Assembly (NCBI GenBank): GCA_963704165.1
Contig: CAVPHD010000002.1
Span: forward strand, 32,001 to 96,000
Direction of reading: 5' to 3'
Length of the DNA stretch: 64,000 nt
From: an uncultured delta proteobacterium
Lineage (GTDB): Bacteria; Myxococcota_A; UBA9160; SZUA-336
Shown here: positions 1 through 64,000 of the stretch, one piece after another
Layout of the letters: each line of letters opens with the position of its first letter
How positions within the stretch are numbered: the first letter of the stretch is position 1
Made by a program: the position numbers and the translations under genes
The notes under the pieces: model-generated
The model's input: only the letters and a program-made list of their open reading frames with translations
Told to the model about the DNA's origin: nothing
Database searches by the model: none

Positions 1-1
1 C

Positions 2-340
2 GGGTTCATCTTCGCGGCGCCCGTCGCGCTCGCGCTCGGAGCGGGCTTCGCGCTGGCGCGGAAGCAGGGAAAGCTGCCCGGTCCGACGCTGCGCACGACC
101 TACGCGCTCGAGTACGGCGACGCCGAGATCGAGGTCCAGCGCGACGCGATCGCTCCCGGGCAACGCGTGCTGCTGATCGACGACGTGATCGCCACGGGCG
201 GCACGGCCGCCGCCACGGCCCGGCTCGTGCGTGAGCTCGGTGGTGTCGTCGTCGGAGCGTGTTTCCTGATCGAGCTCGGGTTTCTCGACGGCCGAAAGGC
301 GCTCGAGGGGATTCCCGTAGAGGCACTCCTCCACTTCTGA
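2..340 (+). CDS. apt: Adenine phosphoribosyltransferase, 5'-truncated by the window edge
   Basis: Manual translation from base 2: GFIFAAPVA...RKQGKLPG...YALEYG...VLLIDDVIATGGT...FLIELGFLDGR. PRPP-binding motif and APRT signatures; TGA at 338-340. Confidence 0.93.
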   Translation, partial: GFIFAAPVALALGAGFALARKQGKLPGPTLRTTYALEYGDAEIEVQRDAIAPGQRVLLIDDVIATGGTAAATARLVRELGGVVVGACFLIELGFLDGRKALEGIPVEALLHF

Positions 341-441
341 GCGGATGCGGCACGCTCGCGCGCGAAGTTGCGCGCCCACGCGTGCGCAGCGACCCGGCGG
401 CCTACATCGGCGTACCCGATTCGCCGAAGTTGCGAGGAGGA

Positions 442-2244
442 ATGGTCACCGGCGCACGAGTCTTGCTCATCCATGACGCGCGTGACAGCGCGCGTGAGCT
501 CTCCCGTGCGCTGCGCGATTCGGGGCTCGACGTGCAGGATTCGGCCTGGCCGGACGGGGCGGCGGCGAGCGCGCTCGAGATCGTTCCCGAGATCGTGCTT
601 CTCTGCATCGAGCCCGGCGCGGGCGGCGGTGCCGCGCGCTGCGCGCGACTGCGCGCCGAACCGGCGCTCGACGGCGTGCCGCTCGTGGTCGTCGCGACGG
701 CAGAGGAACAGGACGAGCTCGCGCGTTGTCTGGAGCTCGGTGCGAACGATGCGTTGATCGTGCCCGTGCATGGGCGGATCGCGGTCGCGCGCGTGCAAGC
801 CTTGCTCGAGGCGCGCCAGTCGCGATTGGCGCAGGTCGAGCTCACGCGCATGATCGAGCGCGGCAAGCAGGCCTTCGGCCGGAGCGTCGAGGCGCTTCAG
901 CGTTCCGCCGAGGCCGCGGCGGATTCCGAGCGCCGCAAGCTCTACCTCGAGACCCACGACGCCCTCACCGGACTCGCGAATCGCGGCTACTTCCGCGAGT
1001 CGGTTCGCCGCACGCTCGGCTACGCGCGGCGCTACGGACAGAAGCTCGCCGTCCTCTCGATCAACCTCGACCATTTCGAACGCGTGAACGAGAACCTGGG
1101 GCACGAGGTCGGCGACCGACTCCTCGAGTCGGTCGCGGAACGCGTGCGCGCGTGTGTGCGCGGCAGCGACATCGTGGCTCGGCTCGGCGCCGACGACTTC
1201 GCGGTCCTGCTGACGAGCTTGTCGAGTTGCGAGGGTGCCACGGTGGTCGCGCGGAAGATCCAGGAGAACATCGCGCGACCGCACGAAGGACCGATCGGCG
1301 AGATCTACGTCACTCCGAGCATCGGCGTCGCGATCTTCCCCGACGATGGGGACACCCCGGACGCCGTGCTGCGCAGCGCCGACGTCGCGCTGCACAGGGC
1401 GAAGGAACAGGGCCGCGGCCAGTTCCAGTTCTACTCCCCGGAGATGAAGGCGGGGTCGCTCGAAGGCATGCGGCTCGAGGTGCTGCTCCGCGATGCGCTC
1501 GATCGGCGCGAGTTCGTCCTCTACTACCAACCGCAGGTCGACGTCGCGAAGCGCGTCCTGATCGGTTGCGAGGCGCTGGTGCGCTGGATCCATCCCGAGC
1601 ACGGCATGATCTCGCCCGCCGATTTCATCCCGATCGCCGAGAACAACGGATTGATCGTGTCGATCGGCGAGTGGGTCATGCGAGAAGCCTGCGCGCAGAA
1701 GCTTCGCTGGGAACGGGCCGGTCTCGGCGGCTTTCCCGTGGCCGTGAACGTCTCGCGCCGGCAGTTCCGCGGCCTCGAGTTCGAAGGTCAGGTCGCTTCG
1801 GTACTGCGCGAAACCGGCCTCGCTCCTCACCACCTCGAAATCGAGATCACCGAGAACGCGCTCGTCGACGACGTGAAGCAGACGCTGGGCTCGCTTCGAT
1901 CGCTGCGCCGAATGGGCATCGGGCTCTCGATCGACGATTTCGGCACCGGTTACTCGAGCCTGTCGGCGCTCGGTCAGTTCCCCGCGAATCGCCTCAAGAT
2001 CGATCAGTCCTTCGTGCGCGACATCGCGCGCGAGTCGAGGCGCGCGGCGATCACGCGCGCGGTGCTCGCGGTGGCAAGTGAGCTCGGACTCGACGTCGTC
2101 GCCGAGGGCGTCGAGACGATCGAGGAGCGCGACTTCCTGGCCGAGCTCGGCTGTGTCCAGATGCAGGGCTACCTGTTCGGACGGCCGGTTCCCGCCGAGG
2201 AGTTCGCCTCGATCTGGGCGGATGGTGGAGAGCTCCCGGAGTGA
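442..2244 (+). CDS. Pseudo-receiver/degenerate GGDEF/EAL protein, probable c-di-GMP phosphodiesterase
   Basis: GGAGG RBS before ATG 442. HDALTGLANR and RLGADDF (degenerate GGDEF); YQPQ, CEAL, EITE, DDFGTGYSS, KIDQSF, AEGVET, QGYLF (EAL). Confidence 0.9.
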   Translation: MVTGARVLLIHDARDSARELSRALRDSGLDVQDSAWPDGAAASALEIVPEIVLLCIEPGAGGGAARCARLRAEPALDGVPLVVVATAEEQDELARCLELGANDALIVPVHGRIAVARVQALLEARQSRLAQVELTRMIERGKQAFGRSVEALQRSAEAAADSERRKLYLETHDALTGLANRGYFRESVRRTLGYARRYGQKLAVLSINLDHFERVNENLGHEVGDRLLESVAERVRACVRGSDIVARLGADDFAVLLTSLSSCEGATVVARKIQENIARPHEGPIGEIYVTPSIGVAIFPDDGDTPDAVLRSADVALHRAKEQGRGQFQFYSPEMKAGSLEGMRLEVLLRDALDRREFVLYYQPQVDVAKRVLIGCEALVRWIHPEHGMISPADFIPIAENNGLIVSIGEWVMREACAQKLRWERAGLGGFPVAVNVSRRQFRGLEFEGQVASVLRETGLAPHHLEIEITENALVDDVKQTLGSLRSLRRMGIGLSIDDFGTGYSSLSALGQFPANRLKIDQSFVRDIARESRRAAITRAVLAVASELGLDVVAEGVETIEERDFLAELGCVQMQGYLFGRPVPAEEFASIWADGGELPE

Positions 2245-2248
2245 TGGA

Positions 2249-3532
2249 TCAGTGCCCGGTCTCGCGGCGAAGCTCGTCGCGGTAGGCCGGCATGTCGATC
2301 ACGCAGCCCTCGGTCCGTGCACGCTCCGCCGCGAAGCCGAGCAGGTGACTCTCGAGCGCAACCCGGCCGCTCGCGCGCACGAGTTCGGGCGCATCGCGCA
2401 CGACGACCTCGCAGAAGTGGTCGAGCAGACCTTGATCGCCGCCCGAGTGCCCGAAGGCGGAGTCCTCGATGCGGATCTCCTCTCGCTCGAGCGAGCCGTG
2501 TCGCGAGACCTCGATCGCACCGGTCTGGAGCACGCCGCGCAGCTCACCGAGGCTGCCCGAGACGCGCACGGTTCGCCGCTCCTCCGACGCATTTCCGTGC
2601 ACGCCGAGCGTCGCCGTGAGGCCGTTCTCGAACTCGACGGCGACGACCTGGTGATCGACGACGTCGTTGTCGCAGCGGAAGACGCAGCGACCGTAGTCGC
2701 TCACCGCCAGAGCCGCCTCGCGCGCGGAGCGCGCGGGATCCGGGGACAGGTCGGTCCAGGGCCAGTGGCGCGCGAGTCGTTCGTCGGGCCCCAGATAGAA
2801 ACGTGCGGCGTCCCAGGGACAGGTGGCCTGGACGGGGCACGAAGCGCTGCAGCGCTCGGGTGCGTCCGGAGGCGCGAGCTCGCGTCGGTAGGTTCCGAGC
2901 GAGCCGAACGACGCGAGCCGGGTCGCGGGGGTCCCGGCGAGCCAGGCGAGCAGATCCAGATCGTGACAGCTCTTCGCGAGCAGAAACGGCGCGGCGAGTG
3001 CCCGGTTGCGGAACTTCCCGCGCACGTAGGAGTGCGCCATGTGCCAGTGGGCGACGTGCTCGCGCAGATCGATCATCGCGATCCGGCCGAGACGTCCGCT
3101 CGACACGATCTCGTGTACCTTCGCGTAGAACGCCGTGTAGCGGAGCACGTGGCCGATCTGCAGAATCCGCCCCGCGCGCTCGGCCGCCACCGTCACGCGC
3201 AGGCAGTCGGCGGCGTTCGGCGCGATCGGTTTCTCGAGGAGAAGGTGGTAGCCCGAAGCCAGGGTCGCGAGCGCGGGCTCGACGTGCTCGGTGTCGCCCG
3301 TCGCGATGATGGCGGCGTGAGCGTCCGGACGCGTCGGCAAGAGCTCGCGCCAGTCTGCGAACACGCGCTCGGGTGTGAGTGCGTGCTCCGTCGCCGTCGC
3401 GCGTCGTCGATCCTCGTGCGGCTCGGCGAGCGCGACGATCCGCATTCGCTCGGGGTGGCGGCGCGCGTAGGCACCGAAGACCGCGCGGCCGCGATTTCCC
3501 GCTCCGATCAGGATGACATCGATCCGGCTCAC
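2249..3532 (-). CDS. Gfo/Idh/MocA family oxidoreductase
   Basis: IGAGNRG Rossmann motif, LLEKP, GHVLRY, HSYVRG, LAKSCHDLD. GTG start overlaps the upstream stop (GTGA). Confidence 0.88.
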   Translation of the reverse strand: MSRIDVILIGAGNRGRAVFGAYARRHPERMRIVALAEPHEDRRRATATEHALTPERVFADWRELLPTRPDAHAAIIATGDTEHVEPALATLASGYHLLLEKPIAPNAADCLRVTVAAERAGRILQIGHVLRYTAFYAKVHEIVSSGRLGRIAMIDLREHVAHWHMAHSYVRGKFRNRALAAPFLLAKSCHDLDLLAWLAGTPATRLASFGSLGTYRRELAPPDAPERCSASCPVQATCPWDAARFYLGPDERLARHWPWTDLSPDPARSAREAALAVSDYGRCVFRCDNDVVDHQVVAVEFENGLTATLGVHGNASEERRTVRVSGSLGELRGVLQTGAIEVSRHGSLEREEIRIEDSAFGHSGGDQGLLDHFCEVVVRDAPELVRASGRVALESHLLGFAAERARTEGCVIDMPAYRDELRRETGH

Positions 3533-4152
3533 GTGCGGACCGTCGAGGCGAGCACGAGCTGCGCGACGAAGTAGAGCGGCAATCCCCAGGCGCGATTTGC
3601 AAAGCCGCTCGAGACGAAGCGGTCGCGCGCCACGGCGAGATCCGAGACGTAGAACATGGCGGCACCAACCAGGATCCACGCGGAGGAGGGCGAGGCGCCC
3701 GCGGCCGCGACCAGCATGGCCGAGATCACGAGCAGATAGGCGCGGACCGAGATCGTCATGTCGGCCGGAACGTGGGGCCGGAGCCAGGGCACGACGATCG
3801 CGAGCGCGGCCGTCGCGACGCCAGCGCAGATCGCGGCCCGGCCCGTGGACTCGAAGCGCAGGGCGAACGCGATGAGATAGGCGACGTGTCCGAGTCCGAA
3901 CGCGGCGACGCCCGCTTGGAACACCCGCGGCCGGCCGCGCGGAATCAGCAGCACGTCCCCGCAGAGCGAGAGAACCAGACCCGCGAGCACCACCCGCCCG
4001 TAGCTCGAGTCGAGCGCGCCGAAGGAAACCGCGGCGGTGACGAAGCAGACGGCGGCCGCTGGCTTGGCGAGCCAGACTCCGAGACGCGAAGCGCGGTACT
4101 CTGCGACGAGCAGAGCCGTGACGAGGGCGGCCATCGCGAAACCGAAGAACAC
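3529..4152 (-). CDS. YhhN/lysoplasmalogenase-family membrane protein
   Basis: Multi-pass hydrophobic protein with [25 protein letters not shown] and YFVAQ motifs. Confidence 0.85.
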
Positions 4153-4178
4153 CGCCGCACTCTAGCGCAGGAGCCCGC

Positions 4179-4847
4179 GTGATCGATCTGTACACCGCAG
4201 CGACGCCGAACGGCTGGAAGGTGTCGATCGCGCTCGAGGAGCTCGGCCTCCCGTACCAGGTGCATCCGATCCGGCTCGAGAAGCTCGAGCAGAAGGAGCC
4301 GTGGTTCCTGGCGCTGAATCCCAACGGCCGAATTCCAGCGATCGTCGATCGCGCGAACTCCGACTTCGCCGTCTTCGAGTCCGGCGCGATCCTGATGTAT
4401 CTGGCCGAGAAGGCCGGACGGCTTCTTCCCGACGAGCCGAAGGCCCGCTCGGTCGCGGTCCAGTGGCTGATGTTTCAGATGGGTGGCCTCGGGCCGATGC
4501 AGGGCCAGGCCAATGTCTTCTTTCGATACGCACCCGAGAAGATCCAGTACGCGATCGATCGCTATCAGAACGAGACCAGGCGGCTGTACACGGTACTCGA
4601 CGCGCGTCTGCGCGAGAACGAGTACCTCGCCGGTGAGTACTCCATCGCCGACATCGCCACCTGGCCGTGGGTCTCGATTCACGCCTGGGCGGGGATCGAG
4701 ATCTCCGACCTGCCGAGTCTCACGCGCTGGCTCGAAGTCGTCGGGAAACGCCCCGCCGTGCAGAAGGGGCGGGCCGTCCCGACCCCTCTGGATCCGGACG
4801 CCCGTGCCGAGGACGTGAAGAAGGCCGGCGCGAAGATGCTCGTCTGA
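4179..4847 (+). CDS. Glutathione S-transferase (YfcG/YghU-like)
   Basis: [53 protein letters not shown]. Confidence 0.92.
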
Positions 4848-4993
4848 GCCCGACGCCGCGCGTCGCGTGAACCTGCACCCGGCCTGCGCGGATCCTGCGC
4901 ATCGCTTGCCCCTTGGGCGGCCGCCGCTCAATTTGACGCCGCATCGCGTCGAGAAGGAGGTCAGCGCTCCCCTACGCGCACGGAGACTCCCTC

Positions 4994-5896
4994 ATGCCGC
5001 GACGCCTGCTCGCGCTCCTCGCGAGCATCGCGCTGCTTCCCGCGTGCGCGAACCACGTGCGCTACACGAGCGACGCCTTCCGGACGTCGGCGCGCGATGT
5101 CGTGAACTCCGAACTCGTCGTCGATGCGAACGGTCCGGTGCTCGCGACCCCCGAGGTCGAGCTCCTGCTTCTCGCGGACGAGACCGCGATCGTTCGCAAG
5201 CTCCGCACGCGCATCCGCCTCGAGGAGTACACGCCGTACAAGTCGGGCTACGAGTTCTGGGAGGTACCGGCGGGAACCGTCTGCCTGCCGGTCCTGCTCG
5301 TGCTGCGCGTCGTCGATCTGGTCGGCTTCGGCTTCCTGCCCGATGCCAGTCTCGATGGCTTCGCGAGCTTCACCTTCACCGCGATGAATCCGCTGCTCAA
5401 CCTGGAGTCCGAATCGCGCGTGCGTCGAAACGAGGTCTCGCGCGAGACGGAGGAGCTCGACCGCGAGGTGCATCGCGAGCTTCGTCCGGTCGTCGGAGGG
5501 CGGGCCGCGCTCTCGCTCGACGCGACCGCGTCGCAGATCCGGACGAGCGATGCGCGTGGACGCGTGCGCTTTGGTCTGCTCGAGCTCGTGCCCGACCAGC
5601 TGCCCGGCCGCCCCCGCGTCTTGCGCGTCTCGGTCGACGGGGACGGCGAGCGCAAACGCGAGACGATCGAGCTTCCGCTGTCCCACTCGCTCTCGTCCCG
5701 ACTCGTGCAGGCCCTGGAGATCCGCCGCCGAGCCAGGACTCCGGGCGCGACGCCGGAGTCGATCGGGCGGACACTCGCCGAGCTCGATGGCCTCGGCTTT
5801 TCGGCCAGTGCACTGGCGCTCGAGACGGAGCTTCGCACGCGGGAGCGCGCGAACTCGGCCTGGCTGCTGCGCCTGGATGCGGCGCTGCAACACTGA
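4994..5896 (+). CDS. Hypothetical lipoprotein
   Basis: GGAG RBS; signal peptide ending LLPAC; host-like codon use. Confidence 0.7.
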   Translation: MPRRLLALLASIALLPACANHVRYTSDAFRTSARDVVNSELVVDANGPVLATPEVELLLLADETAIVRKLRTRIRLEEYTPYKSGYEFWEVPAGTVCLPVLLVLRVVDLVGFGFLPDASLDGFASFTFTAMNPLLNLESESRVRRNEVSRETEELDREVHRELRPVVGGRAALSLDATASQIRTSDARGRVRFGLLELVPDQLPGRPRVLRVSVDGDGERKRETIELPLSHSLSSRLVQALEIRRRARTPGATPESIGRTLAELDGLGFSASALALETELRTRERANSAWLLRLDAALQH

Positions 5897-5976
5897 GGTG
5901 GCTCGGCCGTCCAGCGTGTATGATTCCCGGGTGATCGACGCGATCCGCACCCGCTTCGCGTTCGCGATCTAGCGCG

Positions 5977-6273
5977 ATGCCGAGCTTCTCGAGCTGCCGT
6001 GTCGTCGTCACCTGCGACGACGGCCGACCGGAACACGAAGACCTGACCGCCTCGGTGCGGATCGACGACGAGTTCCTCGTCGTGAACTACTGGGACGAGG
6101 ACGGACCGGTCGTCTACGTTGCGGAGCGACCGCGCGGGAACGTGTTCGAGCTCTCGTGCCGCAGCCGGCCGCGAAGCGCACGGCTCGAGATGTCCGATGC
6201 GGGCGATCGGTTGTCCGGATGGTGGCGAGAAGGCGACCTCGGCGGCACGCTCGTGGTAGAGATACGGCCATGA
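5977..6273 (+). CDS. Hypothetical protein
   Basis: 98-aa ORF with protein-like composition; ATGA overlap with the next gene. Confidence 0.6.
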   Translation: MPSFSSCRVVVTCDDGRPEHEDLTASVRIDDEFLVVNYWDEDGPVVYVAERPRGNVFELSCRSRPRSARLEMSDAGDRLSGWWREGDLGGTLVVEIRP

Positions 6274-6971
6274 CTCCCGCGATTTTCGGCTGGCTCTGCT
6301 TCGCGCTCGCGGTGGCGGGCGCGGTGTTTCTGTTTCAGCGCATGCGTGCCAGCGAAGCGTCGCGTGAGGATCTTCGGGGCGAGCTCGAAACTTCGGGAAC
6401 CGAGCTCGATGCGGTTCGGAAGCGCCTCGAACAGGCGCGTGGCGAATTCCGGGCGCGCGGCGAAGAGATCGCCGAGCTGCGGAAGAAGCACGAGAAGCTG
6501 AAGAAGCGCGCCGGGGAATCGCTCGAGGAGGAGAGGGCGCTGCCCGCGCGGGTCCGCGCGCTCGAAGCGGAGCTCCTCGCCGAACGAAACGACGCCCGCG
6601 CGGCGCGCGACGAGATCGTCCGCCTCCATGCGGACGTAGAGCGGGCGAGTGCCGACCTGGCTCGCGAGCGTGCGCGTGCCGCCGAGCTCGTGCCCCCGAC
6701 GAAGAGCGACGAGCTCGACGGGCTGAAGGCTCGCGCGGCGGAGCAAGAGGCGAAGCTCACGCAGCAGCGGGCGGAGCTCGAGAACGCGCGACGCGACGTC
6801 TCGAAATTCAAAGGCCGCTGGGAGACGCTCGACAAGGCCTACGTCATCCTGCGCGGCGAGCTCGAGCTGAAGAAGGACGAAGTGCGCGCCCAGCGTGTGG
6901 AGCTCGAGCGACTTCGCACTCTCGAAGTCATCCTGACCGCGCCCGACGCGGAGGCGAAGCCGACCCGCTAG
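6270..6971 (+). CDS. Membrane-anchored coiled-coil protein
   Basis: N-terminal TM helix (IFGWLCFALAVAGAVFLF) followed by an E/R/A/L-rich heptad-like region. Confidence 0.75.
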   Translation: MTPAIFGWLCFALAVAGAVFLFQRMRASEASREDLRGELETSGTELDAVRKRLEQARGEFRARGEEIAELRKKHEKLKKRAGESLEEERALPARVRALEAELLAERNDARAARDEIVRLHADVERASADLARERARAAELVPPTKSDELDGLKARAAEQEAKLTQQRAELENARRDVSKFKGRWETLDKAYVILRGELELKKDEVRAQRVELERLRTLEVILTAPDAEAKPTR

Positions 6972-8269
6972 CTCTTCTGCTCGATCCGTCGCTGCAAGCG
7001 CCGGAAGCCGATCGCGGAGAGCGCCGACATCACGGCCGCCATTCCCATGAGCAGGTGTCCGAATCCGGACCAGGCCGGGAGCGTGAGCTCCGTCCCCGGG
7101 ATCGAACGTGCCGACCAGCCGAGATACAGCGCCATTCCCATGAACGGCGCGAAGGCACCGCGAATTCCGGTCAGCGTGACGTGCACGCCCATGTACGAGC
7201 CCGCGCGCGCGCTTGGCGCGAAGTCGTTGTGGCCGATGTTCCAGGCGAGTCCGCCACCACTGCGCGCCGCTCCCATCACGACGCGCGCGAGCGCAATCGT
7301 TCCGAGCGACGGCAGCGCCGCGCCCACCCAGAGCAGGATCTGCGAGATCGCAAACGTCCACGAGTGCATGGCGCGGAACGCGGAGACGTGCACCCGGTCG
7401 AGATAGGCCGCCCAGAAGGGAATCGTCAGTACCGAGAGCGAGAACGGAATCACCATCGTGATGCCGATCGCGGTGGAGTAGCTGGCGCCCATCTCGCGAG
7501 ACACCAGATAGAGCAGCGGCGCCTCGATCATCATGTTCGAAATGCCGAGCACCATCTGCCAGGCGAGGAAGCGCAGATAGAGGCGATCGTCGCGCAGGAT
7601 CGAGAAGCCGCTCGGGATTCCGGCGGGGCTACTCGCGCTGAGTCGCTCCTGTGTCAGGTGCTCGTCTTCGCCCGTGAGCGGAACACGCGAGAAGGCAAAC
7701 GCGCCGGCGGCCGCCGCGAGCGATCCGGCCGCGTAGACGTAGCGGAAGTTCTCGGGACTCTGGTCCAGGACTTGGGATCCGAGCCAGGCCGTGCCGGCCG
7801 TGCAGAGCGTCGAGATCACGTGAAGCCGGGCGGTCACGCGCCCACGACCGACGCGCGGGTAATTCAACGTCCAGACGATGCTGCGCATCGTCACGATCCC
7901 GCCGAGCATCAGCCGCGCCGCGATGAGCGCGCTGACGAGCACTCCCGCTCCAACCTCTCCTTCGGGCACCAGCGCGACGAGCGCGACGCAGCCGGCGAAC
8001 GAAGCCATGAGCGCGGTCGTGAACGGAACCCTCCGCCGGCCGTGCGCCAGACGAGCCCAGAACGAACTCGAGAGATTCCCGAACATCGGTGCCGCGGTCA
8101 CGAGCGCGAGCACCGCGGGGTGAACGTGAAAGAGCTTGTCCGCGATCACGCCGATGAAGCCGCCCTCCATCAGGGCCGGGCCGACGGTGAAGCACGCGTC
8201 GGTCAAGCGCTCGCGGCGATAGCCGGAGAGCGCCAGCGCTCCCAGTTCCGGTCGCCGCAGTACGTTCAA
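6968..8269 (-). CDS. MFS-like transporter
   Basis: 433 aa with many hydrophobic segments; lies 3 bp after the RND permease stop. Confidence 0.75.
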   Translation of the reverse strand: MNVLRRPELGALALSGYRRERLTDACFTVGPALMEGGFIGVIADKLFHVHPAVLALVTAAPMFGNLSSSFWARLAHGRRRVPFTTALMASFAGCVALVALVPEGEVGAGVLVSALIAARLMLGGIVTMRSIVWTLNYPRVGRGRVTARLHVISTLCTAGTAWLGSQVLDQSPENFRYVYAAGSLAAAAGAFAFSRVPLTGEDEHLTQERLSASSPAGIPSGFSILRDDRLYLRFLAWQMVLGISNMMIEAPLLYLVSREMGASYSTAIGITMVIPFSLSVLTIPFWAAYLDRVHVSAFRAMHSWTFAISQILLWVGAALPSLGTIALARVVMGAARSGGGLAWNIGHNDFAPSARAGSYMGVHVTLTGIRGAFAPFMGMALYLGWSARSIPGTELTLPAWSGFGHLLMGMAAVMSALSAIGFRRLQRRIEQKS

Positions 8270-8272
8270 GGC

Positions 8273-11200
8273 TCAGGGCGCTTGCACGATCGGGGCAGAC
8301 GCCGGCTTCTCGCGGCGTAGCTTTCCGCGCACCCACTCCAGCGCGTCGTCGAGCGTGACGTAGAAGACGGGCACGACGAGCAGCGTGAGCAGCATCGAGG
8401 AGAACATCCCGGCTCCGGTCGCGACTGCCATCGGGCCGCGGGTTTCCGAGCCCGGACCGAATCCGATCGCCGCCGGAAGCACGCCGAAGATCATCGAGAT
8501 GGCCGTCATCAGTACCGGGCGCATGCGCACGGGAGCGGCGGCTCGCATCGCTTCGAGCTTGTCCATTCCCTCGCTGCGCAGCTCGTTCGCGTAGTCGACG
8601 AGCAGGATCGAGTTCTTGGTGACCAGACCCATCAAGAGGATGATCCCGATCACGCTGAAGAGATTGATCGTCATGCCCATCACCCACAAGCCGCCGAGCG
8701 CGCCGACCATTGCGAGCGGGAGCGCGAGCATCACGGTGAGCGGGTGAACGAGGCTCTCGAACTGCGCCGCGAGCACCATGTAGATGATCAGGATCGCGAG
8801 TCCGATCGCGAGTCCGAACTCCTGCAGGCTCTCGAGAAACGCCTCGGCACTGCCCCCGAATCGAAGGGTCGCGCCCTCGGGGAGAAGCTCGGTGCCGATC
8901 TGATTCACGATCGAGATGGCCGTGCCTGCGGGCAGCCCTTCGAGATTCGCCGACACGACCACGCTTCGCTGGCGCTGATCGCGGCTGATCGTCGACGGCG
9001 CGGCACCGGTCTCGACGCGGGCGATGTTGCGGAGCTCGACGACGCCGCCGTCCTTGGTCCGCACGAAGAGCTCGCCGATCGCTTCGGGATCGGAGCGGAA
9101 GGCCTCTTCGAGTCGCACGCGCACGTCGTACCGGTGCCCTCCCGACTTGAACTTCGCGATGTCGAGACCGCCGATTCCCGCCTGCACGATCTGCGAGAGC
9201 GTGCGTGCATCGACGCCGAGCGCTGCGCACTTCTCGCGGTCGGGAATGACGCGGACCTCGGGCAGGCCGACCTTCAGGGATTTCGAGACGTCGACGAAGC
9301 CCGGGTATTCGCGGAGCCTCGCCATGAACTGGCTGGAGAGCTTGTCGAGTTCCCCGATCTCGAGATTTCCGCGGATCGCGAACTCGAGCTCCCCGCGGCC
9401 GCCGCCGGTCATCATCGACGACATGTCGAAGACGCGTATGTCCACGCCGGGAATCGTGCTCAGCGACTCGCGCGCTTCCCGCATCAGCTGCATCGCGTCC
9501 CTCTTGCGCTCGCTCCTCGGGTGCAGGATCGCGACCATCACGCCATTGGTGACGTTCCCCGGTCCGTCCGGGCCCGACACGCCTACGCCCGCGAAGAGCC
9601 CGCGGATCTCGGGCTGCGCGAGCATCCACTGCTCGGCTTGCTTGACGCGCTCGAGCGTGCCCTCGAGCGACGTGCCTGGGGGTGTCTCCATCATCACGAA
9701 GAGCCGGCCCTCGTCGGAAGGCGGGAAGAATTCGGCGCCGAGACGCGAGCCGAGTGCGAGCGCGGCGATGAAGGAGGCGAGCGCGATGCCCAGGACCGCC
9801 GCGCGATGGACGAGCGCCCAGTTCAAGACGCGCTTGTAGGTCGTCTCGAGCCAGGTGAATGCGATCTCGAGGCGGTGGTAGAAGCCGCCGTGCGAGTGGA
9901 CGGCGGGTGGGGGCATCCGCGCCGCGAGCATCGGAATCAGCGTCAACGCGACGAAGAGCGAGAAGATGACCGACGCTGCGACGGTGAGCCCGAACTCCTT
10001 CAGGAACAAGCCGACGATTCCGCGCACGAAGGCGACGGGAAGGAACACGACCGCGATCGAAAGCGTCGCGGCGGTCGCGGCGAACGCGATCTGGCTGACG
10101 CCCTTCGAAGCGGCCTCGTAGGGGGATTCCCCGAGTTCGCGTCGTCTCTCGATGTTCTCGAGCACGATGATCGCGTCGTCGATCACGACGCCGACGGCCA
10201 GGGCGAGCGCGAGCAACGTCATCGTGTTGATCGTGAATCCGAGGATCCACATCGCGCCGAAGGCCGTGATCAGCGAGAGAGGGATCGACGTGCCGATCAC
10301 GAGCGTCGGCCGGACCCGGCGGAGGAAGACGAGAACCGTGAGCGTCGCGAGGAACGCACCGAAGACGAGCGCAAACTGCGTCTCGGCGACCGATTCGCGG
10401 ATCGCCACCGAGAAGTCGATCACCGAGTCGCGGTCCGGGAACGTCATGCCTTCGGGCAGGTAGGGACGGAGCTCGTCGACGCGATCGTGGGTGGCCGTCG
10501 CGATCTGCACCGTGTTCGCGCGAGACTGCTTCAGGATGCCGATTCCGGCGCCGGTGCCGCCGTTGAAGCGGGCGAGGAATCTCGGATCCTCGGCGCCGTC
10601 TTCGACCCGGGCCACGTCGCGGAGCCGGATGGTCGTTCCCGCGACGTTGGCGACCACGAGGCCCGCGAGCTCTTCCACCGTCTGGAACTCGGCTTCGGTC
10701 TTGAGAGAATACTCGAGCGTGTGGCCTTCGACGCGGCCACCGGGAACCTCGATGTGTTCCCGCTGCACGGCCTGGATGACGTCCATCATCGACAGACCGC
10801 GGGCGCGAAGCGCCTCGCCGTCGATCCAGATCCGGATCGCGCGTTCGCGCTTGCCGAAGAGCTCGGTCGAGGCGACGCCGTTGATCGTCTCGAGGTAGGG
10901 CTTCACCGTGAACTTCAGGTAGTCGGTGACCTCGACCTGCGAGCGATCGGAGTTGATCGGCAGCCAGACGATCGGCCGGCTCGACATGTTGAGCTTGTCG
11001 ACGATCGGCGGCTCGAGCTCGGCGGGAAGCTCGCGCCGCGCACGCGCGACCTTGTCGCGGACGTCCTGAGCGGCCTGGTCGATGTCGCGTTCGAGCTCGA
11101 ACTCGGCCGTGATCATCGTGACGCCGTGGAAGGTCGTCGACTTCAGAGATCTCAGGCCGCCGATCGTGTTCAGGTGCTCTTCGAGCACCTCCGTGACGTC

Positions 11201-11383
11201 TTCCTCCATGGTCTCGGGTCCGGCGCCCTCGAGCGAGGCGATCACGGTGACGACGGGGAATTCCATGTTCGGCATCTGGTCGACGCCGAGCTCGTAGTAT
11301 CCGAGCACGCCGAAGACGACCATCGACAGCGTCATCATCAGCGTCAGGACGGGACGGCGGATGGAGATGTCGGACAGGGTCAC
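8273..11383 (-). CDS. RND efflux permease (AcrB/AcrD/AcrF family)
   Basis: 1036 aa; SIRRPV start, GVVIDDAIIVLENI, VLAAQFES, GLVTKNSILLVDY, RMRPVLMT. Confidence 0.95.
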   Translation of the reverse strand: MTLSDISIRRPVLTLMMTLSMVVFGVLGYYELGVDQMPNMEFPVVTVIASLEGAGPETMEEDVTEVLEEHLNTIGGLRSLKSTTFHGVTMITAEFELERDIDQAAQDVRDKVARARRELPAELEPPIVDKLNMSSRPIVWLPINSDRSQVEVTDYLKFTVKPYLETINGVASTELFGKRERAIRIWIDGEALRARGLSMMDVIQAVQREHIEVPGGRVEGHTLEYSLKTEAEFQTVEELAGLVVANVAGTTIRLRDVARVEDGAEDPRFLARFNGGTGAGIGILKQSRANTVQIATATHDRVDELRPYLPEGMTFPDRDSVIDFSVAIRESVAETQFALVFGAFLATLTVLVFLRRVRPTLVIGTSIPLSLITAFGAMWILGFTINTMTLLALALAVGVVIDDAIIVLENIERRRELGESPYEAASKGVSQIAFAATAATLSIAVVFLPVAFVRGIVGLFLKEFGLTVAASVIFSLFVALTLIPMLAARMPPPAVHSHGGFYHRLEIAFTWLETTYKRVLNWALVHRAAVLGIALASFIAALALGSRLGAEFFPPSDEGRLFVMMETPPGTSLEGTLERVKQAEQWMLAQPEIRGLFAGVGVSGPDGPGNVTNGVMVAILHPRSERKRDAMQLMREARESLSTIPGVDIRVFDMSSMMTGGGRGELEFAIRGNLEIGELDKLSSQFMARLREYPGFVDVSKSLKVGLPEVRVIPDREKCAALGVDARTLSQIVQAGIGGLDIAKFKSGGHRYDVRVRLEEAFRSDPEAIGELFVRTKDGGVVELRNIARVETGAAPSTISRDQRQRSVVVSANLEGLPAGTAISIVNQIGTELLPEGATLRFGGSAEAFLESLQEFGLAIGLAILIIYMVLAAQFESLVHPLTVMLALPLAMVGALGGLWVMGMTINLFSVIGIILLMGLVTKNSILLVDYANELRSEGMDKLEAMRAAAPVRMRPVLMTAISMIFGVLPAAIGFGPGSETRGPMAVATGAGMFSSMLLTLLVVPVFYVTLDDALEWVRGKLRREKPASAPIVQAP

Positions 11384-12522
11384 TGCGGGATCTCCTCCGG
11401 CGGAGCCGCCTCGGGCCGCGAGGATGCGACGGCAGGTGTGCCGTCGGGATTTCGAGCGGTGATGGCGGCGCCGTCGATCAAGGCGGAGTGCCCGCGGATC
11501 ACGACGGTGTCGCCCGCGGACAGCCCCGAGAGGACTTCGGCCTCGCCGGCCTTGATCCGACCGATCTGGAGCACGCGTCGCTCGACGCGGCTTCCCCCAT
11601 CGACGGTGCGAAACGCGATCGCGCCATCGGCGCGCTGCAGGACGGCCTCTTCGGGAATCAAGACGACGTTCTCGTGCCTCGCGATGCCGAGGTCGGCGCG
11701 CGCGAAGAGTCCCGGTCGCAGACGGTGGTCCGGGTTGGGCAGCACTCCCTTCACGCGCAGCGTGCGCGTCCGCTCATCGACGATCGGCGAGATCATCGAG
11801 ATCGTCGCGTGGAACTCCTCGTCGGGGTAGGGAGCGACCGTGACCGCGAGCGGCAGCCCGAGCGCGAGCCGGCTCGCGTCCGCTTCGGGAAGGGTGAACT
11901 CGACCTCGACCGGATCCAGCGCCACCAGCTCGAAGAGCTTCTGCCCGGGCTGCACGAACTCGCCGCGCGAGACGAAGCGGCGGCCGATCACGCCCGCGAA
12001 ACGTGTTCTCACGCGCGAGTCGGCCGTGGCGCGTTCCGCGGCGCCGAGATCCGCCTTCGCCGCGAGCAGGCGCGACCTCGAGGCCTCGAGATTCGTGCGC
12101 GCCTGATCCTGCTGCGCGCGCGAGGCGATGTCCTTCGCCGCGAGTTCCTGGATCCGCTTGTGCTGGCGTTCGGCCTCGGCAAGCGCCGACGAGGCCTCGG
12201 CCGCGCGCGCTCGTGCGCGGTCGAGATCGATCTTGCGCCGGTCCGGATCGATCTCCATCACGACCGTGTCGTCGGCGACCGTCATGCCCTCGTCGACGAG
12301 GATTCGCGTGATCTCCCCACCCACCTGCGCGGCGACGTCGGCGCGCTGCTTCGCGAGGAGTTGCCCGGTCGCCGCCACGTGCTCCTCCACGTCGCGCACC
12401 GAGACGGGCACGAGCACGACGGGATTCAGGGGCTTCTCCTCGACGGCCGTCTCGCGGCCGCACGCCGCTGCAAATCCCAGCAGCAGCAGACCCAGTCCGG
12501 CAGCCTGAACACACCGCATCAT
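11380..12522 (-). CDS. RND efflux periplasmic adaptor (membrane fusion protein), lipoprotein
   Basis: Lipobox FAAAC; helical hairpin, ISPIVDERTRT, LRPGLFAR; ATGA coupling at both ends. Confidence 0.92.
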   Translation of the reverse strand: MMRCVQAAGLGLLLLGFAAACGRETAVEEKPLNPVVLVPVSVRDVEEHVAATGQLLAKQRADVAAQVGGEITRILVDEGMTVADDTVVMEIDPDRRKIDLDRARARAAEASSALAEAERQHKRIQELAAKDIASRAQQDQARTNLEASRSRLLAAKADLGAAERATADSRVRTRFAGVIGRRFVSRGEFVQPGQKLFELVALDPVEVEFTLPEADASRLALGLPLAVTVAPYPDEEFHATISMISPIVDERTRTLRVKGVLPNPDHRLRPGLFARADLGIARHENVVLIPEEAVLQRADGAIAFRTVDGGSRVERRVLQIGRIKAGEAEVLSGLSAGDTVVIRGHSALIDGAAITARNPDGTPAVASSRPEAAPPEEIPQ

Positions 12523-13125
12523 GATGTTCCGCACTCCTTGGCGAGCAGCCCGCGCTCGATCACGTCGAGCGCTTGTTCGACCAGATTCTTCGACCACGCG
12601 TATCCCGGGCGACTGATCCGCAGCGATACGATGCCGTGGAGGACCACCCAGGTGAGTTGGAAGGCCGTCTCGAGATCGCGCGTGCGCAGCGCTCCGGCTG
12701 CGGCGACCTCGGAGAGCGCGCCGAAGACCAGCTCGCGCGCGGCCTCGGCCGAGGGCAGGAGGTCGTCGGGCTCGAGTCGTGGCGCCACGAGCAGCGCGTA
12801 GTGGGTCGGGTTCTCGATTCCGAATTCGACGAAGGCACGCGCGAGCGCGCGCAAGTACTGCTTCGGGTTCTCGCGCCGGCGCACCCGCTTCAAGCGCGCG
12901 AGAAGCTCGGCAAAGCGCTCTTCGAGCAGCGCGTCGATCAGCCCGGTCTTGTCGCGGAAATGGTGGTAGATCGTCGGCGCCTTGAACCCGCATCGATCCG
13001 AGACGCGCCGGATCGAAAGCTGATCGGGGCCGCCTTCGATCAGGAGCGCCGTGGTCGCCTCGAGAATCGCGCGTCGGGAAGCCTCGCCGCGCTTGCGGTT
13101 CCTCGATTTCGGGGGGGTCGATCAT
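12519..13125 (-). CDS. TetR family regulator, frameshifted near its start
   Basis: HTH SRRAILEATTALL...LSIRRVSDRCGFKAPTIYHHFRDK and a WHG-like C-terminus (WVVLHGIV). ATG 13125 is in frame only if the G7 run at 13111-13117 is G6. Confidence 0.85.
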
Positions 13126-13137
13126 CGTCGCCAACCT

Positions 13138-13166
13138 CTGTAACGGTGTTACAGCTAACGGCGTTA
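13138..13166. promoter_or_regulatory. Tandem palindromic operator, probably for the adjacent TetR
   Basis: CTGTAAC-ggt-GTTACAG (13138-13154) and TAAC-ggc-GTTA (13156-13166) lie between divergent genes. Confidence 0.65.
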
Positions 13167-13231
13167 TAGCAAATCCGAAGCGGCAAGTGCGAGCCCGGTC
13201 GGCGTTCGGGACCCGTGATAGGAAGGAGTCG

Positions 13232-14266
13232 ATGGCGCGAAAACGGGTCGTGGTGATCGCGGGAGAGGACGCGGCCCCGGAGGCCATGAACCCGAGCGTC
13301 GAGCTTCTCGCAGGACTCGGGATCGCGATCGACTGGCACCGGCCCGAACCCGGTGGCGAGCGCGAAGCCATCGACGCGTCCGATGCGACCTGGTTCGGCG
13401 CAACCAGCGGCGCGAGCGCCCGCGCGCTCTTCCATCTGCGCTGGGGAAGGCAAACCTACGCGAACGTTCGGCCGGTGCGGTACCTGCCGGGGGCCGGGAG
13501 TCCGCTCGCCCGTCCCGACGGGATCGACCTCGCGATCGTGCGCGAGAACCTCGAGGATCTGTACGTCGGCGTGGAAGGTGACCTCGACGAGCTTCGGTCC
13601 TTGGGCTGGCGGAGTCGAACGAGCGGCCGACCGATCGCCGAGCTCGCGCCGGGTCGATTCGCGCTGAAGGTGATCAGCCGGCGCGGGAGTGAACGAATCG
13701 CGCGCTTCGCGTTCGAGCTCGCGCGGCGACGGCGCGCGCGGGGGCATCCGGGCCGGGTCACCTGCGGCACCAAACACAACATGCTCGCGCAGACCGACGG
13801 CCTCTTTCGCGATACCGCGGCACGTGTCGCGAGCGAGTACCCGGACGTGGGGTTCGAGGTGCGCATCGTCGATGACCTGGCGCATCGCCTGGTCGCGCGC
13901 CCGCAGGAGCTCGATGTCGTGCTCCTGCCCAACCTCTACGGCGACATCCTCTCCGACGCCGCGGCTGCGCTGGTCGGCGGGCTCGGACTCGCGCCGAGCG
14001 GCTGCTACGGGGAGGACTACGCCTACTTCGAGCCCGCGCACGGCACGGCTCCCGACATCGCTGGCCGGAACGTCATCAACCCGACGGCGACCCTGCTCTC
14101 GGGTGCGCTGCTGCTCGAGTACCTCGGCTTCGCGGCCGAGGCGCGGCGGGTCGAACTCGCCGTGGCGGCGACCTATGCCGCGCGACGTGAACTCACGCCC
14201 GACCAGGGCGGAAGCTCGAGCACTTCGGACTTCTGTGCGGCTATCTCGCGGCGGTTGAGGGACTAG
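13232..14266 (+). CDS. Isocitrate/isopropylmalate dehydrogenase family protein
   Basis: AAGGAG RBS; YANVRP, VRENLEDLY, NLYGDILSD, FEPAHGTAPDIAG, NPTA. Confidence 0.9.
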   Translation: MARKRVVVIAGEDAAPEAMNPSVELLAGLGIAIDWHRPEPGGEREAIDASDATWFGATSGASARALFHLRWGRQTYANVRPVRYLPGAGSPLARPDGIDLAIVRENLEDLYVGVEGDLDELRSLGWRSRTSGRPIAELAPGRFALKVISRRGSERIARFAFELARRRRARGHPGRVTCGTKHNMLAQTDGLFRDTAARVASEYPDVGFEVRIVDDLAHRLVARPQELDVVLLPNLYGDILSDAAAALVGGLGLAPSGCYGEDYAYFEPAHGTAPDIAGRNVINPTATLLSGALLLEYLGFAAEARRVELAVAATYAARRELTPDQGGSSSTSDFCAAISRRLRD

Positions 14267-15615
14267 CGACCCTTGTTGAGCCGTCCGATGTCGATGTAGC
14301 GGCGGATCTTGCCCTTGCTGCTGAACGGCGATCCCTCGCTGTTCCAGAACTCGATCCGATTCCCGGTGCCGGTCTGCACGTTCACGATGATGTCCGAGAT
14401 GATCCGGTTGTCCTTCGGATCGGGCACGTCGTCCCATCCCGGGTACCAGACGCCGTCGGACGATTTCGGATCCTTGTTCTTCACGCCGTCCCAGTCGCTC
14501 GAGTAGCGGTGGTTGTGCCAGATGATCTTCCAGAGCTCCTTCTTCCGGTCGTACGCGAAGCTGTACAGCGGTTCGAAGGTCTCCTTGTCGACGTAGATGT
14601 CCTTGTGGTGGTACGGGTGATCCTCGTTGCGCGGATCGAAGCGGATGACCCAGGCGTTGCGGACCTCCCAGCGGTCGCTGGCGAACGAGAAGCCGTACGG
14701 GCCGAAGTTGTACGAATCGGTGTAGGGGTAGGCGAGCGTGCTTCGTGTTCATCGGCGCGATCACTGTCGCTTCGCCGAGGCATTCCCACTGGTACTGGGG
14801 CGGGATGCCGGCGAAGCTCCGCAGGTCGTCCATGGTGAAGTCGGTGCCCTGAACCGAGTCGGTCCGTTGCGCCGACGAGATCCGCCGCACGCGGCGCAAG
14901 TCGGGCACGTACACCCAGGTGTCGTCGTTCTTCGCCTGCTTGAGCGGGCCCGTCCGCGGTCCGGTAGCGGTAGGTCAGGAGCAGGATGCCGCGCGCGTCG
15001 AACGGCGCGTCGACCTCGATCCCGAAGACGGAATTGCGCTTCTCGTTCGGGAAGACGTCGCCGTCGTTCTCGTTCTGGTAGTTGCGCTCGACCCGGTTCA
15101 CGAGGCTGATCACCTTGGCCGTGCCTTCGTAGTAGAGCGGCAGCTGCTCGCCTCGGTCCCAGTACGTGTACGACCAGGTCGAGCGCGCGCCGTCGCCGTT
15201 CCAGGCCTTGACGAAGTTCCAGATGATCTTGACGCCTGCGTTCGGATCGCCCTTGCAGTCCAGCGGATTCGGATGCGAACGGCAACCCGGCTCCGAAGTT
15301 CAACAGCCCGCCGTCGTCACCGATCTTGGCCTGCCCCTTGTACTTCTCGCTCATCGCGACGTAGGCGTCCGCCGCGCCGTACTTGCGCATGGTCGGGCCG
15401 ATCTCGAGCTGCATGCCCTCGTAGAAGAAGAACTCGCGATTGGTCCAGAACTCGGGAGGCAGGAAATCCTTCAGCTTGTCGAGCTGATCGAACGAGATCG
15501 TGTCGCCTTCCTTGAAGGGTGTGACCGGCAGGACGTCCTGGGCCTGCTTCTCCTGCGCCGGAGCGGCGGCGGGCAGTGCCACGAGGATTGCCAGAGCGAG
15601 AACTCCAAGCCGCAT
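14263..15615 (-). CDS. DUF1329 family exported protein, three frameshifts
   Basis: GGAGG RBS and signal peptide; AGLPF, WVYVPDLRRVRR, HPYHHKDIYVDKET, YDRKKELWK. The reading frame switches near 15273, 14948 and 14740. Confidence 0.8.
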
Positions 15616-15707
15616 CGAGGACCTCCAAGGTTTTGGCCCGCGGAGCGGGGCGTCCTGTCGCATCATAGACCCGCGCAGCACCCGGCGGATAGAGCAATTT
15701 CGAGCCG

Positions 15708-16718
15708 TTACGGCGCGGCAATCCAGTCGATTTCGGCGATGTAGAGGTCGACGGGGGTCCGGTAGACGAGCTCCGCCTCGCCGCGCCCGAGATCGACTCG
15801 GTGAAGCTCGCGCGGCAAGTCGAGATCGGAGCTCTGCGAATGATCGCGGACCAGGACGAGCGCCGCGTCGGGTCCCTGGCCCCGGGCATCCACGACCCGC
15901 TTGTCGGCGTCGGGTCGCCAGGTCGGTGTGCAGCCCGAGCCGGCCGGGTCGCAGCGCACGAGTCCCCGTCGCTGACGCGCATGGATTCCGCGTGCGCTCC
16001 AGAAGAGCGGCAGCGTACCTCCGGGCACGAGCGCCTCGCCCGGATCGCCGTCGCGCAGCGGCGTGAGGGGCCCGCTGAGATCGCTCGCGACGCGAAACAG
16101 ACGCGGCCACGAGACGGTCTGGCCCGCGATCGAGAGGGCGGTTTCCGAGTCCGCGCCGTCGGGATCGGGAATCGTCTGCAGGATCACGATGGATGCACCG
16201 TCGGGACTCCAACGCGGACGATCGAGTGGCTGGTTTCGCCCCGCGACGGGCCTCGATCTCGGCCCGTCGAGCGCGAGCACGAGCAAGTCGCTCTCGCCCT
16301 GATCGTCGACTTCGAGACCGAGGGCGATGCGTTCACCGCTCGGGTCGGGCTCGACGTCGAAGTAACGCGCGGGCTCCGCGATCCGCGTCGCGCGTCCCGA
16401 CGACACATCGACCCGAAGCAGTTCCGTGCGCGGCAATCCGTACGGCTCGTCGGCAGCGACCTCGCGGCTCACCAGAAGCTCGTGCGGAGAGAGCCAGCGC
16501 GCGAAACGCGGGCCTTCGATCGGAAGCGCCCGCGCGCCGTCCGCGTCGTGGACCACGATCGCGCGAGGGACCTCGGGATCCGCCGGCTCGAAGATCAGAA
16601 CCAACCGTCCGGGTCCGCGGAATCCCGCGTCGTAGCGTTCGGTCGGTGCGCGCGAAGGGCAGGCGAGTGCGAGTACGACGGCGAGGGAGGCGAGAAGCCT
16701 GCGGGCTCGATCGCGCAC
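15708..16718 (-). CDS. TolB-like beta-propeller lipoprotein
   Basis: Lipobox LALAC; PD40-like repeats PRWSPDG, EPDPSGERIA, RWLSPHEL. Confidence 0.65.
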   Translation of the reverse strand: MRDRARRLLASLAVVLALACPSRAPTERYDAGFRGPGRLVLIFEPADPEVPRAIVVHDADGARALPIEGPRFARWLSPHELLVSREVAADEPYGLPRTELLRVDVSSGRATRIAEPARYFDVEPDPSGERIALGLEVDDQGESDLLVLALDGPRSRPVAGRNQPLDRPRWSPDGASIVILQTIPDPDGADSETALSIAGQTVSWPRLFRVASDLSGPLTPLRDGDPGEALVPGGTLPLFWSARGIHARQRRGLVRCDPAGSGCTPTWRPDADKRVVDARGQGPDAALVLVRDHSQSSDLDLPRELHRVDLGRGEAELVYRTPVDLYIAEIDWIAAP

Positions 16719-16755
16719 GCTCGCTCTCCTTCACGCGGGCGCGCAGTATACCCCC

Positions 16756-18322
16756 GTGCTGAACGCGAACCCGGGTCGGAACCTGCTTCAGGCCGCGGCC
16801 TTCTTCGCGCTGGTCTTCGCGCTCCACGCACGTGCCTTGCCCGGACCGTTCGTGTTCGACGATCAGACCGCGATCGTCGGGAACGAAAGCCTGCACAGGC
16901 TGTGGCCGCTCGGGCCCGTGCTCGCGCAGCCACCCGATCTCACCACGTCCGGCCGACCCGTCGTCGCGGCGAGCTTTGCGATCGACTACGCGCTCGCCGG
17001 CCTCGACCCGCGGGTGTTCCGCGCCACGAACTTCGCGATCCACGCGCTCTGCGCGATCCTGCTCGCGGCCGTCGTCCGCCGCACGTTGTCGGGGCCCCGA
17101 CTCGCCGATCGCTTCTCGTCGCATGCCCGCGAGATCGCGGCCGGCGCGGCGCTGCTCTTTCTCGTTCACCCGCTCGCGAGCGAGGTCGTCTGCTACGCGA
17201 GCGCGCGCACCGAATCCATCGTGGCGTTCTTCTACCTCTCGACGCTCTACGCGTCGATCCGCGCGCGTTCGTCGGCGCGCCCGTGGGTCTGGGTTGCGGT
17301 CGCCATCGCGAGTTCGACGCTGGGCATGGCGAGCAAGGAAGTGATGGTCAGCGCGCCGGTGGTGGTCGCGTTGCACGATGTCGTCTTTCTCGGAGACGTG
17401 GACGCGCGCGCGCGGCGAGTGCGGCTCGCGCTTTGGCTGGGACTCGCCGCGACCTGGGGCGTGCTCGCCTTCTTGATGATCGCACAGCCGCGGTCGGACT
17501 CGGCCGGCTTCGCGCTCTGGGTGACGCCGCTTCTCTACCTGGCGAATCAGTGCGACGTGCTGCTCTCGTACCTTCGATTGGTGGTCTGGCCGGATCCGCT
17601 GCGCTTCGACTACGGTCTGCCCCAGCCGTTGACGCTCGGCGACGTTCGCACGGGCGCGGCGTCGCTGACGGGGCTCTTTCTGCTTTCGCTCTACGCACTC
17701 CGGCGCTGGCCGGCCGCGGGATTCATCGGTGTCGCGTGCTTTGCGATCCTCTCGCCGTCGTCGAGCTTCATCCCGATCGCATCCGAGGTCGGAGCCGAAC
17801 GCCGGATGTACCTTCCGCTCGCCGCGCTCTCCGTCCTGCTCGTCTGCCTGCTCTGGCTCGGCGTCGCGCGCGCAGGACGGGTCGTGGCGATTCGTTTCAT
17901 CGTCGGGATCGCCGCGCTCGCGCTCTCGGCCGTGAGCGTGGCTCGTGCGGCGGACTACGCCAACGAGATCCGGCTCTGGCGGGCCGACGTCGTGATCGCG
18001 CCCGGAAACGCACGCGCTCGCTACAACCTGTCGGGTGCTCTGCGCCGCGCCGGCCTGGAAGACGAGGCGAAGCAGGAACGGGCAGCGGCGGTGCGCGGCG
18101 AGGTCGACTTCTACTCTCGCATCCTGCCCCTCCAGCCCGATCGCGGCGCGCGCGCTCGGGGACCTGGCGGCGATCCACGTGGTGGCGGGTGAGCTCGTGC
18201 GAGCGGAGGAGCTCTACGGCGAACTCCTCGAGCTCGATCCCTCGGACGAAACCGCGCTGCGAATGCGCGCCCGTCTGCGCGCGCACCTCGAATCACTCGG
18301 CATCGAAGCGCCGCCACACTGA
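16756..18322 (+). CDS. TMTC-like GT-C membrane glycosyltransferase with a C-terminal TPR region, one frameshift
   Basis: FVFDD, RPV, FLVHPLASEVV..ARTE, SKE, AERRMYLP, LW..PGNARARYNL. The TPR tail continues in another frame from about 18145 to TGA 18322. Confidence 0.75.
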
Positions 18323-18351
18323 CTCGCGCCGGTCTGGACACGGCATGTAGG

Positions 18352-18816
18352 ATGAACGCCATGATGGACGCTGAATCCCGACTTCGAGCGGAGATCGACA
18401 TCCGCACCCTCGTCTCGCGCTACTCCGATGCTGTCGTGCGGCGCGATCGGGTGGCCTGGGTCGATACCTGGGCGGTGGGCGGCGTGTGGCGACTCCTCGG
18501 CATGGAAGCGAAGGGACGCGAGGCCATCGGCGCGCTCTGGGAGAGATTGATCTCGGTCTACGCCGAGATCGTGCAGATACCGAACTCGGCGATCCTCGAG
18601 ATCGACGGCACACGCGCGACGGGCCGCTGGTACATCAGCGAGTTCGGCAAGCTCGCGAACGGCTCGTCGATGATGACGATCGGCGTCTACCACGACGAGT
18701 ACACGCGCGCAGACGGTTCGTGGCTCTTCGCGAGCCGCCGCTTCGACGCACTGTACGGAAGTCCCGAGGATCTCGCGGGAACGTTCCTTCCATTTCCGAA
18801 GGAGTTCGACCGGTGA
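18352..18816 (+). CDS. SnoaL/NTF2-like fold protein
   Basis: IRTLVSRYSDAV...D, GREAI, IDGTRATGRWY, GVYHDEY...WLFASR. Confidence 0.85.
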   Translation: MNAMMDAESRLRAEIDIRTLVSRYSDAVVRRDRVAWVDTWAVGGVWRLLGMEAKGREAIGALWERLISVYAEIVQIPNSAILEIDGTRATGRWYISEFGKLANGSSMMTIGVYHDEYTRADGSWLFASRRFDALYGSPEDLAGTFLPFPKEFDR

Positions 18817-19148
18817 TCATCATCGCGGGTACGGTCGACGTCGATCCCGCACAGCGTGAGGCCGCGCTCGCGGCGGGGCGTCCGCATCTGCGGGCGACGC
18901 GCGCGCAGAAGGGCTGTCTGCACTACACCTGGGCCGCGGATGAGCTGGTCGCGGGTCGCATCTACGTGTATGAGCTCTGGGAGAGCGCGGCCGACCTGGA
19001 GCGGCACTTCGCCGGGCCGCATTACCTGGCCATGCGCAACACGATCGGCGCGCATGGGCTGCGCGGCGCGGACGTGCTGAAGTACGAAGTCGGCCGATCC
19101 GGCCCCGTCTACGACGCGCGGATGAAGCCGCGCGCCGACTTCTTCTAG
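18813..19148 (+). CDS. Antibiotic biosynthesis monooxygenase (ABM) family protein
   Basis: TRAQKGCLHY, YELWESAADLERHFAGPH; GTGA overlap with the upstream gene. Confidence 0.8.
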   Translation: MIIIAGTVDVDPAQREAALAAGRPHLRATRAQKGCLHYTWAADELVAGRIYVYELWESAADLERHFAGPHYLAMRNTIGAHGLRGADVLKYEVGRSGPVYDARMKPRADFF

Positions 19149-19699
19149 GGCGCGGGCGTCTTCGCGGGGCGCGCGAACTGCGCGAGCAGCTCGTCGACTA
19201 TCGGCCCGATCTTCGACTCGGTGCTGCGCCACTTGAAGGGCGAGAGGCTCGGGCGCGAGAGGTAGGTCGCCTCGCCGATCGTCTCGCCGCGGTAGCGCAC
19301 GCGCAGCTCCGCGTAGCCCAGAACGGGACGAATGTCCCAACGACGCCGGGCCGCGTACCAGAGCGTGTAGTCGCACCCGGCCTCGCTGGGCGCATCGACG
19401 ACACGCGCATCGATCCCGCTCCGCGCGACACCCCGTTCGACGACGGCCAGGAAGTCCTCGATGACGACGTCGGGATTTCGCTCGATGCAGAGCTGCTCGA
19501 TCGGGTACCCCCGCGAGGGCACCGGGCTCACCTCGACGGTCGTGCACGCCGCGGCGTTCGCGAGCGCACCGGCAAGGAGAATCGCGCGGAAACGCCTCGA
19601 CGAACCGGATCCCGCTCGATTGGGCAGTTCGCCACAGTTGCGACTCCGGGGCGCAGGAACGCGATTGAAATACGCGGTATCATGCGCGGCGTGGGGCAT
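19145..19699 (-). CDS. Sbal_3080-like lipoprotein; start uncertain
   Basis: Lipobox NAAAC; CIERNPDV, CDYTLWYAARRRWD, KW..TESKIGPIVDELL. The nearest in-frame ATG is 19699; the true start may lie further downstream. Confidence 0.65.
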   Translation of the reverse strand: MPHAAHDTAYFNRVPAPRSRNCGELPNRAGSGSSRRFRAILLAGALANAAACTTVEVSPVPSRGYPIEQLCIERNPDVVIEDFLAVVERGVARSGIDARVVDAPSEAGCDYTLWYAARRRWDIRPVLGYAELRVRYRGETIGEATYLSRPSLSPFKWRSTESKIGPIVDELLAQFARPAKTPAP

Positions 19700-19750
19700 A
19701 TCGCTTGCATCGCGGAAACCGGGGTCCATTCGAAGGAGCGTAGCTGAGAC

Positions 19751-21325
19751 ATGGTCACGAAGGTCGCAAAGAAGGGATCGAAGAAGCTCGCGAAGAAGAG
19801 TTCGAAGAAGGTCGTGAAGACCACCGCGAAAAGCGCGGTGAAGAAGAGCACGCCCTCGAAGCGCCCCGAGCACTTCGACGTCCTGATCGTCGGCGCGGGC
19901 ATCTCCGGAGTCGGCGGCGCCTACCACCTGCAGGAGCAGTGCCCCGGCAAGAGCTTCGTCGTGCTCGATGCGCTCGAGAGCTTCGGCGGCACGTGGCTCA
20001 CGCATACCTACCCGGGCATCCGCTCCGACAGCGATCTCTATACCTTCGGCTACCGCTTCAAGCCGTGGACGACGGCACCCGTCGCGACCGCCGACGAAAT
20101 TTTGAAGTACATGGGCGAGGTGATCGAGGAGAACGACCTCGCCCGTCACATTCGCTACCGGCACAAGATCTCGACCGCGTCGTGGTCGAGCAAGGACAAG
20201 CTCTGGACCGTCGAGGCGACGCGCACCGATACGGGAGCGACCTGTCGCTTCACGACGAACTTCCTCTGGATGTGCCAGGGCTACTACCACCACGAGAAGG
20301 GCTACACCCCCGAGTGGAAGGACATGGACCTCTACCAGGGCACGCTGGTTCACGCGCAGACCTGGCCCGCGGACCTCGATTACAAGGACAAGAACGTGCT
20401 GGTGATCGGGTCCGGGGCGACCACGGCCACGCTCGTGCCCGCGATCGCAGGCGCGACGAATCACACGACCGTCCTGCAGCGTTCGCCGACGTACTTCTTC
20501 CCGGCGCCCAACACCAACGAGCTCGCCAACACGCTTCGCTTGCTCGAGATCGACGAGACCTGGATCCACGAGATCGTGCGACGCGGGATCCTGTACCTGC
20601 AGCAGGTGATGACGCGACGCTCCCGCGAAGAGGGCGAGGCGGTGAGGGAGGAGCTGCTCGCCGGCGTGCGCGCGTACCTCCCCGAAGAAGAGGTGAAGAA
20701 GCACTTCACGCCGAAGTACCGACCCTGGCAGCAGCGTCTCGCGTTCGTCCCCGACGGCGACCTCTTCAAGGGCATTCTCGCGGGCAAGGCGTCCGTCGTC
20801 ACCGACGAGATCGACCGCTTCACCGAGAAGGGTGTGCTGACGAAGTCCGGCCAGGAGATCGAGGCCGACATCATCGTCGCCGCGACCGGATTCAGCATCA
20901 GCGTGCTCGGCGACATCGCGTTCACCGTCGACGGAAAGCCGGTCGATTTCCACGACACGATCACCTACCGAGGCATGATGTTCACCGGCGGTGCCGAACA
21001 TGCTCTGGGTGTTCGGGTACTTCCGCGCCAGCTGGACGCTTCGGGTGGATCTCCTCTCCGATTTCGTGTGCCGGCTGCTTGAACCACATGAAGAAGAAGC
21101 GCGTGAAGCAGGTCATGGTCGAGCTGCGGCCCGAGGACAAGACCATGCCGCTGCCACAACTGGATCGACCCCAACGACTTCAACCCCGGCTACCTGATGC
21201 GCTCCATGCATCTGCTGCCCAGGCGCGGCGACAAGCCCGAGTGGCAGCACACGCAGGACTACTGGACGGAGAAGGTCACGATCCCCGCGATCGACCTCGA
21301 CGGCAAGGAGTTCAAGTACAGCTGA
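19751..21325 (+). CDS. EthA-like flavin-containing (Baeyer-Villiger-type) monooxygenase, three frameshifts
   Basis: GAGISG, GGTW..YPGIRSDSD, YQGTLVHAQTWP fingerprint, GSGAT, LQRSPTY, ATG. Frame switches near 20990, 21080 and 21154. Confidence 0.88.
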
Positions 21326-21361
21326 GCGTGACGCTCCGCTCTGTGGAGTCGGGGGAGATCG

Positions 21362-22243
21362 ATGCCGGCGCCGAGCTCTCCCGTAGCCGTCGTCACCGGG
21401 ACCAGCACCGGGATCGGCTTTGCAACGGCGCTGCACTTCGCGCGAAACGGGTACCGCGTGTACGCGGGAATGCGGAACCTCGAAAAGGCCGCAAAGCTCG
21501 TCGAGGCAGCTGAGTGCGATCGGCTCCCGCTCGAGGTGATCGAGCTCGACGTCAACTCCGGGCCGTCGGTCGAGCGCGCGTTCGCGCGCGCCGCAGGTGG
21601 CGGAGACGTCGACCTCTTGGTGAACAACGCCGGAATCGGCGGCGCCGCGCCGCTCGAGCTCGTTCCCGAAGCCGAGCACCGCCAGATCTTCGAGACGAAC
21701 TACTTCGGTGCGATCCGCTGCATCCAGGCCGTGCTGCCGGGAATGCGACAGCGCGGGCGCGGCGCGATCGCGAACGTCACGTCGGCGGTCGGGCGAATCG
21801 CGACACCGAACCAGATTCCCTACTCGGCATCGAAGTTCGCGCTCGAGTGCGCGGGCGAGGCGCTCGCGCACGAGGTCCGCCGCTTCGGCGTGCGCGTCGT
21901 GAACATCGAGCCGGGTGTGATCCTGACGAACATCTTCGAGAACTCCGCGGCGACGACGCGCTACGAGAAGTCCTCGCCGTACCAGCCGATCATGCGCCGC
22001 AACGGCAAGATCTACGCGGCCGGCTTCCGCGCCGGCGTGCAGCCGCAGGTCGTCGCCGAGACGATTCTCGAGGCCGTCACCACGGCCGACTATCGCCTGC
22101 GCTGGCCCGTCGGCGCCGACGCCGTCGGCTTCGCGAGCGGCCGCCCGCAGATCTCGGACGAGGCCTGGGTCGCGATGGGCGACGATCTCGGCGACGAAGA
22201 CTACAACCGCCGCTTCTTCGAGTACTTCGGGATCCGTCTCTGA
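21362..22243 (+). CDS. Short-chain dehydrogenase/reductase
   Basis: TGTSTGIG, NNAG, YSASK, EPG. Confidence 0.93.
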   Translation: MPAPSSPVAVVTGTSTGIGFATALHFARNGYRVYAGMRNLEKAAKLVEAAECDRLPLEVIELDVNSGPSVERAFARAAGGGDVDLLVNNAGIGGAAPLELVPEAEHRQIFETNYFGAIRCIQAVLPGMRQRGRGAIANVTSAVGRIATPNQIPYSASKFALECAGEALAHEVRRFGVRVVNIEPGVILTNIFENSAATTRYEKSSPYQPIMRRNGKIYAAGFRAGVQPQVVAETILEAVTTADYRLRWPVGADAVGFASGRPQISDEAWVAMGDDLGDEDYNRRFFEYFGIRL

Positions 22244-22590
22244 GGCGATTCGGGAGCGACGCCACGAAGTTCTCGGGAAAGACCGACATCGATCTGTGGA
22301 GTCGCATCGATAGCACCGAGCAGCTCACGGTCTCGTTGTCCCCGGGTTTCGGGCTGAACGAGACCTTCCCGCTCTTCGGGCGGACCTACGACGTCGCTTC
22401 GGGGAAGTCGGTATTCATCGGCGGCGTCGCATTCGACGACGGCTCGTACGTGACCATCCAAGGGACGGCGAGCTGGGACAAGAACACCGGCGCGGTGAAG
22501 AGCCTTTCGGGCATCTTCGTCCAGGACTCGGTGTTTCGGCTCGGCTGCTTCTCTTCAGGGAAAGTGAAGACTTCGGAGCGCCTCCAGTGA
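22244..22590 (+). pseudogene. 5'-truncated fragment of a hypothetical protein
   Basis: About 110 protein-like codons (GSDATKFSGK...QGTASWDK...GCFSSGKVKT) begin directly at the SDR stop with no RBS or start codon at the 5' end. Confidence 0.5.
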
Positions 22591-22678
22591 TGCCGAAACG
22601 CGAGATTGAGGCTGCGCCGATTGGGATCTTACGGCGCGCGTGAGCGGAGCCGAGGGCAAGCCGAACAAGCGCGCCGCG

Positions 22679-23590
22679 TCAGCCGCGCACTCCGAGGACC
22701 CGCCGCAGCTCCGGCGCCGCGCTCGAGGGTATCGCAAGGATCTCGCCACTCTCCGGCACAGTGTCTGTCACGGCGCGGATCCCATGCTTCCCGACGGCAC
22801 AGAATTCGTAGTCGAGCCGCCGCAACAGATCCAAAACCGTCTCGACGTTGCCGCCGTGCCGATCCCAGTGGCGCTTCCTGTACTCGAAGATGAGGATCGG
22901 CCGGTGCTGCTCCAGGATCGGCCGGAGCTGATCGATCACGATCGTCTCATGTCCCTCGACGTCGATCTTGATGAAATCGCATGTCGGCAGCGGCGCTTCC
23001 CGCACCAGCGTCAGGCCGGAAATCGCTTGCACCTCGATCTTCTCCGTGGTGCCTTCCGCAACGGGCTGGAGGCTCGAGATGCCGGTTCTCGAGGCGTCCG
23101 CCGGCACGGCATGGAAGGACACGGGGCCATCGTGGTCCGACAACGCGGCCTCGACCACGGTCACATGTCCCAGTCGGTTGAGCGCGACGTTTTCCCGAAG
23201 CCGCGCGGCCATCCGCGGATGCGGCTCGACCGCAATGACTCGACCGGATGGTCCCGTCGCCCACGCCATCACCAGCGTATGCGTGCCGATGTTGGCACCG
23301 ACATCGAGGCAGACCGCACCCGGCTTCACCATCCGCCGGATCGCGTCGACGACGAGCGGCTCGTGGCAGCCGTGGAACAGAAGGCGGTAGTCGACCGAGC
23401 GGGAGGTATCGATGTGGATGGAGCCTTGGCCATACGGTGCGACCAAGTGCCGCCCCTTGCCCGGCGCGCCCTTCGGGCACGCCCACGCCGCCACGGCCTT
23501 GCAGAGCTCGTGTACCAAGGGAACGCGTCGCCGCATCACCGGCCGGAGGAAGAGCGCGAGATTCAGAACCCGCTGGTCGCTCCAGAGCAT
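22679..23590 (-). CDS. FkbM family methyltransferase
   Basis: LDVGANIGTH, AVEP, AALSD, FIKIDVEGHE, PILIFE. Confidence 0.9.
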   Translation of the reverse strand: MLWSDQRVLNLALFLRPVMRRRVPLVHELCKAVAAWACPKGAPGKGRHLVAPYGQGSIHIDTSRSVDYRLLFHGCHEPLVVDAIRRMVKPGAVCLDVGANIGTHTLVMAWATGPSGRVIAVEPHPRMAARLRENVALNRLGHVTVVEAALSDHDGPVSFHAVPADASRTGISSLQPVAEGTTEKIEVQAISGLTLVREAPLPTCDFIKIDVEGHETIVIDQLRPILEQHRPILIFEYRKRHWDRHGGNVETVLDLLRRLDYEFCAVGKHGIRAVTDTVPESGEILAIPSSAAPELRRVLGVRG

Positions 23591-23649
23591 GGGGCGTGGA
23601 TATCAAAATCGTCCCAGAGCAACAATTCCGAGCCGCACGGAACCGAGCG

Positions 23650-24750
23650 CTACGCCTCCAGGCTCCGCACGAACGTTTCGATCGGGCTGTGCTCGCTGGC
23701 GAGCCCGGCCGCTCGGCGTCTCGAAGCGTGCTCGTTCGCGAAGTCGCGGTAGAGCGCGATCACGCGCGGCACGGCCGCAGCCGCCCCAGCGCGATTTCCG
23801 GCGGTGATCAACGCCAGGCTCGAGATGAAGATCGGCGCGCCGAGCAGGGCGACGGCGGAGTTCTCCACCTCGTCGAGGTGGTTGGCGATGGCGGTCGCCT
23901 CGTGCGGTCGCGTCGAGATCAGGTAGCGCATGTGCCCGATTCCGTAGGCGAGCGAGCGCGACACGTCCTGGACGCCGAAGCGCGCGATCGTCTCGTCCGC
24001 CGCGTTCGTCGAGACGGCTCCGACATGGCGCAGCAGCGACTGCATCAGGCCGCAGAGCAGCAGATACCCGGACGCAGAGGCGCAAGGGTAGGTGCTCGCG
24101 TCGAAGACCGCCTTCAGCAACTCGCCGAGCGGAGCATGGTCGCGGCCGAGCCCGGTTCCGCCCGCGATGGCGCGCTTGCGGAAGACGTCCGCGAGCTGGG
24201 CCGCGTCGAACATCTGCGTGCACTGCCACATCTTGAGCTCCACCAGCTCCTGGTTGATGCGCCAGACCCACTTCGAAGGAATGTCGCCCAGGATCGTGGC
24301 CATGCCGGTGAGGTCGGTGTAGAGCTGCGCCAATGCCCGCTCGAAGTCGGGCGAGTGATCGAGCTTCTCGACGGCGTCCCAGGGGACCTGTCGCGACGGG
24401 ATCCAGTGGCGGGCCTTGGACTCCTCGTAGAGCTCGGGCGCATTTTCGGACCAGACCTCGCTCTTGCGATTGATGTCGTAGCCCAGGTGCGGAAGGCCCG
24501 GGGGCTGGACCGCACCGCGCGGTGCCATCGAGTAGTTGTGGCGGATCTTCTCGGGAATCTGATCCCACGAGTACCGGCCGACGTTCGTGTCGCCGAAGGT
24601 CAGCCCGCGCCGCGCGTGACTCGGCCGACAGTTCGCGTCCTCGCGGCCGGACGTCATCCAGTCGAGCGTCAGCTTGCCCTTCAGGATCTCGACCGAGCGC
24701 GCCAGGATCTCCGGGTTGTTGAAGAAGTCGTCTCTCGCGTAGTAGCCCAT
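23650..24750 (-). CDS. Ferritin-like fold protein lacking iron ligands (beta-like paralog)
   Basis: Colinear with 24770..25894 (RRGLT, APRGA, VW..EE..W..VPW, VFRKRA.AG), but the two DEARH motifs read DAAQL and DVSRS. Confidence 0.8.
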   Translation of the reverse strand: MGYYARDDFFNNPEILARSVEILKGKLTLDWMTSGREDANCRPSHARRGLTFGDTNVGRYSWDQIPEKIRHNYSMAPRGAVQPPGLPHLGYDINRKSEVWSENAPELYEESKARHWIPSRQVPWDAVEKLDHSPDFERALAQLYTDLTGMATILGDIPSKWVWRINQELVELKMWQCTQMFDAAQLADVFRKRAIAGGTGLGRDHAPLGELLKAVFDASTYPCASASGYLLLCGLMQSLLRHVGAVSTNAADETIARFGVQDVSRSLAYGIGHMRYLISTRPHEATAIANHLDEVENSAVALLGAPIFISSLALITAGNRAGAAAAVPRVIALYRDFANEHASRRRAAGLASEHSPIETFVRSLEA

Positions 24751-24769
24751 TTCGCTTCCTTTCCTCGGC

Positions 24770-25894
24770 TCAGGCCATGATTCCGGCGATCATCCGCTTC
24801 TGCAGCTCGAGCAACGGGCTGCGGGTGCGGCGCTCCGGCAGGCCGGCGCGCTCCGCACGGTGGAAGTACTCCTCGATCTGCTTGCCCTGGAAGGCGCCGA
24901 CCGTCTCGATGCCCTTGCGGATGCACTCCGGCGTGGTGCCCTTGCCGCCGAGCACGATCATCGACTCGAGCTGGTCGGGATTGAACAGACCCGAGAGGTG
25001 CCGCTCGGCCTCGTCGAGGAAGCCGTTGATCTGCGGGCGGACCTCCGGGCAGTTGTCCATCAGGTACTTCAGGTGCTGCAGCCCGTACGAGACGTGCCGT
25101 GCCTCGTCCTGCATCACGAGCTGGAACATCCGCTGCTCGACCGGGGTCGGCGAGATGTACTCGCTCGAGCGGAAGAGTGTCAGGATGAATCCCTCGCCGA
25201 GAACGTGCAGGAAGACGCTGCCCTCGCTGTAGCTGTCGGCCTCGAGGATGCCCTTGAGCGCGTGCTCGCCGCGCACGCTCGCGCGGAACAGACCCGCGCC
25301 CGCGAGCGCCCGCTTGCGGAACACTTCCGCGTGTCGCGCTTCGTCGATCGCCTGCGTGGCGATGAAGCCCTTCACGTCCTGGAAGTAGCTGTTCATGTGG
25401 TGGCTCCACTTCGCCGGCAGGTCGGTCGCGATCATCTCGACCTCGGAGAGCAGAGTGCAGAGCTGACAGAACGCGACCTCGATGTCCTCGGGGATCTCGT
25501 ACTTGTCCATGTCGCTCCAGGGAACGTCGGTCGTCGCGTTCCACTGCCGGCTCATGGCCTCTTCCCAGTAGCTCTGGACGCGGTACGCCCAGACGTCGGA
25601 CTTCTTGTTCAGCGACGGACCGAGGTCCGGCTGATCGGTGCCCTCGGCGAGGATCGCGCCGCGCGGAGCGACGCCGCGATTCTCGCGAACCACGCCGGGC
25701 GTGTTCTCGATCGAGTAGGGGCCGACCTCGCAGTCCTCGAGCGTGAGACCGCGCCGCGGGTCGGCGCGCCGGACCTTCACTTCTTCGCGCGCCCGGTCGA
25801 GCCAACCGAAGTCGAGGTTGCCCTTCTTGATGTCGCGAACGCGGAGATTGAAGTCGGAGTTGTACGAGAAATCATTCGTTCCGTAGTAGCTCAT
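24770..25894 (-). CDS. Ferritin-like diiron carboxylate protein (alpha-like)
   Basis: Full E...ExxH...E...ExxH set: SEVEM, DEARH, LGEGF, DEARH; GGAGG RBS. Confidence 0.85.
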   Translation of the reverse strand: MSYYGTNDFSYNSDFNLRVRDIKKGNLDFGWLDRAREEVKVRRADPRRGLTLEDCEVGPYSIENTPGVVRENRGVAPRGAILAEGTDQPDLGPSLNKKSDVWAYRVQSYWEEAMSRQWNATTDVPWSDMDKYEIPEDIEVAFCQLCTLLSEVEMIATDLPAKWSHHMNSYFQDVKGFIATQAIDEARHAEVFRKRALAGAGLFRASVRGEHALKGILEADSYSEGSVFLHVLGEGFILTLFRSSEYISPTPVEQRMFQLVMQDEARHVSYGLQHLKYLMDNCPEVRPQINGFLDEAERHLSGLFNPDQLESMIVLGGKGTTPECIRKGIETVGAFQGKQIEEYFHRAERAGLPERRTRSPLLELQKRMIAGIMA

Positions 25895-25930
25895 GATCGT
25901 CCTCCCGTGCGGGCCTTGCAGGCCTGCTGG

Positions 25931-26371
25931 CTAAGCCCACTCGATCTTGAGATCGGCCGCCTGGTTCACGAATGCCTGGATCGTCGCCATGAAGCGATAG
26001 AACTTGTCGTGCCCCTCCGGATCGTCGTAGACGACCTTCATGCGGTCGCCGACGTGGGAGAGGCTGTTCAGCGTGTGGGACGGCGTCGGCAGTCCGCCGC
26101 CCTTCTGGATCACCTCGAACATCTCCTTCCAGAGCGCGAGCGGAGCGTCGAGCGTGAAGTCGAAGCCGGCGCCGCTGGCGCTCGAGACCTCGCGAACGTC
26201 GGAGCACTCGAAGACGTCGAACTTCAGCGAGTACAAGTGCGGGCTCGTGCCGCTCACCTTCACGCCCATCACCGTGTCACAGAAGCCGAGCTTCTCGAAC
26301 TCGCCCGGATTCGCCTTCATGCGACGCGCCAGCTCCTGGAAGAAGTCCACCGAAGGAAATTTGACCGCCAT
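25931..26371 (-). CDS. SCP2-like (sterol carrier fold) protein
   Basis: KFPSVDFFQEL, FDFTLDAPLALWKEM pattern typical of small SCP2-like proteins; GGAG RBS. Confidence 0.6.
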   Translation of the reverse strand: MAVKFPSVDFFQELARRMKANPGEFEKLGFCDTVMGVKVSGTSPHLYSLKFDVFECSDVREVSSASGAGFDFTLDAPLALWKEMFEVIQKGGGLPTPSHTLNSLSHVGDRMKVVYDDPEGHDKFYRFMATIQAFVNQAADLKIEWA

Positions 26372-26406
26372 TGCTTGCTCTCCTCGCTCCGTTTGGTCTT
26401 GATCGT

Positions 26407-27087
26407 CTACGACACGGTCGCGGGCCAGGCCTCGACGCCGAGGTAGCCCAGAAACGCGCGTGTCAGCTCTGCACCCAGCTTCTCGTCCGAGGCGGGAATC
26501 CCGTGGACCCCGCCGTCGCCGAAGAGAATCGCTTGCTCGAGAGTCGCGAGCACGAATCGAAGCCCGAACGCCACGGCCGTCGCCGGATCGGGGTGCCGGA
26601 TCCCCTCGGCCCGTGGCAGCAGAAGCACGCACAGGCGGTCGCTCACGTGAGCCGCCAGGCGTTCCTTGCGCTCGATCATCGACGGCTCGCGCCGCGTGTG
26701 CACCAGAAGTTCGCGCAGCACGCCGCCGCCCGCGCGATAGACCTGCACCAGGAAGTCGACCAGCTCACCGACGATCTCGTCGATGCCAGCGCCGTCCCAG
26801 CGATCGGGATCGAGCGTGACGTCCGTCGTCAGGTGCGCCTCCTCGACGAAGCGATCCTGAAGGCAGTGCAGCACACCCAGCTTGTCGTGGAAGCGCGAGT
26901 AGACCGCGCCGACCGAGAATCCCGCCCGGGCCGCGATGTCCGCGACCGTGACGTCGTCGAAGCCCTTGTTCGCGATCAACGCCTCGGCGCTGTCGAGCAG
27001 GCGTTCGAGCGTCTGTTGGCTGCGCGCCTGGCGCACGGGCTGAATCCAGTTGAAACGGGAGTTCGCGCGCGTATCGGCCAGGTACAT
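26407..27087 (-). CDS. TetR family regulator
   Basis: QARSQQTLERLLDSAE...GFDDVTVADIAARAGFSVGAVYSRFHDK. Confidence 0.92.
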   Translation of the reverse strand: MYLADTRANSRFNWIQPVRQARSQQTLERLLDSAEALIANKGFDDVTVADIAARAGFSVGAVYSRFHDKLGVLHCLQDRFVEEAHLTTDVTLDPDRWDGAGIDEIVGELVDFLVQVYRAGGGVLRELLVHTRREPSMIERKERLAAHVSDRLCVLLLPRAEGIRHPDPATAVAFGLRFVLATLEQAILFGDGGVHGIPASDEKLGAELTRAFLGYLGVEAWPATVS

Positions 27088-27214
27088 ACGGGGGATTCCT
27101 GCAGAATTGCCAAAACGATAATCGGTATTCAGTTTTTGGTCAAACGCGCTCGTCGCCCGCGGATCGCGCTCTTGGGTGAGCGCGCGACCGGAGGCGTCGA
27201 GAGGCACATCGGAC

Positions 27215-27360
27215 GGTCGCTTCGCCTGCACCGAAGAACGGTACGGAACGCCGGTTGCCGGATCTCCGAGCCCTGGATCACCCAACGACTTCGAGAGGAG
27301 CCATGCGCTACGAGGAGTTCCCGCTAGCGCGGAGGTGTCCACGTAAGCGGGGCAACTCCA
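27215..27360 (+). mobile_element. Decayed IS3-family right end
   Basis: Reads ...SPNDFE...VST* (OrfB-like C-terminus) and ends GTGTCCACGTAAGCGGGGCAACTCCA, an IS3-like inverted repeat ending in CA. A homologous copy lies at 63395-63495; the left limit is approximate. Confidence 0.6.
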
Positions 27361-27376
27361 TTCAGACCCAAGCGGG

Positions 27377-27796
27377 TCAGTTGGGAACGAACTCGAGCTG
27401 ACGTCGGAACTCGAGATCCGTCAGTCCGTACTCTTCGAGGAGGCATTGCTCGATTCTCCGCTTGACCTCACGGGTGAACTCGGTTTCTCGCCTGTTCGAG
27501 TAGTCTCGCAGTGTGATCGAAATTGGATCGTCGGACACGGCAACGCCCACAGCGGCCTGATCCCCCTCTATCCGCACACCGTCCATTGGTAGGCTCTCCG
27601 GGTACTTTCCAAAGTCGCCGGCCTCCTTCCGCCGGAACCCAAGGTCCCGAGTCGCGTCGAGAACGCACGCATTGACTGCGTGCACGGTGATCGGGTGATC
27701 GCCGCGAATCCAGTAGATTCCCGTGTACGTTTGGTAGCAGGCAACGCTGAAGGCGGTCGCCGCAACCGTCAAGGCTCGTGATGCGAGCGGTGGCAT
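27377..27796 (-). CDS. Hypothetical lipoprotein
   Basis: MPPLASRALTVAATAFSVAC lipobox-like signal; codon use visibly less GC-biased than the host. Confidence 0.55.
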   Translation of the reverse strand: MPPLASRALTVAATAFSVACYQTYTGIYWIRGDHPITVHAVNACVLDATRDLGFRRKEAGDFGKYPESLPMDGVRIEGDQAAVGVAVSDDPISITLRDYSNRRETEFTREVKRRIEQCLLEEYGLTDLEFRRQLEFVPN

Positions 27797-28021
27797 CCTA
27801 GCCACTGACACCCCGTGCCGAGAAGGAACAATCGCGATCCGGCCAGAACGTATGCCGGCCCGGCGGGAAGGCTTGTAGGGTTCGACTCGATCCAGGCCCA
27901 GTGTTCCAGACGATAGGAAGGATGAGAGCGATTCTACCCGCGGAGTTCCGGCAAGGGGTGTTCTGCAGCCGCCCCCCTCGTCGGTGAAAGGAGGCGCCCC
28001 GGGAGCAAGCAACTCCACACG

Positions 28022-28249
28022 TCACTGTGTCAGGTCGAACGCAGCCGCGATGACCTGCTGCATTTCGTCGGACGATCCTGTCGCGACCTCTTGCGCGTGA
28101 ACACTCTGGTCGAGCGCAGTCGCCGCTTCGCAGCGCCCGCGGCAGGCCAGCGCACCTCCGAGGTCGGCCGCGCACTCGCGTCGCGCGCCGCGCAAGCTCG
28201 CGCGGCAGATGCCCACCGACGTGCGGCCTTCGTGCGCAAAACACTCCAT
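28022..28249 (-). CDS. Small Cys-rich B-box/DUF2180-like protein, possibly decayed
   Basis: MECFAH...VGIC...EC...AC RGRCE pattern with some expected Cys missing. Confidence 0.45.
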   Translation of the reverse strand: MECFAHEGRTSVGICRASLRGARRECAADLGGALACRGRCEAATALDQSVHAQEVATGSSDEMQQVIAAAFDLTQ

Positions 28250-28326
28250 GTCCGGCGGCTTCGGCCGCGGCGCGGCTTGAAACCTGCCTACACCGAATCT
28301 TGTCGCTGGATGTCTCTGTCGCGCAG

Positions 28327-28575
28327 CTAGCCCGGAGCGCGCTTGACGAAGCGCAAGAGCCAGATCAGCACGACCGCGCCGACGGTCGCCGTGATCAAGC
28401 GGCCGAGCAGTCCGCCCGCGTGGAGGCCGACCGCGCCGAACAGAAAGCCCCCGAGCAGCGCGCCGATCACGCCAACGATCAGGTCACCGACCAGGCCGAA
28501 GCCCCCGCCCTTCATGATCTGACCGGCCAGCCAGCCGGCCGCGAGTCCGATCAGGAGAAACCAGAGCAGCGACAT
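28327..28575 (-). CDS. GlsB/YeaQ/YmgE family stress-response membrane protein
   Basis: LIGLAAGWLAGQIMKGGGFGLVGDLIVGVIGALLGG, ATVGAVVL. Confidence 0.93.
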   Translation of the reverse strand: MSLLWFLLIGLAAGWLAGQIMKGGGFGLVGDLIVGVIGALLGGFLFGAVGLHAGGLLGRLITATVGAVVLIWLLRFVKRAPG

Positions 28576-28608
28576 GCGCTCTCCATTCCCTCCGCGCGCT
28601 CGCTAGCG

Positions 28609-28845
28609 CTAGTTCACGGTCTCGGAGGCTTTTTCCGCGGCCTTCTTCGCCGCTTCCTCGGCCTTCTTGGCCGCGTCCTGCGCGCCGGCCGAGACATCCT
28701 CGATGGCGTCTTGCACGCCCTCCGCGGGGCGTCGGTCGAGCGCATCGTTCACCGCGTCCGCGGCTTTGTCGGCGGCGCTCTGCTCCTGACACGCCGTGAA
28801 CGCGAGAACGGCCGATCCGAGCACCAGCATCTTTGCGATCTTCAT
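28609..28845 (-). CDS. Small Ala/Lys/Glu-rich lipoprotein
   Basis: GGAGG RBS; lipobox FTAC; AKKAEEAAKKAAEKA low-complexity helix. Confidence 0.75.
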   Translation of the reverse strand: MKIAKMLVLGSAVLAFTACQEQSAADKAADAVNDALDRRPAEGVQDAIEDVSAGAQDAAKKAEEAAKKAAEKASETVN

Positions 28846-29162
28846 GACTCTACCTCCGGCTCGACCGTAGCACGGGTGGTCGGATCTACACCGTGATCTG
28901 TCGCGGCGGTTTTCATTCGATCCATCGCCGGATGCCCGGCAGCGGGCGAGCGCACACTGCTCGTGAGCAGAACCGACCCCGAGAAGGCGAGCTCGCGGAC
29001 GGCGGCGGCAGGAAAGTGCTCGAGCGCCTGCGCGGCGGCGAGCGGTTGTGCGTTCGAGTCGACCCGGGGGCGGATCAAACCCGGGGCGGTTCACTGTTCC
29101 GGCCTGATCAGCCGCGGGGGCTCCGGGCGCGTACAATTCTGGTTCTGCCAAGCGAGGTCATC

Positions 29163-29990
29163 ATGGCGAAGATTTCCTGGGTGTCGTCGCTCTCACTTCT
29201 CGTTCTCGTATTGCCAACCGCCGCTGTCGCCGGGCCGGATCATGTCGATCTGTTCCAGTACGACGCAACAACTTCGACTGTGCTGCCGAACGGTCCGCGC
29301 GCGCGAATGACGCTTCTACCAAGGTCCGGACATTTCGTGCTCCATGCGCGCGGGCTGCCTCGCGGGATGGAGTTCACGCTGATTCAATACGTCAATCCGT
29401 GGCCCGAACGTGGCATGGAGTGCCTCGGATCCGCATCTGCAACGACTCGAGGAGACCTTCGCATTCGAGGCTGGTTCGGATCCGCGTCGAGGACGGACGC
29501 ACTGGACGAAACCGCTGCGTCAAACGAGCCCGCGCTGTGGCTCGTTCCGTCTTCCGACGTGGATTGTGAACTCGGGAGATCGGAGGCGTGTATCCAGGGG
29601 GAATGTACTCCCTGGCGCGCGTGGAATCCGGAATTGTCGCTGACGAGTTTCATCGGAGTCGATCCCGGACCGTCCGACCGTCTCACAGAACGGTCGTTTG
29701 GATTTTCACGGAGGCCGGCCGGAATCAATCTGGAACTTCTCCGGAGATACATCGATTTCCTGAAACCAGAGACCGACGACGACGGTGAGTGCCTGGCCGA
29801 TGTCGTCATCCACAGCAAGTGTATGGCGCTGGTGCAAGTGATGAACATCCAGGCAGCCATGTGTGCCACGCAGTGCAAAGTTGTCGCATCGGCGGGCACT
29901 GGCGGGGATGGATCGGCGTGCATCGGAAGCTGCGCACAACCGCAAGATCCGAATCTGGTCTGCGGAGATGCGCCGGATTGCCAGCCGTAG
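29163..29990 (+). CDS. Hypothetical secreted Cys-rich protein
   Basis: GAGG RBS, signal peptide ending AAVA, Cys-rich C-terminus; atypical codon use. Confidence 0.65.
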   Translation: MAKISWVSSLSLLVLVLPTAAVAGPDHVDLFQYDATTSTVLPNGPRARMTLLPRSGHFVLHARGLPRGMEFTLIQYVNPWPERGMECLGSASATTRGDLRIRGWFGSASRTDALDETAASNEPALWLVPSSDVDCELGRSEACIQGECTPWRAWNPELSLTSFIGVDPGPSDRLTERSFGFSRRPAGINLELLRRYIDFLKPETDDDGECLADVVIHSKCMALVQVMNIQAAMCATQCKVVASAGTGGDGSACIGSCAQPQDPNLVCGDAPDCQP

Positions 29991-30019
29991 CGTCGACCTC
30001 TCCCGGGATCGCAGCAGGT

Positions 30020-30250
30020 GTGATCGCAGGCACGACTGGTGTCGCGCGGCTCGCGAGTCAGAGCGAGCCGAGGATCGCGGCGATGATCTCGGGCTGCTCG
30101 ATCGCGGCGATCACGCCCATGCGACCTCGGCAGGACGGACACTCGAGCACGTCGCGTGCGAAGTCGCGCTGCATGAGCGCGGACCACGAGAGCCGGCGCG
30201 CCCGCTGCGGCGCGGGTACGGGCGAGTCGGCGGTGGGGACGAACGGTTCG
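30020..30250 (-). mobile_element. IS91/ISCR-like (Y2) transposase C-terminal remnant
   Basis: RRLSWSALMQRDFARDVLECPSCRGRMGVIAAIEQPEIIAAILGSL*L matches the W..L..R.F..D...CP.C.GRM.IIA.I..P..I..IL..LGL tail of these transposases; in-frame TGA at 30058-30060. Confidence 0.7.
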
Positions 30251-30398
30251 GCATCACGCGCTCCACAGGCGTGCGAGGAGTTCCTCGATCGGATCGATGA
30301 GCGAGCTGACGTGCGCGCGGTCGCGTCGTTCGGGTTGTCTGCGCGGTCGCTCCACGTTCCGCGATCGCAACGTGTTTGGGCTGGGGCCCGTAGGTCGC

Positions 30399-31022
30399 TC
30401 AGAAGGTGGCGCCGCGCTTCTCGCACTCTTCGCGGAAGCCCGCGAGGTAGTCGGCGCGAGCCTTCGCGGTGGGCTGCGTAGTCTGCCACGCGACGACGTC
30501 GCGAATGTCGCGAAGCCCGATCGAGCCGAGCACGAACCGCAGATAGGGCAGCTGGAAGTCTCCGTAGTCACCCGGCGGTGTCGAGGAGCGGGTCAGCAGC
30601 AGCTGAACCGGCCGATTCCGCAACAGACCCACGTGCATCATCTTCTCGAAGTCGTACCCGAACGTGAGGATGGGCTGCACGATGATGTCGAGGTAGTGCT
30701 TGAGCGCCCACGGCACCGAGTAGTTCCACATCGGGCTCGACAGGACGATCTTGTCACTCGCATCGAAGCGCGTGATCTGCGCCTTGACTGCATCCCAGAC
30801 TTCGACCTGCGCCGCGTTCACCTCTTCCCGGAAGATCGGCGCGAACTTGGCGTGCGCCGCGTCGGTGGCGAAGCGCGGCAGGTCGGCATCGAAGACGTTC
30901 AGGGTCTCGATCGTGTCGTCGGGGTTCGCTTTCCGGTAGGTGTCGAGGAACCACGAGGCCAGCTGCGACGAGCTGGAGCGGTTGCCTCGGGGGCTGGCCT
31001 CGATGTGGAGGATCTTGCTCAT
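30399..31022 (-). CDS. azoR: FMN-dependent NADH-azoreductase family protein
   Basis: KILHIEASPRG..SSS, PMWNYSVPWALKHYLD..QP..TF, DFQLPYLR. Confidence 0.82.
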   Translation of the reverse strand: MSKILHIEASPRGNRSSSSQLASWFLDTYRKANPDDTIETLNVFDADLPRFATDAAHAKFAPIFREEVNAAQVEVWDAVKAQITRFDASDKIVLSSPMWNYSVPWALKHYLDIIVQPILTFGYDFEKMMHVGLLRNRPVQLLLTRSSTPPGDYGDFQLPYLRFVLGSIGLRDIRDVVAWQTTQPTAKARADYLAGFREECEKRGATF

Positions 31023-31056
31023 CGCTGGATGTCCTTCGGGCTCGGGTGGTCGTCTC

Positions 31057-31878
31057 TCAGATGTTCGCGAGACAGAAGTCGTGCACCAGCTTCGAGAATG
31101 TCTCGGTCTCGAAGAGCATCAGCTGGTGTCCGGCCCCCGGGACGATCTCGATCTGCACCGGCCCCCCGATGCTCTTGGCCACCGCCTCGATCAGGGCGGG
31201 CGTCGCATGCGGGTCCTTCTCGCCCGACGCGTAGAGCACCGGCTTCCGGTTCTCGCTCGGGGGCTGCGGCGGGTCGTACTGGAACAACGAGGCCCAGGAA
31301 GCCAGGTCGTAGCTCCAGGTGTTGTAGGGGTCGAGCTTCTTCTGCTCTTGCGCGCCGGCATAGCCGTAGTCGACGTCGAAGTTGAAGAACGTGCCGATGT
31401 CGAGCCGCGCGCCGCGGCCGAGCTGCTCGAGCACCTTGGCGACATCCGGGCTTCGCCAAGCGGCCCCGGCTCCCGCAACCAGCGGGCTCCCCGGCACCGC
31501 GAGTGACCCCATGCAGATGGCACCGGTCACGGCGGGCGAGTCGATCGCAGAGATCGCCGCAGCGACGCCGAGGCTCGAGCCGAGCGTGAAGACCGGCAAG
31601 CCCGTCCGCGCCCTCACGTGCGCGGCCCAGTCGCGGCTCGCCTGCGCCCACGCGTCCATCGTCCAGGTTCCGCGGGGCCTGTTCGTGGTCGAGCGACCGT
31701 GGCCGGGCGCGTCGTAGCACCAGATATCGACGCCCTTGGCCGAGTGGTGCTCGCAGAACACATCGTAGATGCCGGCGTGGCCACCGAGTCCGTGCGAGAT
31801 GACGAGTGCGTACTTCGCGTCGGGTCCCTGGAATCGGAAGGCGTGGAGCTCGTTCAAGACGTGGGCTTCGGTCCGCAT
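31057..31878 (-). CDS. Alpha/beta hydrolase (lysophospholipase-like)
   Basis: HGLGGH, DAPGHGRS, GSSLG nucleophile elbow, GEKD, AGHQ; GGAGG RBS. Confidence 0.88.
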   Translation of the reverse strand: MRTEAHVLNELHAFRFQGPDAKYALVISHGLGGHAGIYDVFCEHHSAKGVDIWCYDAPGHGRSTTNRPRGTWTMDAWAQASRDWAAHVRARTGLPVFTLGSSLGVAAAISAIDSPAVTGAICMGSLAVPGSPLVAGAGAAWRSPDVAKVLEQLGRGARLDIGTFFNFDVDYGYAGAQEQKKLDPYNTWSYDLASWASLFQYDPPQPPSENRKPVLYASGEKDPHATPALIEAVAKSIGGPVQIEIVPGAGHQLMLFETETFSKLVHDFCLANI

Positions 31879-31880
31879 TT

Positions 31881-32540
31881 CTACCTCCCAGTCTTGGCTC
31901 GGAAGGCGACGTCCATCTCTTCCAGCGTCTCTGCACAGATCGGGTGCTGCTTGATCCGTGCGTTGTAGTCGGCCAGCTTCGAGGGCATCGGCTTGTCGAG
32001 CTTCAGTACCGGGATCGCGAACCGCTCGACGAAGAAGAGTGCACCGACCAGCGCGCAGTCGGCGAGGCTCAGCGCATCGCCGATCGCGAACTCGGAGCCC
32101 GCGAGGCCCGACCGATTGCGGTAGGTGTCGACCCACTCGAGCCCGGTCGAGACCTCGGTGGCGAGCATCTTCACGAGCTCGCGGTTGCTGCTGCCGAGAT
32201 GCGGCAGCGTCTTGAACATCGGCGAGCAAACGTAGAGGTCGTTCAGCCGCACGAGCAGCCTGACCTGTGCGCGGGCGACCGGGTCGGCCGGCAGCAGGGA
32301 GGGCTCGGGATGGAGCTCCTCCAGCAGCTCACAGATCGTTGCCGACTCAGTGATGACTCGGTCGCCGATCTGCAGCGCGGGGATCTTTCCGGTCGGATTG
32401 ATCTGCTTGTACTCGTCCGAGCCCGTGCCGCCCGGCGGCAACACCAGATTGACGGTCTTCTCGATCCCCTTTGCGCGTATCTGGATTCGGATGCGGGCGG
32501 CGTAGGGGGAGATATCGGCCTGGTAGAGCGTCATGTCCAT
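31881..32540 (-). CDS. Glutathione S-transferase family protein
   Basis: SPYAARIR, INPTGKIPAL, ESATICE, LSLADC. Confidence 0.9.
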   Translation of the reverse strand: MDMTLYQADISPYAARIRIQIRAKGIEKTVNLVLPPGGTGSDEYKQINPTGKIPALQIGDRVITESATICELLEELHPEPSLLPADPVARAQVRLLVRLNDLYVCSPMFKTLPHLGSSNRELVKMLATEVSTGLEWVDTYRNRSGLAGSEFAIGDALSLADCALVGALFFVERFAIPVLKLDKPMPSKLADYNARIKQHPICAETLEEMDVAFRAKTGR

Positions 32541-32566
32541 GTGCTCGTCCTCGTCGATCTCCGCGG

Positions 32567-33745
32567 TCAGACCAGCAGGTTCTGCATGGGCTGACCGAGC
32601 AGAATTCGCCCGTAGTCGGCGTATCTCGATTCGCGGTCGAAGATGACGTGGTTGGACCCTGCCGTGACGTCGCGGAGGGCCCGCTGGATCGGATTGTCGA
32701 GACGGCTCCCGCTGGCGCCTGTGACGGAGCAGATGTCCTGCACGGCCTCACGACACATGAAGACCGCGTGGCCCATGCGCGTCAGCCAGGTGCTTCGCGT
32801 CTCGATGGACGCGCCATTTCGCTGCGCCATCACGTCGGCGAGCACGCTGCGGAAGAGGAGCTCGGCCGCTTCGATCGAGAGCGCCGCACGCGCGACGACG
32901 GAAGGCTTGCCCTGGAGCCGGTCCATGCCGCCGGGCGGGGCCTGGCCCGCCGCCAACTTGGCCTTCGTCTGCGACTGGTACTCCTCGAGCGCCATCTGGG
33001 CTGCGCCGAGCATGGGCAGTCCGGCGGCGAACCCCAGGATGGGCAGGAGTGGAGTGCGATAGAGGGAGCCGGTGTGGAGCCGACTGGCCTCGCCCGTCGC
33101 GTTCATCAGCTCGAGCATCGACACGGCTCGCGTCTCCGGTACGAAGACGTCGTCGATCTTGATGTCCCACGATCCGGTGCCGCAGCACCCTGCGACGTAC
33201 CAGTCGTCGATGGCGTCGACGTCTTCGCGAGGCAGGGCAAAGAAGAGGGGAACAGGCGGCGCGTCCCCGTCCTGGACCAGCGCACCGGCCATTACCCAAT
33301 CGGCGTGGACGATGCCGGTGCCCCACTGCCACAGACCGTTCACTCGATAGCCCCCGTCCACCTTCGTGGCCGTGCCGCCCGCTACGTTCAACGTGGCCGG
33401 GGCGAGGACGTAGTTCCGGTCCGAGAAGAGCTCGTTCTGGAAGCTTTCCGGGTAGCCACAGAACCAGAAGGCGTGCTCGATGTAGAAGCCGATGAGCCAG
33501 CCCAGCGACGCGTCGGCTCGCGAGAGCGTGAGCGCGACCTCGAAGAACGTGTCGATGTCGGCCTCGTGGCCGCCATGGCGCTTCGGGGTCATGAGCGAGA
33601 ACAGGCCGCTCTCGCGAACGGCGTCGATGACCTCGTCCAGGGGGCGTCGGGCGAGTTCTGCGTCGCGCGCTCTGGCGCGCAGCAGTGGGACGAGCTTCTT
33701 GGCGGCTTCGATCAGCGCTGCAGGTTCCATCGGTGAATGCGTCAT
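32567..33745 (-). CDS. Flavin-dependent monooxygenase oxygenase subunit, acyl-CoA dehydrogenase fold (HsaA-like)
   Basis: PKRHGG, DASLGW, GYRVNGLWQWGTGIVHADW, DDWYVAGCCGTGS, NPIQRALRD..H. Confidence 0.85.
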   Translation of the reverse strand: MTHSPMEPAALIEAAKKLVPLLRARARDAELARRPLDEVIDAVRESGLFSLMTPKRHGGHEADIDTFFEVALTLSRADASLGWLIGFYIEHAFWFCGYPESFQNELFSDRNYVLAPATLNVAGGTATKVDGGYRVNGLWQWGTGIVHADWVMAGALVQDGDAPPVPLFFALPREDVDAIDDWYVAGCCGTGSWDIKIDDVFVPETRAVSMLELMNATGEASRLHTGSLYRTPLLPILGFAAGLPMLGAAQMALEEYQSQTKAKLAAGQAPPGGMDRLQGKPSVVARAALSIEAAELLFRSVLADVMAQRNGASIETRSTWLTRMGHAVFMCREAVQDICSVTGASGSRLDNPIQRALRDVTAGSNHVIFDRESRYADYGRILLGQPMQNLLV

Positions 33746-33776
33746 TTCGTTCTCCGTTGTTTGTCGACGGCGCGTG

Positions 33777-34946
33777 TCAGTACGCGCGCTCGAGGATCTC
33801 GATGATCTGTTCCGGCGATTCGATCGGCCTCGGGTTCGCTCTCACCCAGGCGTTCGGCATGGCACCCGAGGCGATCGCGTCGAAGTGGTGCTTCTCGACG
33901 CCGACGTCGCGGAGTCGGGTCGGAAGGCCCAATCGCTCGACCAACTCTCGCACGGTATCGCCAGCGGCGGAGCCGGGTGATCCGAGCGCATCGGCGATCC
34001 TCTGCTGGGCCTCGGACGTGCGGGTCGCGTTGAAGTCGAGAATCTGCGGCAGCATCACGCAGCTCGTGTAGCCGTGAGGCACGCCCGCGACCGCGCCCAG
34101 CTGATGGCCGATCCCATGGCTCGCGCCGTAGGGCACACGGTTCAGCCCGGCGCAGGCCATCCACACGCCCATCTGGCTGTCGAGGCGTGCCTCGAGATCG
34201 TCCGGCTTCTCGCGGGTAAAGGGCAGCGAGCGGCTCAGCAGGCGAAGGGCCTCGAGCGCGCCGGCATCCGCAATCGGCTCCGGCGCGGTGGAGCAGAGCG
34301 TCTCGACCGCGTGATCGATCGCGCGAACACCCGTCGATAGCCAGAGGGGCATTGGCGTCGCGAGCGTGATCGCGGGGTCGAGGATGACGGCCGCGGGCCC
34401 GATCTCCTTGCCAGAGAAGAGCTGCTTCGTCTGCGTCTCCGGGTCGACGCATCCGCTGAGATCGCTGAACTCCGCACCCGACAAGGTCGTGGGCGCGGCG
34501 ATCTGTCGGAGCGGGGGTGATGCGACGCCGGGCGTGTGCCGCGAACTGTCGTCGCGGACGGAGACCGCGAAGCGAGCCAACTCCTCCGGCTCGTGTACGC
34601 CCTCCGCGAGGCAGAGCAGCGCCATCTTCACCGTGTCGATCGGCGTTCCGCCGCCGATCGTCACGACCAAGTCCGCGTTCCGATCGCGGAGGAAGCCGGC
34701 AAGCTCGAGGACGCTGTCGCGGGGGACGTGTTCGCGCGTCTCGTCGAAGAGGCCTGCGACACACGGACCGAGCGCCGCCCCCAGGGAGTCGACGATGGGC
34801 GTTTCGCGAGACAGCGTCTTCGAGGCGACGATCACGACGCGCTCGGCGCCGCGCTCGGACACCTCGGCCTGCACGGCTTTGGCGAGCGCGAGTCCGAGAT
34901 GGACGCGCTCGAGGCGGAGGTTCTCGAAGCTGCGGGAACGGATCAC
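33777..34946 (-). CDS. Iron-containing alcohol dehydrogenase / maleylacetate reductase-like protein
   Basis: GGGTPID, PTTLSGAE, ILDP, AIDHAVE, HGIGHQLG..VPHG; GTGA overlap with marR. Confidence 0.88.
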   Translation of the reverse strand: MIRSRSFENLRLERVHLGLALAKAVQAEVSERGAERVVIVASKTLSRETPIVDSLGAALGPCVAGLFDETREHVPRDSVLELAGFLRDRNADLVVTIGGGTPIDTVKMALLCLAEGVHEPEELARFAVSVRDDSSRHTPGVASPPLRQIAAPTTLSGAEFSDLSGCVDPETQTKQLFSGKEIGPAAVILDPAITLATPMPLWLSTGVRAIDHAVETLCSTAPEPIADAGALEALRLLSRSLPFTREKPDDLEARLDSQMGVWMACAGLNRVPYGASHGIGHQLGAVAGVPHGYTSCVMLPQILDFNATRTSEAQQRIADALGSPGSAAGDTVRELVERLGLPTRLRDVGVEKHHFDAIASGAMPNAWVRANPRPIESPEQIIEILERAY

Positions 34947-35425
34947 GGGCGTCTCGTCGAATCCCGGGGGGCGACGCTCTCGATCTCGGGGAGGGCGCCC
35001 CAGCTCTCCTTGAGCGCACTGCGGAGCGCGTCGATCCGCCTCTTGCCCAGGCGCTCCTCGAGCTCGCGCTCCATCCCTCGAATGATCTCGATCGCGTCCC
35101 TTCCGATGGCCGCACCGGACCGCGGGAAGCTCAGAACCTTCCGGCGCCCGTCGGTGGGATCGATCTCGAGGACGATCAGTCCGCGCTCGATCATCGACGT
35201 CGTCGCCTGATTGATCGCCTGGCGTGAGACGCCGAGTGCGCGTGCGATGTCGACGGGACTCGTCACTCCCTGGTCGACGAAGAACATGATCTCGGATTCC
35301 GTGCGCGAGAGCGGTTGCCACCCACGAGCGGCGAGGTTCTCTTGCAGGCAGCGATCCATCCAGCTGAACCCCTGAAGCAGGCCCCACATCAGGTCGGTCC
35401 GTCCCGATCCTTCGGTCTTCGGCAT
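34943..35425 (-). CDS. MarR family regulator
   Basis: IARALGVSRQAINQ...RGLI..DPTDGRRK winged HTH. Confidence 0.88.
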   Translation of the reverse strand: MPKTEGSGRTDLMWGLLQGFSWMDRCLQENLAARGWQPLSRTESEIMFFVDQGVTSPVDIARALGVSRQAINQATTSMIERGLIVLEIDPTDGRRKVLSFPRSGAAIGRDAIEIIRGMERELEERLGKRRIDALRSALKESWGALPEIESVAPRDSTRRP

Positions 35426-35456
35426 CGGCAGCAGCTTGCCCGCACCCCGTTGGTCT

Positions 35457-35487
35457 GTCAAGTATATTGACTGTCAATCCAGTAGAC
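35457..35487. promoter_or_regulatory. Tandem GTCAA-N5-TTGAC operator, probably for the adjacent MarR
   Basis: GTCAAgtataTTGAC (35457-35471) and GTCAAtccagTAGAC (35473-35487) in the short divergent intergenic gap. Confidence 0.65.
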
Positions 35488-35503
35488 ATTACGCTCCCCC
35501 CAG

Positions 35504-37099
35504 ATGGCGAATTCGCGGAGCGGTGACGAGCGCGGCCACGGGACTGGCTTCGAGTGGCGGGTCCCCGAGGCGTTCAACTTCTCGGCGGACGTCGTGGATC
35601 GCTGGGCGGAGGATCCGGACCGCCTCGCGCTCATCGCGGTGAATGCCGACGGCCGCGAAGAGCGCTTCACCTATGCCGAGATCGCAAGACGCGCGGCGCA
35701 GCTTGCGAGCCTCCTCGGGGAGCTCGGCATCGAAAAGGGCGATCGCGTCATCGTCATGCTGCCACGCATCCCCGAGTGGCAGATCACGATGGTCGCGACG
35801 ACGCGCATGGGCGCCGTTCCGATCCCCTGCATCACGATGCTGACGACGTCGGACCTCGCCTACCGTGTTCGGCACGCGGGCGCGAAGGGCGTGGTCACGA
35901 CCGCCGCTGAGGCAGGGAAGTTCGAGGGGCTCTCGGGGCTCACGGCGCGAGTCTGTGTCGGCGACGCTTCTGACGGTTGGACTTCGTTCTCGGAGGCGGC
36001 GGATCGGTCCGACGCGTTCGCGCCCGCCCAGGTGCTCGCCGAAGACCCCGCGATCCTCTACTACACGTCTGGCTCGACGGGGCCGCCCAAGGGTGTGACC
36101 CACGCCGCTCGCGCACTCTGGGCGTGGTCGAGTTCGGCAGAGCATTGGCTCGGCCTCGGGTCGGACGACCGCATCTGGTGCACGGCGGACACGGGCTGGT
36201 CGAAGGCGGGGACGAGCATCCTCTTCGGGCCTTGGAGCCGCGGCGCCTCGGTGCTCTTCTATGACGGACCGTTCGAGCCGAAGACGCGCTTCGAGCTGCT
36301 CGAGCGGTACGAGGTGACCTGCTTCTGTGCGGCCGCTACGGAGCTCCGACGGCTGATCCGCGAGGACGCTTCGGGCTTCGATCTGACACGGCTCAAATCG
36401 ACGGTCTCGGCCGGCGAGTCCGTGAACCCGGAGATCATCGACCGCTGGCGTGAGATCTCGGGGACCACCGTGCTCGACGGCTACGGCCAGACCGAGACCC
36501 TGATGACGGTGACGAACCGACCCGGGCGTCCGGTGAAGCCGGGCTCGATGGGGCGGCCGCTCCCGGGCGTGGCGATCGCCGTACGGACCACCGGCGGGAA
36601 GCTCGCGGTCGAGGGCAGGGGCGAACTCCTGATCGGGCTCCCGAATCCCCAGCTCATGCTCGGCTACCGCGACGACGCGGAACGCACGGAGCTGGCCCGA
36701 GTGGCCCTCGCGGGCGCGGAGTGGTTCGCGACGGGAGACAACGTCGTGATCGACGCTGACGGCTACGTCTTCTTCACGGGCCGTACGGACGACATCATCA
36801 ACTCGTCCGGCTATCGGATCGGGCCGCAAGAGGTCGAGAACGCCCTGTCTCGACATCCGGCGGTCCAGGAGTGCGCCGTGGTCGGCGTGGCCGATGCGGA
36901 CCGCGGCGAGATCGTGAAGGCGTGGGTCGTCCTCAACGACGGCTACGACGAAGGTCCGGACCTGGTCGCAGCCCTGCAGGATCACACGAAGGAAGCGACG
37001 GCCCCTTACAAGTACCCCCGAGCCATCGAGTTCTCACGCGGTCTTCCCAAGACGGTCACGGGGAAGATCCGCCGCAACGTGCTCCGGGCGCGTGGCTGA
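35504..37099 (+). CDS. Acyl-CoA synthetase (medium-chain/ACSM-like)
   Basis: YYTSGSTGPPKG, ADTGWSK, DGYGQTE, KPGSMG, GRTDD, APYKYPR, LPKTVTGKIRR. Confidence 0.92.
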   Translation: MANSRSGDERGHGTGFEWRVPEAFNFSADVVDRWAEDPDRLALIAVNADGREERFTYAEIARRAAQLASLLGELGIEKGDRVIVMLPRIPEWQITMVATTRMGAVPIPCITMLTTSDLAYRVRHAGAKGVVTTAAEAGKFEGLSGLTARVCVGDASDGWTSFSEAADRSDAFAPAQVLAEDPAILYYTSGSTGPPKGVTHAARALWAWSSSAEHWLGLGSDDRIWCTADTGWSKAGTSILFGPWSRGASVLFYDGPFEPKTRFELLERYEVTCFCAAATELRRLIREDASGFDLTRLKSTVSAGESVNPEIIDRWREISGTTVLDGYGQTETLMTVTNRPGRPVKPGSMGRPLPGVAIAVRTTGGKLAVEGRGELLIGLPNPQLMLGYRDDAERTELARVALAGAEWFATGDNVVIDADGYVFFTGRTDDIINSSGYRIGPQEVENALSRHPAVQECAVVGVADADRGEIVKAWVVLNDGYDEGPDLVAALQDHTKEATAPYKYPRAIEFSRGLPKTVTGKIRRNVLRARG

Positions 37100-37134
37100 G
37101 ATCCTCACAACTGATCAACAAGGAGAAGCGAATC

Positions 37135-37842
37135 ATGTCCGTCAGCAATCCCATTCACCCCAACGGCATTCATCACTTGGCGATCTGCACCGCGGACATC
37201 AAGGCGCAGATCGAGTTCTTCAACGACGTCCTCGGCATGGAACTCGTCGGGCTCTACTGGATGCACGGCGTCGAAGGTACGTGGCACGCATTCGTGAAGC
37301 TGCACGACACCTCGTATCTGGCCTTCGTGCAGTCCCCCGAGGTCGCCAAGATCGAGCGTACGCTGGGGGTCACGCACGCCGGGAACGCCGCGAATCCCAT
37401 CGCGGGAGGTCTCATGCAGCACCTCGCCTTCAACGTCGACACCGAGGAGGAGATGCTCGCGCTTCGCGACCGGATCCGTTCGCGCGGAATAGCCGTCATC
37501 GGGCCGATCAACCACGGCCTCTGCAAGTCGATCTACTTCGCGGGGCTCGAGGATCTCACGCTCGAGGTCGCGACGTCGGCGAAGGCCATCGACGGACGGG
37601 CCTGGACCGATCCCGAGGTTGTCGCGCTCGCGGGGATCTCGCCGGACGAGCTCGAGCGGTACCGTAACCCGGTCCCGTACAAGTCGCAGGGTCGACCGGT
37701 TCCCCAGCCGGCGTACGATCCCGACAAGCCTCATATGAGCGGCTATCCGGAGGGGCTGTACAAGGAGATGATCGCGACGCCGGACGAGGTCATTGCGGAA
37801 CAAGCCAACTGGTCCGATCCGCCGGTGAAGGTCGTAGATTGA
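37135..37842 (+). CDS. VOC/glyoxalase family protein
   Basis: AAGGAG RBS; GIHHLA, FFNDVLG, MQHLAF, SIYF..LE metal-ligand pattern. Confidence 0.85.
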   Translation: MSVSNPIHPNGIHHLAICTADIKAQIEFFNDVLGMELVGLYWMHGVEGTWHAFVKLHDTSYLAFVQSPEVAKIERTLGVTHAGNAANPIAGGLMQHLAFNVDTEEEMLALRDRIRSRGIAVIGPINHGLCKSIYFAGLEDLTLEVATSAKAIDGRAWTDPEVVALAGISPDELERYRNPVPYKSQGRPVPQPAYDPDKPHMSGYPEGLYKEMIATPDEVIAEQANWSDPPVKVVD

Positions 37843-38122
37843 GCCGATGACGGTCTCGATCGGTCTGTAGGGAAGGGTCTCCCCGTTGCGGGCGGGCCGA
37901 GCGGGATCGGACTCGGCATCGCTCGCCGTCGCGGATGACGCCGAAGTGTGTGCACTGGCCGACGACTTCCGCCGGCTCGACGTGCGGGTCGCGAGCGTGG
38001 GCACGGTCGCGTACGGCGGCGTCGACCGCGGGAGCTCGGAAGGGGCGAGGCTTCGCCGCTAGCGGCTGTACTCGTCGGACCGTTCGGGCCGACGGGTTGC
38101 TGAATCCTGGAGCAGGGATTCG

Positions 38123-38199
<77 letters not shown>

Positions 38200-38383
38200 C
38201 CGAGTGGGCCGGAGGATCGCCCGGAGTCGGGGCGCTGTCAATTCGCGCGCGGAATTCGAGCACTGCGCCAAGGAGTTGATGCAGGCGCTTGCCCCATCAG
38301 CGATGTGCAGGTCGACACGTCTTCGTGCGCGGGTGCCACTTTTCGTCAAGGCTCATCTCCCGGGGCCTCGAGGAGGGATGGTT

Positions 38384-38914
38384 ATGACGCGTCGGAACTG
38401 GATCGCGATGGTGATCCTCGCGCTGGCGGCCGCCGCGCCGCAGCCTGCGGCCGCGGACTACTGGCGCTACGAGACCGAGACCGGCGGGGTCGCGTTCACC
38501 GACGACCCGAAGGGTATTCCGGCGAAGTACCAGGCGAGCGCGCGTGCGGTCGCCGAGGCGAGCCTCTTCGACTACGACCGCCTCTCGGTTGTCGAGCCCG
38601 TCGCGCGCCCGATTCCAGCGCCGACGCACGATCGTGTCACACGCGGGGACTCGGCCGTCCCGGTCTTCGCATGGCCGGTGACGGAGGCGACGGAGCCCGC
38701 GCGATCGGCGCATTCGGGCTCGCGCGTGCGCGTCAACGTCGGTGGCATGCAGATCGACGTGGATGGCGCCGAGGACGAGGACGAGCCGCTCTACGTCGAC
38801 CGTTCGCAGTACGTCGACCTCGACGGCGATTACATCGAGCACAACGGGATCATGTCTCCGACCACGATCATCCGCCGCGGCGACAAGCCGATCGCCTACA
38901 TCGACGAGCGCTGA
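38384..38914 (+). CDS. Exported DUF4124-like protein
   Basis: AGGAGG RBS; signal peptide, then ADYWRYETETGGVAFTDDP.IP.KY. Confidence 0.7.
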   Translation: MTRRNWIAMVILALAAAAPQPAAADYWRYETETGGVAFTDDPKGIPAKYQASARAVAEASLFDYDRLSVVEPVARPIPAPTHDRVTRGDSAVPVFAWPVTEATEPARSAHSGSRVRVNVGGMQIDVDGAEDEDEPLYVDRSQYVDLDGDYIEHNGIMSPTTIIRRGDKPIAYIDER

Positions 38915-38923
38915 GCCGCGCGA

Positions 38924-39409
38924 TCAGCGCGGGATCGAGGCCGGAACCGGGGCTCCACTCGCGGGCAAGCCGGCGGCCTCGAAGACCGCGAGGTCGGGCG
39001 AGACCTCCCAGCGCCGCTCGAGCTCGAGAAATCGCCACGTCTGCTTCTGACGCAGCCTGCGTTCGGTGAGCCCGGGCGGGTTGTAGAACTCCCAGCCGAC
39101 GAGCACGTCGACCTCGCGACCGGTGGTGCCCTTCGGGATCGTGGTCAGCACCTCGGCCGCGGTGAAGCGGAACCGGCCCGGATCCCCGTCGAAGAGCTCG
39201 AAGAACTGCTCGCGCTGTTCGGGTGCCATCTGCGCGGCGGCCTGCTGGAGCCGACCCCAGCGCACGTCCTGGATGTACGCGTTCGCGCTCTCGTCGACCT
39301 CGGGAAACGCGTTCTCGCCAAACGACTCCATCACGATCGCCGGGATCGCGCACCCGGCGAGAAGCGGCGCACACGCGAGAATGGACAGAGCGAGAACTCG
39401 TCGCAGCAT
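38924..39409 (-). CDS. Hypothetical lipoprotein
   Basis: Lipobox LAGC; Y..DVRWG; Q.W....RRW. Confidence 0.7.
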   Translation of the reverse strand: MLRRVLALSILACAPLLAGCAIPAIVMESFGENAFPEVDESANAYIQDVRWGRLQQAAAQMAPEQREQFFELFDGDPGRFRFTAAEVLTTIPKGTTGREVDVLVGWEFYNPPGLTERRLRQKQTWRFLELERRWEVSPDLAVFEAAGLPASGAPVPASIPR

Positions 39410-39492
39410 CGATCGCACCCCCCGAGCAAGACCTATCGGCTTCAAAGTGGCATTTTCCAAAGCGGACGGCAGGGGAGGCGGGGGAGAGACGC

Positions 39493-40488
39493 GTGGCATC
39501 GGGGCAGGGGATTCTGCTCGGGATCGACATCGGCGGCACCAAGACGCAGATCGCGCTGGGCCGGGCCGACGGCGAGATCCTGCGCGAAGCGCATCTCGAG
39601 GCGTGGGCCTCGGGGAGCTTCGCGCGCGACCTCGACACGGTCGCCGCGCGCGCGCTCGCGTTGCTCGACGAGGCGGGCGTGGCCGCGAGCGAGATCGACG
39701 CCGTGGGTGTTTCCGCGCCGGGTCCGCTCGATCCGGTCGCGGGCGTGATTCACGCTGCGCCGAACCTGCCCGGCTGGATCGACGTGCCGATCCGCGCACG
39801 GCTCGAGCGCGCGCTCGGCCGGCCGGTGCGGCTCGAGAACGACGCCAACGCCGCCGCGCTCGCCGAGTGGCGCTACGGCGCGGGTCGAGGCTCGCGCGCG
39901 TTCGTCTTCCTCACGATGAGCACCGGCGTCGGGGGCGGCCTCGTGCTCGATGGCCGGCTCTATCGCGGTGCACGCTACGGCGCGGGAGAGATCGGGCACA
40001 TTCCCGTCGTCCCTGGCGGACGGCGCTGCGCGTGTGGCTTGCGCGGCTGCCTCGAGGCGTACACCGGAGGCGCCGCGATCGCGGCGCGCATCCGCGAGGA
40101 TCTGGCGGCGGGCGCGCGAACGTCGATCCGGGATCTCGTCGTGGGCGATCCGGCGCGCGTCAACGCGCACGTCTGGGTCGAGGCGCTGCGAGCGGGCGAT
40201 GCCTACGCGACGCGTCTGCACGAGGAGTGGCTCGATCGGCTCGCACAGGGAATCGCGATCGTCGCGCTCTCGCTCGACCCGGACTGCATCGCGCTCGGCA
40301 CGATCGTCGCGCGCAACGTCGACATCTTTCTGGAGCCGCTGCGCGAGCGCGTCTTCGAGCGGGTCTGGGAACACCTGCGCGACACACGCATCGTGGCCGG
40401 GGAGCTGGGCGAGCGCCTGCCGGCCTACGCTGGATTGTGTACCGCGTTGCTCGACCCGCTCGACGCGTCCGGATCCGCCGTGAAATAG
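39493..40488 (+). CDS. ROK family sugar kinase
   Basis: GIDIGGTK, PGP, ENDANAAALAE, STGVGGG, GEIGH, CACGLRGCLE. Confidence 0.92.
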   Translation: MASGQGILLGIDIGGTKTQIALGRADGEILREAHLEAWASGSFARDLDTVAARALALLDEAGVAASEIDAVGVSAPGPLDPVAGVIHAAPNLPGWIDVPIRARLERALGRPVRLENDANAAALAEWRYGAGRGSRAFVFLTMSTGVGGGLVLDGRLYRGARYGAGEIGHIPVVPGGRRCACGLRGCLEAYTGGAAIAARIREDLAAGARTSIRDLVVGDPARVNAHVWVEALRAGDAYATRLHEEWLDRLAQGIAIVALSLDPDCIALGTIVARNVDIFLEPLRERVFERVWEHLRDTRIVAGELGERLPAYAGLCTALLDPLDASGSAVK

Positions 40489-41612
40489 CCCGAGCGCCAG
40501 ACTTCAACGTATTCTCGAAGTCTGGCGACGGCAATGGCCTCGCGAAGATCGCGGACGAGCTTCATGTAATACGCGATGTTGTGAAGCGACAGGAGGCGCG
40601 CGCCGAGCGAGTCGCCGCTGGTCAGCAGGTGCCGGAGGTACGCGCGCGAGTGGCGGCGGCAGGCAGGGCACGCGCACTCGGGGTCGAGCGGGAGCGGGTC
40701 GTCGCGGTAGCGCGCGTTCCGAAGGTTGACGCGACCCCGCGACGTGAACACCGAGCCGTGTCGGCCGTGGCGTGTGGGCACGACGCAGTCGAAGAGATCG
40801 ACACCGGCCTGCACTCCGGCGACGAGATCCTCCGGCAGACCCAGGCCCATCAGGTAGCGCGGGGCCGCTTCGGGAAGGACTGAAATCGCGGCGCTCGCGA
40901 GCCGGAGGCGAGCCTCGGGCGATTCCCCGACGCCCAGGCCGCCAATCGCGAAGGCGTCGAATCCGAGCGCGCGCGTCCGCTCGGCGCTCTCGGCGCGCAG
41001 ATCCTCGCGGTCACCCCCCTGGACGATGCCAAAGAGCCGTTGATCGCCGCGCCGGTGGGCGTCGCGACAGCGCGCGGCCCAGCGCAGGCTGCGCTCGAGG
41101 CAGGCGCGTGTTCGCTCGCGCGTCGGATCGATCTCCGGGGCGATCGCCTCGAACTCGTCGAGAACCACGATGAAGTCGGCGCCGAGCGCTTCCTGGATCT
41201 CGATGGCGCGTTCCGGTGACAGAAAGACCTTCCGGCCATCGACGGGGCTGCGGAACTCGACGCCCGCCTCGCCGCGCTCGCAGTGCGCACCCAACGAGAA
41301 GATCTGGAAGCCGCCGGAATCCGTGAGAATCGGCCCCGGCCAGCCCATGAATTCGTGCAGCCCGCCGTGCGCCTGCACGAGCGCTTCGCCCGGTCGCAGA
41401 CTCAGGTGGTAGGTGTTCGCGAGCAGGCCCTGCACGCCGACGCGCGCGAGCTCGTCGGGCGAGAGTCCGCGCACCGCGCCATAGGTTCCGACGGGCAAGA
41501 ATGCCGGCGTCTCGAGCGCGCCGTGGCGGGTCTCGAAGCGGCCGGCACGCGCGCGCCCGTCGTGCGCTTCCAGGACGAAGCGCGGCCGCTTCGGTTCGAC
41601 TAGCGAATCCAG
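40425..41612 (-). CDS. tgt: tRNA-guanine(34) transglycosylase; start uncertain
   Basis: ETPAFLPVGT, NTYHL, TDSGGFQ, FGIVQGG, GGLGVGE, PRYLMG, DCVVPTR, CACPAC..AYLRHL. No in-frame ATG/GTG/TTG near the start; CTG at 41612 assumed. Confidence 0.92.
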   Translation of the reverse strand: MDSLVEPKRPRFVLEAHDGRARAGRFETRHGALETPAFLPVGTYGAVRGLSPDELARVGVQGLLANTYHLSLRPGEALVQAHGGLHEFMGWPGPILTDSGGFQIFSLGAHCERGEAGVEFRSPVDGRKVFLSPERAIEIQEALGADFIVVLDEFEAIAPEIDPTRERTRACLERSLRWAARCRDAHRRGDQRLFGIVQGGDREDLRAESAERTRALGFDAFAIGGLGVGESPEARLRLASAAISVLPEAAPRYLMGLGLPEDLVAGVQAGVDLFDCVVPTRHGRHGSVFTSRGRVNLRNARYRDDPLPLDPECACPACRRHSRAYLRHLLTSGDSLGARLLSLHNIAYYMKLVRDLREAIAVARLREYVEVWRSGYFTADPDASSGSSNAVHNPA

Positions 41613-42604
41613 AACGCGTCCCCGTAGGAGAAGAAGCGGAAGCGCTCGGCGATCGCGTGCGCGTAGGCGCGCCGGGTCACCTCGACCCCTGCGAAGGCCA
41701 TCACCAGCGCGAGCAGGCTCGATCCCGGCAGGTGGAAGTTCGTGATCAGGGAGTCGACCGCGCGGAACTCGTGCCCGGGAAGGATCAGAAGCTTCGTGTC
41801 GCCCGCGCCCGCTTCGCCGCCCGTCGTCTCGAGCGCGCGGACGACCGTCGTTCCCACCGCGATCACGCGCCCGCCGGACGCACGCGTCTGCGCGATCGCC
41901 TCCGCGGTTTCGTTCGGTATGGCGAAGCGCTCGGCGTCGAGCGTGTGATCTTCGAGTCGATCGCAGCGGATCGGTCGGAACGTGCCCGGGCCGACGTGGA
42001 GCGTCAGCGTCGCGATTCGCAGACGCGCGGCGAGCGCCGGCGTGAAGTGGAGCGACGCCGTCGGTGCGGCGACCGCGCCGGGCTCGCGCGCGAAGATCGT
42101 CTGGTAGTCCGCGAGATCCTGCGCGCGTGGGGACTCGCGCGAGATGTAGGGCGGGAGCGGCGCCTCCCCGATCGTTTCGAGCACGCCTTCTTCGGAGCGG
42201 CCGTCGGCGCTTTCGAACGCGAGTCGGCACGTGCCGCCCGGAAGGACGTCCACCACGCGCGCGGAGAGCCCGCCGAAGCGAAGCTCGAGTCCTGCGACGA
42301 GTCGCCCGCGTGCGCGAACGAACGCGGTCCAGGTCGCATCCGGGCGGCGTTCGAGCAGAAGCGCCTCGGCCTTGCCGCCGCTCGCCTTGTGGCCGCGCAG
42401 CTTCGCCGGCCGAACGCGCGTGTCGTTCACGACGACGAGATCACGGGGACCGACCTGCGAAGCGAGGTCCGCGAAGCGCAGCTCACAGAGCTCGCCGGTC
42501 CCGCGCTCCAGGACTAGCATCCGGGCGGCGTCGCGCGGCGAGACCGGAGCCTGGGCGATCAGGTCGGGCGGAAGCTCGTACGCGAGATCGGCGGGCGCGA
42601 TCAC
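41600..42604 (-). CDS. queA: S-adenosylmethionine:tRNA ribosyltransferase-isomerase
   Basis: YELPPDLIAQ, NDTRV, PLPPYI, YQTIFA, AAPTASLHF, TLHVGPGTF, VGTT, TNFHLP, FFSYGDA. Confidence 0.95.
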   Translation of the reverse strand: MIAPADLAYELPPDLIAQAPVSPRDAARMLVLERGTGELCELRFADLASQVGPRDLVVVNDTRVRPAKLRGHKASGGKAEALLLERRPDATWTAFVRARGRLVAGLELRFGGLSARVVDVLPGGTCRLAFESADGRSEEGVLETIGEAPLPPYISRESPRAQDLADYQTIFAREPGAVAAPTASLHFTPALAARLRIATLTLHVGPGTFRPIRCDRLEDHTLDAERFAIPNETAEAIAQTRASGGRVIAVGTTVVRALETTGGEAGAGDTKLLILPGHEFRAVDSLITNFHLPGSSLLALVMAFAGVEVTRRAYAHAIAERFRFFSYGDAFWIR

Positions 42605-43791
42605 GGCGCGCCCAGCGCCTCGAACGTCTCCGGCTTCGCCGCGAGGCCATCGTAGGAGAAGAGCACGACACCGGACGGGGTCGCTTCGCGCGCGAGCGCG
42701 AGCTGTTCGAGAATGCGAGTCGGCTCGGCCGCGAAGAGCCACGCGCCGAGGCCGATCCAGACGCGATCGCCGCCGACCCCGTGGCCGAGCGCGTGCGCCT
42801 GATAGCGAAGCAGTCGGTCGTCGCGCGTGTACGCCATGGCGACCGCGAAATCGATCAACCCCTCGTCGAGCCAGCGCCGCCAGTCCTGAAATGACGTGAG
42901 GTACGCGCGGTCCGCATAGGCGAGCGCCGCGACCGAGATCTGCCAGGTTGCGGGAATCTGCCCGGCCAGCGCGGCGACCAGCTCGCGCACGCGTTCGCGG
43001 CGAAACGCGTCCCAGGCGTCGCCGCGCGCAAAACCGCCGTTCGCCGCGGCGAAGCGTTCGCGGGCGGCCGGGCCGTAGCCGTAGTCGAGTCCGAGCGCGA
43101 AACGCGAGCCGGGCGTGATCGGCAGCGCGTACGGATAGCGGATGTAGTCGAGATGCAGGCCGTCGAGATCGGGGGCCGAGCGAACGAGATCGGCGACCGT
43201 GGCCGCCAGCTCTTCGACCACGCGCGGCTCCGCGGGGTCGAGCCAGAATCCCGGCGTCTCGAGCTGCAGGTACGCGCGATCGGGCTTGGGGACGTTCGCT
43301 TCGGAGTAGTCGAGCAGGCTGCGACCCTTGTTGTCGACGATGATCGCGTCGCGTCCGATCGTCTGGACGATCGTCGCGTTGCGATTCATCGCGAGGTTGA
43401 GGCAGTTGAACCAGGCGTGGACGCGCAGCCCACGCGCATGCGCGCGCGCGATCAGATCGTTCAGCGGATCGGGTGCCGATGGATCGTCGGCCCGAAGCGC
43501 CCGCCAGGGGGCATCGTCGGCGTGCGTGGAGGGAAACCAGCTGCGACCGCCCCGGTGCACCTGCACGAAGAGATCGCTCACACCCAGCGCGACCGCGCGT
43601 TCGATCAGCATCGCGATCTTCTCGGGCGACTCGAGCACGCGTTCGCTGCCTTCCGCGAGCACCCACAGCCCGAAAGCGGCTCGGGTGGACGAGGTCGCGG
43701 CGGCGGGCGGCGGCTCGACATTCACCGGCTCGTCACGCGAACACGCGCATACGAGCAGCGTCGCGAGCGAGAGTCGGAGGAGGGCGCGCAT
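42601..43791 (-). CDS. GH10-like (GHL10; YddW/DigH-like) glycoside hydrolase lipoprotein
   Basis: Lipobox VCAC; FVQV, DPL..AHARGLRVHAW, WLDP, DGLHLDYIRYP, QDW..W. Confidence 0.82.
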   Translation of the reverse strand: MRALLRLSLATLLVCACSRDEPVNVEPPPAAATSSTRAAFGLWVLAEGSERVLESPEKIAMLIERAVALGVSDLFVQVHRGGRSWFPSTHADDAPWRALRADDPSAPDPLNDLIARAHARGLRVHAWFNCLNLAMNRNATIVQTIGRDAIIVDNKGRSLLDYSEANVPKPDRAYLQLETPGFWLDPAEPRVVEELAATVADLVRSAPDLDGLHLDYIRYPYALPITPGSRFALGLDYGYGPAARERFAAANGGFARGDAWDAFRRERVRELVAALAGQIPATWQISVAALAYADRAYLTSFQDWRRWLDEGLIDFAVAMAYTRDDRLLRYQAHALGHGVGGDRVWIGLGAWLFAAEPTRILEQLALAREATPSGVVLFSYDGLAAKPETFEALGAP

Positions 43792-43872
43792 GGCGAATCC
43801 GAACGTAGCAGAGGCCGGAATCGCCGCCGTTCTCGCCCGACGCCGACGCGCCGGTTAGATTCGTGACCCCGC

Positions 43873-45945
43873 ATGAACGCCCGACCGATGGAACCCGCGA
43901 CGCTCCTGCGCGCCTTCGCGCTCGCCGCGCTGCTCGCGATCGCACCGCGCGCCGCGGCCGACGAAGCGGAGTCGCAGATCTCGGCCACGCTTCAGGAAGC
44001 GAACGCGCTGCGCGAGGCGGGCAGCTATGCGAAGGCCGCGAAGCGGCTGCGACGACTCGAGAAGACCGAGCTCGGTGCGGGCGTGGGTCTCTTGCGCGCG
44101 CGTCTGCTCTTGGCCGACGGTCACGCGGAGAAGGCGGCCGAGGTCGCGGAAGCCGCGCTCGCGCTCGACCCACCGATGGAGCTCCGCGCGCATCTCTTCG
44201 CCGAGCTCGCGCGCGCGCGGCTCGAGCAGGCGGATCTGGCGGGGGCTCGAATCGCCCAAGAGGGCGCCTGGGACGCGACCGGCAGCCCGGACTATGCCGC
44301 CGAGCTCGTCGTACAGCTCGCGCGTGAGCACGAGAAGGCTGCCCAGCCGGCCGAGGCGTTCGAGCTCTACGAGCGCGCCTGGCGCAGCTGGCCGCTGGCG
44401 CCGGCATCCGTCGACGCCTATTCACGGTCGTTGGAGCTCGGCCCGACGCTGGGCGCGCCCCAACCCGACGTGACGGCGCTGATCACGCGCGCAGATCGGC
44501 TGCGGGCGGCGTACCGCTGTGACCGGGCGCTGCCGATCTACGAGTCCGTTCTCGTTCGTGCCGACGCGACCGCCGCCGAAAAGCGACGCCTCGAACGCGC
44601 GCGCGCCGACTGTCTGTTTGCGGGCCGCCGCTATCCGGAGGCCCTCGAGGTCTACCAGGCGATCGCCGCGCGCGATCCCGGCGATCGCGACGTACAGATC
44701 CTGATCGGCCGGACGCTCATGCGCGCGGGCCAGCAGACCGCTTCGGTCGCCGCGTTCGAGAAGCTGATTCGCTCGCGCGATCCGTTGACCCGCGCCCGCG
44801 CCCGCGCGCTGCTCGCCATCGTCGTCGAGGATACCGAGCCCGCACGCGCGCTCGAGCTACTGCGCAAGGTCGAGCGCCAATCCGAAGATCCAGCGGCGGC
44901 CGCGCAGGCGCGTTGGTCTCTGGCCTGGGCGGACCTGCGCAGTGGCGCGGACGTACAGGCGCTCGCGCGGCTCGACCCGCTCGCCGACGGACCGATCAGC
45001 GACATCGAGATCCAACGCGCGCGCTACTGGCGCGGAGTCGTGCGCACCCGGTCGTCGGTCCCGCTCACGGCGGAGGCCGGTGGGGTCCAGCTCCGCACGC
45101 TCGCCGAAGCGGTTCCGCTCTCCTACTACGGCCTGCTGGCATCTGAACGCATCGGTCCGACCGCGCTCGAGCGAAGCTTCCTCGGTCCGAGACTCGCGGC
45201 AACGGAGTCCGCGCCGCTTCGGCGTGCGCGCATGTGGCTCGACGGCGGCTTTCCCGAGATCGCACAGGACGAGCTCGTCAGCTTCACCGAACGCACCCGA
45301 CTCCGACGTGAGCAGCGCATCGCGCTCTCCCGGTTGTTCTATCGCACGGGGGATCCGCACCGCGCCCAGCAGCTGATCCAGGTCGGATTCGGCGCGTCGC
45401 TCGAGCAGGGCGTGGATCCGGTCTGGCGCGACGCGTGGGAGCTGGCCTGGCCGCGCGCGTTCCGCGACGCCGTCACGAGGGCGGATCGGGAGTTCGGGTT
45501 CGCCCCGGCGCTCGTCTATGCGGTCATGCGCGAGGAGAGCGAGTACCGCCCGGAAGTCAGCTCCCCCGCAGGCGCGCTCGGGCTGATGCAGATCATTCCG
45601 CCCACCGGGAGGCGCATCGCGGAGCAGCTCGAAGTCACCGGATTCGATCCGATCCAGCTCTTCGACCCAGAGCTCAACGTCCGCTTCGGGACGTTCTATC
45701 TGCGCTCGCTCGTCGAGCGGTTCAGCGGCTCGATCCCCCTGGCGATTGCGTCGTACAACGCCGGGCCGGAGGCGGTTTCCCGCTGGATCCGGCGGGACGG
45801 CGATCAGCCCCCCGACGTCTTCGTGGACTCCGTGCCCTACGGCGAGACGCGCCGTTACCTGCGGCGCGTTCTCCGCTCGTACCACCTGTACCGGCGGCTC
45901 TATCCGGATCCACCCGCTCAAAGCTCCGCGTCACGCGACCGATAG
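43873..45945 (+). CDS. Soluble lytic transglycosylase with TPR-like repeats
   Basis: AVMREES, SPAGALGLMQI, ASYNAG, PYGETRRY; signal peptide and helical repeats. Confidence 0.9.
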   Translation: MNARPMEPATLLRAFALAALLAIAPRAAADEAESQISATLQEANALREAGSYAKAAKRLRRLEKTELGAGVGLLRARLLLADGHAEKAAEVAEAALALDPPMELRAHLFAELARARLEQADLAGARIAQEGAWDATGSPDYAAELVVQLAREHEKAAQPAEAFELYERAWRSWPLAPASVDAYSRSLELGPTLGAPQPDVTALITRADRLRAAYRCDRALPIYESVLVRADATAAEKRRLERARADCLFAGRRYPEALEVYQAIAARDPGDRDVQILIGRTLMRAGQQTASVAAFEKLIRSRDPLTRARARALLAIVVEDTEPARALELLRKVERQSEDPAAAAQARWSLAWADLRSGADVQALARLDPLADGPISDIEIQRARYWRGVVRTRSSVPLTAEAGGVQLRTLAEAVPLSYYGLLASERIGPTALERSFLGPRLAATESAPLRRARMWLDGGFPEIAQDELVSFTERTRLRREQRIALSRLFYRTGDPHRAQQLIQVGFGASLEQGVDPVWRDAWELAWPRAFRDAVTRADREFGFAPALVYAVMREESEYRPEVSSPAGALGLMQIIPPTGRRIAEQLEVTGFDPIQLFDPELNVRFGTFYLRSLVERFSGSIPLAIASYNAGPEAVSRWIRRDGDQPPDVFVDSVPYGETRRYLRRVLRSYHLYRRLYPDPPAQSSASRDR

Positions 45946-45951
45946 CGGGGC

Positions 45952-46380
45952 ATGACCAAGGCGATTCTGGCTTTGCTCGTGCTGTGCATCGCGATCTCGG
46001 GTGCGGGCTACTACAACTACTCGCGCAATGCTCCGCTCGAGGCGGACCTGCACAAGCCGCGACCCTACAAGTCGCTCTCGACTCCCGACATCGGAAAGCT
46101 CTTGGGCGCCTATCAGGCCGATCTCGATCGGCTCAAGGGCACGGTTGGCGCCAAGCCGGGCGGCGAGGGCGTGATCGATCGCTTCGACGCCAGCGACGTC
46201 GGGGGCAAGGCTCAGGGATTCGCCAGCTTCCAGCGTGAGAACCAACGCTGGAAGAACGCCCGCGGCCAGGTCTTCGAGATCGAGAAGACGCTCGCGGATC
46301 TGCGCCTCGAGAAGTCGATCCGCGACCGCGGGCTGGATCTCGACAGCACCCGCATCTGGCTGCGCATCAGCACGTTCTGA
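45952..46380 (+). CDS. Hypothetical membrane-anchored protein
   Basis: N-terminal hydrophobic helix; host-like codon use; 6 bp after the SLT gene. Confidence 0.7.
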   Translation: MTKAILALLVLCIAISGAGYYNYSRNAPLEADLHKPRPYKSLSTPDIGKLLGAYQADLDRLKGTVGAKPGGEGVIDRFDASDVGGKAQGFASFQRENQRWKNARGQVFEIEKTLADLRLEKSIRDRGLDLDSTRIWLRISTF

Positions 46381-46388
46381 GACCGGCG

Positions 46389-46748
46389 CTAGTCGTCGTC
46401 GTCGTCGGCCGCCGGCTCGTCTTCGGGTTCGTCGATTTCCGGCGTCTCGATCCCGCCGTCCTCGATCTCGATGTCCTCGAAGCCCGTGTCGTCGGTGTCG
46501 ATCGGCGTGTCGAGATCTTCCGCCTCGTCGATCGGGGGCGGCGGCTTCGCGGCCTTCTTCGGCGCCGGCGGCGCCGCGGCCTTCTTGGCGCGGGAGCGCT
46601 TGGGTTTCTCGAACGCCGGTGATTGCCGCTGGTCCGCGTTGCACTTGGGGCAATTCGGTTCGGGCTTGTTCATGTCGTAGAACTTCGCCTGGCACGAGTA
46701 GCAGACCCACTTCTGACCGAGCTTGGCCTTGCGAGCGGCGGCGTCCAT
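46389..46748 (-). CDS. FYDLN acid domain (TIGR02300-like) protein
   Basis: [17 protein letters not shown]...CPKC plus an acidic tail. Confidence 0.85.
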
Positions 46749-46852
46749 GCGTTCAAGCGCTCCTTTCGCGCGGGGTATACCACGGGGGGCCGGTAGGGCA
46801 AGCCTTGGGCCGTCCGGGCAACTTCTCGAAACCCCGTTGATTTAACAGAATG

Positions 46853-47629
46853 CTACTTATCGGAACCTGAAATCGGGACGTCGGCGGATGCAGCTCCGAG
46901 CTTCATCTGCTCGATGCCGATCCGCGTGATGACGCCCTGTTCTTCCGCGATCTCCGGTGAGCTCGAGAGCGCCTGCTGATAGGCACCGATTGCGCGTGCC
47001 GGGGCTCCCGCGCGCGAGAAACAGTCGCCCGCCTCGATCCAGAGCAGAACGTTCGCTCGGTAGGCCTCGATCCGCGCGCCGGCTTCGTAGGCTTCGGCGG
47101 CGGCGAGCGGATCTCCGCTCTGATCGAGGACGAAACCGCGCAAGCGCAGCGCCACCGCGCGGCGTGCGTCATCGGCGGCGAGCGAAGCTGCGAGCGCCTC
47201 GAGCCGCTTGTCCGCAGCCGCGAGATTTCCGAGGCCGGTCTCGAGCTCGGCCGCACGCAGCCGCGCGATCTGTGCGGCGTCGCTCGAGCCGCGTTCCGCG
47301 ATGAAGGCGTCGAACTCGATCACGGCCTGTTCGCGCGCCTTTCTCGCCTGATCCGCGTTGGCGGGCTCGCTGATGAAGGCCTCGTCGCTGGTCGCTCCCA
47401 TGGCCCGAGCGAATCGAGCCTCGATCGCGGCGAGCTCCGTCTGAGCCGCCAGACGACTTCGCGTCTGCCACTCCCAGACCCCGGCGATCGCGCCCCCCGT
47501 GACCAGGAAGATCGCGATCCCGATCACGATCTCTCGCCCGTGCGAGTTGGCCCACTCGAAGCCGGCCTGAATCCGGGCTTCGAAGCCAGCCAGCCGAGTT
47601 TCCGTGTCGCCGTGTTGCTGCTGAGCCAT
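46853..47629 (-). CDS. YfgM-like TPR membrane protein
   Basis: W...G.EI, one TM helix, then TPR-like helices; adjacent to der; GGAGG RBS. Confidence 0.65.
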   Translation of the reverse strand: MAQQQHGDTETRLAGFEARIQAGFEWANSHGREIVIGIAIFLVTGGAIAGVWEWQTRSRLAAQTELAAIEARFARAMGATSDEAFISEPANADQARKAREQAVIEFDAFIAERGSSDAAQIARLRAAELETGLGNLAAADKRLEALAASLAADDARRAVALRLRGFVLDQSGDPLAAAEAYEAGARIEAYRANVLLWIEAGDCFSRAGAPARAIGAYQQALSSSPEIAEEQGVITRIGIEQMKLGAASADVPISGSDK

Positions 47630-47663
47630 GCGCTCGTGCCTCCCCCCGATGCGGCGCGCGATC

Positions 47664-49055
47664 TTAGCGGGTTTTCGCGGCGGACCCGTCCTCCGCGTTG
47701 CCGGAGTCTTCCAAACGCTCCGCTCGACCGCGCAGCAACACGCGCACGGGCGACGAGCGAACGCCGAAGCGTTTGCGGAAGAAGCCCTCGAGATAGCGGT
47801 GGTAGTTCGGCGCGATCAGCGTCGGATCGTTCATGAACACGAGCAGAGTCAGCGGGCGCTTCGCGACCTGCGTCGCGTAGAAGAAGCGCGCGCGGCGTTT
47901 GCCGCGAAGCGGCGGCACGTTTCGCGTGGTCGCCTCTTCGAGCGCGCGGTTCAACTCGGCGGTCGGGACCTCGACGTCGAGATCGTCGTACAGCCGCAGC
48001 GCCTCGGGCAGGAGCCGCGTCAGACCTCGACCCGAGAGCGCGCTCGTGCGCAGTACGACGGGCTCGGGGACGAAACCGAGCCGGCGCTCGAGCTGGCGTT
48101 CGACCTCCGTCCCGCGATCGGTGCCCTCGATCGCATCCCACTTGTTCAGAACGAGCACGAGCGGTCGGCCTCGGTCGAGCGCGAGGCGCGCGATCTTCGC
48201 GTCCTGTTCGGCAATGCCGCTTTCGGCGTCGAGCACGAGCAGTCCGACATCGGCGCGCTCGAGCGTGCGCAAGGCCATCAACGCACTGCCGCGTTCGAGC
48301 CGGTCGGCCCGGCGACCCGGCTTGCGCATGCCCGCCGTATCGACGAGCACGACGTCGCGCTCCCCGACGCGCAAGAACGAATCGGTCGCGTCGCGCGTCG
48401 TGCCGGGCTCGTCCGCGACGATGTTGCGCTCCTCCCCGAGCAACGCGTTCAAGAGCGAAGACTTGCCGACGTTCGGTCGGCCGACGATCGCGAGCCGAGG
48501 GGGACCGGTGCGCGGCTCGATCGCGGTCGGCTCGCTCGGGACCGGCAGCCGCTCGGCAATCGAGATCTCGAGATCGACGATGCCGCGCGCGTGCGCCGCC
48601 GAGGTCGGAATGATCTCGGGGAAGCCGAGCCGGTGGAACTCCGCGCTCGCCGCCTCGAGCTTGGGGTTGTCCGCCTTGTTCGCGACCACCACGACCTGAG
48701 GTCCGGCGCGCCGCAGCAGCTCGGCGATCTGCTGGTCGCCCGACAGCAGGCCGTCGCGAGCATCGACCACGAACACGATCACGGCCGCCTCGGCCACCAC
48801 CAGGCCGACCTGGCGCCGGATCGCAGCCGGGATGCCCTGCTCCGCGTCCGGGTCGAGACCTCCCGTGTCCACCAGCAAGACCTCGCGCCCCTCGATCACC
48901 GTCAGGGAGGCGACCCGATCCCGCGTGACCCCGGGCCGATCTTCCACCAATGAGCGACTCGCGCGCAGGAGGCGGTTGAAGAGCGTCGATTTGCCGACGT
49001 TCGCCCGACCCACGATGGCGACCAGCGGGGGGCCGCTGCTGTCACTTTTGCTCAT
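47664..49055 (-). CDS. der: Ribosome biogenesis GTPase Der (EngA)
   Basis: Two G domains: GRANVGKS/PGVTRD/DTGG/NKAD and GRPNVGKS/PGTTRD/DTAG/NKWD; C-terminal YATQ. Confidence 0.96.
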   Translation of the reverse strand: MSKSDSSGPPLVAIVGRANVGKSTLFNRLLRASRSLVEDRPGVTRDRVASLTVIEGREVLLVDTGGLDPDAEQGIPAAIRRQVGLVVAEAAVIVFVVDARDGLLSGDQQIAELLRRAGPQVVVVANKADNPKLEAASAEFHRLGFPEIIPTSAAHARGIVDLEISIAERLPVPSEPTAIEPRTGPPRLAIVGRPNVGKSSLLNALLGEERNIVADEPGTTRDATDSFLRVGERDVVLVDTAGMRKPGRRADRLERGSALMALRTLERADVGLLVLDAESGIAEQDAKIARLALDRGRPLVLVLNKWDAIEGTDRGTEVERQLERRLGFVPEPVVLRTSALSGRGLTRLLPEALRLYDDLDVEVPTAELNRALEEATTRNVPPLRGKRRARFFYATQVAKRPLTLLVFMNDPTLIAPNYHRYLEGFFRKRFGVRSSPVRVLLRGRAERLEDSGNAEDGSAAKTR

Positions 49056-49157
49056 CTTGGCGCCACTCCAAACTAATCCCGTGCGGTCACTGGTTGACAC
49101 AGCTCGCGGTTTTGGGCGAGGCTCGCACGGTTCGCTTCGTCGGGGAGGGTCGGTTCG

Positions 49158-49622
49158 ATGGTGCAGAAGGCGGGATCGTTGTCTCTCAAAGCTGCGGTCC
49201 TGACGGTCGCGATGGTCGCTGCGCTCGCGGGAGTTCCCGGCGAGGCGAAGGCCGACGCGAGCCAGCTCTGCCGCGCCGGAGCGAATCTGGTGCTCGCGCC
49301 CTTCGACTTCCTGCTCGCCCCCGTGATCGTCGCGAAGGACGAGTACTACGGCCTGACCGAGGTCGACGATCCGATGGCGATCAAGGTCATGGGTGCGGTT
49401 CCCGGCTACGTCTTCCTGCTCGGGGTGCAGACCGGAGGCGCGATCTTCAGAGAGATCGCAGCGGTGTTCGAGTTCATCCCCGGGATCGTGACGCTCTTCC
49501 GCGAGGGCTCGCAGCCGGCGCTCTACCGCTCCGCGGAGGACGCTTGGGCGCTCTACGCCGAGGAGTACGGCCCCTGCCCCGTCAAGATCGGGATCTCGTA
49601 CAACACGATCAACGACGGCTGA
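49158..49622 (+). CDS. Hypothetical exported/membrane protein
   Basis: GGAGG RBS, signal peptide ending AKA, host-like codon use. Confidence 0.7.
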   Translation: MVQKAGSLSLKAAVLTVAMVAALAGVPGEAKADASQLCRAGANLVLAPFDFLLAPVIVAKDEYYGLTEVDDPMAIKVMGAVPGYVFLLGVQTGGAIFREIAAVFEFIPGIVTLFREGSQPALYRSAEDAWALYAEEYGPCPVKIGISYNTINDG

Positions 49623-50526
49623 TCGCGCGCAGCACGCCTTCGAGCGCGCGGTCGCCTGCCTCCGCATCGAGCCACTCGAGTCCCGGCTCGGCGCGAAACC
49701 AGGTGCGCTGGCGCTTCGCGTAGCGTCGTGTCGCGATCCAGGCGCGCTCGATCGCTTCGGTCCGCGAGAGCCGACCCGCGAGAAGCTCGCCGGCTTCGAG
49801 GTAGCCGATCGCCCGAAGCGGGCGCAGGCTCGCTGCGAATCCCGCGGCGTGAAGCCCCGACAATTCCTCCACGAGTCCGGCGTCGAACATCGCCTCGACG
49901 CGCGCGCGCAGGCGAGCCGCGAGACGCTCGCGATCGACCGCGAGGCCCAGCCAGATGACGTCGAACGGACGGTCTCGGAACGCATGATCCGATTGCTGCT
50001 CCGAGATCGGCCGACACGCCAGGCGAAGTGCCTCGAGCGCGCGCACGGTTCGGACGCGATCGGACGGGCTGATCCGCGCGGCGGTCACCGCGTCGAGGCG
50101 CTCGAGCTCGGCGCGAAGATCCACGCTCGTTCGAGCCTCGAGCTCGGCGCGGATCGCAGCGTCGGATCCGACTCCCTCGATCAAGCCGCCCGCGAACGCG
50201 CGCGCGTAGAGCCCGGTGCCTCCGACGAGTAGAACCGGGCGGCCGCGCATCGCGATCTCGAGCGCCGCCCGGCGCGCGAACGCAGCCCAGCGCCCCGCGG
50301 ACATCGACGCATCGGGATCGACGAGATCGAGCGCGTGATGCGGGATCTCGGCGCGAAGCTCGGTCGAGGGCTTCGCCGTGCCGATGTCCATGCCTCGGTA
50401 GACCTGCATCGAATCCGCGCTGACGATCTCGGCGCCCGTCTTGCGCGCGACCGCGCAGGCGAGCTCGGTCTTGCCGGTGCCGGTCGGGCCGACGATCGCG
50501 ATCACGCGCGGACGATCTTCCGCCAT
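49609..50526 (-). CDS. miaA: tRNA dimethylallyltransferase
   Basis: GPTGTGKT, SADSMQVYRGMDIGTAKP, VGGTGLY, AIGY, YAKRQRTWF; TGATG coupling to mutL. Confidence 0.96.
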   Translation of the reverse strand: MAEDRPRVIAIVGPTGTGKTELACAVARKTGAEIVSADSMQVYRGMDIGTAKPSTELRAEIPHHALDLVDPDASMSAGRWAAFARRAALEIAMRGRPVLLVGGTGLYARAFAGGLIEGVGSDAAIRAELEARTSVDLRAELERLDAVTAARISPSDRVRTVRALEALRLACRPISEQQSDHAFRDRPFDVIWLGLAVDRERLAARLRARVEAMFDAGLVEELSGLHAAGFAASLRPLRAIGYLEAGELLAGRLSRTEAIERAWIATRRYAKRQRTWFRAEPGLEWLDAEAGDRALEGVLRAISRR

Positions 50527-52285
50527 CAGCGGCGAAGGAAACGTCGCTCGAGCTCGGCGCGATCGAGCATCGAGAGGATCGGCCGGCCGTGCGGGCAGTT
50601 CGGGAACCAGAGCGTCTCGTCGAGATCGGCGAGCAGCGCCCCGACCTCGCGCGCGTCGAGCCGATCGCCCTTCCGCACGGCCGCGTGACACGCCGAGCTG
50701 GCCAGGAGATCGTGAAGCGCGCGCTCCAAACCGTCGCGCGCCTCGCGCGTCGCGGGACCCGCCCATGCGCGCGCGGTCTCGGCGAGCACGTCCGGCCAGC
50801 TCGTGCCACGTCGCGCGGCGAGAAGTGCCGGCAGCGAGCGCAGATTCGCGTGCACGGTCCCGCGCAAGGTGTCCGCGCCCGGCTCGAGTTCGATGCCCGC
50901 CCGCGCGAGTAGATCGGCGTGGGCGGCGAGTGTCTCCGCGTCGACGCGCGAGAGCTCGACGCGTGAGCGGCACGAGCAGGGGCTGCCGCTCGAGCTTGTC
51001 GGCGAGAGCTTCGCGCCGCAGGCGCTCGAAGAGCACGCGCTCGTGGGCGGCATGTTGGTCGATCAGCACGATCCCCTCTTCGCCCTCGAGCACGAGATAC
51101 AAGCCGAGTGCCTGTCCGACCTGGCGCAGACGCGAGAACACGAGGGCCGGCCGGGTCGGCGCGGTCGTTCCGCTCGTCGCCGTCTCTGAGGCGGATGCAT
51201 CGGTGCGGAAGAAACCGTCGGCGAGCGCGAAGTCCCCCGCCCGGCTCGAACCCGCCGACGCATCGCTTGAGAATCGGTACTCGGGTCGCGGCGACGTCCC
51301 GACGCGCACGGCCGTGCCGATCGCTCGGCGCAGCAGCGAGGTGACCGAGGTCGGGTCGCGGAATCGGACCTCCCACTTCGCCGGGTGCACGTTCACGTCC
51401 ACCTCGCCGGGATCGACCTGCAGGAAGAGCACGACGACCGGGTAGCGCCCCGGTGGAAGCGCATCGCGATACGCGTCGCGACACCGCGAACTGAAGCAGT
51501 CGATCGCGAACGGGGCGTCCGTTGACGTAGACGTGCAGATCGGAAGGGCCGCTGCGAAGGACGTGCGTCGGGCTGACGAACCCCGTCACGCGCAGCGTCG
51601 CGCTCTCGCCCTCGACGGGCAGCAGCCCTTCGGCCGCGCCCGGCGGCAGAACCGCGAGCACGCGCTCGCGCGCATCCCGGGTCGGGAGCCAGAGTAACGT
51701 GCGCCGACCATCGCGTTCGAGCTCGAAGCGCACATCGGGTCGCACCAGCGCGATCCGCTCCAGCCAACGCACGATGTGCGAGGCCTCGGTGACGGCGCTC
51801 TTCAGGAACTTCCGGCGTGCAGGCACCCGTCCGAACAGGTCGGCGACCTCGATCATCGTTCCCTCGGCGCAGGCGACCGGCCCCGAGCGCTCGATGCCCG
51901 CGCCGAAACCTTCGACCTCGGTCCCGACCGCATCCTCGTGCCGGCGCGTCCGCATGCGTACCGAGGCGACCGACGCGATGCTCGGCAGCGCCTCGCCGCG
52001 GAAGCCGAGCGAAGTGACCCGTGCGAGATCCTCCGCCGAGGCGAGCTTGCTCGTTGCATGCCGTTCAAAAGACAGTCGGGCGTCCTCCCGGCTCATTCCC
52101 GTACCGTCGTCGCTGACCGAGATTGCGGCGATTCCCCCCTCGCGGATCACTACGCGGATCTGTGTCGCCATGGCGTCGAGCGCGTTCTCGACGAGCTCTT
52201 TCACGATCGAGGCGGGGCGCTCGACGACCTCGCCTGCGGCGATCTGATTGACGAGCTCGGATGGAAGTACGCGCACTTTGCCCAC
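50526..52285 (-). CDS. mutL: DNA mismatch repair protein MutL, two frameshifts
   Basis: NQIAAGEVVERPAS, HATSKL, GFRGEAL, DVNVHPAK, DQHAAHER, ACHAAV, CPHGRP. Frame switches near 51481 and 50964. Confidence 0.93.
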
Positions 52286-52399
52286 GTCAGGGAAAGTATC
52301 ACGCGCGATCTTCACCACGCCGAGAGGCTCCTGCAGGTGAAAAACTCCTTGACAGCAGGCCCGCCTTGGAGAACTTCTTGCTTGTTGAGGGGGGTTGAG

Positions 52400-53443
52400 A
52401 TGTCAGGGGTGGTGCCGTCTACGGAATCGGGCTCACCGACTGGAGGGACGGGTTCGCCGCGCGCCGGAACGCCGGTCGCCGCGCGACGACGCGGTGATCG
52501 CCTGGTCGGGACGAGCCGACCGATCCAGCGGGCGCTCGAGCAGATCTCCGTCGCGGGACGCGGTCGGTTCCCTGTCTTCGTTTCGGCCGAGGAAGGCGCC
52601 GAGAAAGAGCTGATCGCCCGCCTGATCCATGAATCCAGTGACTGGACGACGGGCGGTTTCTTCGCGCTCGACGCCTCACTCGTCCCCGAGAGACTGCTCG
52701 CTCGCGAGCTGCTCGGTTGTGAACGCGGCGTGCTGCCCTCGCTGCCTGCGGAGTCGAACGGCGCGTTTCAACGCACGGTCGGCGGAACCGTCCTGATCGA
52801 CCGCATCGAGACGATCCCCAAGGATCTTCAGCAGGGGCTCGCGCTCGCGCTCGGCGAGGGAAGGATCCGGCGCGTCGGTGCATCCTCGACCATTCCGCTG
52901 GAGTGCCGGGTGATCGGATCGAGCGTCGAGAGCCTCGACGCACTCGTCGGAAACGGATCGCTCGACCCCGATCTCGGCGAGCGACTGCGTCTGCTCGAGA
53001 TCCGAGTTCCCGGTCTTCGAGAGCGGCGCGAGGACGTGCTTCCTCTCGCGGCGAGGGCCTTGTCGATCGCGAGCGAGGAGATCGAGCGGGAGCTCGGTCG
53101 GCCCGCGACGGCACGCGGCTTCACGCGAGAGGCCTCGGAGCGGCTGCGCGACTACAACTGGCCCGGGAATGAGCGAGAGCTGCTCGAACGCGTCCGCGCC
53201 GCCGTCCGCATGGCGAGAGGCGAAGAGATCGATGCCGAGGACCTCTCGCTCGGAACCCCCTCGAGCGACGAGGTGCCATCGTTCCGGGACGCCAAGCGCG
53301 CCTTCGAGCGCGAGTACGTCGGTCGCGTGTTGCGCATGTGCGGCGGCAACATCAGCCGCGCCGCACGCATCGCGAAAAAGGACCGGAAGGACTTCTACGA
53401 CGTGCTGCGCCGCAACCAGATCGATCCGGACGACTTCCGCTAG
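52400..53443 (+). CDS. Degenerate sigma54-activator-like AAA+/Fis-HTH regulator
   Basis: KELIARLIH, VPGLRERREDV, YNWPGNEREL, AFEREY, GNISRAAR. Walker A, Walker B and GAFTGA are all degenerate. Confidence 0.85.
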   Translation: MSGVVPSTESGSPTGGTGSPRAGTPVAARRRGDRLVGTSRPIQRALEQISVAGRGRFPVFVSAEEGAEKELIARLIHESSDWTTGGFFALDASLVPERLLARELLGCERGVLPSLPAESNGAFQRTVGGTVLIDRIETIPKDLQQGLALALGEGRIRRVGASSTIPLECRVIGSSVESLDALVGNGSLDPDLGERLRLLEIRVPGLRERREDVLPLAARALSIASEEIERELGRPATARGFTREASERLRDYNWPGNERELLERVRAAVRMARGEEIDAEDLSLGTPSSDEVPSFRDAKRAFEREYVGRVLRMCGGNISRAARIAKKDRKDFYDVLRRNQIDPDDFR

Positions 53444-53479
53444 CCCCCACCTCGACGGCCCGGTCGGCGCGCTATTCTC

Positions 53480-54289
53480 GTGCCGATGATCGCCGCGGTC
53501 GTGCAGATGACATCGGGTCCGGTGCTCGCGCCAAATCTCTCGCGCGCAGCCGAGCTGATCGAGCGCGCGGCGCGTCGTGGCGCGGAGCTCGTCGCCCTGC
53601 CCGAGAACTTCGCGCTCATGCGCGAGGGCGGCGCGTCCGCTCCGCATCCGCACGCCCAGGATCTGCCGGAAGGCGAGATCGTGCGCTTCCTCCGCGACCG
53701 TGCGGCGGAGCACCGCATCGTGCTCGCCGGCGGCACGTTCCCCGAACGGATCGTCGGCGACGAACGAGTCTTCAACACCTCGGTCGTGATCGATCGGACC
53801 GGCGATCTGCTCGCGCGCTACCGCAAGATCCACCTGTTCGACGTGGACCTCCCCGGCGCCGTGCATCGGGAGTCGGCGAGCGTGGCGCCGGGTAGCGAGG
53901 TCGTGGTTGCGAAGCTCGCGGCCTGCACGCTCGGGCTCTCGGTCTGCTACGACGTGCGCTTTCCCGAGCTCTACCGCGCGCTCGTCGATCTCGGCGCCAA
54001 CGTCCTGCTCGTACCCGCGGCGTTCACGGTGCCCACGGGCCGCGATCACTGGGAGGTCCTGCTGCGCGCGCGCGCGATCGAGAGCCAATCGTTCGTGATC
54101 GCTGCGGCGCAGTGGGGCGAGCACGGCGCGACGCGTCGGTCGTATGGACGCGCGCAGGTCGTCGATCCGTGGGGCACCGTCCTGTGCACGGTGCCCGATG
54201 GCGAAGGCGTCGCACTCGCGGAGCTCGACTTCTCGCGGCTCGAGGACGTGCGCCGTCGCCTCCCCTCTCTGCGACATCGCCGCCTCTAG
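53480..54289 (+). CDS. Carbon-nitrogen hydrolase (Nit1/deaminated glutathione amidase-like)
   Basis: LPENF, YRKIHLFDV, CYDVRFPE, HWEVLLRARAIE, VDPWG. Confidence 0.92.
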   Translation: MPMIAAVVQMTSGPVLAPNLSRAAELIERAARRGAELVALPENFALMREGGASAPHPHAQDLPEGEIVRFLRDRAAEHRIVLAGGTFPERIVGDERVFNTSVVIDRTGDLLARYRKIHLFDVDLPGAVHRESASVAPGSEVVVAKLAACTLGLSVCYDVRFPELYRALVDLGANVLLVPAAFTVPTGRDHWEVLLRARAIESQSFVIAAAQWGEHGATRRSYGRAQVVDPWGTVLCTVPDGEGVALAELDFSRLEDVRRRLPSLRHRRL

Positions 54290-54337
54290 CCCCGGGTCCT
54301 CTCAAGCGGCCTCCGGGCGCTGCCGATTCCGGCTGCG

Positions 54338-54631
54338 ATGGCGAGAGCAGCGCTCATCGTGCGCGTGGCCGGACGGCCCGACGTGGTTTTCGAGATCGTC
54401 TCGGCCGAGACGCTGATCGGACGCGCGCCGACCTGCAGCTTGCAGCTCACCGACGAGAGCATCAGCCGCGAGCACTCGGTGGTCCTGGCCGACGACGACA
54501 CGTACGTCCTCGAAGACCTGCAGAGCACCAACGGCATCAAGGTCAACGGCAAGCGCGTGCGCTCCACGGAGCTCGGCCACGGAGACGAGATCGAGATCGG
54601 CCAGACCCGCCTGATCTTCACGCTCGAGTAG
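54338..54631 (+). CDS. Stand-alone FHA domain protein
   Basis: IGR, ISREH, DLQSTNG..VNG, GDEIEIG. Confidence 0.9.
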   Translation: MARAALIVRVAGRPDVVFEIVSAETLIGRAPTCSLQLTDESISREHSVVLADDDTYVLEDLQSTNGIKVNGKRVRSTELGHGDEIEIGQTRLIFTLE

Positions 54632-54728
54632 AGGGACCGGACGGAAGTCCTTTTCCCAGTTTGGCATCGGCGGCGCCCTGCCCCGCTCCCCCGCTCCGCG
54701 AAATCGCATCCTCGAGCGGGCATGCCGC

Positions 54729-55028
54729 TTGCTCTCGGTCCCCGATGTGAAATTCCACTGGTTGTCGCAGCGCGCGCGGGAGATCGTCTCGGAGGCGCTC
54801 CAGAGCGAGATCGAGGCCGAGCTCGAGGTCGAGCGCATGCTCGTCGCGGGGGCCGTCGTCGTCCGCGAGGGCGAGCACTACCGCATCGAGAGCGGCGACG
54901 ATACCTGGAGCGAACTCGAGGCCCGATCGAGGCGACTCGAGGGCCTGTGCGACTGCGGCTCGCTGCTCTCGTCCGATGGCGTGCGAGCCCGGTGCCGGAG
55001 TTGCGGGCGCGAGTACCGGCAGATCTAG
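54729..55028 (+). CDS. Hypothetical small protein with a putative zinc ribbon
   Basis: CDCG...CRSCGR near the C-terminus; TTG start uncertain. Confidence 0.6.
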   Translation: MLSVPDVKFHWLSQRAREIVSEALQSEIEAELEVERMLVAGAVVVREGEHYRIESGDDTWSELEARSRRLEGLCDCGSLLSSDGVRARCRSCGREYRQI

Positions 55029-55039
55029 CGCAGCTCCAC

Positions 55040-55699
55040 CTACACGCTCGCGCTGCTCTCCAGCTGCATCCGCTCCCAGCCCTCCTTCACGAGCCGACAG
55101 GCCTCCTCGGCCGAGTCCACCAGCGAGAAGAGCTTCAGGTCCTTCTTCGCGATCATCCCCATCTCGAGGACGCGAGTCTCGAGCCAGCCGATCAGGCCCG
55201 ACCAGTAATCGGAGCCGACCAGGATGACGGGAATGTCGCGGCACTTCCCGGTCTGCTTCAGCGTCAGGCACTCGAACATCTCGTCGAGCGTGCCGAAGCC
55301 GCCGGGCAGCATCACGAACGCGCAGGCGTACTTCACGAACATGACCTTGCGCACGAAGAAGTAGTCGAAGTGGATGGCGGTGTCGGCGTAGCCGTTGTCG
55401 TGCTGCTCGAAGGGCAGTTTGATGTTCAGCCCGATCGACGGCGCCTCGACCTCGTGCGCTCCCCGATTCGCCGCTTCCATCGCGCCCGGGCCGCCACCGG
55501 TGATCACCGCGAAGCCCTCGCGCCCGAGGCCGCGACCGATCTCGCGACCGAGGCGATACGTGTCGCTATCGACCGGCGCGCGCGCTCCGCCGAAGACCGA
55601 GACCGCCGGCCAGATCGGCCCGAGCGTCTCGAACCCCTCGACGAACTCCGCCATGATCCGGAAGATCGTCCACGTGTCTTTGCTGCGGAATTCCTTCAC
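55040..55699 (-). CDS. LOG family (TIGR00730) protein
   Basis: FRIMAEF, ITGGGPGAMEAANRGA, FFVRKVMF, PGGFGTLDE. Confidence 0.92.
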   Translation of the reverse strand: MKEFRSKDTWTIFRIMAEFVEGFETLGPIWPAVSVFGGARAPVDSDTYRLGREIGRGLGREGFAVITGGGPGAMEAANRGAHEVEAPSIGLNIKLPFEQHDNGYADTAIHFDYFFVRKVMFVKYACAFVMLPGGFGTLDEMFECLTLKQTGKCRDIPVILVGSDYWSGLIGWLETRVLEMGMIAKKDLKLFSLVDSAEEACRLVKEGWERMQLESSASV

Positions 55700-56579
55700 G
55701 GTCGTTCGTGCTATCGGAGCTTCGATCGGGCGAGTTGATCGGCGTCCCACAGCTCGTGCAGCGGACCCGAACGCGATGGCGCGATGCGACGTGCGTGCCG
55801 TCCTCCGACCGGAGGTCGAGACGAAGCTCGAACGTGGCGACGCGCACCCGGCCGTCGGGAACCAGCTCGGCCTCGGCTCGCGCGTCGAGCACGAGCTTGC
55901 CGTCGAGTCCATCGGTGACATGGAGAGACTCGCGCGTCACCGAGCCACTCGCGCGCAACCGATCGGGCCCGTCGGGCGAGAGCTCCCAGCGCAAAGGAAG
56001 CTCGACGCCGAGGTGGAATCGGCCGGTCTGCGGCACCGTGCGCCGCGCGACCCAGGCCCGCCCACCCTCGGGCGCGCGCGTGGGCAGCGCGACGAGCAGC
56101 CAGTCGAGCAGGGCGATGTCGAAGAGGATCGGGTGGGGGCTCTGCCAGACGGGTTCCAGCAGCTCCCCGTCGGTGTCGAGGTCGGCCGACGCCGCGGGTC
56201 GCGCACGGATCTCGAGCGGGGTGTCACCGCCGAGGGTCTTCTCGTTCGGCCCGAAACCGACGCGCCCGGTCTTCGCGGTCTGCACCCAGTAGCCCTTCTC
56301 CGAGATCGCCAGCTCGCTCGCTCCATCGGGCGCGCCTTCGGTGCGCGACGAGTAGCGTTCGATGTACAGCTCGACCGCGGTCTCGCCGGGCGTTTCGGTC
56401 TTCGCGCGCAGGATCAGATCCGCGAAGCGCACGCTCTTCACCTGCGTGCCGTCGATCTCGAAGTGCTCCTCGGCCTCGAATCGCCAGTGCTGCTCCGGTG
56501 AGTCACCGAAACCGTAGGGCGCGGGACCGGAGCCCGAGCACGCGAGCCAAGACAATCCGAGCAGGAGCGCACGCCGCAT
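55566..56579 (-). CDS. Hypothetical lipoprotein; 3' end uncertain
   Basis: MRRALLLGLSWLAC lipobox. As read, it runs 134 nt into the LOG gene, so the true stop may be near 55700. Confidence 0.6.
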   Translation of the reverse strand: MRRALLLGLSWLACSGSGPAPYGFGDSPEQHWRFEAEEHFEIDGTQVKSVRFADLILRAKTETPGETAVELYIERYSSRTEGAPDGASELAISEKGYWVQTAKTGRVGFGPNEKTLGGDTPLEIRARPAASADLDTDGELLEPVWQSPHPILFDIALLDWLLVALPTRAPEGGRAWVARRTVPQTGRFHLGVELPLRWELSPDGPDRLRASGSVTRESLHVTDGLDGKLVLDARAEAELVPDGRVRVATFELRLDLRSEDGTHVASRHRVRVRCTSCGTPINSPDRSSDSTNDREGIPQQRHVDDLPDHGGVRRGVRDARADLAGGLGLRRSARAGR

Positions 56580-56648
56580 CGGCGGCGGAGTCTCGCCCTG
56601 CCCGACCGGCGTTTCAAGCTGCCGCAGAGCTGTGTTACGGTTTCCGCG

Positions 56649-57269
56649 ATGGCGGAGCCCGGCAGTGCGCACCCGGACTACGGTGAAACCGCGCTGATCG
56701 CTCGTCTGCGGGCGAATGACGCGTCGGCCTTCGCCGAGGTCGTGCACGCGCAGGGTCCGCGAATGCTCGCCGTCTCGCGGCGGCTCCTGCGCAGCGACGA
56801 CGACGCGGCCGACGCGGTCCAGGAGGCCTTCATCTCCGCCTTTCGCGCGATCGGGAAGTTCGAGGGCGGAGCGCGGCTTTCGACCTGGCTGCACCGAATC
56901 GTCGTCAACACGTCCCTCATGCGGCTGCGAAAGCGCACGCGCCGGCCCGAGGTCTCGATCGACGAACTCCTGCCGCGGTTCGTCGAGGACGGCCACCACG
57001 TCGATGAACCGCGCGAGTGGAAGAGCCCCGAGCCGCTCGACGCTCTCGAACGCCGTGAGACGCGCACGCTGGTGCGTGATCTGATCGACCGGCTCCCGAC
57101 CGATTACCGCACGATCTTGTTGCTCCGAGACATCGAGGGTCTCGACACCAAGGAGACGGCGGAGCTCCTCGGCGTGACGTCGAACGCGGCGAAGATCCGC
57201 CTGCACCGCGCACGCCTGGCGCTGCGAAACCTGCTCGATCCACACATGCGTGCGCGAGGAATGCCGTGA
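56649..57269 (+). CDS. ECF sigma-70 factor
   Basis: DAADAVQEAF, STWLHRIVVN, LP..YR..LLLRDIEGL..E.AELLG...KIRLHRAR. Confidence 0.93.
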   Translation: MAEPGSAHPDYGETALIARLRANDASAFAEVVHAQGPRMLAVSRRLLRSDDDAADAVQEAFISAFRAIGKFEGGARLSTWLHRIVVNTSLMRLRKRTRRPEVSIDELLPRFVEDGHHVDEPREWKSPEPLDALERRETRTLVRDLIDRLPTDYRTILLLRDIEGLDTKETAELLGVTSNAAKIRLHRARLALRNLLDPHMRARGMP

Positions 57270-57493
57270 ACTGCCGAGAATGCACCGAGTTCCTGCACGA
57301 CTACCTCGCGGGCGATCTGCCGGACAGCCAGCGCCGCGTATTCGAGGGTCACCTCGAGCTCTGCCCGCCCTGCGTCAGCTACCTCGAGAGCTACCGCAAG
57401 ACGCTCGAGCTCGGCGCGCTCGTCGCCGAAGAGCCGGCCGAGCCGCTCCCCGAAGCGCTGATTCGGGCCATCCTCGCCGCGCGCGCGAGCTGA
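57266..57493 (+). CDS. Soluble zf-HC2 (ZAS) anti-sigma factor
   Basis: C...L.DYL.G.L......HLELCPPC; GTGA overlap with the sigma gene; no TM helix. Confidence 0.88.
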   Translation: MNCRECTEFLHDYLAGDLPDSQRRVFEGHLELCPPCVSYLESYRKTLELGALVAEEPAEPLPEALIRAILAARAS

Positions 57494-57502
57494 ACGCTCG
57501 CG

Positions 57503-59023
57503 CTAACGGGACGAGCGGATCAGCGCCTTCAGCACACGCGCGACGAAGGGCGTGAGACGCGTTCGGGTGTAGGCCCCCGACGCCGCCTTGATCGCCTCGG
57601 CCTGGGTCGGGTACGGGAGAATCAGATCGACGAATCGGCCCAGGCCAAAACCCGCCGACATGGCGAGCGCGAGCGTCGCGATCAGCTCACCGGCGTGACG
57701 GGCGACGATCGTCGCACCGACGATCCGATCCTTGCCCTTCTCGACGTGGATCTTGACGAAGCCTTGATCCTCACCTTCGGCACGCGAGCGGTCGTTCGAA
57801 GCGAGCGGCGTGGTGTACGAGTCGATCTCGATCCCGTTCGCTTCGGCATCTCGCGCGTACCAGCCGACGTGAGCGATCTCGGGATCGGTGTAGGTACACC
57901 AGGGAATGCGCAACGACGACGCACGGCCGCGGCCGAAGAAGAACGCGTTTCGTACGACCAGCTTCGCCGCAGCGTCGGCGGCGTGTGTGAACTTCGTCGG
58001 CATGCAGACGTCACCCGCCGCGAAGATCCGACGGTTGGTCGTGCGCAGTCGGTCGTCCACCCGGACACCGAGCTTGGGATCGAACGCCACGCCGGCGACT
58101 TCGAGGCCGATGTCTTCGACGTTCGGCGCGCGCCCGACCCCGAGCAGGATCTCGTCGACGGCCAGCTCGCGTGCAGCGCCGGCGATGACCACGTGCAGGA
58201 GTTTCGCGTCCGCCCGACGCTCGATCCTCACGAGCGTCGCGCCGAGCACGAGCTCCACGCCGTCGCGCACGAGTGCGCGTTCGACGATTTCGGCCGCGTC
58301 CGGGTCCTCTCGGATCAGGATCCGCGGAGCGACCTCCACGAGCGTCACGTGCGAGCCCAGGCGCGCGAAGCACTGCGCGAGCTCGCATCCGATCGGCCCG
58401 GCTCCGATCACGGCGAGCCTCCGCGGTCGCTGCTCGAGCTCGAAGACGTTCTCGTTCGTCAGGAACCCGGCCTCGACGAGTCCGGGAATCGGCAGCGCGG
58501 ACGCGCGCGCACCCGTGGCGACGACGGCACGCTTGAATCGGAGTTCCGTGCCCGCGACCGCGAGCGAACGCGGGCCGGTGAAGCGCCCTTCGCCGAGAAA
58601 GACATCGACCCCGAGCTCCGCATAGCGTCTTGCAGAGTCGTGCGGCGCGATCTCCGCGCGCACCCGGCGGACGCGCGCCATGACCTCCGCGAAATCGACC
58701 TCCGTGCCTTCGGGGACGCGTACACCGAAGCGAGTCGCGTCGCGCACGTCGGACACGGCGCGCGCCGCTCGGATCAGCGTCTTCGACGGGACGCAGCCGA
58801 CGTTCAGGCAATCGCCGCCCATCAAGTGCCGCTCGACGAGCGCGACGCGCGCGCCGAGCCCCGCGGAGACGACAGCGGTGACGAGCCCCGCGGTTCCCGC
58901 GCCGAGCACGACCAACTCGTACCGCGAGGCCGGCTTCGGGTTCTTCCAGTCCGCCGGATGAACGCTCTCGATCAGCTTCTGGTTCCAGACGTCGAGAGGT
59001 CGGAGTGTTCCCGGCTCCGTCAC
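57503..59023 (-). CDS. Pyridine nucleotide-disulfide oxidoreductase (mercuric reductase-like family)
   Basis: GAGTAG, GGDCLNVGCVPSK, GAGPIGCE, FTHAA, YTDPE, YPTQAE; no C-terminal CC pair. Confidence 0.88.
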   Translation of the reverse strand: MTEPGTLRPLDVWNQKLIESVHPADWKNPKPASRYELVVLGAGTAGLVTAVVSAGLGARVALVERHLMGGDCLNVGCVPSKTLIRAARAVSDVRDATRFGVRVPEGTEVDFAEVMARVRRVRAEIAPHDSARRYAELGVDVFLGEGRFTGPRSLAVAGTELRFKRAVVATGARASALPIPGLVEAGFLTNENVFELEQRPRRLAVIGAGPIGCELAQCFARLGSHVTLVEVAPRILIREDPDAAEIVERALVRDGVELVLGATLVRIERRADAKLLHVVIAGAARELAVDEILLGVGRAPNVEDIGLEVAGVAFDPKLGVRVDDRLRTTNRRIFAAGDVCMPTKFTHAADAAAKLVVRNAFFFGRGRASSLRIPWCTYTDPEIAHVGWYARDAEANGIEIDSYTTPLASNDRSRAEGEDQGFVKIHVEKGKDRIVGATIVARHAGELIATLALAMSAGFGLGRFVDLILPYPTQAEAIKAASGAYTRTRLTPFVARVLKALIRSSR

Positions 59024-59985
59024 GGCGCGAGCGCTCCGAAGCAGCTCGAGCCCGCGCCCGCGGTGCACCCAAAGCAGTGATCCGCGATCGCGATCGGCTC
59101 GCCCTCGAGTTCGTCGAGCGACTCGACCTCGAAGATCGTTCGCCGTTTTCCACCCGCCGGAAGCTCGAGCGCCTGGTTGAAGTCGCAGTCGTAAAGCTCG
59201 CCGCGCCAGTCCACCGACACCGTCGTGCGACACATCAGCCCCGGCACCGCGGCCGGGTTGAAGTGATTCACGAGCAGTGCCTGATAAGCCTGCAGCTCGC
59301 CGCGGCGAGACAGCCACTCGGCGTAGCGGCGAATCGGCATGTTGGTGATCGTCAGCAGTCGGTCGAAGACGATGCCGTGGCGATCCGCGAGCTCGCGCTT
59401 GTAGGTCCGCTCGAGCTCGACCTGCCCGGGCGGTAGGGACGCGTCGGTGGGGTTGTAGACCAGATCGAGTGTGAGTCCGCTGTCGGGCGTCCCGTAGCCG
59501 AGCGCGTTCAGCACCCGAAGCGCGTCGATGCTGCGCTCGAAGACAAAGCGGCCGCGCTGCTGATCGACGTTGGCGGACTCGTAGCACGGAAGCGAAGCGA
59601 CCACGGCGACGTGGTGGGAGGCCAGAAACCCCGCCGTGTCCTCCTGCCCGGGCTCGTCGAGGATCACGAGGTTGCAGCGATCGATGACGCGACGGCCGAG
59701 CTTCCTCGCTGCTCGGACCAAGGAGCGGAAGCTCGGGTGGAGCTCCGGCGCACCTCCCGTGACGTCGACGGTGTCGATGTTCGGGCTGCGCTCGAGCAGC
59801 GTGAGCGCGCGGTCGAGAGTGCGCTCGGCCATCGTCTCTTTGCGCCGCGGCGACGATTCGACGTGGCAGTGATGACAGGCGAGATTGCAGCGCCGCGTCA
59901 GGCTCAGCTGCAGCGTACGCGCCTCACCGCGGGCCAACGGCGGAAGACCTCGCTCTGCAAGCGCCGCCTCGAACCTCATCGCCAC
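59020..59985 (-). CDS. arsS: ArsS-family radical SAM protein
   Basis: CNLACHHCHV, TGGAPE, ASLPCY, LVYNP, TNMPI, GLMCR, YDCDFNQ, HCFGCTAGAGSSC. Confidence 0.88.
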   Translation of the reverse strand: MAMRFEAALAERGLPPLARGEARTLQLSLTRRCNLACHHCHVESSPRRKETMAERTLDRALTLLERSPNIDTVDVTGGAPELHPSFRSLVRAARKLGRRVIDRCNLVILDEPGQEDTAGFLASHHVAVVASLPCYESANVDQQRGRFVFERSIDALRVLNALGYGTPDSGLTLDLVYNPTDASLPPGQVELERTYKRELADRHGIVFDRLLTITNMPIRRYAEWLSRRGELQAYQALLVNHFNPAAVPGLMCRTTVSVDWRGELYDCDFNQALELPAGGKRRTIFEVESLDELEGEPIAIADHCFGCTAGAGSSCFGALAP

Positions 59986-59995
59986 CCCCGGCTTC

Positions 59996-60670
59996 TCATT
60001 CCGAAGCGAAGCTCAGCTCCGCGAACCACGCCACGGCTTCTCCACAGGTATCGTCCGCATCCGACATCACGGCGACGAACTCGACCGGCGGTGGCTCGGC
60101 GCCGAAGACGCGACGGTAGTCGTGCCGCACGTCGACCCGTGCTCCGTGCCACTCGCCGGTCGATTTCGCACCGAGCGAAATCATGCGCGACGAGGGGGCG
60201 TACGGGCTCGGCCACGTGCGGCCCGGCGACTCCGTCCCGGTCCAGACGTAGTTCAGCGCGCTGCCCGGCAACTCACCGCCGTAGATGAGTCCGGCGGCGC
60301 CGCGTTTCAATCGCTCCCAACGCGTCGCGCGCTCGGGGTCGAAGTGGAACGCGACATACACCCGCGCGGCGAAGTCGTCGCCGGACTTCTCGCGCGAATC
60401 CCGCTCGGCCAGGTCGCGATCGACGCGCCAGCGCCACGAGAGCCACGGTGTTCGCGCGAGGTCGAGCCCGGGTGCGGCGTGCAGAAGTGCGGAGGCGGAG
60501 CAATGCGCCTCTGCGCGCAGTACCGGATGGCCCTCGAATTCGGCAGGGTCGTAGCGGGTCTTCCTCTCGACGCGCGGGAACGAGAGCGGTTGCCAACCCT
60601 CGCCTCCCGGCGGCGGAAGGACGTAGGTCTGCGCGGTGAGGCCGGTCGCGAGAAGCCAGGTCGCAAGCAT
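59996..60670 (-). CDS. DUF3047 domain protein
   Basis: ASAL, TPWLSWRWRV, KSGDDFAARVYV.F, ALNYVW, SPY, DYRRVFG, VMSDADD. Confidence 0.85.
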   Translation of the reverse strand: MLATWLLATGLTAQTYVLPPPGGEGWQPLSFPRVERKTRYDPAEFEGHPVLRAEAHCSASALLHAAPGLDLARTPWLSWRWRVDRDLAERDSREKSGDDFAARVYVAFHFDPERATRWERLKRGAAGLIYGGELPGSALNYVWTGTESPGRTWPSPYAPSSRMISLGAKSTGEWHGARVDVRHDYRRVFGAEPPPVEFVAVMSDADDTCGEAVAWFAELSFASE

Positions 60671-60740
60671 CCGAGAGGACGTACGCAGGACCTCCGCGCT
60701 CGGTTGCAGCCACACGCCAGGGAGGCTAGCACTGCCTTCG

Positions 60741-61424
60741 ATGCGGATCGCAGCGCTCTTCGCCCTCGCCCTCGCGGCCTTGCCCGCGAACTCCAACGCG
60801 CAGAGCGAGTATCAACGTCCGGCGCACATGAAAGCGGACGAGATCGCGATCGCGTTCGTCGCGAGTCGCTACATCTCGCCCGTCACCTGCAAGCTGAAGG
60901 ACGGCAGCCAGGTCGATCTCTTCGACTCGATCGAACTGAAGGCCGCGCCCGAAGCCGGCGGTGGACGAGCGATCAAGGCGACGTTCTACGGGATCCAGGT
61001 CGCGGATGCGGAGTACTGCTACTCGACGATCGCGCGACGAGTCGTCGATCGGCGCGGCGTCCTGTACCTGCACTTCCGCACGCGCAACCGCCCCGAGTTC
61101 GGGATGTCCGACTTCCGCCGCATGGCGAAGGCGGGCCCGCTCACGTACAACGCGCACCGGGGCGAGCTACAGGTGCGGGCGATCGGCGACGAAGGCGCCG
61201 CGCAGGAGGAACCGCGCGTCATCGCGTTCGACGGCGGCGACAGCCGCCTCGTCGTCGAGGGCGTCACCGACGGCAGCGATGGTGCGAAGCTGATCACGCA
61301 CTACCTCGAGAAGAACGAGCTGACGGAGCTTCCGCGCGGCCGCTTCTTCAGCTTCCGCTTCGTCGCGAAGGACGGCAGCGAGTTCACGTACTGGGCGATC
61401 GAGGACGACCGCCGGTGGAAGTAG
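60741..61424 (+). CDS. Hypothetical secreted protein
   Basis: Signal peptide MRIAALFALALAALPANSNA; host-like codon use. Confidence 0.7.
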   Translation: MRIAALFALALAALPANSNAQSEYQRPAHMKADEIAIAFVASRYISPVTCKLKDGSQVDLFDSIELKAAPEAGGGRAIKATFYGIQVADAEYCYSTIARRVVDRRGVLYLHFRTRNRPEFGMSDFRRMAKAGPLTYNAHRGELQVRAIGDEGAAQEEPRVIAFDGGDSRLVVEGVTDGSDGAKLITHYLEKNELTELPRGRFFSFRFVAKDGSEFTYWAIEDDRRWK

Positions 61425-62827
61425 TCCGCCCGCCCTTCGGACGGCTGCCCGACACCGAAACGCGTGACCTGCCGCCACCCGTGCCGTTCCGGCGGATGCT
61501 CGGGCCGGGCGTGATCCTGGCCGGGCTCTCGATCGGGAGCGGCGAGCTCGTGCTCTGGCCGCGACTCACCGCGGAGTACGGCTTCACGTTGTTCTGGGGC
61601 GCATGGATCGGCGTGACGCTCCAGTACTTCATGAACATGGAGATCGAACGCTACACGCTCGCGACGGGCGAGAGCGCGGTCACCGGCTTCGTCCGGCTGG
61701 CGCGCCCGCTCGGGCCGATCTTCCTGGTCTGCGGAACCGTGCCGTGGATCTGGCCTGGCTGGGCGACCGGCGCGGGGGAGCTTCTCGCGTGGCAGATCGG
61801 CGGCAGCCCGACGGTGTATGCGATCGCGGGCCTGGTCGGCTGCGGCCTGCTCCTGACGCTCGGGCCCGTGGTGTACCGAACGGTCGAGACCGTCCAGACC
61901 ACCCTCGTGCTGGTGATCTTCGCGCTCCTGCTCGTGCTCGGGGTGCTCCTGATCCGGCCCGGCGACGCGGTCGCGTTGCTCGACGGCGCCGTGCAGATCG
62001 GCCGGATCCCGGAGGGAATCGATCTGCCGCTCTTCCTCGGCGCGCTCGCGTTCGCGGGGGCCGGCGGTTCGGTGAATCTCGCGCAGTCGAACTACATCCG
62101 GGACAAGGGCTACGGAATGGGCGCCTACCTGGGCCGGATCACGAGCCCGTTCTCGGGCCGGCCCGAGGTGCAGAACGAGATCGGCCTGCGCTTCGACGAC
62201 AGCGACGAGAACCTCGCGCGTTGGCGGGTCTGGTGGCGCCGAGCGAATCTCGAGCACCTCGTCACGTTCCAGCTGCTCTGCGTCGGCTCGCTCGCGCTGT
62301 TCTGCCTGCTGACGCACGCGCTGCTCGAGCCGGGGCAGCCGCTCTCGCCGGATTTCGGCTTTCTTCGCGATCAGGGCGACGCACTGCAACTGCGCTTCGG
62401 GTCCGCCGCTCGACTCGCATTTCTCTGGGCCTCGATCTTCGTGTTGCTCTCGACCGAGTTCGCGTTGCTCGACGCCGTCTCGCGCGTGGTGGCCGATCTG
62501 ACGCGCGTGTCGTTCCTGCGCGAAAGCGCACGCTTCACGATCGGCCGGCTCTATTTCCTCTTCCTCTGGGCCTTCATCACCTTCGGCATCGGCGTGCTGG
62601 CGCTCGGCCTCTCGAGTCCGCTCACGCTGCTGGTGATTTCGGCCTCACTCAACGCCGGCGTGATGTTCCTGTACTCCGGCCTCTTGATCTGGTTGAACCT
62701 GCGCACCTTCCGCGGACCCTTGCGCCCGTCGCTGGCGCGAATCGCCATGCTGGCCGCCGCATTCGTCTTCTACGGCTATTTCAGCGCGCTGACGATCTCG
62801 GCGCAGCTCTCGCGGCTCTTCAGCTGA
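61415..62827 (+). CDS. Nramp-like/APC-fold membrane transporter; start uncertain
   Basis: LGPGVILAGLSIGSGELVLWP, EIERYTLATGE, FAGAGG..NL..S.YIRDKGYGMG; many TM segments. Confidence 0.78.
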   Translation: MEVVRPPFGRLPDTETRDLPPPVPFRRMLGPGVILAGLSIGSGELVLWPRLTAEYGFTLFWGAWIGVTLQYFMNMEIERYTLATGESAVTGFVRLARPLGPIFLVCGTVPWIWPGWATGAGELLAWQIGGSPTVYAIAGLVGCGLLLTLGPVVYRTVETVQTTLVLVIFALLLVLGVLLIRPGDAVALLDGAVQIGRIPEGIDLPLFLGALAFAGAGGSVNLAQSNYIRDKGYGMGAYLGRITSPFSGRPEVQNEIGLRFDDSDENLARWRVWWRRANLEHLVTFQLLCVGSLALFCLLTHALLEPGQPLSPDFGFLRDQGDALQLRFGSAARLAFLWASIFVLLSTEFALLDAVSRVVADLTRVSFLRESARFTIGRLYFLFLWAFITFGIGVLALGLSSPLTLLVISASLNAGVMFLYSGLLIWLNLRTFRGPLRPSLARIAMLAAAFVFYGYFSALTISAQLSRLFS

Positions 62828-62904
62828 CACCGCTCCTTCGTCGGAACCCCAGCGTAAAGCGAGCTCGCAACCAAGCCGATATCGAGATCAGGAGCGACGA
62901 CCCC

Positions 62905-63243
62905 ATGGCGACCCCGTCCGGCATCGAGCGACGCCGCCTCCGGCGCGTCATGAAGCGAATCCCCGCCGCCTTCGAAGCGGGCAAGCTGCGGGGCAAGGGG
63001 CACATCAAGAACATCTCGAAGGAAGGGCTGTTCGTGCGCACGAGCGTGCTGCCCAGCGCGGGCACCCCCGTGCGAATCGTCTTCCACGACCGCCACGGCA
63101 GCAAGGTCGAAGTCCACGGCACCGTCCGTTGGAGCACCGCGCAGCTTCCCCCCGCGGAGAAGGCCAAGCCGGGCTTCGGCGTCTACATCGAGCCGGGCAA
63201 CGAAGAGTTCAGCGAGTTCTTCGAGCACATCCTGACCGGCTGA
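62905..63243 (+). CDS. PilZ domain protein
   Basis: AGGAG RBS; RRLRR (RxxxR) and NISKEG (D/NxSxxG); G.VRW, GFGV. Confidence 0.85.
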   Translation: MATPSGIERRRLRRVMKRIPAAFEAGKLRGKGHIKNISKEGLFVRTSVLPSAGTPVRIVFHDRHGSKVEVHGTVRWSTAQLPPAEKAKPGFGVYIEPGNEEFSEFFEHILTG

Positions 63244-63394
63244 GCCGCCGTTCGCCGCCGATCGGCACGACCACGGACCGCGCACGGGACCGCGTCTCGG
63301 CTCGCCTCCGCGTCCCTCTACCTCGGGTGGATGGAGCGGCTGCGTTCTGGTCCGTCGGATCCGTTTCGCTCCAGATCTCTGGCGCTTCGCCCGC

Positions 63395-63495
63395 GCGTCG
63401 CTGGGCCAGAAGTCGCCGAACGACTTCGAAAGCAGCGGTACGGAGCGGACAGTTCCCGCTAGCGCGGAAGTGTCCACGTAGGCGCGGCCACTGCA
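63395..63495 (+). mobile_element. Decayed IS3-family right end, second copy
   Basis: Reads ASLGQKSPNDFE...VST* and ends GTGTCCACGTAGGCGCGGCCACTGCA; ungapped match to 27279-27360. Confidence 0.6.
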
Positions 63496-63511
63496 GACGA
63501 TCTCTGCGCGA

Positions 63512-64000
63512 TCAGGACTGCAGTCGAGACGCGAAGCGATGGAGCGCGCGAGCGAGTGTCGACCTGAGCCCCTTCCGGATTCGTTGGCGCGTGGGTGAAG
63601 TGACCTCGCTGACGGGCCAACCGTGACTGGGATCGCCAATGGGTAGCATTCCAGGCGTGGCGAGTTCACGCATGAACGAATCGTGGCGCGCCTGTAGTTC
63701 CGCCAGGAAGAAGGCGCGCTTGGCCACATTCACGTGGAGACGATAGCTGTCGCGCATCGCGCTGCCGTTCCTCGAGAATTCCGCGCGGTCCGTGACGAAG
63801 TGCGGAGTGCGTGAGCCTGCCCCCAGATGAAAGACCAAGTCAGCGTAGATGCCGCACATGACCGGGTGCGGGTCCCATGTGTTCGTGCGATACAGCGGTG
63901 CAAAGCTTCGCCCTTCTTGCCGAAGCTGCGCCTGAATGCCACTTCCCGTTTCCTGCGGGCGATTGACATCCCCGCTGTGTTCGTCCGCGAAGCGGGCACG
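63512..64000 (-). CDS. Hypothetical protein, 5'-truncated by the window edge; possibly glycosyltransferase-like
   Basis: The frame is open to the window edge: ...QETGSG...PLYRTNTWDPHPVMCGIYADLVFHLGAGSR...; less GC-biased codon use. Confidence 0.55.
   Translation of the reverse strand, partial: RARFADEHSGDVNRPQETGSGIQAQLRQEGRSFAPLYRTNTWDPHPVMCGIYADLVFHLGAGSRTPHFVTDRAEFSRNGSAMRDSYRLHVNVAKRAFFLAELQARHDSFMRELATPGMLPIGDPSHGWPVSEVTSPTRQRIRKGLRSTLARALHRFASRLQS

Follow-up and report, generated by a model that had tools for sequence, protein, structure and literature searches.

The stretch of DNA analyzed here (the window, 64,000 nucleotides) carries on its minus strand an operon of four genes, termed tetR, S, A, and B, together with a promoter-like and an operator-like site upstream of the first gene. 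These features are as follows.

27143-27115, minus strand: sigma70-type promoter TTGACC-17-TATCGT (1 promoter-like site found, 0.3 expected)
27133-27110, minus strand: conserved motif, GAATNCGAATTATNRTTCT-like, overlapping the promoter; predicted and likely TetR operator
26407-27087, minus strand: tetR, 226 aa, TetR-family regulator (PF00440, E 1.6e-12), first gene of the operon
25931-26371, minus strand: S, 146 aa, SCP2-fold protein, likely lipid carrier or subunit
24770-25894, minus strand: A (alpha), 374 aa, ferritin-fold protein of the R2-like type, its E/ExxH/E/ExxH dimetal site complete
23650-24750, minus strand: B (beta), 366 aa, full-length ligand-less paralogue of A

The four genes are co-oriented in the order tetR-S-A-B and separated by gaps of 35, 36, and 19 bp, and Shine-Dalgarno-like purine-rich stretches were read from the sequence 5' of S, A, and B. 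The first-pass annotation had described four tightly spaced genes without a reductase or ferredoxin, and both statements were confirmed: no gene of either kind was found within or adjoining the cluster. In RNA-library contigs from relatives that are approximately 93 to 94% identical, S, A, and B were covered in 4 of 4 runs, and contigs bridged S and A in 4/4 and A and B in 3/4 of them; these runs were chosen by their match to this stretch, and the libraries may contain DNA. A neighboring stretch of 19.7 kb, used for comparison, was represented in the same four runs only by short pieces (longest listed, 296 nt), and the flanks of the trio were mostly uncovered, an absence that was not counted as evidence.

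The family was matched by 170 clusters at 50% identity (E<=1e-30). The S-A-B trio was intact in 66 of the 80 related loci, and most of the remaining 14 were cut by contig ends or excluded by length or start filters, so that the arrangement is not due to chance. A second S-A-B trio is present in the same genome, with a wax-ester synthase gene downstream. The flanks of the trio are variable. We found no conserved pathway gene across the 80 loci, and matches to Cys motifs, such as would mark a reductase or ferredoxin conserved next to the trio, were obtained in 6/80 loci, none of them recurring as a cluster. The substrate is thus not pinned by its neighbors, and an endogenous role in lipid remodeling fits equally well. 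A Gfo/Idh/MocA oxidoreductase gene lies directly downstream of the trio in 7/80 loci, and SDR and WS/DGAT genes occur sporadically nearby.

The regulator, which had been counted as part of the cluster, does head the operon in the window, but it does not belong to the core, since linkage is confined to the closest subclade: of the 15 closest loci, 14 have tetR immediately upstream of S, and the 65 others all lack it there (14/80 in total). The operator-like motif was found 5' of tetR in 14/15 sequences (13 relatives and the window), the 15th being without upstream DNA. When a motif matrix was built without the site of the window, this site came out as the top match of the genome (24.1 bits); the matrix also matched upstream of two TetR paralogues. 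In 15 of the 19 loci examined (L249-L267), a paralogue of this TetR is the first gene of an operon with another ferritin-like gene (AurF-like or DUF455), and in the same genome one heads an operon of the DMSO-reductase type II/ethylbenzene-dehydrogenase-like type. In the closest subclade, TetR is likely to repress the operon at the operator over the promoter until a lipophilic ligand binds.

Sequence and structure model (pLDDT 78.6) together place A among the ferritin-like dimetal-carboxylate (R2-like) four-helix bundles with an E/ExxH/E/ExxH pattern. The six canonical diiron ligands noticed earlier are indeed present (E153, E185, H188, E234, E264, and H267), and they are kept in the A proteins of all 80 related loci. 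E153 was taken as the first ligand, and not E151, since the latter is kept in only 34 of 47 rows that were picked for a complete set of six and since Binatia B proteins often retain E151 while E153 is lost. The median dN/dS of A is 0.07. We infer that A binds two metals, presumably iron, and very probably it performs O2 chemistry. That the pair fits no curated family is supported by the finding that no Pfam or NCBIfam model scored above its cutoff with A or B; sequence searches of the PDB named no family either. The best fold matches of A, namely, VlmB (Z 23.9), an aldehyde-deformylating oxygenase (ADO)-like protein (Z 22.0), and R2lox (Z 21.7), share 14 to 18% identity with it. ESM Atlas returned mostly hypothetical clusters, and in the top one AurF accounted for 50%. 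A literature search, chiefly of open-access sources, found no studies of any member of the A/B/S family.

Dimetal chemistries such as aldehyde deformylation, VlmB/AurF-like N-oxygenation, epoxidation, or oxidation by an R2lox-like Mn/Fe site have to be weighed here. They draw support from the top folds, from the sole PDB sequence match of A under E 0.001, which is a VlmB homologue (E 5e-4; VlmB azoxy synthase structures 6d9f and 8wvr), and from the R2lox model NF006200, which weakly matches 67/67 A proteins (best E 1.9e-8). The fold search itself favors no chemistry, that of our preferred reading included, since N-oxygenase, deformylase, R2lox, and bacterial multicomponent monooxygenase (BMM) chains all score at Z 20 to 24 against the model of A. 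Three observations make the chemistries listed above unlikely. (i) VlmB acts together with VlmO, within N-N biosynthetic clusters (PMC11705231), and neither N-N biosynthetic genes nor an acyl-ACP reductase recur among the neighbor clusters of the trio. The Pfam models for acyl-ACP desaturase and ADO matched 0/67 A proteins at E<=0.1. We know of no module composed of a paralogue plus SCP2 for either VlmB or ADO. (ii) AurF/CmlI N-oxygenases possess an extra His before the second ExxH; the corresponding position 260 is A, V, C, or S in 46/47 rows, with no His among the residues listed, and PF11583 scored 12.6 bits against a cutoff of 29.6. (iii) R2lox carries a Tyr-Val ether cross-link (PMC9314684). 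The position of its Val maps to A156 or I155 in A, depending on the register. That of its Tyr, set by sequence register as the third ligand minus 5 on GkR2lox numbering, corresponds to L229 and is occupied by L, M, I, or V in 47/47 six-ligand rows. The resemblance of A to R2lox nevertheless extends beyond the R2-type fold (rmsd 3.2, 248 aligned residues, 15% identity) and the same six-ligand pattern, since haloarchaeal R2lox is reported to lie in clusters with ferredoxin and sterol-carrier genes and to be induced on hexadecane (PMC9314684), which was counted in favor of our preferred reading. In contrast to R2lox, A has a conserved N-terminal extension of approximately 100 residues and a ligand-less paralogue kept beside it, and it reaches only 26.6 bits against a cutoff of 194 with the NCBIfam PRK08326 models.

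Proteins A and B can be aligned colinearly starting at residue 1 and share 34% identity over 316 aa (E 3e-59). As the first-pass annotation had stated, B has lost all ligands, the corresponding residues being A151, A183, L186, C233, V263, and S266, and its orthologues have kept few: none in 51, one in 12, and two in 10 of 73. Decay of a duplicate is extremely improbable: B evolves approximately 2 times as fast as A, but its full-length open frames across two phyla-level groups, its median dN/dS of 0.16 over 125 pairs, and its invariant residues contradict this view and point to purifying selection, as had been suggested. The structural residues W102, E111, E112, R116, W118, W126, Q144, D184, R193-K194-R195, D263, R266, and G271 are shared, each of them being conserved across 84 A and 75 B rows with at most a single exception. 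B also stays with A: in a sample of 301 genomes of the phylum, each of 24 B matches adjoins an A, a Binatia-centered phylum sample being too dilute (3/121).

Two readings of this co-retention were considered. Paralogous heteromers have precedents in the BMMs and PaaA/C, and their subunits would be expected to show what is seen here, namely, strictly one-to-one retention, trees that mirror each other, and invariant residues in common; we thus consider it probable that A and B assemble as an alpha/beta enzyme. Alternatively, B may be a separate metal-free pseudoenzyme (a ligand-binding, regulatory, or assembly factor), with A acting as a homodimer together with S. Single-subunit relatives work without B, and B can be displaced by 2 to 14 kb or onto another contig (L066, L067, L051, and L053), being absent from the locus but still in the genome in two of these cases (L051 and L053). 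Moreover, the mycobacterial protein DesA2, a degenerate paralogue whose metal sites are altered, has been described as homodimeric (PMC9050676), so that B need not be a subunit. Set against the pattern expected of a heteromer, this alternative appears unlikely. A complex prediction of A, S, B, and 2 Fe scored 0.93, two controls with B replaced 0.00, and a control with A replaced (B and S kept) 0.88; because this last control also scored high, the prediction was not used as evidence either way.

In BMMs (soluble methane monooxygenase and the toluene and phenol hydroxylases), a metal-bearing alpha subunit is combined with a metal-free beta subunit of the same fold, in which the Asp and Arg of both motifs are kept and the Glu and His are lost. 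B shows this same pattern, and fold matches to BMMs were at Z 17 to 20. However, PF02332 (Phenol_Hydrox) gave no match for A or B at E<=1 and matched 0/67 A proteins at E<=0.1. In the same genome, PF02332 matches two other ferritin-like genes. BMM operons are reported to carry a coupling protein and a reductase (PMC11057499), but neither recurs in the 80 loci, the only small gene being that of the SCP2-fold partner; a genome-wide search with PF02406 returned no match anywhere, controls included. The phenylacetyl-CoA epoxidase PaaA/PaaC/PaaB/PaaE likewise combines a catalytic subunit with a paralogue, PaaC, annotated as structural, and with a small third gene (fold Z 16.6). In a profile comparison, however, Escherichia coli PaaA, PaaC, and PaaB gave probabilities of 3.0, 0.15, and 0.27, respectively, corresponding to no similarity, and no PaaE-type reductase or paa pathway genes were found near the trio.

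The tree (45 chosen rows, LG+G4) placed A and B as sister clades (100/98) with mirrored subclades, nested among six-ligand lineages. Neither soluble diiron monooxygenases nor PaaA/C are thus the source of the alpha/beta design, which stems from a separate duplication within the family, in line with the independent origin proposed earlier. Single-subunit sister clades exist, one of them in the same genome, in which a TetR gene accompanies an enzyme-SCP2-ferredoxin module without a ligand-less partner. Among 80 metagenome loci of this module (H), S was present in 68 and a dicluster 4Fe-4S ferredoxin in 60, every miss sitting at a contig end, and B was present in none. The ferredoxin-free description given earlier therefore holds beside the trio but not for the sister module, whose dedicated ferredoxin fits a reductant-dependent oxygenase. 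Close orthologues of this ferredoxin were found in 5/43 genomes, all with the H module; a single query did not find it in 16/16 genomes with A/B but without H, one weak match aside. An Archangium sp. ferredoxin was named among the search matches. A second single-subunit clade has S and no nearby ferredoxin. A second ligand-less clade is sister to Dehalococcoidia enzymes and has a separate origin (p-AU 0.003; the groups were named after seeing an earlier quick tree of 115 rows minus 11 partial or chimeric rows), so that the two-subunit design is likely to have arisen twice within the family. This Dehalococcoidia A'/B' clade had no match among plasmids.

The earlier proposal that S is SCP2-like was borne out, as regards its fold, by its model (pLDDT 90.5). 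Its best match was Thermus thermophilus SCP2 (2cx7; Z 13.8, rmsd 2.3, 123 aligned residues; Foldseek E 2.8e-5), the top 10 VIA-align rows were all SCP2 or SCP2-domain chains, and ESM Atlas returned one "SCP2 domain" cluster. S had no Pfam match, and PF02036 matched 0/67 S proteins. With a median dN/dS of 0.14 and its presence also in single-subunit clades, S is likely, as judged from its modeled fold, to be a lipid carrier or subunit; an SCP2 partner has a precedent beside haloarchaeal R2lox (PMC9314684).

The same A/B assembly could also be a soluble desaturase of endogenous acyl chains, like plant acyl-ACP desaturases or the mycobacterial DesA1/DesA2 system under the TetR-type regulator MadR. 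The self-contained cassette with variable flanks, the ferredoxin of module H, and the wax-ester synthase gene after the second trio are consistent with this. DesA1/DesA2 form a ferritin-like pair, one with altered metal sites, and MadR, an acyl-CoA-sensing repressor, is reported to regulate desA1/desA2 by acyl-CoA binding (PMC8872791). However, these proteins belong to another family with weaker fold matches (Z 14 to 16; acyl-ACP desaturase, Z 15.6; DesA2, Z 14.3), and no desaturase Pfam model matched the 67 A proteins at E<=0.1. To our knowledge, DesA1/DesA2 have no SCP2 partner. In addition, the family is distributed patchily, with several paralogous modules in one genome, which suits a peripheral metabolism better, and we regard a desaturase as rather unlikely.

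Our best explanation, to which we assign a probability of roughly 0.5, is therefore that A and B form a dimetal oxygenase, which hydroxylates a lipophilic chain brought in by S and depends on an unlinked electron donor. A would activate O2 and attack a C-H bond of the chain, which S, with its predicted SCP2 fold, would present, and the electron donor would be a carrier of the ferredoxin type. Hydroxylation is slightly favored over desaturation or another oxidation. The A/B pair descends from a module of the enzyme-SCP2(-ferredoxin) type that is still extant and whose single-subunit enzyme is presumably homodimeric; after duplication, one copy lost the metal while its structural residues were retained, giving rise to B. 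The evidence for the oxygenase reading is all genomic. Three heme-copper oxidase family matches in the genome were counted in its favor.

Some of the most difficult C-H oxidations in biology are the work of soluble diiron enzymes, among which we know of only a few alpha/beta families. A more far-reaching and less probable reading is that the trio represents a new class of multicomponent dimetal oxygenase that is widespread and serves uncultured Myxococcota, Binatia, and Dehalococcoidia. Its SCP2-fold protein would be an obligate subunit that presents the substrate, and the enzyme may activate recalcitrant lipids such as isoprenoids, steroids, hopanoids, or long alkyl chains. On this reading, the family would have kept the whole path from a single-subunit, ferredoxin-driven enzyme via a partly degenerate beta to a metal-free beta, with two independent splits. 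Since A and B still share 34% identity, single-subunit sisters are extant, part of the site persists in Binatia beta proteins, and the split likely occurred twice, the transition from homomer to heteromer is directly testable. There is no curated model or solved structure for the A/B family, and the 2.7-kb trio and the self-contained single-subunit cassette with its own ferredoxin are tractable for expression and substrate screens. The identity of the substrate would also bear on the function of R2lox, given the common SCP2/ferredoxin context, and, if the far-reaching reading is true, the family would offer a living replay of the origin of a methane-monooxygenase-type alpha/beta enzyme.

The first-pass annotation described four co-oriented genes, which is borne out by their minus-strand coordinates and by the intergenic gaps of 35, 36, and 19 bp in the order tetR-S-A-B. 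They encode a regulator, an SCP2-fold protein (S), a ferritin-like protein (A), and a paralogue of A (B); S, A, and B are referred to as the trio.

27143-27115, minus strand, predicted sigma70-type promoter
26407-27087, minus strand, tetR
25931-26371, minus strand, S
24770-25894, minus strand, A
23650-24750, minus strand, B

A and B can be aligned from residue 1 (34% identity, E 3e-59), and this alignment supports the initial reading that the first protein has all six dimetal ligands and the second has none: A contains E153, E185, H188, E234, E264, and H267, and the corresponding residues of B are A, A, L, C, V, and S. An FkbM-type methyltransferase gene (22679-23590, same strand) lies 59 bp downstream of B and is not conserved beside the trio in other loci. 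The window also contains a co-oriented run (30402-35425) of flavodoxin-like azoreductase, alpha/beta hydrolase, glutathione S-transferase, and HsaA-type flavin monooxygenase genes, with alcohol-dehydrogenase-like and MarR-like genes, both assigned by eye, upstream; this run showed no linkage to the trio in other genomes.

Searches of A, B, and S against Pfam and NCBIfam, extended to orthologues of the trio proteins, returned no family above cutoff, the best hint being the R2lox model (26.6 bits; cutoff, 194). Profiles of A, B, and S did not match Escherichia coli PaaA, PaaC, and PaaB. The model of A (pLDDT 78.6; residues 1-110 weak) resembled a VlmB homologue (6d9f, Z 23.9), an ADO-like protein (5ux2, Z 22.0), R2lox (4hr0, Z 21.7), and the soluble diiron monooxygenase (BMM) chains of phenol hydroxylase (Z 20.4) and MMOH (Z 20.2), followed by PaaA/C (Z 16.6), acyl-ACP desaturase (Z 15.6), and AurF (Z 13.9); Foldseek placed R2lox and VlmB at the top. 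The model thus predicts an R2-like dimetal fold and singles out none of the R2-like families. A shares its fold with R2lox and VlmB, yet sequence and operon tests place it in neither family, nor in BMM or PaaA/C, whose heteromers A/B may resemble in working. The view that the pair stands outside BMM and PaaA/C was upheld, as was the SCP2-like nature of S (model pLDDT 90.5; best match 2cx7, Z 13.8). A/B/S is a real, conserved family, undescribed as far as we searched; no published description was found in a literature consisting mostly of nonsubscription journals.

A genome scan confirmed 227 relatives, and conservation was counted in the best 80 of these 227 loci, whose hosts are mostly uncultured Myxococcota/Deltaproteobacteria and Binatia. 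The window itself probably belongs to the class UBA9160. All 80 A proteins retain the six ligands. A ligand-less B was scored in 73 loci, with 0 ligands kept in 51, 1 in 12, and 2 in 10; nearly every surviving ligand is H188 (22) or E185 (9), and the loci concerned are of the Binatia type. Among the other seven loci, five are truncated at a contig end, whereas the genomes of L051 and L053 encode B at another site. The gene order was S-A-B in 42 and S-B-A in 24 of the 66 loci passing the completeness filter. In a phylum sample of 301 genomes, with scoring restricted to six candidates in each, 32 gave a match at E<=1e-30; by a reading of the table, each of the 24 B matches adjoins an A, and an additional A is truncated by a contig end. 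B orthologues do not keep the full ligand set in the 73 loci, and in the phylum sample they do not occur apart from A. Median dN/dS values (Nei-Gojobori; 151 nonindependent pairs with A identity >=86%, kept where dS was 0.05-1.5) were 0.074 for A (128 pairs), 0.160 for B (125), and 0.142 for S (125). All three genes are under selection, and the value for B agrees with the initial reading that it is not decaying. A Gfo/Idh/MocA oxidoreductase gene, possibly a product dehydrogenase, lies directly downstream of B in L043 (where it overlaps B), L049, L050, L052, L054, L055, and L057. Record titles such as Spirochaetaceae, Klebsiella, and Enterobacteriaceae (L004, L056, L057, L065, and similar loci) are at odds with the tree and are likely mislabels; L004 coincides with a genome of the window's class.

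At E<=0.001 the A profile retrieved 1151 clusters, of which 170 also passed E<=1e-30. A quick tree of 104 rows and a careful one of 45 rows both recover A (100/99) and B (100/100) as sister clades (100/98) whose subclades mirror one another; with the root on the TusA-fused group, the pair lies within the six-ligand lineages. B' (100/99), another clade without ligands, pairs (100/99) with the six-ligand clade A', for which the relatives that carry names belong to Dehalococcoidia or Chloroflexi. A topology constrained to unite B with B' was rejected (AU test, LG+G4, p-AU 0.0026; groups named after the first tree). The nesting of A+B, the pairing of B' with A', and the AU rejection indicate that the ligand-less copy arose inside the family, likely twice, rather than descending from BMM beta or PaaC, in line with the suggestion of an independently evolved alpha/beta split.

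The window's genome holds three family loci, namely, the window cluster and the first two modules below; the third entry comprises more distant relatives from other Myxococcota.

L082:6362-8971 (contig C6), second trio, S-B-A
L081:5607-8272 (contig C3), single-subunit module: six-ligand sister enzyme H, then S, then a dicluster 4Fe-4S ferredoxin, with a divergent TetR
L204, L206, L207, L208, relatives with an N-terminal TusA-like domain, in an operon with a Rv1679/FadE16-like acyl-CoA dehydrogenase and a Rv1680-like binding protein

A WS/DGAT wax-ester synthase gene follows the second trio by 12 bp, a cluster found in 4/83 loci. Among 80 metagenome loci of H, S is present in 68 and the ferredoxin in 60; loci lacking them end <=304 bp and <=705 bp from H, respectively. 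In none of these 80 loci, 35 of which have space for it on either side, was a ligand-less paralogue found near H; the divergent TetR is present in 41 of the 54 that include upstream DNA. A second single-subunit clade (L199-L202, L212) has S, and no ferredoxin was found nearby. The SCP2 fold thus accompanies two-gene and single-gene forms, and the ferredoxin the main single-subunit clade. Close orthologues of the H-module ferredoxin occur in 5/43 class genomes, all five with H; used as a query, it was not found in the 16 genomes having A/B without H. TusA-like-fused relatives adjoin the Rv1679-like and Rv1680-like genes in 4/5 loci examined; no literature on Rv1679 and Rv1680 together was found. 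The window's genome also has three heme-copper oxidase family matches and seven or more other ferritin-like genes, some in tandem (C1:212k, C4:324k and 356k, C11:157k and 228-230k, C3:441k), of which those at C4:356k and C3:441k appear frameshifted.

The assignment of TetR to the cluster held for the window and the closest loci, with tetR directly upstream of S in 14/15, but not for the remaining 65 of the best 80 of 227 loci (0/65). The promoter overlaps a motif kept 5' of tetR in 14/15 sequences. A matrix built without the window's site ranks that site first in its genome and also matches before two TetR paralogues, which fits a putative autoregulatory operator. The second-best match (20.9 bits, C5:114334, L236:4334) is a near-palindrome located where a pgpA-like gene begins; this gene belongs to a run whose last member is recA. 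The H-module promoter scores 16.4 bits on this matrix and includes a segment similar to a Vibrio LuxR box; relatives of its TetR score highest on the LuxR/HapR model, below cutoff. Other TetR paralogues head different operons.

L249-L260, L264, L265, L267, ferritin-like operons (AurF-like or DUF455)
L235:363-6173 (contig C9 of the window's genome), Tat-exported DMSO-reductase type II/ethylbenzene-dehydrogenase-like operon, directly downstream of the TetR paralogue

Beyond the trio-linked orthologues, in 15 of the 19 TetR paralogue loci examined the regulator gene is followed by a different ferritin-like gene: 12 fall in a single AurF-like group (5 of them scanned), 2 are DUF455, and 1 is of another kind. 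In L256, an SCP2 gene comes next downstream, and a Rieske-domain gene lies upstream. The L235 alpha subunit frame is short, at 427 aa, and seems to be broken in the present assembly. Four of 21 RNA runs were examined (three from sediment and one from a bioreactor). In these, contigs from relatives ~93-94% identical cover S, A, and B; the S-A junction is bridged in 4/4 runs and the A-B junction in 3/4, with DNA carry-over possible; a single transcript is not proven thereby.

Invariance of the N-terminal arm and of the helix-linking residues in both proteins suggests that A and B assemble through the retained interface of an ancestral homodimer. Reduced A would activate O2, S may shuttle a lipophilic substrate, and electrons would come from an unlinked carrier. 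Hydroxylation is favoured over the main rival, a desaturase reaction on endogenous acyl chains, because the cassette resembles self-contained regulator-hydroxylase-carrier units such as alkB-rubredoxin-TetR and because members of this TetR subfamily precede genes for other oxidising enzymes. It is further favoured by a haloarchaeal R2lox that is reported to adjoin ferredoxin and sterol-carrier genes and is induced on hexadecane (PMC9314684). Taken together, the family is large and expressible and holds a homomer-to-heteromer transition, likely made twice.
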